Source: Heteronotia binoei
Lineage: Eukaryota
Length of the DNA: 64,000 bases
Assembly: GCF_032191835.1 (NCBI RefSeq)
Contig: NC_083225.1
Span: 54,994,001-55,058,000, forward strand
Direction: 5' to 3'
A program made the position numbers and the translations under genes. This document shows, piece after piece, positions 1-64,000 of the stretch (its first letter is position 1; every line of letters starts with the position of its first letter). Below the pieces are notes generated by a model. That model was not told the DNA's origin. It ran no database searches and worked only from the letters and a program-made list of their open reading frames with translations.

Positions 1-790
1 TCAAGGCTGTGACAAGCATAATTGAACTCTAAAGGGAGTTCTGGCCATCACATTTAAAGGGACAGCACACCTTTTCAATTCCTTCCTTCCATAGGATATA
101 ATGAAGGATAGGGGCACCTTCTTTTGGGGCTCATAGAATTGGACTCCCTGGTCCAATCATTTTGAAACCTGGGGGGTATTTTGGGGAGAGGCACTAGATG
201 CTATACTGAAAATATGGTGTCTCTACCCCAAAAAACAACCCCCCAGAGCCCCAGATACCAGCAGATCAATTCTTCATGATTTTCTATGGGAATAAATCTC
301 CATAGGGAATAATAGAGTTCCCAGCAGACATTTCCCTCCCCTCCCGCCACTTTCTGATGACCCTGAAGCAGGGGGAGGGTCTCCAAACCGGGGGATCTCC
401 TGCCCCCACCTGGGGATTGGCAACCCTAGGGTGGAGCCAGAAGACATTGGGGGCAGAGCCAGGAGCAAGTGTGTGACAAGCATAATTGAACTTCAAGGAA
501 GTTCTGGACATCACATTTAAAGGGACCACACATCTCTTAAATCCCTTCCCTCCATAGGAAATAATGAAGGATAGGGGAACCTTCTTTTGGGGCTCATAGA
601 ATTGGAACCCCTGGTCCAATCTTTTTGAAACTTGGGGGGTATCTTGGGGAGAGGTACTGGATGCTATGCTGCAAATCTGGTGCCTCAACCTCAAAAAACA
701 CCCCCCCCCCGAACCATAGATACCCGCAGATCAATTCTCCATTATTTCCTATGAGAATAAGTCTCCATAGGGAATAATAGAGTTCCCTCC
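1..790. mobile_element. Two adjacent diverged copies of a non-autonomous squamate DNA-element-like repeat (GGCAACCCTA terminus family)
   Basis: 1-429 and 430-790 repeat the same blocks (TGTGACAAGCATAATTGAAC..CACATTTAAAGGGAC..GGGGCTCATAG). Related copies lie at 31342-32600, 1080-1225, 1400-1550, 35115-35300 and 57745-57990. Confidence 0.6.
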
Positions 791-1789
791 CCTTCCTCCG
801 TTTTCTCTCTCTTTCACTCACACACACGCTTAACTGTCTCTGGTGCAAGTCGGCAGCTGTGTTGGTCTGAAGCAGTAGAACAAAGCAGGAGTCTCTGGTG
901 CCTCCACAACCAGGTCTGTAAAGTACAGGGGCTACACTGCTCTTTTACACACACACTCGTCTGAAATGAAAGCAAAACAAACAGAGGGGCTGCACTCTCA
1001 CGAAGTCTGCTGTTGCTAACCCTTCCCCATGAAGTACTTCCTGCTCCAATTTAAAGGCACACACACATTTTAAAACTGGACCTGTTTGCAGGTCCTACCC
1101 AAGATCTAGAGGTACAGGATGACTATGGGGGAGGAGCTTCCCCTGCCGGCCAGCTGGCTGGGGGCGAGGGGAAGCCTGTAAAACTGGGGAATCCCTCGCT
1201 GGGACCTGGGGATTGGAAAGCCTACTTTTAACAGAGAATGTGGCATACACATTTATCTCCCCACAACCATACACACACACCAAAGTTCACTTGCTCTTAA
1301 GTCCCCACATCATTAAGTCCCAACACATGCTGCCTTGCCCACAGTGAGGGCAAAATTGGACATGATAGCAAGAAATCCATTCATGAAATATTGATATCAC
1401 CCTCCAGGTGGGGCCTGGAGATCAGTTCCTCTGGAGAAAATGGATGCTTCGGAGGATGGATTTTACGGCAATGTTCTCTGAGGTCCCTGTCCTCTCCAGG
1501 CTCCACCTCCAAATCTCCAAGAATTTCCCAACCTAGATCTGGCAACCCTATGAAAGTAGCAGCAGAGGCTGGGTTGGAGCTGTAGCATATGAGAGCAGGA
1601 CTTAACCATTTCTTACGGTTCTTTCTCCGAAGACTCCGCCATACTGCAAGTTTTATTCCATGAGCAAATAAATAGCCGTCTGTGATGGGTAATTTGCATC
1701 AGAAAAATAGCAGCAGAGGAGAGTTATCCCCCAGCATTCTTCACACGTTATCCCAAAAGGGATTGTACACTAACATCTAATCCTTGAAG

Positions 1790-2030
1790 ATAGATCCAGG
1801 TGGCCAGCCATGTTGGCCTGAAGCAGTAGAGCAAAGTTTGAATCCTGTGGCACCTTTAAGACCAACAAAGTTCTATTCAAAGTCTGAGCTTTTGTGTGCA
1901 TGTCCATACATGTAGGTATGGACTGGTAACTCCCATTTCAATGTATCTGAGAAAGTGTTCACGCACACAAAAGCTCAAACCTTGAATAAAACGTTGTTGG
2001 TCTTAAAGGTGCCACTGGACTTAAACTTGT
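1790..2030. mobile_element. Palindromic Penelope-like (PLE)-type non-autonomous repeat with a decayed hammerhead core
   Basis: Inverted arms GTGGCACCTTTAAGACCAACAAAG / TTGTTGGTCTTAAAGGTGCCAC. Relatives at 845-900, 40060-40200, 44205-44345 and 55790-55900. Confidence 0.5.
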
Positions 2031-2529
2031 TCTATCTGTAATCCCCATATAACAACAAAAAAAGTTTGAAGTTCATAGTTAGCATTCATTTATGGTTGAC
2101 TTTCATATAGCCTACATAAAATCATTCATAAGTCTTTTCTCCCCACAAGTTCATTTATTCTAGAAAGGCATTCATTGTAGGTAGGTGATGCTTCTGAACT
2201 GAACAATCACAGTTCTCCATCAGGCACTAAGAATTAATCAACAGTAAAACGGGCAAATGCTTTGCCTCTGCTTCATCAATGATATTGAAGAGCCTGAAGG
2301 ATTGTGACGAAAGGTCCACTTTTGCATCTTCTCCTAAAACTGAGCTTTGCTTTGCTTTTGTTAATACTCTCCAATATTTGCTTCATTAGTCTACTTGCTG
2401 TAGATTTGAGTCAAGTGTAAAATCAGAACACAGTATTTTACATTTAGTTCCCTTCTGGTAATATTAAAAAAAAAAATCACAATTCTCTAGGCAGAAGTTC
2501 AGCCTAGTGAAAAATTTTCCAGACAATAA

Positions 2530-2686
2530 AGGAAAGAACTGAAACTGCAATTCTGGCTACAGCACTGCACAGCTTTCTAAATTCCCCACCCAACACATCA
2601 GCAAGCCAATAGCAGACAACCAGAAACGAAGCTAATTTTAAAAGTGAAACTAAAAATCAGTTTGTCCTCTTCTTTCATTCTTCCAG
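2530..2686 (+). promoter_or_regulatory. IRF/ISRE-like motifs and CCAAT upstream of the lysozyme ATG exon
   Basis: AAGAACTGAAACT (~2533-2546), GAAACGAAGC (~2623-2632), AAAGTGAAACT (2641-2651), CCAAT (~2606-2610). Motif matches only. Confidence 0.35.
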
Positions 2687-2717
2687 CACTGAAGGAGACT
2701 AGAAACAACAAGGAACC

Positions 2718-5700
2718 ATGCGAGGTATTTATTTGGCTCTTGTATTTCCTGTCTTGTCTATTCAGAACTGAAGGAATATGTACAGGTATGCTGCACATTA
2801 ATCTTTCATAACTTAATTACAAGAGTTCTTTCTCATCTCCCCAAGATGCAAGCATATTACATTCCCCTTAAAAGTAAGAAGCAGCTTAAAAATACGCTAG
2901 GGATCACTTTCTCTTATGGTGCACATCACAGTGTGTGAATTATAGTTGTCAACTTGTCCCAATATTTTACTTCAAATTAAGACACTATCTTGAAAAGTAT
3001 ACTTCTCAGCTGTTGCTTGACTTTCTATGTGCTGGTAAAGGAAGTGTGAACACCAGCCTTATATAGATTACAACATTGTTCATAAAAGAATGGTCAAACA
3101 CTGGTAAAGCAAAATTCCATTCTGTGGAAATATTTAGCGTATTATTATCTGACTTTTCTAATAACTGGAGGCAGGGAGAGAAACTGTTGTTGAGGAATAT
3201 CTTGCCAGCTGCACATTTCTTCTGTGGTGCTTTGTCTGCTTCCTGCCTTCAGGTGTAAGGGCTTGGCTTAGCCAGAGGCATGAGTCAAATGACTCTTGGA
3301 TTGTCCCTCCCAGCTTGTTACTTCAAATGACTCAGCCTCTGAATCTGGGACCAGTCAAAGATCAGGATGTAGTCTGTTACTTTTTCTGGAGATGGATGAG
3401 GGTTTTGACACTAGTTCTGCAGCCACCATAAAAATGGAGCAGGAGGGTGGGTACACAAGCTGAGAATGGGATGTGGGACCTGCCTATGGATACAGAGGTG
3501 AGGGTTATGGTCACTGAAGGTGCAAGGTCATACTTCCAGAGGGCTGCAGAAGTGGGTGGCAATATCATGGCTTCAAGACCAGAAACCAAAGCCCAATGGC
3601 ACTCTGATGGGGTCAGGCCATGGAAGCAGTGAAAGAAAATTTGGCCACAAGCCAGGGGACAAAGACCATTCCTTAGCTTTTCCCAAAGATGGGAGGCAAA
3701 ACCTGACTTTTGTTGGCTCCCCACAAAACAGAGGAAAGGGGAGAGATTTGCAGGGACTGTGAACAGCTTTAATAGCTCAAAACCAAGGAAGACGTGGTTG
3801 GGGAACTGCCCTTTCCACAAAGCTAGCTGAGAGAAATATAGGAGAGCCCTTACAGGACAAGTTGGACCCAGCTGGAGTCAGCCCTCTTCACTCCCCATCA
3901 GCAGCCCCACAGTCGCGGAAGGTGAATTTGGTACATCCTCTGGTGGTCTCATCCCAATGGAGGCTTGTTAGCAACACCTTTGCTTGATGACCTACCAACC
4001 ACAGGTGGAAGTTTCCCTCCATGCCACTAGTGCCACCCACTTCCTCATATGCTCATATGAGCCTGCTTCGGTGGGGAGGGCGGAATATAAATTAAAAATT
4101 ATTATTTAATTGTTCTGTTTAATGTGTGTGGGTGTGTTTTTTTCTGTTGTAAGATGCATAGAGTTCTTTTGGTGAAAAAGCAAGTTAGATAAATAATTGT
4201 ACTTATTCCTGACAGGTTATTATTATGGCAAAATAATGATGGTTGAAACTACTGGGGCTTCTCTAGGAGTTGCAAGAGCAGAAGGCCTGAGTTATGGTGG
4301 TAAGTTGTCTATAGTTGGTTTATGGCCTCACAGTTATCTGCAGAGTTGAGGGAAAATCATATCTAGCATACATGGTCCTGCACTAAATGAAAGGGGACTT
4401 ACCACCTGCAGCAGCCTTCTGTGTTCCCAGAAAGTCAGTGGAACCCCAGTAACAGCACACTGTGGGTCAGGTCATTGGGTGGGAGGATACGTGTGCGTAG
4501 AGGAATTACTGAAAATGTCTCCATTCTGCAAACAGAACTGTTTTCTGCAAACAGAACAGGATATTGGGATATAAGCACATGTCTACTTCCACACTCGGTC
4601 TGAAAACACATTACAGTTGAGAAAAAACTAACAAGTAATACAAATTGAGGGAAAATATTGGCAAAAGAAGAAACCCAACCATTTTTACATAATTATCAAG
4701 AACAGGATAACTTCCTTTACAGAAACTTAAGAGCTTCTATGTATGTTATAGCTATCCAGGGAACCACTTGCTTATTTGGATGCCAGAGTGTAGTCTACTA
4801 ATAACGAATACCACCTTGATTGAAATCAATGTTTAGATTAAAAATAACAGCTCTGTTGGTTTCATTATTGTTTTATTGTTGACAAGAAATATATTTCTTA
4901 AGAGAGGTAGAATCAGCTAGTTGGGAGCTACTGTGTGTAGTGATCCCATTTTATCCCCAGTGGTCTTTAACTTGCATGTAAAACCTTTGGCTGAGACCAT
5001 CAGGAGCTTTGGAGTGGAATGTCACCAATACGTAGAGGACACCTAGCTGTGAAAGATCTGGGCCACCATCTATAGCCAAGCGGATGAGGAAAAACAAACC
5101 AAAGCTTAACCCAGACAAGATGGAAGTGATGCTTATTGGAAAGGCTGAGTGTTTAGCTATTATCAAGCCACTAGCCTTAGATGGTGTGAAGCTCTCTGTA
5201 TTAGATTAAGGTTGGGATTGCCACAGTTGTTATCAATCAATCAAAGGGGTCAGTGCTGTTGCCAGGAACACCTTTGTTCAGTTAAGAAGATATTGCAGGG
5301 GTGGCCAATGGTAGCTCTCCAGGGTTTTTTTGCCTACAACTCCCATCAGCCCCAGCCATTGGCCATGCTGGGTGGGGCTGATGGGAGTAGTAGGCAAAAA
5401 ATTCTGTAGAGCTACTGTTGGCCACCCCTGAGATATTGGATTTATATTCCGCCCTCCACTCCGAATCTCAGAGCTGCTCACAATCTCCTTTACCTTCCTC
5501 CCCCACAACAGACACCCTGTGAGGTGGGTGGGGCTGGAGAGGGTTCTCACAGCAGCTGCCCTTTCAAGGACAACCTCTGTCAAAGCTATGGCTGTCCCAA
5601 GGCCATTCCAGCAGGTGCAAGTGGAGGAGTGGGGAATCCAACCCAGTTTTCCCAGATTAGAGTCCACACACTTAACCACTACACCAAACTGGCTCTCTAA

Positions 5701-8700
5701 AGTCTAGGTTATAAGATGACCCTTTATTTAGGTTCTGTCAACCTAGCCATGCTGATCTACATAACCATAACCACTTCCACCTTAGATCCATTCCAGTCCG
5801 GCTTCCGCCCGGGCCATGGGACGGAGACAGTGCTGGTCGCTCTCATGGATGACCTCTGGCGGCATCTGGACCGAGGCGGCTCGGCGGTATTGCTGTTGTT
5901 AGACCTATCGGCGGCATTCGATATGGTCAACCATCAGCTGCTGACCAGCTGCCTCGCCGACGTAGGAATTCGGGGGCTAGCCTTACAGTGGCTTTCCCCC
6001 TTCCTTGAAGGTCGGTGACAAAGGGTAACAATTGGGGGAGAGGTGTCCCAGAGGCGCCTACTCAACTGTGGGGTGCCCCAGGGGGCAGTTCTCTCCCCGA
6101 TGCTGTTTAACATCTTCATGCGCCCCCTTGCCCAGATTGCCTGAAGGTACGGGCTGGGTTGTCACCAGTATGCTGATGACACCCAGCTCTATCTATTGAT
6201 GGGCGGCCGGACTGGAGACGTCCCTGAAAACCTGGACCGAGCGTTGCAAGCTGTGGCAGGGTGGATCAAGTCGAGTGGGCTGAAGTTGAATCCAGCGAAG
6301 ACAGAGGTCCTTTGCATGGGCCGCAGCGGGCCAGGGGAGGAGATCTCCCTACCAGCCTTTGATGGTGCGTCGCTGATACCAGTGAGCAGGGTCAAAAGCT
6401 TGGGAGTGCTTCTGGAGCCTTCCTTGACAATGGAGGCACAGATAGCTGCCACTGCCAAAGCCGCCTTTTCCCATCTTAGGAGGGCGAAGCAGCTGGCCCC
6501 TTTCCTGGAACCTGGCGACCTAGCAATAGTGATCCATGCAACCGTCACTTCGAGGTTGGACTACTGTAATGCCCTCTACATGGGGCTGCCCCTGTACCGA
6601 ACTCGGAAACTGCAGCTGGTGCAGAATGTGGCGGCTAGGCTGTTAGTGGGACTACCTCGGTGGGAGCACGTGCAGCCTAGGTTGCGGGAGCTGCACTGGC
6701 TGCCAATTGTGTTCCGAGTTCGTTACAAGGTGCTGGTTATTACCTTTAAAGCCCTATATGGCCGAGGACCTGTCTACCTTAGGGACCGCCTCTCTCCATA
6801 TATCCCCCAGAGAGCACTGAGATCTAGCTCCCAAAATCTCTTAAAAATCCCTGGACCAAGGGAGGCCAAATTGAAAACAACCTGAGAGCAGGCCTTCTCA
6901 GTAACGGCTCTTCATTGGTGGAACCTATTACCAGCGGAGGTTCGAGCCCTGCGGGACTATAATCAGTTCCGCAGGGCCTGCAAAACTATCCTTTTTCAAA
7001 TGGCCTACAAGATTGACTCCTGAAATGACATCTAAGCATCTGATATACATCTGATATGTCTTGCATTATAGCACCTTAATTGTAATGGTTTTAATTTATT
7101 AATTTATTTATTTAATGTATTTTACCGTATAATGTATTAACTGTAATCATGGCACTTTCCATGTCTGTGAACCGCCCTGAGCCTGCCTCGGCGGGGAGGG
7201 CGGGATATAAATAAAAATTATTATTATTATTGTATTGGACTACTGTAATGAAGTCTATATGGGAATGCCTTTGAAGGCAGCTCAGATGTTTTGGCTGGTA
7301 CATATTGCAGCAGAGAGACTCATGTCTAGGATCAGTTGTCTGGAACATGGAACTCCACTGCTGCATCAATTGCAGTGGTGACTGAACTACTTCTGAGCCC
7401 AATTCAATGTATTAGTTATGGCCCTGAAAACACTTCAGAGGCAGGGGCCCTCATATCTCCCGCTATAGTTTTACCCACCAACTACATTCTTCAGACAGCC
7501 TTCTGCTAATGGTTCCTCCTTTTAGGATTATCTCTCTGGCAACAATCAATGCAACAAGAGAGGACCAGCTGCAGAAACAGACTTCCATGCATACAGCCAC
7601 TGTCGATGTTTCTTCAGTGCTCTCTCAAGTCCCACAATATCTGTCTTGACTGGGATGTACTCCCTTGCTTTAGGAGAGCTAGTTCTTTATGAATATCTTA
7701 AGGTTGACTTGGGCTTGAAATGTCACTTAGTAAGCAATTTAACTGCATGTTTAAAATATTAGTTTCTTTTTGCACCAGGAGTCCAGGCTTCAGAAACTAT
7801 TGCAGCCAAAGACCTAAAAAATATGGAGAAATACAAAACAACAATTAAGAGTGTCAGTGAAAGCACAGGAATGGATGAAGCTGTGATCGCAGGTATAATC
7901 TCTCGAGAATCTCATGCTGGAATCATCCTGGACAACGGTTGGGGTGACCACGGAAACGGATTTGGCTTGATGCAGGTAAAGTGTATATTTCATGTGAATG
8001 CACAGATTGTAAGGCCCACTACTCATCCACTCCAAGTAATGGTACTATACTCTTGAGTTTAAAGAGGCAAATTATCCCCATCAAGTCAGAACTGGGTATA
8101 AATGCACATGTTCACATTCCTTGCTTATTACCCTACTTCACTCTGCCCTCTTTGTAATCTCCTGATCTTCAATCTTTGTAATCTCTCATCAGAAACTTAT
8201 ATTTTTTTTATCACTTTATAAAGCGATGTACACTGATAGTTTGGTATAAAACAATGATCTTTGCAAAATTAGTGAAATGTGTTAATGTTTCTTCTAGGTT
8301 GATAAAAGATGGCACAAAATAGAAGGCACATGGGATAGTAAGGCACATATTACCCAAGGTGCCAACATTCTGTGTGACATGATAGATGGTGTTGCTAAGA
8401 AGTTTCCACAGTGGACCAAGGAACAGCAGCTCAAAGGTACGAAATTACAAGGTCTAAAGTAACTTGGGACATAAGGATCCTTGTCTCAAGCCCTTGCTTT
8501 TCCAGCGCCAGCCCCTAGACCACATCCCAGACTGTCAAGGAGGATCCTCTGGTTGGGTGGGAGGGTATGTGTGGCTGCAGCAGAAAGGAGGATATGGAAA
8601 AACTTCACTGTATGAGAAGTCTATATAGTTAGTTGGTTCCATTGTGTAATGCAAAACACTGTCTTTAAAATGAGCCTTCTGTGTTTAGATTGTAATGCTT

Positions 8701-8962
8701 TAGCTAATCTATATTTGTGGGAAGTAATTTGTTTGAATTATTAATAATAGTAATTTGAATTAACAGATTCAACAGGATATGTATATTAAAGAATGTTTGC
8801 AATACAACTTCTTTTACTGTTATTCTAGGTGGAATTTCAGCCTATAATGCAGGACTTTCTAATGTCCGCACCTATGATGGAATGGATATTGGCACAACAG
8901 GGAATGATTATGCCAATGATGTTGCTGCCAGAGCCCAGTTTTTCAAGAGACATGGATTCTAA
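2718..8962 (+). CDS. LYG: Goose-type (g-type) lysozyme. CDS join(2718..2724,4216..4299,7779..7975,8298..8436,8829..8962) = 186 aa starting [18 protein letters not shown]. First coding exon is uncertain (see findings).
   Basis: Hand translation gives [66 protein letters not shown]. Catalytic Glu (SRES) and both Asp residues (WGD, QVD) are present. All introns are GT-AG with consistent phases. Position next to MRPL30 matches amniote synteny. Paralog (LygA/B/C, LYG1/2) not assigned. Confidence 0.93.
5284..5699 (-). mobile_element. tRNA-head, L2-tail SINE (Squam3-like), with its tail interrupted by a hAT MITE
   Basis: Reverse complement closely matches the + copy at 52698-52975, including A-box TGGTGTAGTGG and B-box GGTTGGATTCCC. 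Confidence 0.8.
5296..5430. mobile_element. Palindromic hAT MITE
   Basis: TIR CAGGGGTGGCCAA/TTGGCCACCCCTG with a perfect 8-bp TSD AGATATTG. Sister copy at 16036-16170. Confidence 0.85.
5770..7235 (+). mobile_element. Young 5'-truncated L2 LINE (RT domain to 3' tail)
   Basis: [73 protein letters not shown] few premature TGA stops consistent with CpG decay. Tail GGGAGGGCGGGATATAAAT(A..TTA)n. Confidence 0.92.
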
Positions 8963-11932
8963 TAATGGTTTTAATCGCCTGTTTGGCTACTTTTAAGTAG
9001 TTATTTACAACAAACTCCTTTAGTAAAACTTAATTTTTATGTTATCTATAAAAACATAATTCTGTTTGCTTGAAGAGATTCATAATGTTTGGTAAGATTA
9101 ATGACAGACCAAGTTGTGAAGCAGGAATCCTGGTGAAAATCTTGCCTCTACTTCCACTCACAAGCCAATAACCTTTCTGTGCACTCCTATTTCTAAGGAT
9201 TGTTGCAGCAACATACACAACATGCATTCAAGTTTGTTTCATCCACTAGGCTAAATAGGACAGAAAGAGAGAGTATGGAAAGATGACCCAGACTGTCAAA
9301 ACTTTGAATTGTTTTTTGTCACTAGGCAGATCACTTGGCATTCTTACTGTACTGGAGGAAAAACATATTGTCTGTTTAAAAGAATGTGCACGTTTGTGTT
9401 TGCAAACTACCATTTTTGTGCTTGCAATTAATCCACAAACTGAATATCCATTCTGAAGTAATTTGCCATATCTGACTGACTGACAGAACAATTCAAGTAA
9501 TATTGCCTCTATAAACCCAGGTTTCTGAAGGAAAGGCCAACAGTTTGGCACACCAGCCTTGTCCTGAATTCATCTATAGACTTAGAAGGCAGTCTTAAGA
9601 CTTTGTGTACTTTGCCCATGCTCTTGGAATGTTACCTTTCACCTCTTTCCTGGAATACACATTGTGTTAGAGCTAAAGGTAAACATCTGTCTCCCTGTTC
9701 TGCACGCTTGTAGTAAATGATTGTGTAAAGAAAAGCGTATAAAATAAACGACCACTGTCAGAAAGACAGAGACCGGTGCGTAGAACCTCAACCCTATGTT
9801 ATGATTCCTTCAGGTTTCATTTCTGCTTATTCCTTCTATACATTTGTCCATTCCTTTCAAAAGCCACCTATTCTAATGTGTTTCAACATCACAGGGTAAT
9901 GAATCTTTAACATCAGTTAACAAAATTATGCAAAGTACTTTCCTCTGTCTGCTTTAAATGTCATTTAACTAGACGAGCCAGAGATCTAACGCTGGAAAGA
10001 ATTAGTTTATATGACAGAATTCTGTAACTACTACCCTGTCTATATACACCTGCTTTTCTCTGACTTAAGAGGACAACTAATTAAAAAAAGATACTCCAGT
10101 GCCTAACCCATGGCCCTTTTAGAGCATCTTAGACTATGATGCTTGTTTTCATTTAGTCTTTTTCAATAATGTTTTACTTTTCTGTATTGCTGATGATTTC
10201 AGCAGTTTCATAACACCACAGTTTCATTGCTGAGTCATTACAGATATTTTACAGCAGCAACACCATGGTTATGACTTTTACCCCCCGCCAAAAAAAAATT
10301 ACAGATGGAAATTCATCTGCTATTTGAAAATCCTTTGATGAACTTCTTGCTGCGTTTGAAAATGGAGTGAATACCAACAATTGTCTTTAAAACAAACTCT
10401 TTACATGCACTGAAACAAAATACTCACAAACCACCAGCAGCTAACTGTTCATGAGAACTTGGGGGTTCTTCAAAAATCTATATGAATATGAATTGTTTAG
10501 CAAGAAGACAAGCATCTTCGAAAGGAAGTTTGTGAATTTATTTCAAATTTGATTTCCACCTTTCTTCTAATGGGCTTTAAGAAGGACAAAAGAGAATATC
10601 CAATTGGATGCAGACCAGTAAGAATACTTATATCTTGAAAGTACTAACGTATCATTTAATCTACTCTAATAAACCCTTAACCCTCCACCACACTCAAATT
10701 TTCCAAGGAGCCATCCAAAACCATAACTGAAAAACCCTACCAAGTAACACTGACTTGCATCTCTTTAGAGAGGTCTATAATGAAGGTCTTCCAGACTATT
10801 CCGTAACATAACCTGTCAAGCATTCTATTTCTAAGTACTGGTTCATCCATACTTTCCTTTCTTCCCTTCTGACACCCCCCCTCCATTCTCACTTCTCTCT
10901 GGAAATGCATAATAAATCTTGTTTTGCTTCAGGATGTGTAGGGTAACCTTGTATTAGCAATGTAAAGTGCCTCTCCCCCAGATTTTCGCAGCCATGCCTT
11001 ATCAGCTAGCAGAGAATGTGTGAGAAATGGAGATGTTAACATTCCTTAGTTGCCACAGAGATATTAGTAACTAGCCTTTGAACCTTCAATGCAATTTGCA
11101 TCTTTGGGTTATTCTTTTGAAGTTAACTGTAATCCTGTCTTTGAAGTAACTTTTAAGATACTAATTAACAGTGTGACCTGTATTACTTCCAAGGTATCAG
11201 TCCTTGGAGCAAGTCACTGAGTTTCAATAAAACAAGTCTTTGATTTAAAACAAAAAAACTTGATTATTTCTAAATATCGATGCTTGACATAACCTGCCAG
11301 GGTAAGAGGGAACACACAATAAATAACCAATCTAGGGAAATACAATGAATTCATGTAAGGAGAGTCAGTGAGTCAATTCATGAAGATCAGTCATGTCACA
11401 GTCTGCTGGTACTGAAGAGTATTGGATTGTGCTCACTTCACAGAGGACAGCAATAGGGCCCCACCTTGGCCAATGGCTGCATGAAGCAAGACCATGCCCT
11501 GAAAATGTTCTAGAATCTTCTACAATGCAAATAGATTCCTCTGCAACAAGACCCTGTAAAAAAGAGCCCCCTCAAAATAGAAAATTTAAGAACTTGTGCT
11601 TTAAGTAGTGTTCACAACAGCATAACTATAAACCAGAATTTATGCACAAGTCCAGACTGTGCAACATGCCACATGGAACAGATGGAAACTCACCTGCCAA
11701 ATTAAAGTCCAAGCTTTAATTTGAAAATCCTTTGATGAACTTCTCTAATTTAATTCATTAGCTACCACTAGAAGGTACAGACAGAGATTCCTTAACTAAT
11801 CTACTATATAGTGAAATTATCTTAAACAACATGCCACATGGAACACTTTTGTGTTCTAAGAACTGGATATAGTCATGTTTGACTAAACAGTTTGGAAAAT
11901 GTCTTTGCAGGATATGAAGATCTACTTTCCAA

Positions 11933-12130
11933 ACAGCCAGTGTTGCATAGTGGTCAGAGTGTCAGATAGGAACTGGTTCAAACCCCCGCCCCCTCTGTCA
12001 TGGAAGCTTGCTGGGCATCCTTGGGCCAGTCACATGGTCTCAGCCTACATAACAGGGTTGATACAAGAATAAAATAGAAGGCAAAACAAAGTATGCTGTC
12101 CTCTAGGGAAAAGTGGAGTATAGATGAACT
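11933..12130 (+). mobile_element. Degraded tRNA-derived SINE
   Basis: CAGCCAGTGTTGCATAGTGGTCAGAGTG head and CTTGGGCCAGTCAC core. Relatives at 14500-14735, 28810-28985, 34060-34195, 37605-37830 and 56770-56910. Confidence 0.6.
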
Positions 12131-12191
12131 AAAGTAATAAAGATTACTGAATGTTAATATAGCTATATTTATTATACAAATTTACTGCATT

Positions 12192-15100
12192 TTACGATGA
12201 GTCTATGGTTTTCTGTTCCACTGGTTGTAGACGACGGCGAATTACTAGTTCTCCTTTGCTGTTAATATAGCAATCAGACATCTCCTCTTCAGTTGGAATT
12301 CCATGGGGTAACTTTAATGGCTGTATTCTACAGATGTTAAAAAACAGACACGCATTTTAATACACACACGCACATATTCTACAAAAGGTATTTTAGGTAA
12401 TGCTAGCAAAAAGTGCTGACTAACCTTACTAGGTGTTTGATGACTTTCAGTTTTGCATTCACAGTAGGAATGTTTTTGTGTACTACAGGCTCAAACCGCT
12501 GTAGATAAATAGATTTCAAACAATGAGATTCAGTGTCACATTCATTGCTTATATACAAGCACAAAGTGCTCTTACAAACATGTAAGATCAAGTAGCACAG
12601 TCTATTAAAGCCATCCTATTTAACAAACATCCTGTTTAATAAAAATACAAAAAAAATGAACATTGTTTCTTTTAGTACCACAAGACAGATTTCAGTATAA
12701 TTATAATATGGGTTACAATTCGCTGTTGTATTTAATTCATTATGAAAAGCTACCACTAGAAGGTACAGAGATTCCTTAACTAATCTACTATATGGTGAAA
12801 TTATCTTTAAAATGCTGAAGTCTTGCAACAAGAGAGAGGCCATCTCAGAGGAAAATGCCAACTGAATTTTCATTTCACTATACTCTGACTTGTCTACAGG
12901 TGTTAGCCATCCCACCCCCTCCAGATCCAGGGTTACTAGCCAAGGCCATCTCTCAGGTCTGTTAATTAGCTCACACAGTTCAGCTGTGAATCTGGTAAGG
13001 GAGGGCAGAGCATGCTCCTGTCCAGAATGTTCCACTGAAGCAGCTCTGTGATTGGTTGGGGGATGCCAGGAAGTTATGGCCAGTTTTTTCTATAAAGTAC
13101 AGCCTATTGTGAAGGGGAACATCTGTTTTTCCCTTTGCATTTCTTGCTTTCCTTATATGATCTGGAACCAGGGGTGACTTGTCCAGTAGGCAAACTAGGT
13201 GGTTACCTAGGCCGCCGGGAGGGGGCAAATTGGGCTCTCCCCCCACGCCGGTGCCCCAGGCAAGCACCTAGTTTCCCCCCCGCCACTAGCCCCCTCCACT
13301 GCCCCCCAGCCGCAGCGCTCTGCTTGCCCCCACCTGCCACGGTGCTCCGCTCACTCACCACCACCGCGCTCCGCACCGCTCTCTGCCCCTCAAAGCTCAC
13401 TGCAACTAAAAGTAAGCCCTGCTGGCTTCTCACAGCCCGCGCCTGCGTTTTGTTAAGATTCATCTCTTTAAAAAACACGCAGGCATGGGCTACGAGAAGC
13501 CGGCAGGGCTTACTTTTAGTCGCAGCGAGCGGGGGGGGGGGGGGAAGTGGAGCGCTGCGGCAGGTGGGGGGCGAGTGGAGCACCGCAGCTGGGTGGTGCC
13601 AGGAGGGAGGTGCCTCCCTAAGGCGCTAATCACCCTAGAGTCGCTCCTGTCTGGAACACCATGCTTTAGCTTTAAAAAACCCTGCCATCTCTGCCATAAG
13701 AACCAAGTAGTTAGCCAGTTTACCTTTGTTATTCTGCTGTGCATTTGACTGTCACTAAACTATATGCAATGTTTTAAAATATTTTCTTGAATTTCATTAT
13801 AAAAGCTCCCTCTTTTTGCTGTATGGTGTGTTACTGGGGAGAGACCTAAGCCAAACCCAGGTTAAGCTTGGTTACATTACAGCAATAAAGCAGGATCAGC
13901 CTTGACATCTTGCTATTTAGTTTCCCCTTGGCAAAGCATGGTTGCCATGTCACTCTGCCTTGTCATGCAGGTGTGAAGAGCATCCCCACAAACTCAAGCT
14001 ACTATTTACACACATAGTATTGCATGTGACCAGGGCTCATTTTGTAGCAGCAGCTCCTTTGCATTTTAGGCCACACACCCCAATGCAGTCAATCCTCCAA
14101 AAACTTACAGGGTTCTTCTTATAGGGCCTATTGTAAGCTCTTGGAGGATTGGCTGCATCAGGGGTGCATGGCCTAATATGCAAAGGAGCTCTTGCTGCAA
14201 AATGAGTTCTTCATGTGACTATTTCTGAATTAGAGGTCAGTTGAGATTCACATGTGGGAGAAAATACTACCAAGAAAGGCACTACCATGCACACACGGAA
14301 ACTAAAATTTTCCACTCCACATCCAAATTAATCTTTCCTGCAGAAGACCGAGGATGTGATAATGTACAGAAAATTTAAAAGCAAAACTGCATCACCATTT
14401 GCTACTGCCCTCTCTTTGTTAAGCAAGAAAAAAGCACCTCAAAACCCAGCTGTTTTTGAAGCTGACCTTTGTCTACCTGTACAGTGGAGCTGGCACACAG
14501 TGTAGAATTCCACTACGGTGCAGAGCCAGCACAGTTTTATGGTGTCAGACTAGGATCTGGGAGACACAGACTCGAATCACCACTCTGCCAGGGAAACATG
14601 CTGGGTGATCTTGGGCCAGTCACACCTGCTTCTCAGGGTTCTTGTGAGGGTAAAACGGAGGAAGAGAACACAATGTGAACCACACTGGGTCCCCACTGAA
14701 GAAAAGGCAGGGTTATAAATGAAGAAAATAAACAAATGCTCTGTTTGTGTGTTCATTAAGCCATTGAATTAATGGCCTTTTCTATGCCTTTTGATTGGTG
14801 AGACTGCATTTTCCCTGACCTGGATAGCCCAGGCCCGCCAGATTTCATCAATTCTTGAAAACCTGAGGTCAGCCCAGGTCAATATTTGGAAGAGATACTG
14901 GCAAAGAATACCAGGGTTGTGATGCAGAGGCGGGAAATGGGAAGCCACCTCTGAACATCTTGCCTTGAAAACTCCATGGGGTTGCCATAAGTCAGCTGCG
15001 ATTTTGATAGCAAAGGGGGGGGGGGGGGAGACTGCAGCTGGAAACAGGAAGCACCAACATAATAGTTACAATCCAAAAGCATGCACTTTGCATGCACCAG

Positions 15101-18100
15101 GATGTTATGAAGCCTTCTCTGAAAAACACAAAGTATCCCCTTCTATGAAAATGGGAATATTTTAAAGGGAAACTGGCAGAAAATACCAAGAAAACAGCAG
15201 CAATAATTGCTTATTAATGTGCAAGCAATTTCCACCTTGCTTTTTGAAGTCAGGGGATGCTCTGTTGACTATAACTGGGGCAAAATATTTCTAGTTCTTA
15301 GCTTCCAAAATTAAGTTATGGGGTAGGGAAAGAAAGATGGAGAACAAAGCGTTCCTGGAATGCATACTGGCAGGAAGCAGTAACAATTATCATGAATATA
15401 GTAAAGGGATGGCTATATGAGAAGGTGGTAAATGAAATTACTGGAGTCTGAAATTATTGGTTGCTTACACCAATTAGAATTAGTGGCTTGACCCCAGTGA
15501 TTAGGTCTGATGATGAAGTCTCAGCTGTGCCTATCTTTCTTTTCAGTTTGCATGTTACAGCTAGCTCCATACGTAGTTTAAATTGGGAACCTCAAGCCTG
15601 AATAACCATGCTAAGCCTTTCACTACAAAGTTCCTGGAAGGAGAATCAGGACTCCTATTGAGAGTGTTATAGCCCTCCCTACAGAGGAAGCTGCTTGTTT
15701 CCTTTGTTTTTTCCCCTTATGTTTTGTGGGTGGCTAAAGAGAGTTATTAGAGAGTGATGACAATGGCAACTTGCAGTGGTTGATTTCATTCATGGTTGAT
15801 ACAGGAGTGCCCTTGGCTTGCTGCTCCATAATTGGCTGATGTGAGCAGCGTCACTATGGATACCAGTTCAGCTGCCATGCTTTCAACAATCAATCTTTTT
15901 GTAAGTATCTTCTCATTGCTGAGAGAGCACAGGACACCTAGTACCTGCTAGCTATGCTAGTGCTAGGCTATCAATGCACAGAATTCAGGGCTTAAGTTGG
16001 GGCGGCCCAATTCCAAACCTGCAAATACTCTATTGCAGGGGTGGCCAACGGTAGCTCTCCAGATGTTTTTGCTGACAACTCCCATCAGCCCCAGCCAGCA
16101 TGGCCACTGACTGGGGCTGATGGGAGTTGTAGGCAAAAAACATCTGGAGAGCTACCGTTGGCCACCCCTGCTCTATTGGAAAAAAATCCAGTTAGTAAAT
16201 AGGCTGCTAAGCATGATTCAAACTAGACTTACTACACTGACAAGCATTAACGACGAAGAAAAAGTTCTTAAATTTCCCCACCCCCGAGAATAGGACAAAG
16301 CGGGGGGACTGCCAATGGGTCGGATACCTTTCCCAATCCAAGACAGTGTATTGTATCCTTTTCCCAATAAGGACGCCTTCTTCCACTTTTGATCCTAGTG
16401 ATAAGGTGCAGCTTGTGAGGTTGCTCTGGATCACCACCATATTTTTCATGATCACCAGGTTGTGGCTGAAATACCTGAAATAAGTTCAAGAAAGTTACGG
16501 TAATTACTAATTAACAAAATTACTATTTTAAAACTTTTAAGCAGTCAATAAAAATAAGATCTGCATAACAACTCATAAGGTGGCTAAAAGAACATCATGA
16601 TTTTAATCAAAAAGATACTCATCAATTTCTTTGCTATAAACCTACAGTGAAGACAAATATACCTATCACCAGGGTTTTTTTCTGGTGGAATGTGGTAGAA
16701 CGTAGTTCAGGAACCTCTTCGTGAAAACAAAATCCCCCCACCCACCCCCCAAAAAGTTTACAATTTCATGAGGGGAACCCATGCGTTTCTCCTCCATTTC
16801 CCTCTTAAGAGTTCCGGCACCTCTTTTTCACAAAACAAAGTCCTGCCTATCACAATGCTGAGAGAGATCTATAAAAGGTTTATATTTCTCAATAATATAC
16901 AGAACCACCCCCTTACAATACAGAATCAACTTTTTCTTTGTTCTTTTTTTGCCATCAAGCTGACTTATGGTGACTCTGTAGGAAAGGCAGGAGACATTCA
17001 GAGATGGTTTGCCATTGCCTGATTCTGCATAGCAACATTGGACTTCCCTCCTGGTCTCCCATTCAAATACTGACCAGGACTCACCTTATTAGCTTCCAAG
17101 ACCTGACAAGATCAAGCTTGCCTAGACTATCCAGGACAGGTCACAAAATCAACTACATGTTCAAAATTCAGTGATAAACCAAATTAAATAATAAACCAAA
17201 AAACCAAAATCATATTTTTACTTGGTAGCTTGGGTGTGTCAATATAATGCAAAAATACTGGACATTTTCATTTATAGGTTACAAACATGAAAATAAAACA
17301 AATGAAAGTTTTCCAACACATTGCTTACCGATTCAGGAATACGTGATCTTGTAAATTTCTGCCGAATCCAACTGACTGACTGTACCGTATTTTTTGCCAA
17401 ACTCTGGAAGAGGTGGATGGGCGGGGGAAGAGAAAAACTTGTCTTATTATTGATAAAACATTTATACCCCACCTTTTTTCTTGGTGAAAGGTGATTTTAA
17501 CATTCCTAACTGGAGTATGTGTGTTCTATCAGCATTTCTGTTGGAAATCAACTCTTTGTTGACTGAGTAAGTTCATTTATAATTTAGAGTGATTAATGAA
17601 GGGGAAAAGATCAGAGCAAGCTGTCTCAGGTGGCAACCCTAATAAATAAGCACTATCCTATTTAAAATAGCCTTTTATTCTTTAATTACAGTAATATAAC
17701 AAAGGGGGGAGGGGGAAGCTACAGTAAACCCAGAATTAGCCACAGAGTTGTTTACTGTGTTTAGTCCAGTGTAGTAGCCAGAGCTCAGGAGCAATAATTA
17801 ATTTATAAAATTAGAGCAGCAAAGACCAAAATCACACCCTCTGTTAGAAGTCTTTCTCTCTGACCTTTGGGAGTCGGACATAAAGTGCAATCTTAAAAGG
17901 TAAGCTCCACTGAAGAGCCTTGAGTCAGATTCTGCGTAGATCTGTTTAGGACTGCACCATTATTCACGATCAAAGAAATACCCTGCAGACACACAGGTGA
18001 ACAAATTACTCTGCAGAACGGAACAACGCTCCGATGGTCAGCCCTGTTTAACAGCGTAGACTTCCTCCACCCTAAACCCAATGAAATCAACGCGGTCACT

Positions 18101-18277
18101 ACACACACAGTATTACGTTGCAGCAATTAAACGTCGCTGCAGCACAAAACGTCTGGCATGAGCAAAAAACTGAACTCATCAGACAGTTTGGGACGTTCTT
18201 CGTTCCTTTCGGCACCGTCTCACCTGCCAAACCCCCGAAGGAGTTCCCCACGCAGCCCGGCACAACAACGCCGCCAT
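12192..18277 (-). CDS. MRPL30: Mitochondrial ribosomal protein L30, 161 aa. Minus-strand exons 18277..18224, 17403..17329, 16474..16328, 12498..12425, 12327..12192.
   Basis: [18 protein letters not shown]|[25 protein letters not shown]|[40 protein letters not shown]..|[25 protein letters not shown]|[16 protein letters not shown]. 486 nt in total, GT-AG introns, strong Kozak context (AAGATGG). Confidence 0.96.
13169..13649. mobile_element. hAT MITE with a long internal inverted repeat, in MRPL30 intron 3
   Basis: Imperfect TIR CAGGGGTGACTT / GAGTCGCTCCTG, perfect 8-bp TSD TCTGGAAC, GC/CpG-rich interior with a hairpin centred near 13458. Confidence 0.85.
14031..14211. mobile_element. Palindromic hAT MITE (GCATATTAGGCCACAC family)
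   Basis: TIR CAGGGCTCATTTT, 8-bp TSD CATGTGAC. Relatives at 35690-35874, 36290-36360, 37935-37980 and 47030-47142. Confidence 0.75.
16036..16170. mobile_element. Palindromic hAT MITE
   Basis: TIR CAGGGGTGGCCAA with a perfect 8-bp TSD CTCTATTG. Confidence 0.85.
16670..16845. mobile_element. hAT MITE
   Basis: CAGGGTTTTTT..AAAGTCCTG termini with a perfect 8-bp TSD CCTATCAC. Confidence 0.75.
16940..17135 (-). mobile_element. 5S rRNA-derived SINE with a BovB/Sauria-like tail
   Basis: Reverse complement of 17052-17118 aligns to 5S rRNA (GATCTCGTCTGATCTCGGAAGCTAAG..TTAGTACTTGGATGGGAGACC), followed by GGCAATGGCAAACCA..TCACCATAAGTC. Other copies at 14815-15010 (+) and 42745-42955 (-). Confidence 0.7.
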
Positions 18278-18624
18278 CTTTGAGTCTCTGCTCCAGCCTT
18301 CTACGTATGACAGCGGCCTCTTTTGGCTCGCTCAATCCCAGACGGCATGCTTTACTATTTCCGATATGTTAGGGGAAAGAGAAAGTCTAGGAACACGTCT
18401 TATCTATGGTCTCTCCGCTTCTCCGGTGCAGAGAAGGTTTCGCTTTCCACTTCCTAAGATTCGCATGATGGTCAGGAGGAGGCGTGGAGTCCACTGTTTT
18501 GATAGGAAGTTGCCCACCTGCGGGGTTGCGGCTAAGCTCCAGGGAGTGCCTCGTGCTTGCAAGGCCGGATTGTGCAGAAGCCGCGAAAAGGTCTCCCCCT
18601 GCTGGGTTCGTTTCCCGGCACACC

Positions 18625-24787
<6,163 letters not shown>

Positions 24788-27055
24788 TTTTATATTCTTA
24801 ATCCAATTTTTTTTACTGTTTTTGTTTTCAGATATGAGCTATTTTATTCCACTGCGCCTAGTGTTGAGTTTTCTAAAATGTTTCTAGTAACTATACATAT
24901 TCAAGAGAATGTCTAATGAAAGTGTGTATTTGCCAGATGTGTGTGGCATGTTCTCTATGAACTCCATCTGGAACTTTTGAGCTCATTTGAAGTAAAAAAA
25001 CCCCACTATTCCAGTTTGCTTGCTTGTGGTAGAGCACCATGTTTTCTTACTTCATGGACAGTAAATGGGAAAATGTTTAAAGTATAACATGATACATGCA
25101 GAGAAAATGTGTGTTTAGCTTGAAGAACTTTTTCCTCCCACTTTGTCCAGCTCACCAGTTAAGATCTACCTCACCAGCCCTGTTCTTTGTGCCTTCAGGT
25201 GTGAAGTGGGTAGCAGCCAGAGACCACCTTTTTCAAAAATGGCACCTCACCTCATGCCTACATTGCTTTCTTTTGTGTCTGTTCACCTAGCCTAGAAACT
25301 GTTATGTTACTTCCAGTGTGTGTGTTTTTATGATCTATGTTTTTATGGTGGGATAGGTTTTAATGCAGGATTTTAATTAATATAATTTTGTAAGCTGCTG
25401 TGGGCACTCCTGGAAGAGGTGGCATAAAATAAGATTCTTTAAAGTTTCCACCATAGCTATTTGCACTGTTGAAGAGGTAAGCTACATTTGAACTAAAAAG
25501 GGCTCATCTCTTCATCATGGTGGCAGCTTAAAAAGAAATCCTTCTGATAGCAGTTGCATTATAATAGACAGACTTCAGGAAAGTGCAATTCAAATTTGGT
25601 GGTTCCTGGACTCCAATTCTGGATCTACTGAGCTAAGGCAATAAGTGTTAGAACTTGCAAAGTTTGAAAAACCAGGGAACCCTTCAGTGCAATACTAAGT
25701 AAGAGCAGCTGAAGAAATAGAATGGCAGTTTACTAAAGAAAGCTGAAAATGGGAGGTACGTCTGCTAAATGAAGCAGAAACTTCTGCTAAAACAGCCTGT
25801 CAAGTATTAACCCTTGGAAGAAACTACAAGATTATGGCACCTATACTACATGGTGGTTTTTAGCCTCCAAGTAGGCAACCTACAGTGATGGCCTACGGTC
25901 TAAAGGAGTATTCCACAGAGGTAGTTTCTGCTCAATTGAGACCTGGAGACATATGCCTGAGCTTCAAGCTAGCAAACAAACAGGTGGAGATGCAAAAGCT
26001 TTACTTTAAATGCTATTATATCATGTGTTAAACCTGCTACTCAAGGTCCCACTTTTATATCCACCTTAAAGCACCCTCTTGGTGGAACTATTAGGACATA
26101 CTAATTGAGTACTGATCTGTTCTGCTGGTATAATCATCGGGTGCAAGAAACTGTCTGCCAATAAAAGGCTCTTTGCTGGTAAAGGAGGCTCCTGCAGCTG
26201 CAGAATGCTCATTGCACTAGTGCCAGTTGAATGGACTAGTAGAATCTAATTTATCAGTTTAATACGGAAGCTAAATGATTGTAGCAGAACTTGGTTTTGA
26301 GTAAATTTATTTAGGATCACACCTGGAGACTAAGCCAGTGTGCCTGACAAGCAATACATAGTATGACATGCTTCAGATGCATGCTATGTCTCATTAGATT
26401 TACATTCCTAAACGGAGTTACACCCTTCTAATCCCACTGACTTTAGTGGACTTAGAAAGGTGTAACTGCATATGGACAGCACTAAGTGGGTCTAATTGGA
26501 AGTAAATTCAGTGTATTTAGCTCATGTCCAGGAAAGTTTTCTCAGGGCTGCAGCCTTAAAAGTACAATTTTGTTCTGTTATTCCAATCCAAGCCCAAATA
26601 GTTATGCAAGTCTGCACAGAATGGCATTGATATCTAATGAGTGAAACATTTGTCTAAAAATGTTCGGTATGAGTTCTTCAGTGTTGTTTTTTTTTCACTT
26701 GTCCTTTTTATTATTATTTTTGTAAGCTGTTACAAGAAGTCCTTTGAGTTGATCAGCATGATATTAAATGACAGAAATGAATAAATAAAGAAAAGTTGCA
26801 GGCAGGGATGATAATTATCCCATTATGATAAATGTGAAACCTGAAATCTTTAACACTTGCTTGAAATAACTTAAACTGAACTAATAAACGACTTATTTTT
26901 AAAAAGGGAATTGGATTGTCTAAATTCATTCTTAAATACTTGTTGCATAACCAACATTGCTATCTTATATCTCTCTTCTTCATCCCTCCAAATCTTGTAC
27001 TAGAGCAAGCTTGATAATGGCATGGCAGTGATTGAGCAGTTTCTTATCAAGGCAG

Positions 27056-28174
27056 TCACATTAGTGTTAACACTTTTTCACATAACAGATTCCATTTGCT
27101 ATATAATTTGTAATCTGTACACGTTCTCAGCAAAGCATTTGCTGCGGCTGTAGTTTCGCTTGGACAGAACTTGCTGCCAATAAGGTTGTCCTTCAGTTTA
27201 CAGCACATCATTGGTGGCAGCCATTGCGGAGGCACATCAATGTCAAGTGTTTCAATTTTGCCATTCTTTATGTCCATATTTATCTTTATGTCAAAGCAAG
27301 ATTGTTCATCTACTATGTTCAAGCATTTGCTAATACTGAACTTGGGTGTTTTACCGTAGATCCACTCCCAGGCTTGTAGTTCCTTTGCTTTATTATTAAT
27401 TCCAGGAAACTCCTTTTCATCAGCTGGATTTATTACAGTGATACAGTTATCAGCATGATAGTGTGTAGCATACTCTTCAGCAATGGCATCCATGAGCATC
27501 TCACAAGTTAAAGTAGGGTCTTCTTCCAAGAGGTTTTTCACTAAGGCTGGGACACTTGGTGTAGCATTGCTTTTTATCCCATTGTAAGGACTTTTCAGTA
27601 CAGATGACAATATATGTTTGTTGGTATTGCAGAGCAAGGTGCAGTGGTGGTAAGCTACAGTCCTTCCGAGCTTTGCAGCAGTGCCCGAGATTTTAAAAAT
27701 CTCATTTAATAAGAGGTCACATCTTGCAGTAGCCTGCACATCTAATTGTGGGCGTAGGGATTTTAAAGCTTTAACAACCAGTCTTAAATTTTCCATTCTT
27801 TCATATTTTTTCCTGGTTGTAAAGAAAGTCAGGTTGATGTTTCCTAGATCGTGATAAACTGTTCCTCCTCCACTCCTTCTCCTGGCTAGTTTTATTCCCT
27901 TCTGACGCATCATTTTGAGATTACATTCCTGCCAAGGATTCTGATGTCTGCCTATCACTACAGCAGAAGAATTTCTCCATAGGAAAAGAATTTGTCTGTT
28001 CTCCAAGTCAAGGGTATCATGGATCCAGTCTTCTAAAGCCAAATTCTGATATACGTCCTGGGAAACAGACTGCAAGATCAGTCCTCCTTTTGGTGCCCAT
28101 TTGAAACCAGCAGCTGGAATCTTGAGAACATAGTGTAACTGGAAACACTTTTTCAGGGATGACTGGATTGTCAT
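27056..28174 (-). CDS. LIPT1: Mitochondrial lipoyltransferase 1, 372 aa, single coding exon
   Basis: Uninterrupted ORF with LipA/LplA-family motifs: [69 protein letters not shown]. Lies tail-to-tail with MITD1 as in other amniotes. Confidence 0.97.
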
Positions 28175-30529
28175 GTTTTAGCGTAATAGAAGTACTGAAC
28201 ATCAATCAGATTCAGCCCAGTCCACTACTACTTCAGTACAAACATATCATTTCAAATAGCCCACAAAACTATTCTGTTACATCAGATGATAATATGAAAT
28301 ATTTCTTCTGGTAAGTGGACATGATCTAGTGATGCAGAAATTCCCTGTTCTACTTTTATTGCAGAGAGCCTAGGAGAAAAAATGTAGTGTTACTTGATTA
28401 TCCCCAGACAGTTTGATATATAAAATGATTGGTTTTTATGGCTGTTATTTTAACACATCAAGATGTAACAAATCCAGTCAACCACCAATTCTCAACAATA
28501 TGCCTAACAGAAAATAGGAAAAGACATATATGTAAATATAACATGTAGAAGAAGAAAAAAAATTATAGTAAATTCTACCTCTTTCAGGGACCAATCTTTA
28601 AAAGCAAGTCTTAATTTCTGTCAAATGGGTCTTACTTCCAGGAAAAAATTTTTAGAATTATAGCCTTAGGCTCACAAAGCAAAATGTTACAAGGAAAATA
28701 CCCTGTATAACTATATAGGTTCACAAAAATTCTGCAGTAATAGCATTCCAAAAGTCAAGAAAGGGTTTCCATCCTCAAATTATAATCTCACATTTGTTAC
28801 TAATTCTGTTAGTGTGGACTAGCATCTGAAAGACTCAGGTTTGAATATCTGCTCTGCCGTAGAAGCTCAGTGGGTGACCTTGGGTCAGTCACACACTCTC
28901 AACATACCTCACAGGGTGCTGTGAAGATAAAATGGAGAAGAGGAGAATGATAAACTAGCTTGGGTTCCTGTGGGAGAGAACACAAATTAACTAAATATGC
29001 TATATTTTGACAATTCAAATAACTTGAGCTCTTCTAGCTCTCGGCTATGTTCATGTTAGCAATTGTCAGCATATCTAAAGCCCATTGCTCTGTACTTTAA
29101 AGGAACAGAATCCAGTAAGATATCAAGCACTACTACTTTGGGGATTTTTAGAATATTCAGTTTAGTTATGCAGAATACATTTGTTTCTTTACTAGAAAAT
29201 GTAAGGACATAACCATCACGAGTCTATAGTTATCATCTAAGGCTCCACATTTCCAACACATGCATTTCTATGTTTTTGTAATCTCAGTTTGTGGAGAGAC
29301 GTACCACAAATATAACACCTTATAATAATTTTCTATCATGCTAAGACTCAGGGAAAGCCACCCCCAACAATAACAGTACTCATTATTTAAAATTGTATAC
29401 ATAAGTATTTTCTCTCATTTAAAAAGAAAAACTGCCTGATATGTAGAAATTATTTGCAGAAAGCCTAAATAAAGAGCAGATACCAGACCTTTAGTTTTTT
29501 CCTAAAGAAAAGGTTTGTTAATTCTGTACAAATGTGTGACAATATGCAAGGTGATTTCCCCCCCTTCCCCCGTGAAACAAAAGGGAATGGTGTTGCCAGA
29601 GCCCCCTAGCCCAGCCCTGTTGCTCTGGCATAGAGAAAACTCTATGAATGCGAATTAGATCACTGAATGGGAATTTACAGGAGTGGAAAGGGCCATGGCC
29701 TCCTCACCTAATGGAGGACCAAAGAGCTGGGGGGGCGGGGTTTGCTATTGTGCACCTCTTTGTCGGCCATACCTCACCCAAGCCAGCAGGGCAAAGGCAG
29801 GTACTGCTATGCTTCTCTCCAGACACGCTACACTTCCTGTATCTGTGCTCTTCTTCACTAGGCTGGACAGGTGAGGTCAACAAAGAGTGGAGCATGGCAT
29901 ACTATGTGCCTGCCAGCAGACTTAAGTCATGCACTCCTGTGCCCATGCACCTCACCAGCCAAACTGTTTCTGGGCCAGCGCAGGACAAAACTGAGCACGC
30001 ACTGTGCCCATGTTTTTCACCTTAGGCTGAAGGTCTACGCCGCTGTGCCTGTGCTCGTCCTCACCAGCTGCACTGCGCCAGAACATGGTGAAGCCAGATG
30101 CCATCGTGTTTCTCTCCGCTGGCCGCAGTGCATTGGGGCTGGAGAAGTTCGTGCGCTGCTAGCACAGAGTTAAGCCAGGCACCTGCGGTGTCCACGCTCC
30201 TCTTTGCTGGCCTGAGCAAGAAGACGCGTAAGCACAGTGGCTCCCAACTTCGTCCAGTTCCACCACTATCTGTACTCACCAGCCCCACATCTTGGGTGAG
30301 CGGGGCTTACATATACATATATAGTAGACTGCACTTCAGTTTTAGGGACGATGGTTCATGTTCTGAGGATAATGAAGGACATACAAAAGCTGGCACAAAA
30401 GTTTCGGGCAGAAAACAAGTGGGCTGGTAAAAAAGTAAATCTACCAAGCACGCGATTGTCCTTTCCCGGCTGCTGTTCCAGGGGAATTCTACCATAGAGT
30501 ACCATGGAAGGAAAGAGAGGTGACACTTT

Positions 30530-30920
30530 ACCAGCTTCTCTTGGTGTGCCTGGCTTCTCAGTCCTGAAAATCGGGTCCTTTGCCCTGGTGAGGTGTGCTG
30601 TGCCTGTCCACGAAATAAGGCGGATCGTTAACTACAGCCATAGAGTTACAGAAACTAGACTGACGGTCTAGTGTTTTCAAACACCGCTCCGAGTATGCAC
30701 AATGGAATTCGCTCTTAAGTTCCTTTTCAGAACGTTTCCGCTGGAGAAAAGTAAAATGACCCCTCCACACACACAAGCCTGCTAGCTTCTAATCACTTTG
30801 CTCTCAGCTCTGTGGTGGGTGGGAGGGAGGAGGAGGAGCCTCAGTCGCCCCCCTTCGCCTCTTTCCTTTGGAAAGCGTTTGTTTCCTTGGCGACTAACAA
30901 CTGCAAAAGACTCCGGAGGT
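30530..30920. promoter_or_regulatory. CpG-enriched promoter-like region: likely LIPT1 (-) first exon plus a divergent (+) non-coding exon (TSGA10 by synteny)
   Basis: Minus-strand donors at 30531 (CTG|gtaaag) and 30279 (CTG|gtgagt). Plus-strand donor GAG|gtgaga at 30919. X-box GTTTCCTTGGCGAC at 30881-30894. Confidence 0.55.
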
Positions 30921-31063
30921 GAGACTGAAGAAGTTCTGTTCTTTAATTATTTTGATTTCCTGCCCTGTGAGATAGTAAAACGATTAAATCATAATCATCT
31001 TGCCTTCAGTTTTAAATTAAACGTTTGTAAATGTGCCAGTTTTTAAAAAGACTTAATATAGTA

Positions 31064-32600
31064 CAGGGGTGTCCAAACTTTTAATGCAAGAGCCATATAG
31101 AATAAATGTCAGATGTTTGAGAGTCGCAAGACATGAACATCACACGTTTGAGAGCCGGAGGAAGGATGGAAGGGAGGGAAAGAGGGATAGATGGGGAAGG
31201 AGGGTGGAAAGAAAGCAACTTTAACTTTTAATGTGTTCTCCAAGCTGCCAGCTGGCTTGAAGTGATTTAAAGAGACAAATGCCTTCTCCAAGCCAGCCGA
31301 TGGGTCAGTGGGGCTTCGAGAGCCATACGTGGCTCAGGCCCAGGTTGTCAGGTCCAACTCAAGGAATATCTGGGGACTTTGTAGTTGGAGCCAGGAGCAA
31401 GGTTGTGACAAGCATGACTAAACTCCAAAGGGATTTCTTGCCATCTCATTTAAAGGAACCGCCTTCCCTCCATTTGGAAATACTGGAGGACTGGCGCACT
31501 TACTTTGGGGGCACATAGAACTGGATCCCCGGTCCAATCTTTTTAAATCTTGGGTTTGTTTGTTTGAGAGGCACCAGATGCTATGCTGAAATATTGGTGC
31601 CTCTACCTAAAAAAACAGCCCCCTCCCAGAAACCCACAGATCAACTTTCCATTTTACCCTATAGCAGGGGTGGGGAGCCTCCGTCCCGAGGGCCATATGT
31701 GGCCCTCGAGGTCGCTTGGTGTGGCCCTCGGGGATTGCTGGGCTGAACCAAGCCGTATGGCAGCCTTTCTGGGACCTGGCTGGCCAGCGAGGATTGTGGG
31801 GCCCAGCCGCGCTATGCAGCAGCCTCCCCAGGGCCAGGCAGGGATCACAGGGCCCAGATGTACTGTGCGGCAGCCTCCCTGGGGCCTGGCTGGCTGGCCA
31901 GAATTGCTGCAGGGCCTGGAAAAGTTACTGTCACAGTTCAGTTTGCACTTGATTATCCCAGATGGTGTAGCCTAATATGCTAATGAGTGTGTGACCTAAT
32001 ATGTTAATATTAGAGGATGTGGTCTAATATGCTACTGAGTTCCTGCTGGGCTTTTTCTACAAAAAAGCCCTGGACCTATGCATTTGCCTAGGGCGGCTGG
32101 CCGTGTGTGTGTGTGTGCCAGATTAGGCTCTCCCTTCATGACTTCAAATAGAAAAACAATTAGGGTTTGTAGAATCTTTCGGGCTCAAGTGCCGTGTTCT
32201 ACTGGAGAAAGTTTTCCTTCCAGACGTTTCATTCTCAGCTGCGGAGAACATCCTCAGTGGCGTTGCAGCCGGAGCAGGAGCTCTGACCTTCTTGGCTGCT
32301 GTGCATTGAAAAACAATTATTTGCATTAATTTTGCTGGCCTGAATCATTCTCTCTTGGTGGAGCACTGTTTTTTAAGTTGATCATTTTTATGGCCCACAA
32401 ATGATATTATAAATGTCCATATGGCCCTTGGCAGAAAAAAGGTTCCCCACCCCTGCCCTATGGGAACCGATCTCCATAGAGTATAATGGAGTACCCAGCA
32501 GAGATTTCCCTCCCCCCACCACTGCTCTGTAATAACCCTTAAGTGGGGGGAGGACCTCCAAACTGGGGGTTCCTCTGCTCCCAACTGGGGATTAAAACAG
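31064..32600. mobile_element. Nested cluster of hAT-type MITEs
   Basis: CAGGGGTGTCCAAAC element (31064-31340), then a GGTTGTCAGGTCC-family element (31342-32600) with the 31665-32455 MITE inserted into it. Confidence 0.65.
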
Positions 32601-32959
32601 CACAACCAGAGTTATAGTGACCAAATAACTAAGAATGTATTGAAACAAAATCATACAAATATGTTCAATAGCAATAGCAATAACAATCCTCCAAAAGTTT
32701 CACAGTTCCCTCAAAGGAGTCCCAATGAACAGGAGATCGACTTGATTATTCCTGCTTCGAATCCTCTTCTAGCATAGGGTGCTCCAACCACATATTTCAA
32801 CCGACGGCAAAACCTCAGAGAAAATATCGAAGAGTTTCTGATGCATCAATAAGTTGTAAAAAGCTGCAAACCCTACAAGATTCTTTTTCAGTGCATCCAA
32901 AGACTGCACATAGAATTCCCAATGGGCAAATGGGACAGAAAGTCTCCAGTAAGATTTCA

Positions 32960-33185
32960 AAATGGCACTAAACTCCAAAAGGTTCAGCCAGGAAAAATTG
33001 AAGGAAGCAGGAAAAGAGGAAGACCCAATATGAGAAGGATTGACTCAATAAGTGAAGCCATGGCATTCAATTTGCAAGACCGGAGAATGGTTGCTAATGA
33101 TACAATGTTTTGGAGAATGTTAATTCATAGGGGTCACCATAAATCAGAAGTGACTTGATGGTACTTCTCTCTCACACACACTCCT
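32960..33185 (+). mobile_element. BovB 3' end fragment
   Basis: GKIEGSRKRGRPNMRRIDSI..(GRP motif), then CATAGGGTCACCATAAATC..(CA)n tail. Confidence 0.8.
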
Positions 33186-34254
33186 TCGAGGTAACCTATG
33201 CTATCCCTTGGCTCAAAATCTTGTTTTTTCTAATTGCTCCAAAGATAAATACAAATTCAGCTGTAGCCGAGGTGAAATTGATGCTGGAGACGCTCCGTGT
33301 CCCTCTTTTTTGAAAATTGTGTAAAAAATCCATATAATTGAATCAATATTGGTCCCAGGTCTGATGAAGACTGGAAAGAAACAAGTACTTAATCGATTGG
33401 CTTGTCACCACACTACTTTGGGACTTGAATATACATGTTTTGGACATTTGGGCTGATTTCTATATACTTCTTAGTAAATTGGTCACTAGCTTGCATTTTT
33501 CGTTGTGTTATCCATTATAGCGACCTCTCTCAGATTGTACTGTACTACCTGGAGGCTAGCAACCCTATTTAGACTACCCAAAATCACACACACCCATACT
33601 CTGAAGACTGTACCCTGCAAGAGGACATGCACTGGTACCCTGACCAAACACTGGGTCTAGTACAAAGAACTTCTATTTAGGATGCCACCAGGAAGCCTCT
33701 ATTATATTGGAAAGCTGGCCTGAACAAGCTTGTCCCCAGCACCCCAAAATGAACTTTGGGCCAAACTGAAACATGCATGATGCATTGCCAGACTAAGGAG
33801 ACTCACCCAAACCCTTATTCAGGACATTTTCCCAATACAATAATAGAGTCTTCTCTCCCACTCAGTCCTCCCTCTGAGTTAGTGTGAGTCAGCTCACAAT
33901 TTCTTAAGGCTCTGGTTCACGCATGTGTGTCTTAGCTCAAGAAAAATGGCCCCAAAGCAAACTTAATGGAGTAGCTCACAACTTTAATGCCAGTAGCTCA
34001 CAAAGTAGAATTTTTGCTCACAAAACTTCAGTTTAGAGGGAGCATTGCTCCCATACTCTTACAATGACCTTGCAAGGTAATTTAGGCTGAAATACTGTGT
34101 GATTCCCGATCATACAGTAAGCCTTGTGTGTGATCTCCGTCTTTCAGCCTAAATTATCTCATAAGGTTGTTGTGAGGATAAAGTGGGAAGAGTATGTGCA
34201 TGTACACATGTATGTAAAATCCATCTGGGACTTTTCAGTTTAGAAAATAGATGA

Positions 34255-34610
34255 CTCAGGAGGATCTATCAGTGGCTACTAGCCATGATGCCTTAAAGGA
34301 ACCTCCATGGTCAGAGGCAGTAAACCTCTGAATACCAGTGCCAGGAGGCAGCATCAGGGGAAAGCCTCAGCCTCATGGTTAGTAGCCAGTGACAGACCTC
34401 TCCTCCATTAATCTGCCTAATCCTCCTTTGAAGCTGTCTATATTTCTGCAGTCATCACTACATCCTCTGGGAGCAAATTCCACATTTTAATCACATTGAG
34501 TCAAGAAGTATTTCCTTTTGCCTATCCTGAATCTACTGCATGTCAACTTCAATGCCTGCTCTCAAGTTCTAGTATTTAGGGAGAGGGAGAACAAATTCCC
34601 CCTTTGTTTC
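34255..34610. mobile_element. CR1 3'-end pieces in opposite orientations
   Basis: + piece 34264-34372 (ATCAGTGGCTACTAGCCATG 3'UTR) abuts a - piece 34373-34610 (end of ORF2 and start of the 3'UTR). Confidence 0.65.
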
Positions 34611-36444
34611 AAGGAGCCACTGTTTGGTCAGACACTGAAACCCTTTTTCCTATTGAACCACAGTCCTGATCTGATTTAGACCTACATGCACTTGGGAATT
34701 GACTTTCCAGCACAGAACACCAAACACACATCTGGCCCCCAAGTCTTTGTGGTGGCCTTGTGAACTGGTGTTCTTTCTCTTTCTCACTCACTATGGGCTC
34801 TCAAATATTTTCTCTCCACTACATACATCACCAACCAAGAAATCATATGCAATCAAATCGTATGACTTGTTGCCAACATTAATAGATTAATAATTGGTTA
34901 TCTTTATGTAAACTATATACCGTCCCATTGTTCTACTTGTTACATTTATATTCTACCCATTCTCTTAAGTTCAGGACACTGCAAACCCACCCATACCCCA
35001 GTCTTCAAAACAATCCTGTTAAGGTCATTTAGCTGACAGTGACAAGTCCAAGGTTATACTTCTTTCTCTGCTCTGGGCTATTGAATTTATATCTGCACAC
35101 TGACAGTACCTAAAGTGATCAGTCTCCAGATGGGGTATAGCCTTCTCCCAGAATAAGAACTGATCTCCAGGCAACAGAGGATAGTTTCCCTGGAAGAAAT
35201 GGCAACATCACAGGGCAGACTGTATGCAGCTTCACGCTCTTACCATCCACAAGGACTGCTCCAAATCTCACTGAATTTCCCAAACCAGAGTTGGCAACCC
35301 TGTTCTCACCAGGTCTCTGGGCCCCCAGGGTGACTTGGAATTTTGGCTCCCCACTCAACCTTTGTCATAAACCAAGTGTCCATGGCAGCACATGCGTTTA
35401 TACGCAGTGCCTTTTCGTTCTGTACATAATCTTGGTCTGAAGTAGACGTGCATGCATTTGGGAATGACTTCCCAGCACAGAATACCAAGCCCCAAGTCCT
35501 TTTGGTGGCTGTGTAAACTGGCATTCTCCCTCTCTCTCATGCGTATACACACATGCATTTCTGATGGACACAACTTTCAAAACATTCAAAATTGATCTTT
35601 AGCTTATCTGGAGATCATCTTCTAGCAGTTATCAACTGTTGAAGAAACATCAACCAAGCATTTTGGCCTAACAAAGGGACAGTCAGCCACAGGGCTTTTT
35701 TTTTAGCAGGAATGCAGTTCCGGCTGGCTTGCTGTCAGGTGTGGCTTAAGATGCAAATGAGTTCTTACTGGGCTTTTTCTACAGAGCAGCCCTGTGTGAA
35801 ACAGTGGTGGTCAGGGGATGTGGCCTAATGTGCAAATGAGTTCCTGCTGGGCCTTTTCTACAAAAAAAGCCCTAGTCAGTCAACAGTCCAAACAAAAGGT
35901 GGAAAAAATAGACAACATGATGTAAATGCCATTATTTTGTATAATGAGAACTCTCAACTTTTGCTTTGTTTATTCTGAAGTATATTTTCTTGTATTAAAA
36001 TTTTAGACATTACAATAAATACCTGTTTTACTTTACACATTTATTATTGGCTTGATATACAAAAATCAGTGCAGCATTGAATTCCTCGGGTAGTTGCTTA
36101 GCAGTGTGACATCTACAGAATGTAATAAAAATGATAGTTCCATCATATTCTCCATGTAATTAATAAATGCATGCTAGTGTGAATTTCACATGCACTAGTA
36201 TGTTTCCTAGCCATTGTATTGCTTGTTATTTAGATTACAGCTTACTTGACATTTTTAAAAAAGAAACAAGGGAGAGGCCCACACCTATAGATGAAAGCCA
36301 TGATACCTTCCAGCATGAACTCATTTGCATATTAGGCTACACCCTCTGATGTCACCATTTCTTTTATTTTCCAAAGTCACGTTTCAAGAATATGTACACT
36401 AATGTATGAAAATGTGGTTAGAAATTCTCAAAATAGAAAGGATT

Positions 36445-36520
36445 TTAAAACTGAGAATATAGTGTACTATATTTTACTTAACTTAAAACTGAGAATATAG
36501 TGTACTATATTTTACTTAAC
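36445..36520. repeat. Perfect 38-bp tandem duplication
   Basis: TTAAAACTGAGAATATAGTGTACTATATTTTACTTAAC x2. Confidence 0.95.
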
Positions 36521-36658
36521 TTTTTTAGTTCAAAAGTATCAAATCATGCACATATATTTTGTACATATCCTGTACATATATTTATCATATGGTGTATAAT
36601 GATACACCATGTACATATATTTTGGCATGATAAAGTTGTTTAGAGAATTTAACAAACA

Positions 36659-36925
36659 TCATTGAACATCAGTCATTTCTAAACCATCGTTTTCTTTAAA
36701 GTTGTGAGAAGCAATAATGGAGCCAGGTTCCGAGTGATTTTCTGAATTATTTTGCATCCCTTCTGGTATCTTTTTTCCTGTGGTTTGGAAAAAGCCAGTC
36801 ATAGGTCCTTGCCTGATTTCTTCAGTGTTTTGAAGTAAGTTGTCATTTACACCAGAAGTCCCCACATTTGCATCCTTCTGTAGTACTGATACAGGTGTCT
36901 TAGATGTATTGCAACAATTGCCCAT
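36659..36925 (-). CDS. C2orf15: C2orf15 orthologue, 88 aa, single coding exon
   Basis: C-terminus KENDGLEMTDVQ* and the internal NDNLLQNTEEIRQGPMTGFFQTTGK match the recalled human C2orf15 (..DDHLIRGTEKSRLEPATQLFQNTKK..KESDGLEMTDVE). Same strand as LIPT1 and just upstream of it, as in human. Confidence 0.85.
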   Translation of the reverse strand: MGNCCNTSKTPVSVLQKDANVGTSGVNDNLLQNTEEIRQGPMTGFFQTTGKKIPEGMQNNSENHSEPGSIIASHNFKENDGLEMTDVQ

Positions 36926-39900
36926 TGTATAGTTACCATGGAAATACTAGAAGCTCTGAATGCTTATCTTGAAATGAAAACTTTGCATCAGTGAGGAAGC
37001 TCTTCAGTATGACGGCTGTACAAATCCTATTAACAAAAAATAGCTCAAAGAATTGAGTTAACACATGTGTGATCCTAGCAACTATGCATTTTGCAGCTGG
37101 AAGAAATACTGACTAAAACATTTTTCTTTATTCTCCTATAAAAATGGAAATGTACTGATGACTGTACATACTTATTAGACTGCAAGATACTGCCTGCACA
37201 AACTGTTACCATTTGCCATAAACAGCACCACTACTGCTGCTGCTTATAAGTTGTGTCTTCAGACAGACCACAGCTATATGCCCCAGCTGAAGCTGATATA
37301 GGCAGAATACACTACAAAATGACATGTTACCTGGTGGGGGAACTAAACTGGAAATTCCAGGGACTGAAACTAGGACCTTCTGTGTGCAAAGGAGATACTT
37401 TACTGCAGAGCCATAGCCCTCTGCTTGGGAATCCATCCCTCTTCATCTGGAATTTGAATCACAGGATTTGATGCCTTTTCGACGTGGTAGGACTTTCCCT
37501 ACTGAGATATACTGAAATTTACTTGAGACTTGACTCCATTCTGCTTAATTAAAAATACTTTCTTGTTTGGAGCTTTATTTTGTATAATTTTATTATACTG
37601 GAGCCAATGTGGTATAGTGGTTAAGAATGTCACACTAGTATATGGGAATTGCAGGTCTGAATCACCGCTCAAGCCATGGAACTCACTGGGTGACTGTGGA
37701 CCAGTCATACTGCTTCAGCCTAGCCTACCTCACAGGTTTTGAGGATAAAATGGTTTTGAGGATAAAATGGAGAGAAGAATGATGTAAGCCACTTTAGGTC
37801 CGCATACAGGAGAAAGGTGGGGTATAAATAAACAGATAAATGTCTCATTTACTTTCAATTTAACAATTAACAATTAACTAATTTACCATTAGGCTGACCA
37901 GGGCTTTTATTGTAAAAAATCAAACGTAAACTTGTTTGCATATTAGGCTACACCCCCTGATGCCACCATTGTTTCACACTCTGTGAAAACCTTCCAAAAT
38001 TTCAAAGCCAAAAGGAGAAAAAAGATCCCCCTCCTTTTTATTGAAAAATCCTACAGAAATTTGGAGGAAACTGAAATATATGAAATGCTTAAATTCCTGT
38101 CATACAAAAACTAATTTTATAGATGTAATATGTAAAAAGCATAATCTATAACAGGAGTACCATATAAAATTGTAAAACTGGGACACATATAGAATTTAAA
38201 AATATATTCATTTTTATAGAAAAATTGCAACTACATCCAGTATTCAAGCAAGAGCTGCAAATTGCTGTATCCTGTGCTACCAATGCACATGTATCTTTAA
38301 TATTTGCCATTTGCAAGGTAGGAAAAAATAAAGGTTTATGGTCAAACACAAATTCTGTGGTAAACAAAAGAAGAAGTGTACTTTGGACAGAAACTCCCTC
38401 AGTCACAATAGCATGTTTGGATATTAAGCTGAACTTTTATAACACCGAAAACACTGAACACTTTAATAATACATTATCATTCAACACATAATGGCATTTT
38501 GATTGTTGCCAAATTAATATACATTTAAACCAAAACATTCTTGGAAAACGTTGCATATGTCTACATTAAAAGGGTTTTTTTTCTCAGTGCTCTCTCAAAT
38601 TTCCCAATTTTTCCACTGGAAAAATTGGGGAAGTCCTTAGACTTTTTCATGTTGTACATTTGAAATGAGTGAAATGTTTCATAAAACAAGGCCTTTCTCA
38701 CTCAAAAAGATAAAATATTTCATTAGTGGTCTCCCCAAATACTCTTCTTTTTCTATTGGAAAAACTGAATAAAGGTGGGGGGTGGGGTGCAGAAATTTCT
38801 TTTCTTAAAACAATTTCAGTTTTTTCCCAGGCATTCACATTTCTACAAATGCACCTAAGCTTATTCAATAATACATATAATATATCAACAAAGATAAATA
38901 GACATTTAAAAAAATCATATGGCAGTGTGTGTAGTATAGCCAGGATATTCTAAGTATGTCTGGCAGCCAAAAGATCTAGCTAGCTCTTTTATGCACCACT
39001 AGGTGGTGAGCTAGACTTGTTTTTAAGGCAGGATGTTTCAGAGGTGGTTTGCCATTGCTTGCTCTGTGTCACGCCTTTGCTCTGTATGAGGCTTGCACTT
39101 CTACTAAACAAATTCCTTGAACAGCAGTTTTGCTACAGAATGGATTAGTCTTTCCCTTCTTAGCAAAGAATGTATGCATGCAGTTCTGTTGCTAAAAAGC
39201 TGAGGAATGACAGGATACCAAAATCGTAGAAGGCAGGATGTGGGCAGAGGCTATGGATGTGGCTTGCACCTGTTATTACCTTTGCATTTCCCTTTGGAAC
39301 CAACAAGGATAGCATGGGAGGAGGCATATTACCCTCTCCCTATACATATTCACTAGTACCACTGACACCCAGTTCTTAAACTCTGCAGCCTGCATTGGAG
39401 TTGGCAGGGCAGCATAGAAAAAGGTGTACACACCTAATATTTGGTTCTGCCCAGTGGCACAAGTTGTTTTGAAACCAGGCAGTGGTGGCATGAGTGACAA
39501 GTGCCTCTTTTGTCCATGTACCTGCTGCTTGGGACATGAAGAATAGTACAGAGAGACAAGAAAGGGCCTGAAGCAACATAGGATTTTAGCTGCAGTGCAA
39601 GATGAACAAGGCCCAGTAGCCCCAGTATGAGAATGATATATGAAAAGCTGAAGAGCAGCAACCCACCAGAGTAGAAGAATGGGGATGAACCAGACCCCCC
39701 TACACCTTCCATGGAAAGAGGAGATGCAACTAGAGGAAATACAATTAGGAGTGAAGGAGACACAAATCATAGTAGGATAGGTAAAGGAGGCACAAGACTG
39801 AGGCACTGTGAGATTTCATACAAGGAAAGAACTGAGGATCTTATTAATATTTTGCATGGGACTCAAAATATCTGAAGCATAATTTATCTTTGTTATGGTG

Positions 39901-41600
39901 AACATCTATCATTTATATCCTGTGCTTCTGACATGCTGTAATCTGAATAATAATGCTTAATTTGTTTGAAGGCTTCCATAATAAACTGCATAAACATCCC
40001 TCTGTGCAAGAGGCTGGGCAATACTTTAACTAACTAATGCTATACAATTGCATAATTTTAAAGCTAGTCTGATGAAGAGAGCTGTGTTTCTGGAAAGCTT
40101 ATGCAATAAACAACAATAATATTTGTAAGTCTTAAAGGTGCTACTGGACTCTTGAATATTTTGCAGCAACAGACTAACACAGCTAATTCCTCTGGATCCA
40201 AAACTAGTCTTATATCCTTGTATCATCTGATCTCAGTAGCATATTACAGTACATCTAAATGGGTTCGTTCTTTGTTGAACTACACATAGGTGAATACATG
40301 CTATGAAATGTAATGTGATTAACAGTTGTCAAGTAAAAATGGTGTTTATTTGTAAAGTCATTTTCATCTCCTGCATACCCAGTCCTTTGGTTTGCATGTC
40401 TTTCAGGGAGCAAATCAGTTATGAAAGGATTCCATTATCCCAGGTTCTGGTCAAAACATCTTAAACTTCTTTAAGGAGGAAAGGAAAATGTAATACATAT
40501 TTTGCAAATTCTACTGGCTTTGTACAAAACTCATTTTATTATTGTTTTGTATTCCTGAAGAAATTATGATCTGTTCTATAGATACAAAGAGCTCTTCAGT
40601 GATTTGAACATATACAGAGATAGAAATAAACAGCTGTTTAGCAGCACTACCAACAGACACTTCAGCCTCCATTTGTTGAATGGGAGGAAATTTAGGAAAG
40701 ATTTTAGCAGTATGTGTTCCTATTATTAATAAGTAACGTCTACCAGAATCATGACTATATAATGAAGAATGTTATGAATAAGTCTTACATAACCTACCAT
40801 CTGTTTTTAAAATAAATGGCACAGACTGTTTTTCCCCTTTTCACCTGACAATAATAAAAAGCAACAATCATTACTAACCTGTCAAAATAACAGTTAATAG
40901 AAGACCATTCCTAATAAGAGATGGGGGGTTCTTGTACAGCTTTTCTCCTTTCCTCTCATTCTCTGCAAAAGGACGCCGTTCTTTACATGTGCTGCTGGCA
41001 CTCAATCCCCCAAAGGGCATGAGCTCTCCAAATATAGTTATATGTTATTATGAAAAATCTTTGTGTTTGCTGGTGGTAGTTTGCCAGGCAGTATCTCCTG
41101 GATACAAATTCCCTAAGCTACAGCATACAAGATGTTGAAAGGTTTTTGGTCTATCTCTGCTGTCTTCCTTCAACCAATACTTTGGAGAGAATTTCAAACA
41201 GACACTCTCCTTGACCCAAGTGAAAAAATAAATGTGATCAAACTGAAAAACTCACCGCTAATTGTTTCTAATTGTATCAGTGAGATATTAAATTATTTCA
41301 AGTGAATCTAACATATAGAGACATACACAACAGAACTCAGCTCCTTCTATCTTTCAGAGTCACGAGAGTCTGGGAAAGATGGGTTAAGCTAGGTTGTCAG
41401 AGTCAAGGTTAACTAAGAGAGCCCCAGGAATCTAGGTTCTGATAATCTATTTGGAAATTGGTAGTATATAAACATTCCAAAAGGCAAAGTCATGTAAGGC
41501 AAAGGACAATGTTATCTGTACCAGGAAGGTCACATCACTTGAAGCATCCTAAATCCTCTTGGAAAACAGAACCAAAGTTTCAACTTTAGAGTCTGATTAA

Positions 41601-42722
41601 TCTCTCTCTCGGCTTGACTTCGCGAACGAAGATTTAAGAAAGGTGCAGTAGTCCACGTCTGTTGCAGGCTCGCTGGTGGCTGACAAGACCAATGCGGGAC
41701 AGGCAGGTCTGGCCACAGTGGCTGCAGGGAAAAGTCTGATTTGGGGTTGGTGCTGTAGCAGTACAATTCTTCCTCGATCTCCTTTTGTCCTCAAGACCAG
41801 CTATGCGTGCATTCTCAAAGGAAGAGACAGCCTGGTGGATGGTGTGCCTCCATGCTTTGCGATCTGAGGCTAGGTCAGACCACTGGTGATGGTTAATGCG
41901 ACAGGTACCAAGGGATTTCTTCAAGGAGTCCTTGTACCTCTTCTTTGGTGCCCCTCTATTTCGATGGCCGGTGGAAAGTTCACCATACAGGGCAATCTTG
42001 GGAAGGCGGTGGTTTTCCATCCTGGAGATATGCCCTGCCCAGCGCAGCTGCGTCTTCAACAGCAATGCCTCGATGCTTGTAACCTCCGCCTGCTTGAGGA
42101 CTTCAGTGTTGGTCACAAAGTCACTCCAGTGGATGTTGAGGATGGTGCGAAGGCAGTGCTGATGAAAGCGCTCAAGGAGTCGCAGGTGATGATGGTATAA
42201 AACCCACGATTCAGAGCCGTAGATGAGGGTTGTCATCACAACCGCTTTGTAAACATTGATCTTTGTGCCTTTTTTCAGATGCTTGTTGCTCCACACTCTT
42301 TTATGCAGTCGGCCAAATGCACGGTTTGCCTTTGCCAGCCTATTGTCAATCTCCTTGTCGATCTTGGCGTCTGAGGAGATGATGCACCCCAGGTAGTTGA
42401 ACTGCTGGACTGTCTTCAAAACTGATTCACCCACAGTAATACAAGGAGGGTTATAATCCTTCTGGGATGCAGGCTGGTGGAGAACGTCTGTCTTCTTCAG
42501 ACTAACTTCTAGGCCCAATAGCTTGGCAGCCTCTGCAAAGCAGGATGTCATATGCTGCAGAGCTGATACCGAGTGGGAGACAAGTGCAGCATCATCAGCA
42601 AACAGTAGCTCTCGGATAAGTTTTTCCATTGTCTTGGAGTGGGCCTTTAGTCGCCTCAGGTTGAACAGGCTGCCATCAGTGCGATAGCGGATGTAGACAC
42701 CATAGTCATCATCTAAATCTAC
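41601..42722 (-). mobile_element. Young 5'-truncated RTE-clade LINE (non-BovB), open frame through the RT C-terminus and C2H2 finger
   Basis: 331-aa ORF with LLFADD, QLRWAGHISRM, RGAPKKRYKD and CSHCGQTCLSRIGLVSHQRAC. (GA)n tail. Confidence 0.92.
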
Positions 42723-43319
42723 CTAAAGGGTAGCCATAAGTCTGTAGTGGTAGAAAGTGTGGTCAAGTTGCAGCAGATTTATGGCTACCCTTCAGGGTTT
42801 TCAAGGCAAGACTAACAGACACGGTTTGCCATTGCCTGCCTCTGTGAAGCAACCGTGGATTTCCTTGGTGGTCTCCTATTCAAATATTAACCATGGCTGA
42901 TCCTGCTGAGTTTCCAAGATCTAAAAAAACTGACCTAGACTGGGCCATCTGGCTCAGCCCTCCCCCCAAACTTAAGCAATTGTACTTCAGGAGCTAATGA
43001 CATCCTATAGCGCACATACACCATCAAATGTCCAGAATGCCATTCTGCCTTCTCATTGGTCAAAAATACGAGTCCTGTGCAAAAGAATAAATGGACACAA
43101 ATCTGATATTAAACATGGTAGAGCAGAACTGCTGAGACGGAATTCTTCAAACACAAACCCCCTACTTCAAGTCTGAGCAAAGTCCCTGAAATATTTTACT
43201 GGCTTTGTTATTATAGATGCTTAATTGTCTTGGTAAAACCCGGGTGTTTGTAGCCAATTCCAGTATTAACCAGTTAAGCAAAATCAGAGAATGAGTTATT
43301 CTTACTGCTTAAAAAAAAC

Positions 43320-43830
43320 AAACAAACAAAGATAACTTTTATTGAAACTTTATCATAGATTACAAACCAACAAAGTAAAAAAACCCCTAAATAAATAAAT
43401 AAATACAAATCTTAAGCAGAACACAGTAGCCTTACATTCGAGGTAAACTGTATACAACATAGGCTGTTAACCAATATACCTGTCCACAGTACATTAATAT
43501 AATTCAAGATCAGCATATTTGAGTGGAATTTTAGAGTCTTCAGGACAAATAGAATTAACAATTAATTAATTTTTACTGCTTTAATGAACTGCCTCTGTAC
43601 TTTTCTTGGCTACATTTGAATTTTTCTTGGTTATATTTGAATTTTAGATACGTAGCTCTCCCCACATACCTCCTGGTCTTTTTCAGCCATTTAACCATGT
43701 TATGTTACCCCTTCCCCCATAATCACATATATAAAGGATCTTGAGGACCCACTATGCTACATCTAAGTGTTAAGTTCTTAAAATACCACCAGATTTCCAT
43801 TTAGTTTTGTTCCGCCTCTAACAAACCAAC
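43320..43830 (-). mobile_element. Possible degraded L1-like fragment
   Basis: T-rich/A-rich tail-like left end and fragmentary reading frames. Not firmly assigned. Confidence 0.3.
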
Positions 43831-43869
43831 AAGGCCAGACCGGTTCTTCAGCCAAAACTATTCAAACAA

Positions 43870-44240
43870 GTGCTGAGGGAGAGGAGCGTTGGATGCGGAC
43901 TCGCTTCCAACCATGTTTCCTTAAAGCGACGCCCCGCAGGCCGACATAGCAGATCTTCGGAGATCGCACGCTGCGACCTGCAGTTCATTGGTCAGTGGTG
44001 CTAGCCGACCGGCCCCGAAACGCGAGCGCGGCTAAAATGGCCCGAGAGCGCCGATGAGGGAGAAGGGATCAAAATGCCTAATCCCAGAGAGGTAACGAGA
44101 AACAAGGGGCAGGGAGAGCGTTACCAGGAGACCAACAAAAGAGTGCGGGGAGATTGTTGTGGTAAGCCTGTAGGGGGCAGCGCGTATAATGAAGCGGATG
44201 CGGTCTGAAGAAAATCGTAGCCGCTGATAACGGGATAGAT
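43870..44240. promoter_or_regulatory. CpG island, probable C2orf15 (-) / TSGA10-leader (+) bidirectional promoter
   Basis: Dense CpG. YY1-like AAAATGGC at 44034-44041. Plus-strand donor at 44092. X-box at 44120-44132. Octamer ATGCAAAT at 44367-44374. Lies about 7 kb upstream of the C2orf15 ATG. Confidence 0.65.
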
Positions 44241-45852
44241 TCAACAGCCGTGTTGGTCTGATGCAGGACAAAGTTTGGGGTACAATGTGGTACCTTTAAG
44301 GCCAACAAAGTTTAATTCAAATAATAAAACTTTGTTGGTTTTAAAGGTGCGGCGTGCTTGGGAAATATGCAAATTAATCCTATCCCGCCTTCACTCGTGA
44401 TTATTTGTTCCCTCTCTTTTTTAAATTGCAATTTTGACGTTTGCATTCCCAGGATTAGCATTTGCCCTAAAGAGACCAGACTGACCACCAGCAGTTAAAT
44501 TCTGAAGCAAAACAAACGCCAGTGCCATGTTGACTGACACCTTGTCTTCTAACAAAAAACAGGTAGAACATGATCGACTTTGTTTTTACGTATAATTAAT
44601 TCAGATAGTTTTTAAAATAACATTGGCTACTAGTATGCTCAAAACTGGTTAAATTAAGAAAAAAATGTTTTTAAATAAAAGCAAGCATTTTCTTCACTTA
44701 CTGTCACCGTTAGCCTAACCTAAGAAGGCAAACTATTTTGTAATCCTATGCAGAGTTACTATCCAAGTTAACTAAGATCAGTTGACATAGGTTGGTGTTC
44801 CTCTGTGTAGCATTGCACTGGCTAATCATAAAGAGCACTCATGAACAATTCAGGCATATTTTAAAAGTATTCTTCCAGTTTGTTTATTTCCACATGCAGA
44901 TAGTCATGCTGCATGGACATTAGTTTAATACAACTTTATTAAAAGGATGTAATTCCTTATCAGTGATAATTTATGTAGCAACTTTTAATAGTACTATTTA
45001 TCTATTTGTTTTAAATGGATGCTTTCTTAAAAGAGAACTCATAATGTATGTAATTAACAACAGCTAGACTGCTTCTGGCAAAAAGCTGATGAGGGGTAAT
45101 CACCCACCTTCCAAAACAGGTCTAATGAAATTTGGAATAATGACAATGGACAAGATCTTGACAAAACTGAAAAGTATGGAAAATCCCTATTATATCTTGG
45201 ACTTTTAAAAAAAATAGACCTCCCTTATTTCATATGCAGAATCAGTGGAAAAATTGTATAAGATACCGGTAATCTAAATTTAAGGATACACATATACACA
45301 CTGCTAGTTTTATTGTATGGTACATTTAAAATATGACATGTGCCAATATAATATATTGCTGACAAATATGTAATTGTAATGTTTTACATTCCATCTTTAC
45401 AATATGCAAAAGATCCTTGTCTTTGTAGCTCCTGTGCCTTTATTTAAGGACCCTCTGTTATCGTAAATCTGTTATAATTTCAAATTCAAAAATAAAAGGC
45501 TTCAAAATAGATAAATGTGCCACTATTGTATCAGTTTCTGGGTGGGATCCAAGCCATAATCACTATGGGTGTAACTGGGCACAAGACTAAGTCCTATTGA
45601 GGCTGCAGACATCTTCAATATAATGACTTCTGGCAGTATAATTCAAATCGTACAACAAATCTATGTAAGTTAAAAATGTACACAGAAAATCATCAAATGA
45701 GATTGCCCTTCATGCTGCTTTGTCTGTTTCCTTCACAGGTGACGACAAAAGAAGACCTTGTGTTAGCAGATACATTTTCTGAAAGCAACCAAGTTTCAAA
45801 ATTTGAAGAAAAGATTGAAAACAGACAAAATCATCCAAAAGTTGCACCTTGA
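44074..45852 (+). CDS. Candidate spliced small ORF/uORF, 43 aa: join(44074..44091,45739..45852) MPNPREVTTKEDLVLADTFSESNQVSKFEEKIENRQNHPKVAP*. Probably in the TSGA10 5' leader.
   Basis: ATG inside a CpG island, donor GAG|gtaacg, acceptor ctgtttccttcacag|G. Of the three frames in the 115-nt second exon, only the spliced one is open to the end. The TSGA10 link rests on synteny only. Confidence 0.45.
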
Positions 45853-47299
45853 GGTTTTGTCATTTTTCCAAATATTTTGGCCATTTATAACAACTGAAAC
45901 TATGCAATAATTGAAATATGACATCACTTATTTAGCGTAATCACTCAGCAGTGAAAACCAGGTAAATGGTTTTGTCTTCTCAGTAAAGCTTTAGGAACTT
46001 ATAATAGCGCCAAAATAACACTAACGATTGTACAGTAGCATTTACTCAATATCTGATGACATTTGTAATTATGACTCAGTATCCCTGTTTGCTAATGGAT
46101 CTTCCCAATACAGACTGACATAAAATCATACTATGGAGAGTAGCTGCAATTTCTGAATGTTTTGGGATTACTTTGCTTTTATCAGTTTGGATTTAGACAT
46201 GACAGAATAAAAATTGCCTTGTATAGGTTGGTAAATTCTTTAGAAATGACATCTAGATTTGTCATTAGTAAAGTGAGATATTTTAAGGCCAAACTTGGTA
46301 TCATTTAATAACTTCATTTTCTTGAAATCTATTAAATAACAGTAGAAGCTACAGTAGAATATTCTTAGGTTACAATATTATTTTCTGGTGATATATTTTT
46401 CCTGATAGTGTTACTGAATCTATTCTGTTCTTTAACACTTATACTGCGTTTAAAGAAGTTTATGTCATGCTAAAATATACTCCAAAATTTTAACAAAGAC
46501 AAATGATTATCTGCAATAATTCCACAAAACATTATTAGTATTCGTGTTTTTTTATTTTGTAGCAGAATCTCCGTTTCTTTTGACCATAGTACAACTTGAA
46601 CTGTTCATAAATCATACGTTGATCTGAGGAGTAAACTGTGACCTTTCAGAATACATTTGATTAATTTATCTGAATTAATTAAAGAAATATTGATACTGAA
46701 CAAAATTAAAAATTAAAAAATTAAACCATAAAAAAGGACAGAGATATTTTCCATTTCAGGAATTTTTTTTACATCTGAAGAACAACAAAAATACTCAGTT
46801 CCTCAACTGCACATTTTGACAAGAATGTCATTTTAAAAAAAGTACAAAGTGGTATCTAGGAAATCTCATGGTATGCAGAAAACCCTACCTTCTATTCAGA
46901 TGACATCATTTTTCTGCCCACCTGATAATCAACAGTGATGAAGTTTGCTATGTCACTAAGCTAGCAACAGATGAGAAATCCTAGGGTGAGTACACAAACC
47001 CATATTCTTCCCTCCAATATTTTTTAAGCCCTTGGTGGTTTGAGTAGGTCACATAACACTCAGTAAGCTCATGAAGGATTGGCTATATCAGGGGTGTGTG
47101 GCCTAATATGCAAAGGAGTTCCTGCTCCAAAAAACCCCCCTGGTCATAGATGATTTCATCCATCATAGTAGATGACCGTATCCATGTTCACATATGCTTT
47201 TTTGTGAAGGTATATGGTTACTGCTGTTATTACTTGTGGCCCTCTGTCCTTTATTTATTGTTTTACTGTTTTTGTTTAATTTTAATGTATTGTTTTAAC

Positions 47300-47405
47300 T
47301 CTGAATTATAGGCTTTTGTTATTGCTGTATGTTGTGATCCACCCTGAGCCCGTTTATGGGAAAGGGCGGAGTATAAGTCTACTAAATAAACAAACAAACA
47401 AACAA

Positions 47406-47460
<55 letters not shown>
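47300..47460 (+). repeat. L2-type 3' tail followed by a compound (AAAC)n(ATAC)n(AT)n microsatellite
   Basis: GATCCACCCTGAGCCC..GGGCGGAGTATAAG, then the simple repeats at 47382-47460. Confidence 0.8.
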
Positions 47461-47463
<3 letters not shown>

Positions 47464-48059
47464 TAAGTCAATGCAATGCATGCCATTGTTACAATCTTCA
47501 GGTAATCAAGCAGTTTCGAGTAATGAGAATAATTGCCCCAGTCCTACTTAGTGCCTTTTAATATTTTTAGCATATGGTTATATTAATAAAATGTAAATTT
47601 AGACTGACTTTTTGGAAAAGATCATTGACAAACCAATGCAAAGCAAGTCATCACTTCAACTGTAGGTTAAAAAAATTGCCAGCTTTCAATTACATCTCCT
47701 GTTGTAACAAATTATTGTAGACACACTTAAAATATTAGGCAGTGTACCCTGACACATAAAATCTAGATGAAATCAGGTGCAATTCAGTGTATTTTACATA
47801 TGATGCAGTAAGATGATTTCTCTTTCCTTCTTTTCCCCTTTAACTGATTCTGAGTTCTAGGTATTTCATTCAAGAATTACTAGATCATCTTTTAATATTT
47901 ATCTCCAGTTAACTAAACTCTCAGAGCTGTTACCTACATTCATATTATTTTGTCCAAGGCTCTAAATTCAAATCACTTTGGACCAAATCATGTCCTTCAC
48001 TGTAATAAAAAAAATAACTCTATGATACTAACATTGGACTTTGAGAGGGCAGATAATAT

Positions 48060-49575
48060 GTATGTGTGTGTTACTATCAAGTCTACTTATGGTGACCCTA
48101 TAAATTAATTATCTCCAAAACGTCCTATCATTAGCAACCTTGCTCAGGTCTTGGACTGTGAAGGCTATGGCTTTCTTGACTGAGTCAATCCATCTCATGT
48201 TGGGCCTTCCACGTTTCCTGCTACTGTCAACTTTTCCTAGAATTACTGTCTTTTCCAGTGACTTTTCTCTTCAGAATGTAACCAAAGTATCATAGTCTCA
48301 GTTTAGTTATTTCAGCTTATAGGAAGTTCAAGCTTGATTTGATCTAGAACCCACTTGTCTTTTTTTGGTGGTAACCAGTATCCATGAACTCTTCTCCAAA
48401 CCACATTTCAAATGAATCTACTTCCTGTCAGCTTTCTTCCTTGTCCAACTTTGATATCCAACTTGTCTGACTTTTCACATAGTAATGTGGAATACTATGG
48501 AAGAAATTACCTTGGTGACCAGTAACACATCCTTTCATTTACTAATCTTTTCTAGCTCCTTCATGGTTGCACTCTCCAGTCTCAATCTCCTTCTGATTTC
48601 TTTGGTGCAGTCTCACTTTTGGTTGATGGAGCCTTGAACAATTTCAGTTTCTTTGGCTGTTGTAGATTTTCCAGGCTGTATTTGTTTTCTTAATGTTCAG
48701 CTGGCTCTGGCACTTTCTGCTGTAATCTTCATCAGGAGTTTTTTCAAGTCTTCACTATTTTCTGCCAGTAATGTGGTGTCATCACATTTTAAATTGCTAA
48801 TTTTACTTTCATTTAAATCTAATTCAGTTTTCCATACATGTTCTACAGATAGATTGAAGAAGTAGGGAGATAAAATACATCCTTGCCTGACACATTTGCT
48901 AATTGGAAACCATTCTCCCCCCCACCCACCTCAAAAAAAAATTTTTTTTTCCTAACTGTAGCCTCTTGCCTAGAAAACATGTTTCACATTAATCAGATAT
49001 TGTGATACATCCATTTATTCTAAAACCAGCCATGGTTTTTCACAATCCAGAGTCAAAAGCTTTGCTGTAATCATAACCTAATTTTCGTTTGAAATTTCTC
49101 ATATGTTCCAGAAACCAATGTAACTTTGCAATATGATCTCTAGTGCCTCTTTCTTTTTTGAATCCAGTTTCAACAACCAGCATTTCTCATTCCATATATA
49201 ATAATCTTTGTTGTAAAACTTTGAGCATCACTTTACTTGCGTTAGAAATTAGTGCAGTGGTCTGATAGCTGCTGCAGTGTTTGATGTCTTCTTTTTTGGA
49301 ATTGGAATGTAGATTGTTTCCAGTCTGTGGGCCATTGTTTTGTTTTGTTGGCATAATCTTGTTAAGATTTTGATGAATTCCATCTTTGTGGCTTGGAATA
49401 GCTCTATTGATTTCCCATCTACTCCTGGTGATTTGTTTTGCCCAATGGCTTTCAGTGCAGCTTTCACTTTCTAAAACTGTAGGTTATATTTAAAGGTTTC
49501 TTCTTTGAAGGAATCTGCCATCCTTTCATCTCTTCTGTACAGATCTTCAGTGTATTCTTCCCAGCTTTTCTTTAT
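48060..49575 (-). mobile_element. Degraded BovB LINE
   Basis: KAALKAIGQNKSPGVDGKSIELFQ..IYIPIPKK remnant. The 3' end matches the BovB tail at 32960-33185. Confidence 0.8.
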
Positions 49576-49599
49576 TTAACCCTGCTCAATTAATGTATT

Positions 49600-52500
49600 T
49601 CCGATTTTTAAAAAATCTTAAATTGACTTTCCAAAAACCAATATTACAATAATATCAATAATAGGTGGGTCAATTTAACATACTCATTGGAAGGAGGATT
49701 AATTACATAAGTATTAATACAAAAGGAAGAACTAAACAAAAGAAACAAAAAAAGATTAAGTAATAGTATCAAAATTGTTAATTTGGAATGATACATTTTA
49801 AATAAGTATTGTTTTCACCAAATTGGATAACCAAGGTTTTGGATTGTCCAAATCAGAAAGGTAGTTTATAAACGGCATCCAAACTGAGTCAAAATTGGTG
49901 CTATAAGAGTCTATGTCAGACTCATGTATAATAAAGTCAATTTTAGCTATTAAACAAAAGTCTGTTGCTTTTTTTCAGGTTTATTTTTCAGGAGTATTTT
50001 CAGGTTCTCTTCAGTGCCAACCGCGTAGTTCAAGATTCAGCAATCCACCTCACCCCACTTCAACCGGTGAAAACAGAGTTGGATGAGATCCCCACCCTAG
50101 AAGAGACTGTTAAAGCCATCAAGCAACTGAAAAGTGGCAAGGCAGCAGGAGTTGATGGAATTCCACCAGAGATCTGGAAGCATGGGGGCACAGTACTACA
50201 TAGCTCACTTCACAAAGTACTTGTCACCTGCTGGGAACAAGGCAAATTACCACAGGACTTTCGCGATGCAATCATCATCACCCTATACAAGAACAAAGGG
50301 GAAAAGTCAGACTGCTCCAACTACCGGGGGATAACCCTACTCTCCATCGCAGGCAAAATCCTTGCCAGAATACTCCTGAACAGACTGGTGCCCACCATTG
50401 CAGAAGAACTCCTCCCAGAGAGCCAGTGCGGCTTCAGAGCTAACAGGAGCACCACCGACATGGTATTTGTTCTCAGGCAGCTCCAAGAGAAATGCAGGGA
50501 ACAGAACAAGGCTCTGTATGTGACTTTTGTCGACCTTACCAAAGCTTTCGATACCGTTAGCAGGAAAGGCCTGTGGCAAATCTTGGAACGTTTAGGATGT
50601 CCCCCAAGGTTCCTCAGCATGATCATCCAGCTACACGAAGACCAGCGAGGCCAAGTCAGACACTGCAACGACCTCTCGGAGCCCTTCCCAATAGGCACAG
50701 GTGTGAAGCAAGGCTGCGTTCTCGCTCCAACTCTCTTTACGATCTTCTTTAGCATGATGCTTCAAAGAGCCGCAGTAGATCTAGATGAGGACGATGGTGT
50801 CTACATCCGCTATCGCACCGATGGCAGCCTGTTCAACCTGAGGCGACTAAAGGCACACTCCAAGACAATGGAAAAACTCATCCAAGAGCTACTGTTTGCT
50901 GATGATGCTGCACTCGTCTCCCACTCGGTATCAGCTCTGCAGCATATGACGTCCTGCTTTGCAGAGGCTGCCAAGCTATTCGGCCTAGAAGTTAGTCTGA
51001 AGAAGACAGAAGTTCTCCACCAGCCTGCACCCCAGGAAGATTATCACCCTCCCTGCATCACTGTGGGTGAATCAGTTCTGAAGACAGTCCAGCAGTTCAG
51101 CTACCTGGGGTGCATCATCTCCTCAGATGCCAGGATCGACAAGGAGATTGACAACAGGCTGGCAAAGGCAAACCGTGCCTTTGGTTGACTGCACAAAAGA
51201 GTGTGGAGCAACAAGCATCTGAAAAAAGGCACAAAGATCAATGTTTACAAAGCGGTTGTGATGACAACCCTCATCTATGGCTCCGAATCGTGGGTCTTAT
51301 ACCGTCATCACCTGCGACTCCTTGAGCGCTTTCATCAGCGCTGCCTTCGCACCATCCTCAACATCCACTGGAGTGACTTTGTGACCAACACTGAAGTCCT
51401 CAAGCGGGCAGAGGTTACCAGCATCGAGGCACTGCTGTTGAAGACGCAGCTGCGCTGGGCAGGGCATATTTCTAGGATGGAAAACCACCGCCTTCCCAAG
51501 ATTGCCCTGTATGGCGAACTCTCCACCGGCCATCGAAATAGAGGGGCACCAAAGAAGAGGTACAAGGACTCCTTGAAGAAATCCCTTAGCACCTGTCACA
51601 TCAACCATCACCAGTGGTCTGACCTAGCCTCAGATCGCAAAGCATGGAGGCACACCATCCACCAGGCTGTCTCTTCCTTTGAGAACGCACGCATAGCTGG
51701 TCTTGAGGACAAAAGGAGATTGAGGAAGAATCGCACTGCTACAGGACCAACCCTAAATCAGACTTTTCCCTGCAGCCGCTGTGGCCGGACCTGCCTGTCC
51801 CACATTGGTCTTGTCAGCCACCAGCGAGCCTGCAACAAACGTGGACTATTGCACCCTTCTTAAATCTTCGTTCGCGAAGCCAAGCCGAGAGAGAGAGTTG
51901 CTTTTTTTCAGCCATTCAATAATAGAAGGTACATGGGTGTTCTTCCAAGATCTTGCCAATGTTGCTTTAGCTGCTGTGCACAGTATCACTATTAATTCTT
52001 TACTAATTGAAGGTATTTTTAAAGTATCCCAATTATATAATAGAACTGATTCTATAATATAGGTATAATACAGGACATAATATTACAGATTTGCTTCCAT
52101 AATATTACAGATTTTCTTCCAAAATTCCATAATACATGGACATGATCACCAGCAGTGCTTATAAGAATCTATAGCTCCACAATTTTTCCAGCACAAAGGG
52201 GATGTAGATATATGCATAACATTTAATTTCTGTGGTGTTAAATACCATCGTGTTAAACATTTAAAAGACTGTATATTGCTGTATATTGAACAGATACTGC
52301 TTTAGATTGTAATCAGGAGACTTCCAAATATTTCACATTGGTCATCAGTTAAAAATTTCTCTAGGTCGTTGTGCCGAGATTTAATATATGTAGTTGGTTT
52401 ATTATTATTCACAGAGAGTAATATTCTGTACATTTTAGGTAAAAGGCCTTTAAAACATAATGATTTGGAAACTATTAAATTTCCAAACTCAATCAATTGT

Positions 52501-52690
52501 CTTTTAAGATTCAGTTGAATGCTAGTTGCAGATGGTAATACAGCATCAACATTAGGTAATAAGGAACCATTTTTAACAATATCTACAATTCAAATTAATT
52601 CTTTTGCCCTCATATTTTTATAAGATTGGTGTGTTAACACTGGCAGACACCACTCTTGCCCAACATAACAGGATACATGTGAGCCAATTT
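49600..52690 (-). mobile_element. L1/Tx1-like LINE 3' fragment split by the RTE insertion
   Basis: Minus-strand RWYLTPQKLNVMHISTSPLCWKNCGAIDSYKHCW*SCPCIMEFW is the Cys-rich ORF2 C-terminus. The frame continues across the RTE TSD. Confidence 0.75.
49979..51896 (+). mobile_element. Young 5'-truncated RTE-clade LINE with a 15-bp TSD
   Basis: RT motifs KAAGVDGIPPE, NYRGITLLS, QCGFRANRST, FVDLTKAFDTV, GVKQGCVLAP and LFADD. One premature TGA (51186-51188). TSD GTTGCTTTTTTTCAG at 49964-49978 and 51897-51911. Confidence 0.95.
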
Positions 52691-52697
52691 ATTTTTA

Positions 52698-52975
52698 GGA
52701 GAGCCAGTTTGGTGTAGTGGTTAAATGCGTGCACTCTTATCTGGGAGAACCGGGCTTGATTCCCCACTCCTCCACTTTCACCTTCTAGCATGGCCTTGGG
52801 TCAGCCATAGCTCTGGCAGAGGTTGTTCTTGAAAGGGCAGCTGCTGTGAGAGCCCTCTCCAGCCCCACCCACCTCACAGGGTGTCTGTTATGGGGGAGGA
52901 AGGTAAAGGAGATTGTGAGCAGCTCTGAGACTCTTCAGAGTGGAGGGCTGGATATAAATCCAATATCTTCTTCTT
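52698..52975 (+). mobile_element. Full-length tRNA-head, L2-tail SINE (Squam3-like)
   Basis: A-box TGGTGTAGTGG, B-box GGCTTGATTCCC, tail GGAGGGCTGGATATAAATCCAATAT(CTT)n. Confidence 0.8.
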
Positions 52976-53229
52976 TAAGCTTATCCCATAGTTCTAATGT
53001 AATATACAAAAAGAGATTGGCTTTAATTGTTGCAGGTCAATTACAAGATGTATTCTAAATAACTTCATAAGACTGTTTGGGGAAAATAAAAAAACTTTCT
53101 ATTAATATCCAATCTAATTCTGTTTCAGTCTGCGCCATTCCAATCAAATTTGCCAATTGGGCAGCTTGATAATACAAAGTTCAGATAGGCCATGCCACCC
53201 ATTTGAGATGGTATAGTTAAGACGTTAAA

Positions 53230-53840
53230 GCCAACTTTGCTTTTTAATAATTCCATATAAATATATTCAGTGATTCCTGCATGTGTTTCCATGTTGATCT
53301 TTCAGCATGCTTAACCATGCTTTAAATTTCCCTCTGATTCCTTGAATCTTGTGGAACAGATCTGTAATTATTTGAATTTGTGTGTATGTGTTCCTTTAAT
53401 TGCTGGTAAGATGCAGTAAAGAAAGGGGGGTGAATGAGGAGGAGTGAGATGATTGGTTGGTGACTGAAAGAGAGTGTGGGCAGAACTAAGAAAATACATG
53501 AAGAGGGAGAGAGAGGTCAATCAGCAGTGAACTCTCAGCAGAATGACAGCAGTTAACAGTCAGTTGTGGTCAGTTAGCAGACTACAGAATCTGAGAAGCA
53601 GTCTTCTGATTAGAATCCCATACTAGTGCTGTAAATGGCAGTAAGATTCTAGGGAAGAAAAGCAGAATACTTTAGAGGCATATTAGGGGCTAGATAGAGA
53701 GCCAAAACCTAATACTGTCAAGAGTATTACAGGAGTGTGAGAGACAGAAGCTGTCAGAAAGTTGAGTTAGGAAGAGAAAGAAGGATTTTAGAGTGAAGAG
53801 TGTGTGAAGTCAGAGTGACACTTTTGGTTTACAGTATACC
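53230..53840. mobile_element. Possible solo LTR-like sequence
   Basis: Purine-rich GAGA/CAGTT motif structure typical of squamate Gypsy LTRs. TG..CA ends and TSD not resolved. Confidence 0.3.
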
Positions 53841-54829
53841 TTGCCTTAGGCAGGTTGGTCGCATTGATTCTAATATTGTAATCTATTTATTTAAAATATT
53901 TATTAGCCTCCATTCATCCTTATGGAGCTCAAGGCAGTTTATAATTTAAAACACAAAATAAAATGCATTAAAACATAAAAACAATTCCTACTGCATTGTT
54001 CATTGGTTGTTTAGTGCTGTTTGGCTGCATTGTTTTATATTCTGTTGTTTGCCTTGAGTCTCAAGGATAAAGGCAAGCTATAAATAAATAAATATGTTGA
54101 ATGCTGCCCCATATGAAAATCTTCCTGTATGAAATAAACAATAACATTAAAGACAATGCAGTGCTACAATGAACCTTTATCTATGGTGCTGCGCATGCGA
54201 GGACTGGTGTTTGTTTTTTTGTAACTTAAAAGGAACATTTAAGAATATGACATAGCTCACATACAAGGGCACAGTCCAGTATTCTCCTCCCTCAATCTAC
54301 GACTTCATTCTGCATAATATGTAGATCAGTGGTTGAGAACCGAGATATATGGCTATGGGCCTGATTACCACATTGCTTCAGTCAGTGAAAATGATGGTGA
54401 AAACAATGTGCTTAAATATTCTGCAGGATATTATTCTGCTGACAGTATCATCAGTAAAAAATTTTACAGTAATTGCTTATTGACCCCATTCCATTTTTCA
54501 AAATTACTACTTGGCTGTTTGAAGCACTCCTACAGAAGTTAAGGAAAATCTCACTTTGAAATTCCTTTGTAAGAAGAGCACTGGTACTCTTAGGTCAGCA
54601 ACTGAATGTTGTGATTTTTGATGTCAAACTTATGTCTGTTAATTCTTTGCATCTTGCTGGACTGAATCCTTCTGGATGGAATTGAGACCTAGGTTTCCTG
54701 TCTCATTACCAATGCTGGTATCTCCAAGTCTATTACCCCTCTGCATATCACACCTAATCCAATCAAACCTGTTATTGCCATTTGACATCTGATATCACCT
54801 TTATAAAATTTATATCTGTGGTACCTCAT

Positions 54830-55128
54830 GTTAAGAGCCCTGTGGCAAAGAGTGGTAAAACTGCAGTACTGCAGTCGGAGCCCTCTGCTCACGACCTGAG
54901 TTCGATCCCAGTGAAAACTGGTTCAGGTAGCTGGCTCCAGGTCGACTCAACCTTCCATCCTTCCAAGGTCGGTAAAATGAGTACCCAGCTTGCTGGGGGG
55001 AAAGTGTAGATGACTGGGGAAGGCAATGGCAAACCACCCCGTAAAAAGTCTGCCGTGAAAACGTAAAAGCAACATCACCCCAGTGTCAAAAATGACTGGT
55101 GCTTGCACAGGGGACTACCTTTACCTCT
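54830..55128 (+). mobile_element. Full-length Sauria SINE
   Basis: tRNA-like head (GTGGCAAAGAGTGG, GAGTTCGATCCC), GTCGACTCAACCTTCCATCCTTCC core and BovB-like GGCAATGGCAAACCACCCC tail ending ACCTTTACCT. Confidence 0.88.
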
Positions 55129-56174
55129 TCACCTCATGTTACATTTTATGCCATGCATGGTCTGGCCCAACAGTGACATTTATGTCAAATCTGGCCTTTG
55201 TTACAATTGAGTTTGACACCTCTGCTATAAACAGTGCAGAAACTGGAATTACAACAGCACAAGACAATACAGCATGACCTACAGAATTTTACCGCTGCTA
55301 TTTTCAACCCTGTTCTACATGTAAAGACTTAGACTGATTCCTCACTAGCAGTCGCTTCACCCCTGGGCTTCTGCTTTCCTCAGATCAAGGGATCAATTCT
55401 CCACCAGTTGCTGCACAGCTGCATTTTGATCCAGAGCTCCCTCCAATTTTTTTTTTAAGATTTGGAAGCTGCGAGAGAAGTTGGAGGGGAGCAGTGGAAA
55501 GCAGAAGCCTGGTGGGTGGAGTGGGGGCAACTGCTAGTGAGGGATTGGTCTTAGCCTCAAATAAGGCTGAAACCATTGAAATAGTGGCAAACTTCCTTTA
55601 CTGTGCTTATAAGATAAGTCTGTTTAGAGTGTTTAATTAACCACCTTTTTTCCTGCTTCCTTGATTTGATACTGTTGTTGTTATGTTAATAAAGGTTCTG
55701 TGACTGTGTGACTATGCAAACTGTTTAAACTTCCTTAATTACTTGGTAACAAATGTGTAAAAATACGCATGCTCACTTGCCACGGCAATATTGATGAAGC
55801 TTACATGAAAGCTTACATTCTCAATAAAACTCTGTTGGTTTTAAAGGCGCTACTGGACTCCCAACTTTGTTCTATTGCTTCAGACCAATACTGCTCCCCA
55901 CCTGTACAGTGACACCCTTTAATGGCATGACAGCATCACAAGCCCACCTGTATTTATTTTAAAATAGTGAAAGCTGGGGTGATGGTTGGTTACATTTGAG
56001 GTCTGTGAATTCCAAGCCTGACAGTAATGCTCCAAAAATATTTATTTATTTATTTAAAAACTGTATAGATTGCCTTTTCAGAAAATATGTTCAAATAAAA
56101 ATGAAATCTGCGCATGCAAAGCTTAGCATCAATTAACATTTACCTTTTACTTATTCACATATTCTTGATTAGAA

Positions 56175-56268
56175 TTTATATATGTGTGTGTATACATATA
56201 TATGTGTGCATATGTACACACATATATACATACAACACATATATATATACACACACACACACATACAA
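56175..56268. repeat. Compound (TA)/(TG)/(CA) alternating purine-pyrimidine microsatellite
   Basis: Direct reading of the sequence. Confidence 0.9.
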
Positions 56269-56519
56269 CAGTATGTGAACAGGAAAAAGGCAAATGCCTT
56301 CAAGGGAAATAAACAGCCATTACACAAAGCTAGATTTGACTGCTGTTAAGCTACACACGACACGCACACACGGGGGAACGCATCAGAATAAGCATACCTA
56401 GTTAGATTTTCAAAAGGAAGTATGAGAGCTACGGTACCCTGCAGAAACATTACTTGTTTATTGTGGTAACGGTTTTATAAGCAAGACTCTTGGTTACGAA
56501 AGTTAAAAGTTGAAAAAAG

Positions 56520-57720
56520 TTTTGTAGCAATAAAAGCACGCGACAGGACTTGGCTGGGATTTCCAGCGCTCACCTTTGAACTGAAAACGGGGAGTCGGGC
56601 TCACCTCAAGGAAAGAGCCTTTGGGAATCTAGCATTCTATTCTAAAGATTGCTGCCTCTATGGGCTTTCTTTCTCCGTCTCCTTGAAAAGTTATCAAAAT
56701 CCTCCTTCCCTTCCTCCAAGAAACTCGGGGTGGCGTCACTGCATGGTTTCTCCCGCCCGCTCCTTTTGTCTTTCTTACAACAACCCTGCGAGGAGGGCTA
56801 GACGGTGAAACAGCGACTGACCCAAAGTGATCCCAAGTAGTTCTGCGAAGAATTGAGCGCCGCCAGTCTTCCCGGTCCAAGTCCAACAATCCAGCCATTA
56901 CACCACCCAGCTGGTAGCTAATCTGCTTCGTGGTCGCCGGAGGCCGCCTCATAGGTTCTGGCGCGCCATTGGCCTTTTCTCGCCTGAGGTCCTTTTCTCG
57001 CCTGCTCGCAGCCAAACAAATGCCTATGAACTGCTCCTCTGTCTTCACTGAGGCGGCAGCGCCCGGGGCATTGCGCTCCGCCTCCTTCGACTCATCCTCC
57101 TCCGCCTCCTCCTCATCGCCACCGCCTTGCCTCAAGGTGTTTGCGTTTCTCTTCCCGCCTCCGGCAGCAACAGGCGACGGGCCCCCAGCCCTGCGGAGCC
57201 CCCTTTTGGTTTGTCAGCAGCCAGGTGAGTGCAGGCGGCGGCCCTTTGAACTGGAGCAGTCCTGGGGTCTGCGCGCGTGGGAGTGAAAGTCGGTTATTAA
57301 AATGTGCCGCGGGCTCCCTTGCGTAGAGCACCTGTCTGCTCTCTCCAGGAGGGGAAAGAGCTTGGCCGGATGTCGTGCGGGGTTCCTAAGGTGAGCAGGC
57401 CGGGGCTGCCAGCTGTCGCCTCACCGCGCTTCGATTGCCTTTTCCCTCTAATCTTTGGTTTTGCCTCCGTTGGCTTCACTCGCGCTATACGCGGGGGACC
57501 TGTTGAGGGTGAAATGACACCACTCCCCTTACGGTGAATCAGCCCCTGCCCCCCCCACCCCCAAAGCAGAGCTCAGGCGGGCTAAAGTTGTAGACTCAAA
57601 GTTCATGTTAAATGTCTTTTTCCGGGGGGGCGGGTTGGGGTTAAATGGTAAATCTGTTGCTTTCTTCGTTTTAAAAAAACCCCAAACGTCATTGTTAAAA
57701 CGGCGACACCAAGCGCCAAG
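56520..57720. promoter_or_regulatory. Large CpG island with first exons of an unidentified + strand transcript (exon ending 57224; 42-nt exon 57349..57390) and antisense donors
   Basis: CAG|gtgagt at 57225. Acceptor ctgctctctccag| and donor AAG|gtgagc flank 57349-57390. Minus-strand gtgagc donors at 56573 and 56604. Confidence 0.65.
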
Positions 57721-59369
57721 AACCACCAAGCGCCAAGAATTCAGGATCTGGGGGTTTCTACCTGGTTTCTTCCATACTGATCATAGGCTTGAATTGCCAA
57801 CTCCAGGTTGTGAAATTCCTTGGGATCTGGTGTGGAACCTGGGGAGAGGTGAGGGAAAACAAACCTCAGTAGAGGTACAGTGTTATAAAGTCCACCCTCT
57901 GAAGCTGCCATTTTCTCTGGGGGAGGAAGTCTTTGTTGTCTGGAGATAAGTATTTCAGGGATATCTCCAGGCCCCACCTGGAGGTTGGTTATTCAAGACC
58001 AGAAGATAATGGGACTAAAACTTTAGTCTTCTACCACGTTTCATCCATGTTGGGTGGGATATTTGAAATATACTAAGGGCCAGGGTAAACTAGTCAGCAT
58101 GCTGTAGTTTTAAGCCAAACGGTAGGGTGTGTCAGTTTAAAGCCCGCCCTGCAAAAAGGGGAGGGGCTATTTTGGTATTTTTATCAAGGGAAGCTGGATT
58201 ACACAAGAGTTGGTGAAATCATATGTTTATTTGTTTCCAGTTCCAACCTTTTATTGTATTTCACTGGTACATTTATAAGAGTTAAGTAGAAGTTTTAAGT
58301 AGAATGTGTATACTTTTTGATCAGAAGTCATTAGCAGTTTCTCAGTGCTGTACTGTTTTTGTTACTGGTCTTAATGTACATTTATTTGGAAGAAAGGTTC
58401 ATTGATTCCAGTGTCCTTTGCTTCTACAATAGTATATTATTGCAACCCATTCCTATGGATGATTACTCAGAAGCAAGATCCACTATTACTAGAAAGATTT
58501 ACTCCCAAGAAAGCATGTATAAGATTGCAGCACAAAATATACCTTGGCAAGGTATTACGTAAATGGTCACCCAACCACCTTAACATTTTAAAATAATATA
58601 GATATGCATGTTTATATTATTACACTTATTAATGTCATATTTAAAAAAACATACACATTCAAATTTTAATTTAGCATGCTGCCCCAGTTATTTGTTCATT
58701 TATTCGAAAGATTATTGTCCTACCTTTCTGATAAAATTTCTAATGCAGATAGTAACTGTAAGATAAAAAAATCAATAAAACAGCCTTATTCCCAAAATAC
58801 ATTAAATTGAACAAGAATACAACCATTAAAAGCCATGTTAAAAGCAGCACCAGAGCTATAAAATACATAAAGCACAATTAAATATAGCACTAATTTAAAA
58901 ACATTTATTTATACTGCAATGCTTAATAATAAAAGAAGGTTGTCATAGCAGCAAAAATTAACTGCAAAACAGTTTTTTTAGCTGAATGAAATACTAAGTG
59001 AAAGCTAATTGAAATTAATATATCTTTGCATGGTGGCAAAATGACAATTGAAATGGCACCAGATGAACATTCCAGTGCCACCATGTAGAAGGATCTGCCA
59101 CCTCAATTAAGTTGGCAGAGGCACCTGAAGAAAAGCCTCTGATGAAGATCATAAGGGAGGCAGGTGGTCCTTCATGTACCCTAGTCTCGGAGCTGTTAGG
59201 GTTCTATAAAGATTTAACCAGGCAAAGGGGGGTTAGCTTGTGGAACTCAAGGCAGCTTACAGTGCTGAGAGACCAGGACCACCAAACCAGGTGGTCCTCA
59301 ACCCCCTCAAACAACAAATCCTGCTGTGGGCCCACCAAACATGAAATCCTGGCTACGGCCCTGATCTGA

Positions 59370-59560
59370 CGTACTCATGTTGTAAACTTGTTCCTTCAAG
59401 AGGAAGAGCCAGCCCATCTAATATTGACAATAAAGTGACATCTAGGTTTGAAGAATACCCAGCAGCACCTCTGTTTTGTCTTGACCCAGCTTTATTAACG
59501 AAAACAGTCATCCAGTCTGTTACAATCTCCAGACATCCGCTGCCCCATCTGATTGTTCTG
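59370..59560 (-). mobile_element. Old L2 fragment
   Basis: Remnant ..SILDGLALPLEG.. resembles the L2 PVLDGVALPLK segment that follows the KTEV motif. Confidence 0.5.
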
Positions 59561-60009
59561 AAAAGAGCAACAGTTAAATTAAATTTGTATTCTAATAGCA
59601 TGAATGTGGTGTGTTGAATCCAGTGATCCACCAGTGCTCAGATCAGAGATCTTTGTACAAAGATAGTAGATCTTCCTGCACGTCTACCTCCATTTCCTAC
59701 ATAAGTTGTTTCTGATCCCAGGAAAGTTGACTCCCAGGATAAAGTAATAGCCACATGGGTCATTGGTCTGTAATGCGGATACGTCTATGTGTGGTATTTT
59801 TGCAAAATGTATAATGTATTTAAAGTTTGTGTAACTGTATACAGGAGATATCTCTGTAGTGTATAATGCTAAATATAATTGGAAAGTTGCTGTGATACAG
59901 TAAAATTGTTGAAGTTCACATCTTCATCAAGTGCCAGTTAAACTATGTATTATGTATACAATACTAATTCTTAATCTACTACTTAAGATAAGTTACGTTA
60001 TTGTATGAC

Positions 60010-61780
60010 CAAAGGGTCAAAGGATTACTGAAGGAGAATAGGGAAATGGCTGAGAAGCTGAATGCATTTTTTGCCTCCGTCTTCACTGTGGAAGATGAGA
60101 AGTGTTTGCCTGCTCCAGAACCACTTATATTGGAAGGGGTGTTGAAAGACCTGAGTCAGATTGAGGTGACAAGAGAGGAGGTCCTTCAACTGATAGACGA
60201 ATTAAAAACTAATAAGTCACCAGGTCCGGATGGCATACATCCAAGAGTTCTGAAAGAACTCAAAGTTGAACTTGTGGATCTCCTGACAAAAATATGTAAT
60301 CTTTCACTGAAATCTGCCTCTGTTCCTGAGGACTGGAAGGTAGCAAATGTCACCCCCATCTTTAAAAAGGGTTCCAGAGGAGATCCGGGAAACTACAGGC
60401 CAGTCAGTCTGACTTCAATACCGGGAAAGTTGGTAGAAACCATTATCAAGGACAGAATGAGTGGGCACATTGATGAACATGAGTTATTGTGGAAGACTCA
60501 GCATGGGTTCTGTAAGGGAAAATCTTGCCTCACTAACCCGTTACAGTTCTTTGAGGGGGTGAACAAACATGTGGACAAAGGAGACCCAATAGATATTGTT
60601 TACCTTGACTTCCAGAAAGCTTTTGATAAAGTTCCTCATCAAAGGCTCCTTAGTAAGCTCAAGAGTCATGGAGTAAAAGGAAAGGTCCTCTTGTGGATCA
60701 AAAACGGGCTAATTAATAGGAAGCAGAGAGTGAGTATAAATGGGCAGTCTTCGCAGTGGAGGATGGTAAGTATTGGAGTGCCGCAGGGCTCAGTATTAAC
60801 TTGTTCATAAATGATTTGGACTTGAGAGTAAGCAGTGAAGTGGCCAGGTTTGCAGATGACACTCAATTGTCCAGGGTGGTGAGAACCAGAGAAGATTGTG
60901 AGGAACTCCAAAGGGATCTGTTGAGGCTGGGTGAATGGGCGTCAACGTGGCAAATGAGGTTCATTGTGGCCAAGTGCAAAGTAATGCACATTGGGGCCAA
61001 GAATCCCAGCTACAAATACAAGTTGATGGGGTGTGAACTGGCAGAGACTGACCAAGAGAGAGATCTTGGGGTCATGGTAGATAACGCAATGAAATTGTCA
61101 AGACAGTGTGCGATAGCAATAAAAAAGGCCAACACCATGCTGGGTATTATTAGGAAGGGAATTGAAAACAAATCAGCCAGTATCATAATGCCCCTGTATA
61201 AATCGATGGTGCGGTCTCATTTGGAATACTGTGTGCAATTCTGGTCACCGCACCTCAAAAAGGATATTATAGCATTGGAGAATGTCCAGAAAAGGGCAAC
61301 TAGAATGATTAAAGGGTTGGAACACTTTCCCTATGAAGAAAGGTTAAAATGCTTGGGGCTCTTTAGCTTGGAGAAACGACTGCGGGGTGACATGATAGAG
61401 GCTTACAAGATAATGCATGGAATGGAGAAAGTAGAGAAAGAAGTACTTTTCTCCCTTTCTCACAATACAAGAACTCGTGGGCAATCGATGAAATTGCTGA
61501 GCAGTTGGGTTAGAACGGATAAAAGGAGGTACTTCTTCACCCAAAGGGTGATTAACATGTGGAATTCACTGCCACAGGAGGTGGTAGCAGCTACAAGCAT
61601 AGCCAGCTTCAAGAGGGGGTTAGATAAAAATATGGAGCAGAGGTCTATCAGTGGCTATTAGCCACAGTGTGTATATATATGTATGTGTGTGTATATAATT
61701 TTTTGCCCACTGTGACACAGAGTGTTGGACTGGATGGGCCATTGGCCTGATCCAACATGGCTTCTCTTATGTTCTTATGA
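60010..61780 (+). mobile_element. 5'-truncated CR1 LINE (RT to 3' end)
   Basis: KSPGPDGIHPRVLKE, NYRPVSLTS, QHGFCKGKSCLTN, YLDFQKAFDKV, GVPQGS, FADDT, DLGVMVD, HLEYCVQFWSP. A frameshifting deletion follows GSVL. Ends TTCTCTTATGTTCTTATG. Confidence 0.95.
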
Positions 61781-64000
61781 TTTGTTCAGCTTCTTAAAAT
61801 ATTCCAGAAATATATCTAAATATAATACATTTTAAAACCACACCTGCATATCTAGGATATACCTCCTGCTATACGATGTACCTCAAACCTTGAACTATAG
61901 TTAAAGGGTTAGTTCATTCATTAGCCATTTATGACTTCGAACATGAATTACAAAATAATGGAAATTTAAAATGTTAGAAATCTTTTTCTTTTGAAGAATA
62001 TTTGCTTTGGAAGAAAACAGGTGATGCATTTTGATTGCTCTGGCCAAGTATTTGCTATATACTAATCTGTTACCCCAAATGGTCTGGTACCTGATTGATT
62101 GTTTGGGGAAGTTAGGTAAGCAAGAGGGGGTAACCTGAGATCTTTTTATACCAAGATTTTCCCTTAGAGAACTCTTAAATAAATCAGACTGATGTTCAAC
62201 TAATAATGTTTTTAATTGGAAAACACTTAAAAGGCAAAAACATACTCTAAAAGCCACACTGAAAACACTCTTGCAAGGTTGGCATAAGGGAAAAAAGTAG
62301 TGTGGAAAAGGGGGTGTAATAGATTAGGGAAGAGGCTATATTTACCTGTCTTTGAAGATTCAGATCTGTGGAGGAGAGATGTAACCTGCGCTTCAAGGAG
62401 CCTACATGTGAGTAGGGGTGCTCACTGCATAGCAAAGGAGAGACAGATGGAATAGCGAGTAACCAAGACAAGTTAGCCAGCCAGCCCTACCCCCTGCAAG
62501 CAAGTAGGCAAGCAAAAAGCAAAAGCTAACTATTAAAAATGTGAGCTTTCCCCATCCAGGGGGGAAAAGATGTCTAAGAACAAAATGATTTGGGGTATTA
62601 CCAGTGAATGATACAAGTGTTTCTTAAGTTTTCCTGGCAACCCATTGTTGTTCCTTTTTAGGTGAAAGGGACTTGTTTGCTTGTCATATTTTTTTGATCA
62701 CCTCTAAATATTTTTCAGAGGCTTATTTCCTGGCAGGCAGCTTGGGGGTCACCTTTCAGTCAGTTACTTCATGTAAATTGTTATCTGGAGTGATAGCTAA
62801 TGTGAAGAGTGTTTGCGTCTGTCTTTAACTGATCACCAAACTGCTCCTCTGCAGGGTAGAACTGACTGGTAACACATTGGGCTGCAAATTGGGAATTTGA
62901 CTTTCCAAGGGTACTGATCTCGTGATTTTATAAACATTCTAGAGTGGAACTCTCAGTCAGCAGCCCCCCACCTCCTCCAGGCAAATATTAGATTAAGGAG
63001 GAAAAAAGCTTGACATTCTTACAGGTGTTTGTTTTTCTAGCTTTGTAATCCTTGGAAGAAAGATTGCATATCTTTGCAGCCTTATCACAAGGAAGGGAGC
63101 AGGTATTTTTATACAGTTCTAGCACTGAAGCAGGGATTTTGTTGTCTTAGGTTGCTTGGAAATTAATTTGCTGCATTTGAGACAAGACACTGCTAAAAGG
63201 TGCCATTTTTTCTTTATTGTCAAATATTTTTCAAATGAAGACTTCAGAAGAAGCCCCTCAGCCTACTTGTTGTATTTCCCTTCTCACATAAGCTAGCTGT
63301 AACTTTTATTATTTCCTTTTAATTTATACTGTTAAGTATGAGACATTTGTCTGATAATGGTGGCTTTTTTCGGTCCTATAATGTGATTCACTCAAAGAGA
63401 ATTGCTAAGCATTTATTATGTAGGACCAAAGCAAGATTAACCTCATAAGAACAAATGTTAAGAATAGGTGCTATGTGTCCTGAATGCAACCTTATCCTTG
63501 TGTTGTTCATGGAATCTGGAAGGAAAAGGGTTGGATCGGTCCCTGTTTCGATGTCATTTTGTATGCTTTCTCTGAGAAATTCACCAGAACTTTGGGGAAT
63601 GAGACAGTTTAAGAAGGGCGTGAACATTTTCTCCATATATACTCTACATTTTGGGGTTAAGTGAAAGACAAATAATTCATTTGTGGATTTTGTGTGTGTG
63701 TGAGAGTGACAGAGTAGTAACATTAAGTGAAATAATTCAAATCAAGTCTTAAATTCAAAGTTATTTTTTTGCCAGTCATTTTTTCTAGTGTCCTGAAAAA
63801 GTACTAAAATAATTGCTAAAGGGAATGTAATATAGGAAACATTCCTTGCTAACACCTAATTCACCTAACAACGTGCTTTGTATCTATAACTACTTCCTTT
63901 TACCCCCACTCCTAAATTACAACTCAAGAGGTACAAGTTGCATAAAAATGTGCTTAAGAAATTCTCATGATAGTTATTACAGCAAGCTTCTTTATTTATT

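What the first reader, a model, noticed from the sequence alone, without database searches (positions are those of the whole stretch)
2687..2790. Lysozyme g signal-peptide exon is 1 nt out of frame, and an internal donor rescues a signal-less enzyme
From the ATG at 2718 to the donor ACAG|gtatgc at 2786 is 68 nt, but 67 are needed to stay in phase with the next exon. As read, the frame stops after [17 protein letters not shown]. Deleting one base in GTATTTCCTG (~2742-2751) gives a textbook signal peptide, [23 protein letters not shown], fused to [14 protein letters not shown] second donor, CGAG|gtattt at 2725, gives in-frame MRG-YYYGK.. (186 aa) with no signal peptide. This may record a switch from a secreted to an intracellular lysozyme, or it may be a polymorphic or assembly indel. 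The whole exon 2687-2785 is 99 nt, phase 1-1 and open in the signal-peptide frame, so an upstream ATG exon could also restore a secreted or anchored form.
Basis: partly seen in the sequence, partly recalled or inferred. Interest (0 to 1): 0.7.

Follow-up and report, generated by a model that had tools for sequence, protein, structure and literature searches.

The report
Decayed signal-peptide extension in gecko lysozyme g
The out-of-frame "signal-peptide exon" is a decaying leftover that still encodes a working signal peptide in two neighbouring lysozyme genes, and this gene instead uses the old splice site just after its start codon to make an already annotated lysozyme without a secretion signal.

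Summary
From ATG 2718 to the donor at 2785|2786 is 68 nt. That is out of phase with exon 2 (4216), and the frame stops at TGA 2769-2771.

The window is Heteronotia binoei (GCA_032191835.1). The "internal donor" 2724|2725 gives exactly the 186-aa RefSeq protein.

That 7-nt coding exon 1 is the normal, old state of the signal-less LygC lysozyme group. It is seen in birds, tuatara, other squamates and four other gecko genera, and in an anole mRNA-derived CDS.

Stretch 2725-2785 is truly homologous to a signal-peptide-coding extension. The extension is 70 nt and in frame in two tandem paralogues (207 and 210 aa).

In the orthologues of Gekko, Paroedura and Eublepharis the extension is also broken, by partly different lesions. 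An assembly error or recent polymorphism is therefore unlikely.

Exons 2-5 are under purifying selection (dN/dS 0.25-0.34).

One result goes beyond the finding. The extension is absent from three non-gecko squamates. It looks like a micro-duplication of the exon and its T-rich upstream tract, so geckos probably gained this signal peptide anew.

The scan has noted other frameshifted signal-peptide exons elsewhere in this genome, but not this gene.

The parts
2642..2651 (+). IRF/ISRE-like motif AAGTGAAACT upstream of the first coding exon
   Evidence: The same AAGTGAAA(C/G)T lies 55-75 nt upstream of the ATG in all 7 signal-less squamate genes read. It is absent from the -90 windows of the 3 signal-peptide paralogues. 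Its function was not tested.
2660..2686 (+). T/C-rich tract ending in AG. This is copy 1 of the micro-duplicated unit. It is either the acceptor tract of the ATG exon or core-promoter sequence.
   Evidence: Sequence. It is conserved in the gecko orthologues. It is similar to the T-rich core of 2735-2765.
2687..2724 (+). First coding exon as used: 5'UTR part 2687-2717 plus ATG 2718-2720 plus 4 nt, ending at the proximal donor CGAG|GTATTT. The 5' end of this exon has not been demonstrated.
   Evidence: It equals residues 1-3 of RefSeq protein P0178. ATG-NNN-G|GTATT is conserved in all squamate LygC loci fetched.
2725..2785 (+). Decayed signal-peptide extension, copy 2 of the micro-duplication. 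It is now the first 61 nt of intron 1. TGA lies at 2769-2771 in the ATG frame.
   Evidence: It is 75% identical to the in-frame extension of the 210-aa paralogue. ATG to the distal donor is 68 nt here against 70 nt in the paralogues. There is a direct repeat 2684-2696 / 2763-2775.
2786..2791 (+). Distal donor GTATGC. It is the working donor in the paralogues and is still intact here.
   Evidence: The same position is GT in Gekko and Paroedura and CT in Eublepharis.
4216..4299 (+). Coding exon 2 (84 nt, phase 1 to 1). An in-frame TAA at 4194-4196 closes any 5' extension of this exon.
7779..7975 (+). Coding exon 3, which holds catalytic Glu73 and Asp86.
8298..8436 (+). Coding exon 4. It begins with Val-Asp, where the Asp is Asp97.
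8829..8962 (+). Coding exon 5, with stop TAA at 8960-8962.

Best explanation
The gene at 2718-8962 is the Heteronotia binoei member of the LygC group of goose-type lysozymes.

Its productive mRNA joins the 7-nt coding exon 1 (ATG CGA G, donor 2724|2725) to exon 2 at 4216. This gives a 186-aa enzyme that is Met plus three residues plus the complete mature lysozyme, with no signal peptide.

The 61 nt between the proximal and distal donors are the decayed remnant of a 63-nt extension. In the two upstream tandem paralogues the extension is read through to the distal donor and encodes a hydrophobic N-terminal signal sequence.

In this copy the extension lost its frame. A 4-nt loss is shared with other gekkonids and a further 2-nt gain is specific to H. 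binoei. The stretch now behaves as intron.

Shown:
- the sequence relations, the lengths and the frames;
- identity of the short-exon product to the annotated protein;
- purifying selection on exons 2-5;
- phylogenetic nesting within LygC.

Inferred:
- which donor the spliceosome actually uses in H. binoei;
- that the paralogues' N-terminus works as a signal peptide;
- that the extension arose by micro-duplication in the gecko stem.
For: Identity of the gene:
- L001 from position 7284 on is identical to window 1-18962, and the called gene corresponds to window 2718-8962.
- P0178, named "lysozyme g-like" of H. binoei, matches every exon exactly when the proximal donor is used.
- P0178 residues 5-186 align with residues 4-185 of mature black swan lysozyme, E = 4e-78.

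The short exon is the normal state:
- The orthologues in Euleptes, Paroedura, Gekko and Eublepharis are all 186 aa and start M-A-x.
- Other squamates, tuatara and bird LygC start the same way.
- Irwin 2014 (PMC4243810, supplements) lists anole and python genes as LygC without a signal peptide. It gives an anole CDS from a transcript that begins with ATG plus 4 nt and then exon-2 sequence.

The extension:
- ATG to the distal donor is 70 nt and in frame in Hbin210, Emac210 and Hbin207.
- It is 68, 66, 65 and 65 nt, with early stops, in the four 186-aa genes. Eublepharis has also lost the distal donor.

The enzyme body is maintained:
- dN/dS for exons 2-5 is 0.25-0.34 against three orthologues.
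- Glu73, Asp86 and Asp97 are invariant.

Phylogeny:
- All gecko genes form one clade inside LygC, both nodes with support 100/97.
- An AU test rejects signal-less LygC as a clade that excludes the gecko signal-peptide genes, p = 0.010.
Against: - Donor usage and the exact 68-nt length rest on the assembly and on RefSeq models that are themselves predictions.
- By consensus matching the distal donor (G at +5) looks stronger than the proximal one (T at +4 and +5). It is intact in the three gekkonids, so some transcripts may still use it.
- The 4-nt gap shared by the gekkonids depends on the alignment of a T-rich stretch.
- The AU-test group was named after the tree had been seen.
Confidence: 0.8

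Rival explanations
1. Assembly error or segregating indel. Under this view the true or common H. binoei allele has an in-frame 67- or 70-nt exon 1, and the gene also makes a secreted isoform.
For: Removing one base anywhere in 2721-2768 would join two open frames into a hydrophobic N-terminus like that of the paralogues. Reads could not be checked.
Against: The same stretch is out of frame in Gekko (66 nt, stop at codon 9), Paroedura (65 nt) and Eublepharis (65 nt, distal donor lost). There is therefore no reason to expect an intact frame here. The main lesion, a 4-nt gap, is shared by three genera and does not look like a homopolymer miscount.
Confidence: 0.05
2. Both donors are used. The distal donor yields an unproductive mRNA with a 17-codon ORF followed by a premature stop. 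Such an mRNA could be a target of nonsense-mediated decay or act through an upstream ORF. Donor choice would then tune how much enzyme is made. This could coexist with the best explanation.
For: The distal donor ACAG|GTATGC is intact and fits the consensus better at +5 than CGAG|GTATTT. It is retained in the three gekkonid orthologues.
Against: There is no transcript evidence. The stretch evolves at least as fast as its non-coding flanks: 86% identity to Gekko, against 94-95% for the 5'UTR and the intron start. Eublepharis lost the distal donor with no visible harm to the gene.
Confidence: 0.25
3. An upstream ATG-bearing exon splices into 2687 in phase 1. It would read the open frame through 2785 and give an N-terminally extended, secreted or membrane-anchored form.
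For: The in-phase frame is open over 2581-2808, and an AG with a T-rich tract precedes 2687. Some snake LygC models have N-terminal extensions from upstream sequence.
Against: The in-phase frame is closed by a stop in Paroedura. It lies in a different frame relative to the ATG in Gekko. It cannot be spliced in Eublepharis. RefSeq has no such product among the hits. The snake extensions use the ATG frame, which here has a TAG at 2700-2702.
Confidence: 0.03
4. The extension is not a gecko novelty. It is the ancestral lysozyme g signal peptide, or an older squamate duplication, kept in geckos and deleted in other lineages. Under this view the gene records a plain loss.
For: Tandem copies can be removed cleanly by recombination between them, so absence in Rhineura, Elgaria and Candoia could be secondary. 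Only three non-gecko squamates and one bird were read.
Against: The signal-peptide genes are nested inside signal-less LygC. The body of the extension resembles the gene's own upstream tract and 5'UTR rather than anything expected of an old coding sequence. Bird, crocodilian, tuatara and squamate LygC proteins share the short N-terminus without the extension, and the short exon itself was read in the bird and squamate loci.
Confidence: 0.2

Closest known systems
Amniote LygC lysozyme g (chicken g2/LygC, anole and python LygC; Irwin 2014, PMC4243810)
   Same: It sits in the same clade and has the same position next to MRPL30. It has five coding exons with conserved phases and no signal peptide. 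It lacks the disulfide cysteines of egg-white LygB. The catalytic residues are kept.
   Different: Irwin found a single LygC gene in anole and python. H. binoei has three tandem LygC-derived genes, and Eublepharis and Paroedura have at least two. Two of the H. binoei genes carry a signal-peptide extension of exon 1. This gene carries a decayed copy of that extension.
Salmon and other teleost lysozyme g, with secreted and non-secreted forms made by alternative splicing (cited in PMC4243810)
   Same: The choice of splice site near the start codon decides whether a signal peptide is encoded.
   Different: In fish the choice is an alternative acceptor that lengthens coding exon 2. Here it is a choice of donor in coding exon 1. 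In this gene only the short form has an open frame, and a 5' extension of exon 2 is closed by TAA at 4194-4196.
The tandem H. binoei paralogues P0192 (207 aa) and P0195 (210 aa)
   Same: They have the same 5' architecture, the same proximal G|GT, the same distal donor position and alignable flanks. They are the same enzyme family with the same catalytic residues.
   Different: Their extension is 70 nt and in frame. Their proximal site reads GTGTTT instead of GTATTT. They lack the upstream AAGTGAAA motif within 90 nt.

Membership tests
Goose-type lysozyme (GH23) | Full-length sequence similarity to solved g-type lysozymes | tested here: met
   P0178 residues 5-186 match residues 4-185 of black swan lysozyme (E = 4e-78) and also goose lysozyme. 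Exon 3 alone gives E = 2e-23.
Goose-type lysozyme (GH23) | Catalytic Glu73 with Asp86 and Asp97 (goose numbering) | tested here: met
   These are invariant columns E73, D86 and D97 in alignment A4.
Goose-type lysozyme (GH23) | Pfam SLT domain above the curated cut-off | tested here: inconclusive
   P0178 has no hit. The paralogues score 16 bits against a cut-off of 21.3. The model appears to be weak for this clade.
Goose-type lysozyme (GH23) | Muramidase activity | not testable with these tools
   This needs an enzyme assay.
LygC paralogue group of amniotes (Irwin 2014) | Groups with bird LygC and with anole and python LygC in a tree | tested here: met
   The LygC clade has support 100/97 and holds all the gecko genes.
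LygC paralogue group of amniotes (Irwin 2014) | Located in the lysozyme g cluster beside MRPL30 | tested here: met
   A Ribosomal_L30 gene lies on the minus strand 3.2 kb downstream, followed by a gene with MIT and MIT_C domains. The same layout is seen in Gekko, Paroedura and Eublepharis.
LygC paralogue group of amniotes (Irwin 2014) | No N-terminal signal peptide; coding exon 1 holds only the ATG plus 4 nt | tested here: met
   The 186-aa product starts three residues before the start of the mature enzyme. This architecture is conserved. SignalP was not available.
Genes that make secreted and intracellular isoforms by alternative splicing | Both splice forms keep an open reading frame | tested here: not met
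   The long form is 68 nt, out of phase, and stops at 2769-2771.
Genes that make secreted and intracellular isoforms by alternative splicing | Both junctions present in RNA | not testable with these tools
Pseudogene | Disrupted or neutrally evolving coding body | tested here: not met
   Exons 2-5 are intact, with dN/dS 0.25-0.34 against three orthologues. All splice sites are canonical.

The most novel reading that the evidence does not exclude
In the gecko stem lineage, a tandem micro-duplication of about 80 nt copied the first coding exon together with its T-rich upstream tract and its donor. A deletion of about 19 nt then left a net gain of 63 nt.

Reading through the first donor to the duplicated donor now translates former upstream-tract and 5'UTR sequence as a hydrophobic core followed by a polar end. 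This would give the long signal-less LygC lysozyme a new secretion signal.

After the gene duplicated, the copies divided the two forms by donor choice. The secreted copies have G at +3 of the proximal site. This copy has A at +3, and its extension is decaying.
Probability: 0.5. Interest if true: 0.65.

Novelty: new variant of a known kind. Interest (0 to 1): 0.45.

Why it matters
As written, the finding is mostly explained. The signal-less 186-aa enzyme is the annotated product, and signal-less is the known state of LygC.

What is worth keeping is the comparative picture. Geckos carry secreted and non-secreted LygC copies side by side. The copies differ by which of two donors, 61-63 nt apart, is used.

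The secreted form appears to have been built from duplicated non-coding sequence. If that holds, it is a compact, datable example of a signal peptide being born and then lost again in one copy. Minigene and secretion assays could test it directly.

It also corrects the view, based on anole and python, that squamates have a single lysozyme g gene.

Tried and rejected
- The first word search, with exon 3 inside its 97-aa open frame, returned only fragments and short proteins because of the length filter.
- The second search, with an alligator protein, was swamped by birds and turtles.
- A first profile alignment misplaced exon 2 on a frog template that lacks that region. It was replaced by A2, which has exons 3-5 as separate rows. 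That search brought up the geckos.
The RefSeq protein returned by the search was compared with the window exon by exon, and split codons were checked singly.
- P0196 (Hemicordylus) is not on record as a gene product.
- Pfam SLT falls below its cut-off for these proteins.
- A fish-like 5' extension of exon 2 is ruled out by TAA at 4194-4196.
- There is no second lysozyme g gene in the window.
- The ATG at 2778 was considered as an alternative start. It leaves 8 nt before the distal donor, which is also out of phase.
- Two literature searches found nothing on gecko lysozyme g or on this way of making a signal peptide.
- The large representative-protein search, structure prediction and fold search were not needed.

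Full report
**What is at the coordinates**

- ATG lies at 2718. The ATG frame runs 17 codons to TGA at 2769-2771.
- A good-looking donor, ACAG|GTATGC, lies at 2785|2786.
- Exon 2 starts at 4216 behind AG 4214-4215 and needs one base from the exon before it.
- ATG to 2785 is 68 nt, so that join is out of phase.
- The frame that is in phase is open over 2581-2808 but has no ATG in the exon.
- A second GT directly after the seventh coding base (CGAG|GTATTT, 2724|2725) is in phase.

The rest of the gene is clean. The exons are 4216-4299, 7779-7975, 8298-8436 and 8829-8962, all with canonical splice sites. It is the only lysozyme g gene in the window.

**Identity of the gene**

Exon 3 alone matches solved goose-type lysozymes at E = 2e-23.

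A profile made of exons 3, 4 and 5 as separate rows on a frog template (A2) retrieved gecko proteins. The best hit is P0178, "lysozyme g-like" of Heteronotia binoei, 186 aa.

The contig that encodes P0178 (GCA_032191835.1, CM063327.1) is identical to the window over the 18,962 bases they share. Its gene call corresponds to window 2718-8962.

P0178 equals the window's exons residue for residue when the proximal donor is used. The three split codons were checked one by one.

P0178 residues 5-186 align with residues 4-185 of mature black swan lysozyme. The product is therefore Met plus three residues plus a complete mature enzyme. Glu73, Asp86 and Asp97 are invariant.

**The short exon is the normal state of this gene family branch**

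Irwin 2014 (PMC4243810) divides amniote lysozyme g into LygA, LygB and LygC. He reports that LygC lacks a signal peptide in chicken, turkey, pigeon, alligator, anole and python.

His supplement gives an anole CDS taken from a transcript. It begins with ATG plus four bases and then continues with exon-2 sequence. His python sequence starts with an N where that tiny exon could not be found.

In my data the orthologues of four other gecko genera are all 186 aa. They start M-A-x followed by the same mature N-terminus. Other squamates, tuatara and bird LygC start the same way.

The DNA shows ATG-NNN-G|GT in every locus fetched, including an amphisbaenian, an anguid, a boa and a curlew. The gene sits next to MRPL30 and a gene with MIT and MIT_C domains, as in Irwin's synteny maps.

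**The 2725-2785 stretch is nevertheless a real relative of a signal-peptide sequence**

H. binoei has two more lysozyme g genes just upstream on the same strand. They encode 207 and 210 aa (P0192, P0195).

Their exon 1 starts with the same ATG-GCA-G|GT. It then reads on for 63 more bases to a donor at the position that corresponds to 2785|2786. This encodes a hydrophobic N-terminus.

The window's stretch aligns with theirs at about 75% identity, and both flanks are alignable.

ATG to the distal donor measures as follows:
- H. binoei 210-aa gene, Eublepharis 210-aa gene and H. binoei 207-aa gene: 70 nt, in phase.
- The window: 68 nt.
- The Gekko 186-aa gene: 66 nt, with a stop at codon 9.
- The Paroedura 186-aa gene: 65 nt.
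- The Eublepharis 186-aa gene: 65 nt, with the distal GT changed to CT.

In the MAFFT alignment the three gekkonid 186-aa genes share a 4-nt gap. H. binoei has two extra bases further on.

Eublepharis is best read as a separate 5-nt deletion, because the rest of its T-rich core is nearly identical to the 210 type. That reading is my own interpretation of the alignment.

The frame was therefore lost long ago and at least twice. This makes an assembly slip or a young polymorphism in H. binoei unlikely.

**The enzyme body is maintained**

Per-exon Nei-Gojobori counts, summed over exons 2-5, give dN/dS of 0.34, 0.25 and 0.26 against Gekko, Paroedura and Eublepharis.

The relic stretch is less conserved than its non-coding flanks: 86% identity to Gekko, against 94-95% for the flanks. 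A translated, selected protein with no conserved in-frame start other than the 7-nt exon argues that the proximal donor is the one that matters. This is an inference, not an observation of RNA.

**Where the extension came from**

A maximum-likelihood tree puts all the gecko genes, with and without the extension, in one clade. That clade lies inside LygC, and both nodes have support 100/97.

An AU test rejects a tree in which the signal-less LygC genes form a clade without the gecko signal-peptide genes (p = 0.010). The caveat is that I named the group after seeing the tree.

Rhineura, Elgaria and Candoia lack the 63-nt body. After ATG-GAA-G|GTATTTG their sequence continues with what follows the distal donor in geckos.

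The body itself resembles the gene's own upstream T-rich tract, the CAG, the first ten bases of the 5'UTR, and then the bases around the ATG and the donor:
- A 16-nt exact match links the Rhineura upstream junction to the gecko body.
- Local alignment scores beat all 1000 dinucleotide shuffles in several pairs.
- The repeat finder reports a 29-nt direct repeat at spacing 77 in Gekko, and 2684-2696 against 2763-2775 in the window.
- The Gekko self-alignment shows the whole unit with one gap of about 19 nt.

I therefore think a tandem micro-duplication of the exon with its flanks, net +63 nt, created the extension in the gecko stem. Its hydrophobic core would then be translated upstream-tract sequence. 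I hold this at about 0.5-0.7.

The alternative is an older duplication, or an ancestral signal peptide, that was deleted elsewhere. It cannot be excluded with three non-gecko squamates.

**Donor choice**

The signal-peptide genes have GTGTTT at the proximal site, and the 186-aa genes and the non-gecko squamates have GTATTT. By consensus matching, the distal donor of the window (G at +5) looks stronger than the proximal one. That judgement rests on my own knowledge of the donor consensus, and no scoring tool was available.

Some unproductive use of the distal donor is therefore possible. It would give a 17-codon ORF followed by a premature stop.

- An upstream ATG exon reading through 2687-2785 has no comparative support.
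- The ATG frame upstream of 2718 is closed by TAG at 2700-2702.
- A fish-like 5' extension of exon 2 is closed by TAA at 4194-4196.

**Verdict**

The signal-less enzyme is the annotated, ancestral-type product.

The frameshifted stretch is a decayed copy of a signal-peptide extension that is alive in the neighbouring genes. That extension is probably a gecko invention.

Earlier notes of this scan report frameshifted signal-peptide exons in other genes of this genome. None concerns this locus, and none changed my reading.

Noticed in passing
window 2642-2651; also L004, L005, L006, L007, L009, L010 at 55-75 nt upstream of the ATG: An IRF/ISRE-like AAGTGAAA(C/G)T is conserved upstream of all seven signal-less squamate LygC genes read. 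It is missing from the 90 nt upstream of the three signal-peptide paralogues. This hints at different regulation of the two forms.
   Followed up: partly
window 12192-18277 (-) and from about 18625 (+): An MRPL30-like gene (Ribosomal_L30) and a gene with MIT and MIT_C domains lie downstream. This matches the conserved lysozyme g neighbourhood.
   Followed up: partly
window 5700-7050, inside intron 2: Long open frames resemble a reverse transcriptase (a 246-aa frame at 6145-6882 containing YADDTQLY). This is probably a LINE fragment inserted in the intron.
   Followed up: no
window 2721-2723: Codon 2 is CGA here but GCA in every other gecko gene read. The two bases are swapped, which gives Arg instead of Ala and CGAG instead of GCAG before the proximal donor.
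   Followed up: no
L002 (H. binoei 207-aa gene): Its exons and introns are closest to the 186-aa gene. Around exon 1, however, it is more like the 210-aa gene (77% against 69%), and it has the intact extension. It may be a chimera or a product of local gene conversion.
   Followed up: partly
P0197, P0213, P0198 (snake lysozyme g models): Snake LygC models carry hydrophobic N-terminal extensions upstream of the usual MEA start. This may be another, independent route to a secreted form.
   Followed up: no
P0182 (Gekko kuhli, 177 aa): This model starts at an internal Met of exon 2 and groups with the H. binoei 207-aa gene. Its first exon was probably missed by the annotators.
   Followed up: no
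window 137-292 and 600-716: Two similar open frames about 460 nt apart start NWTPWSN and NWNPWSN. They point to a repeated element near the start of the window.
   Followed up: no
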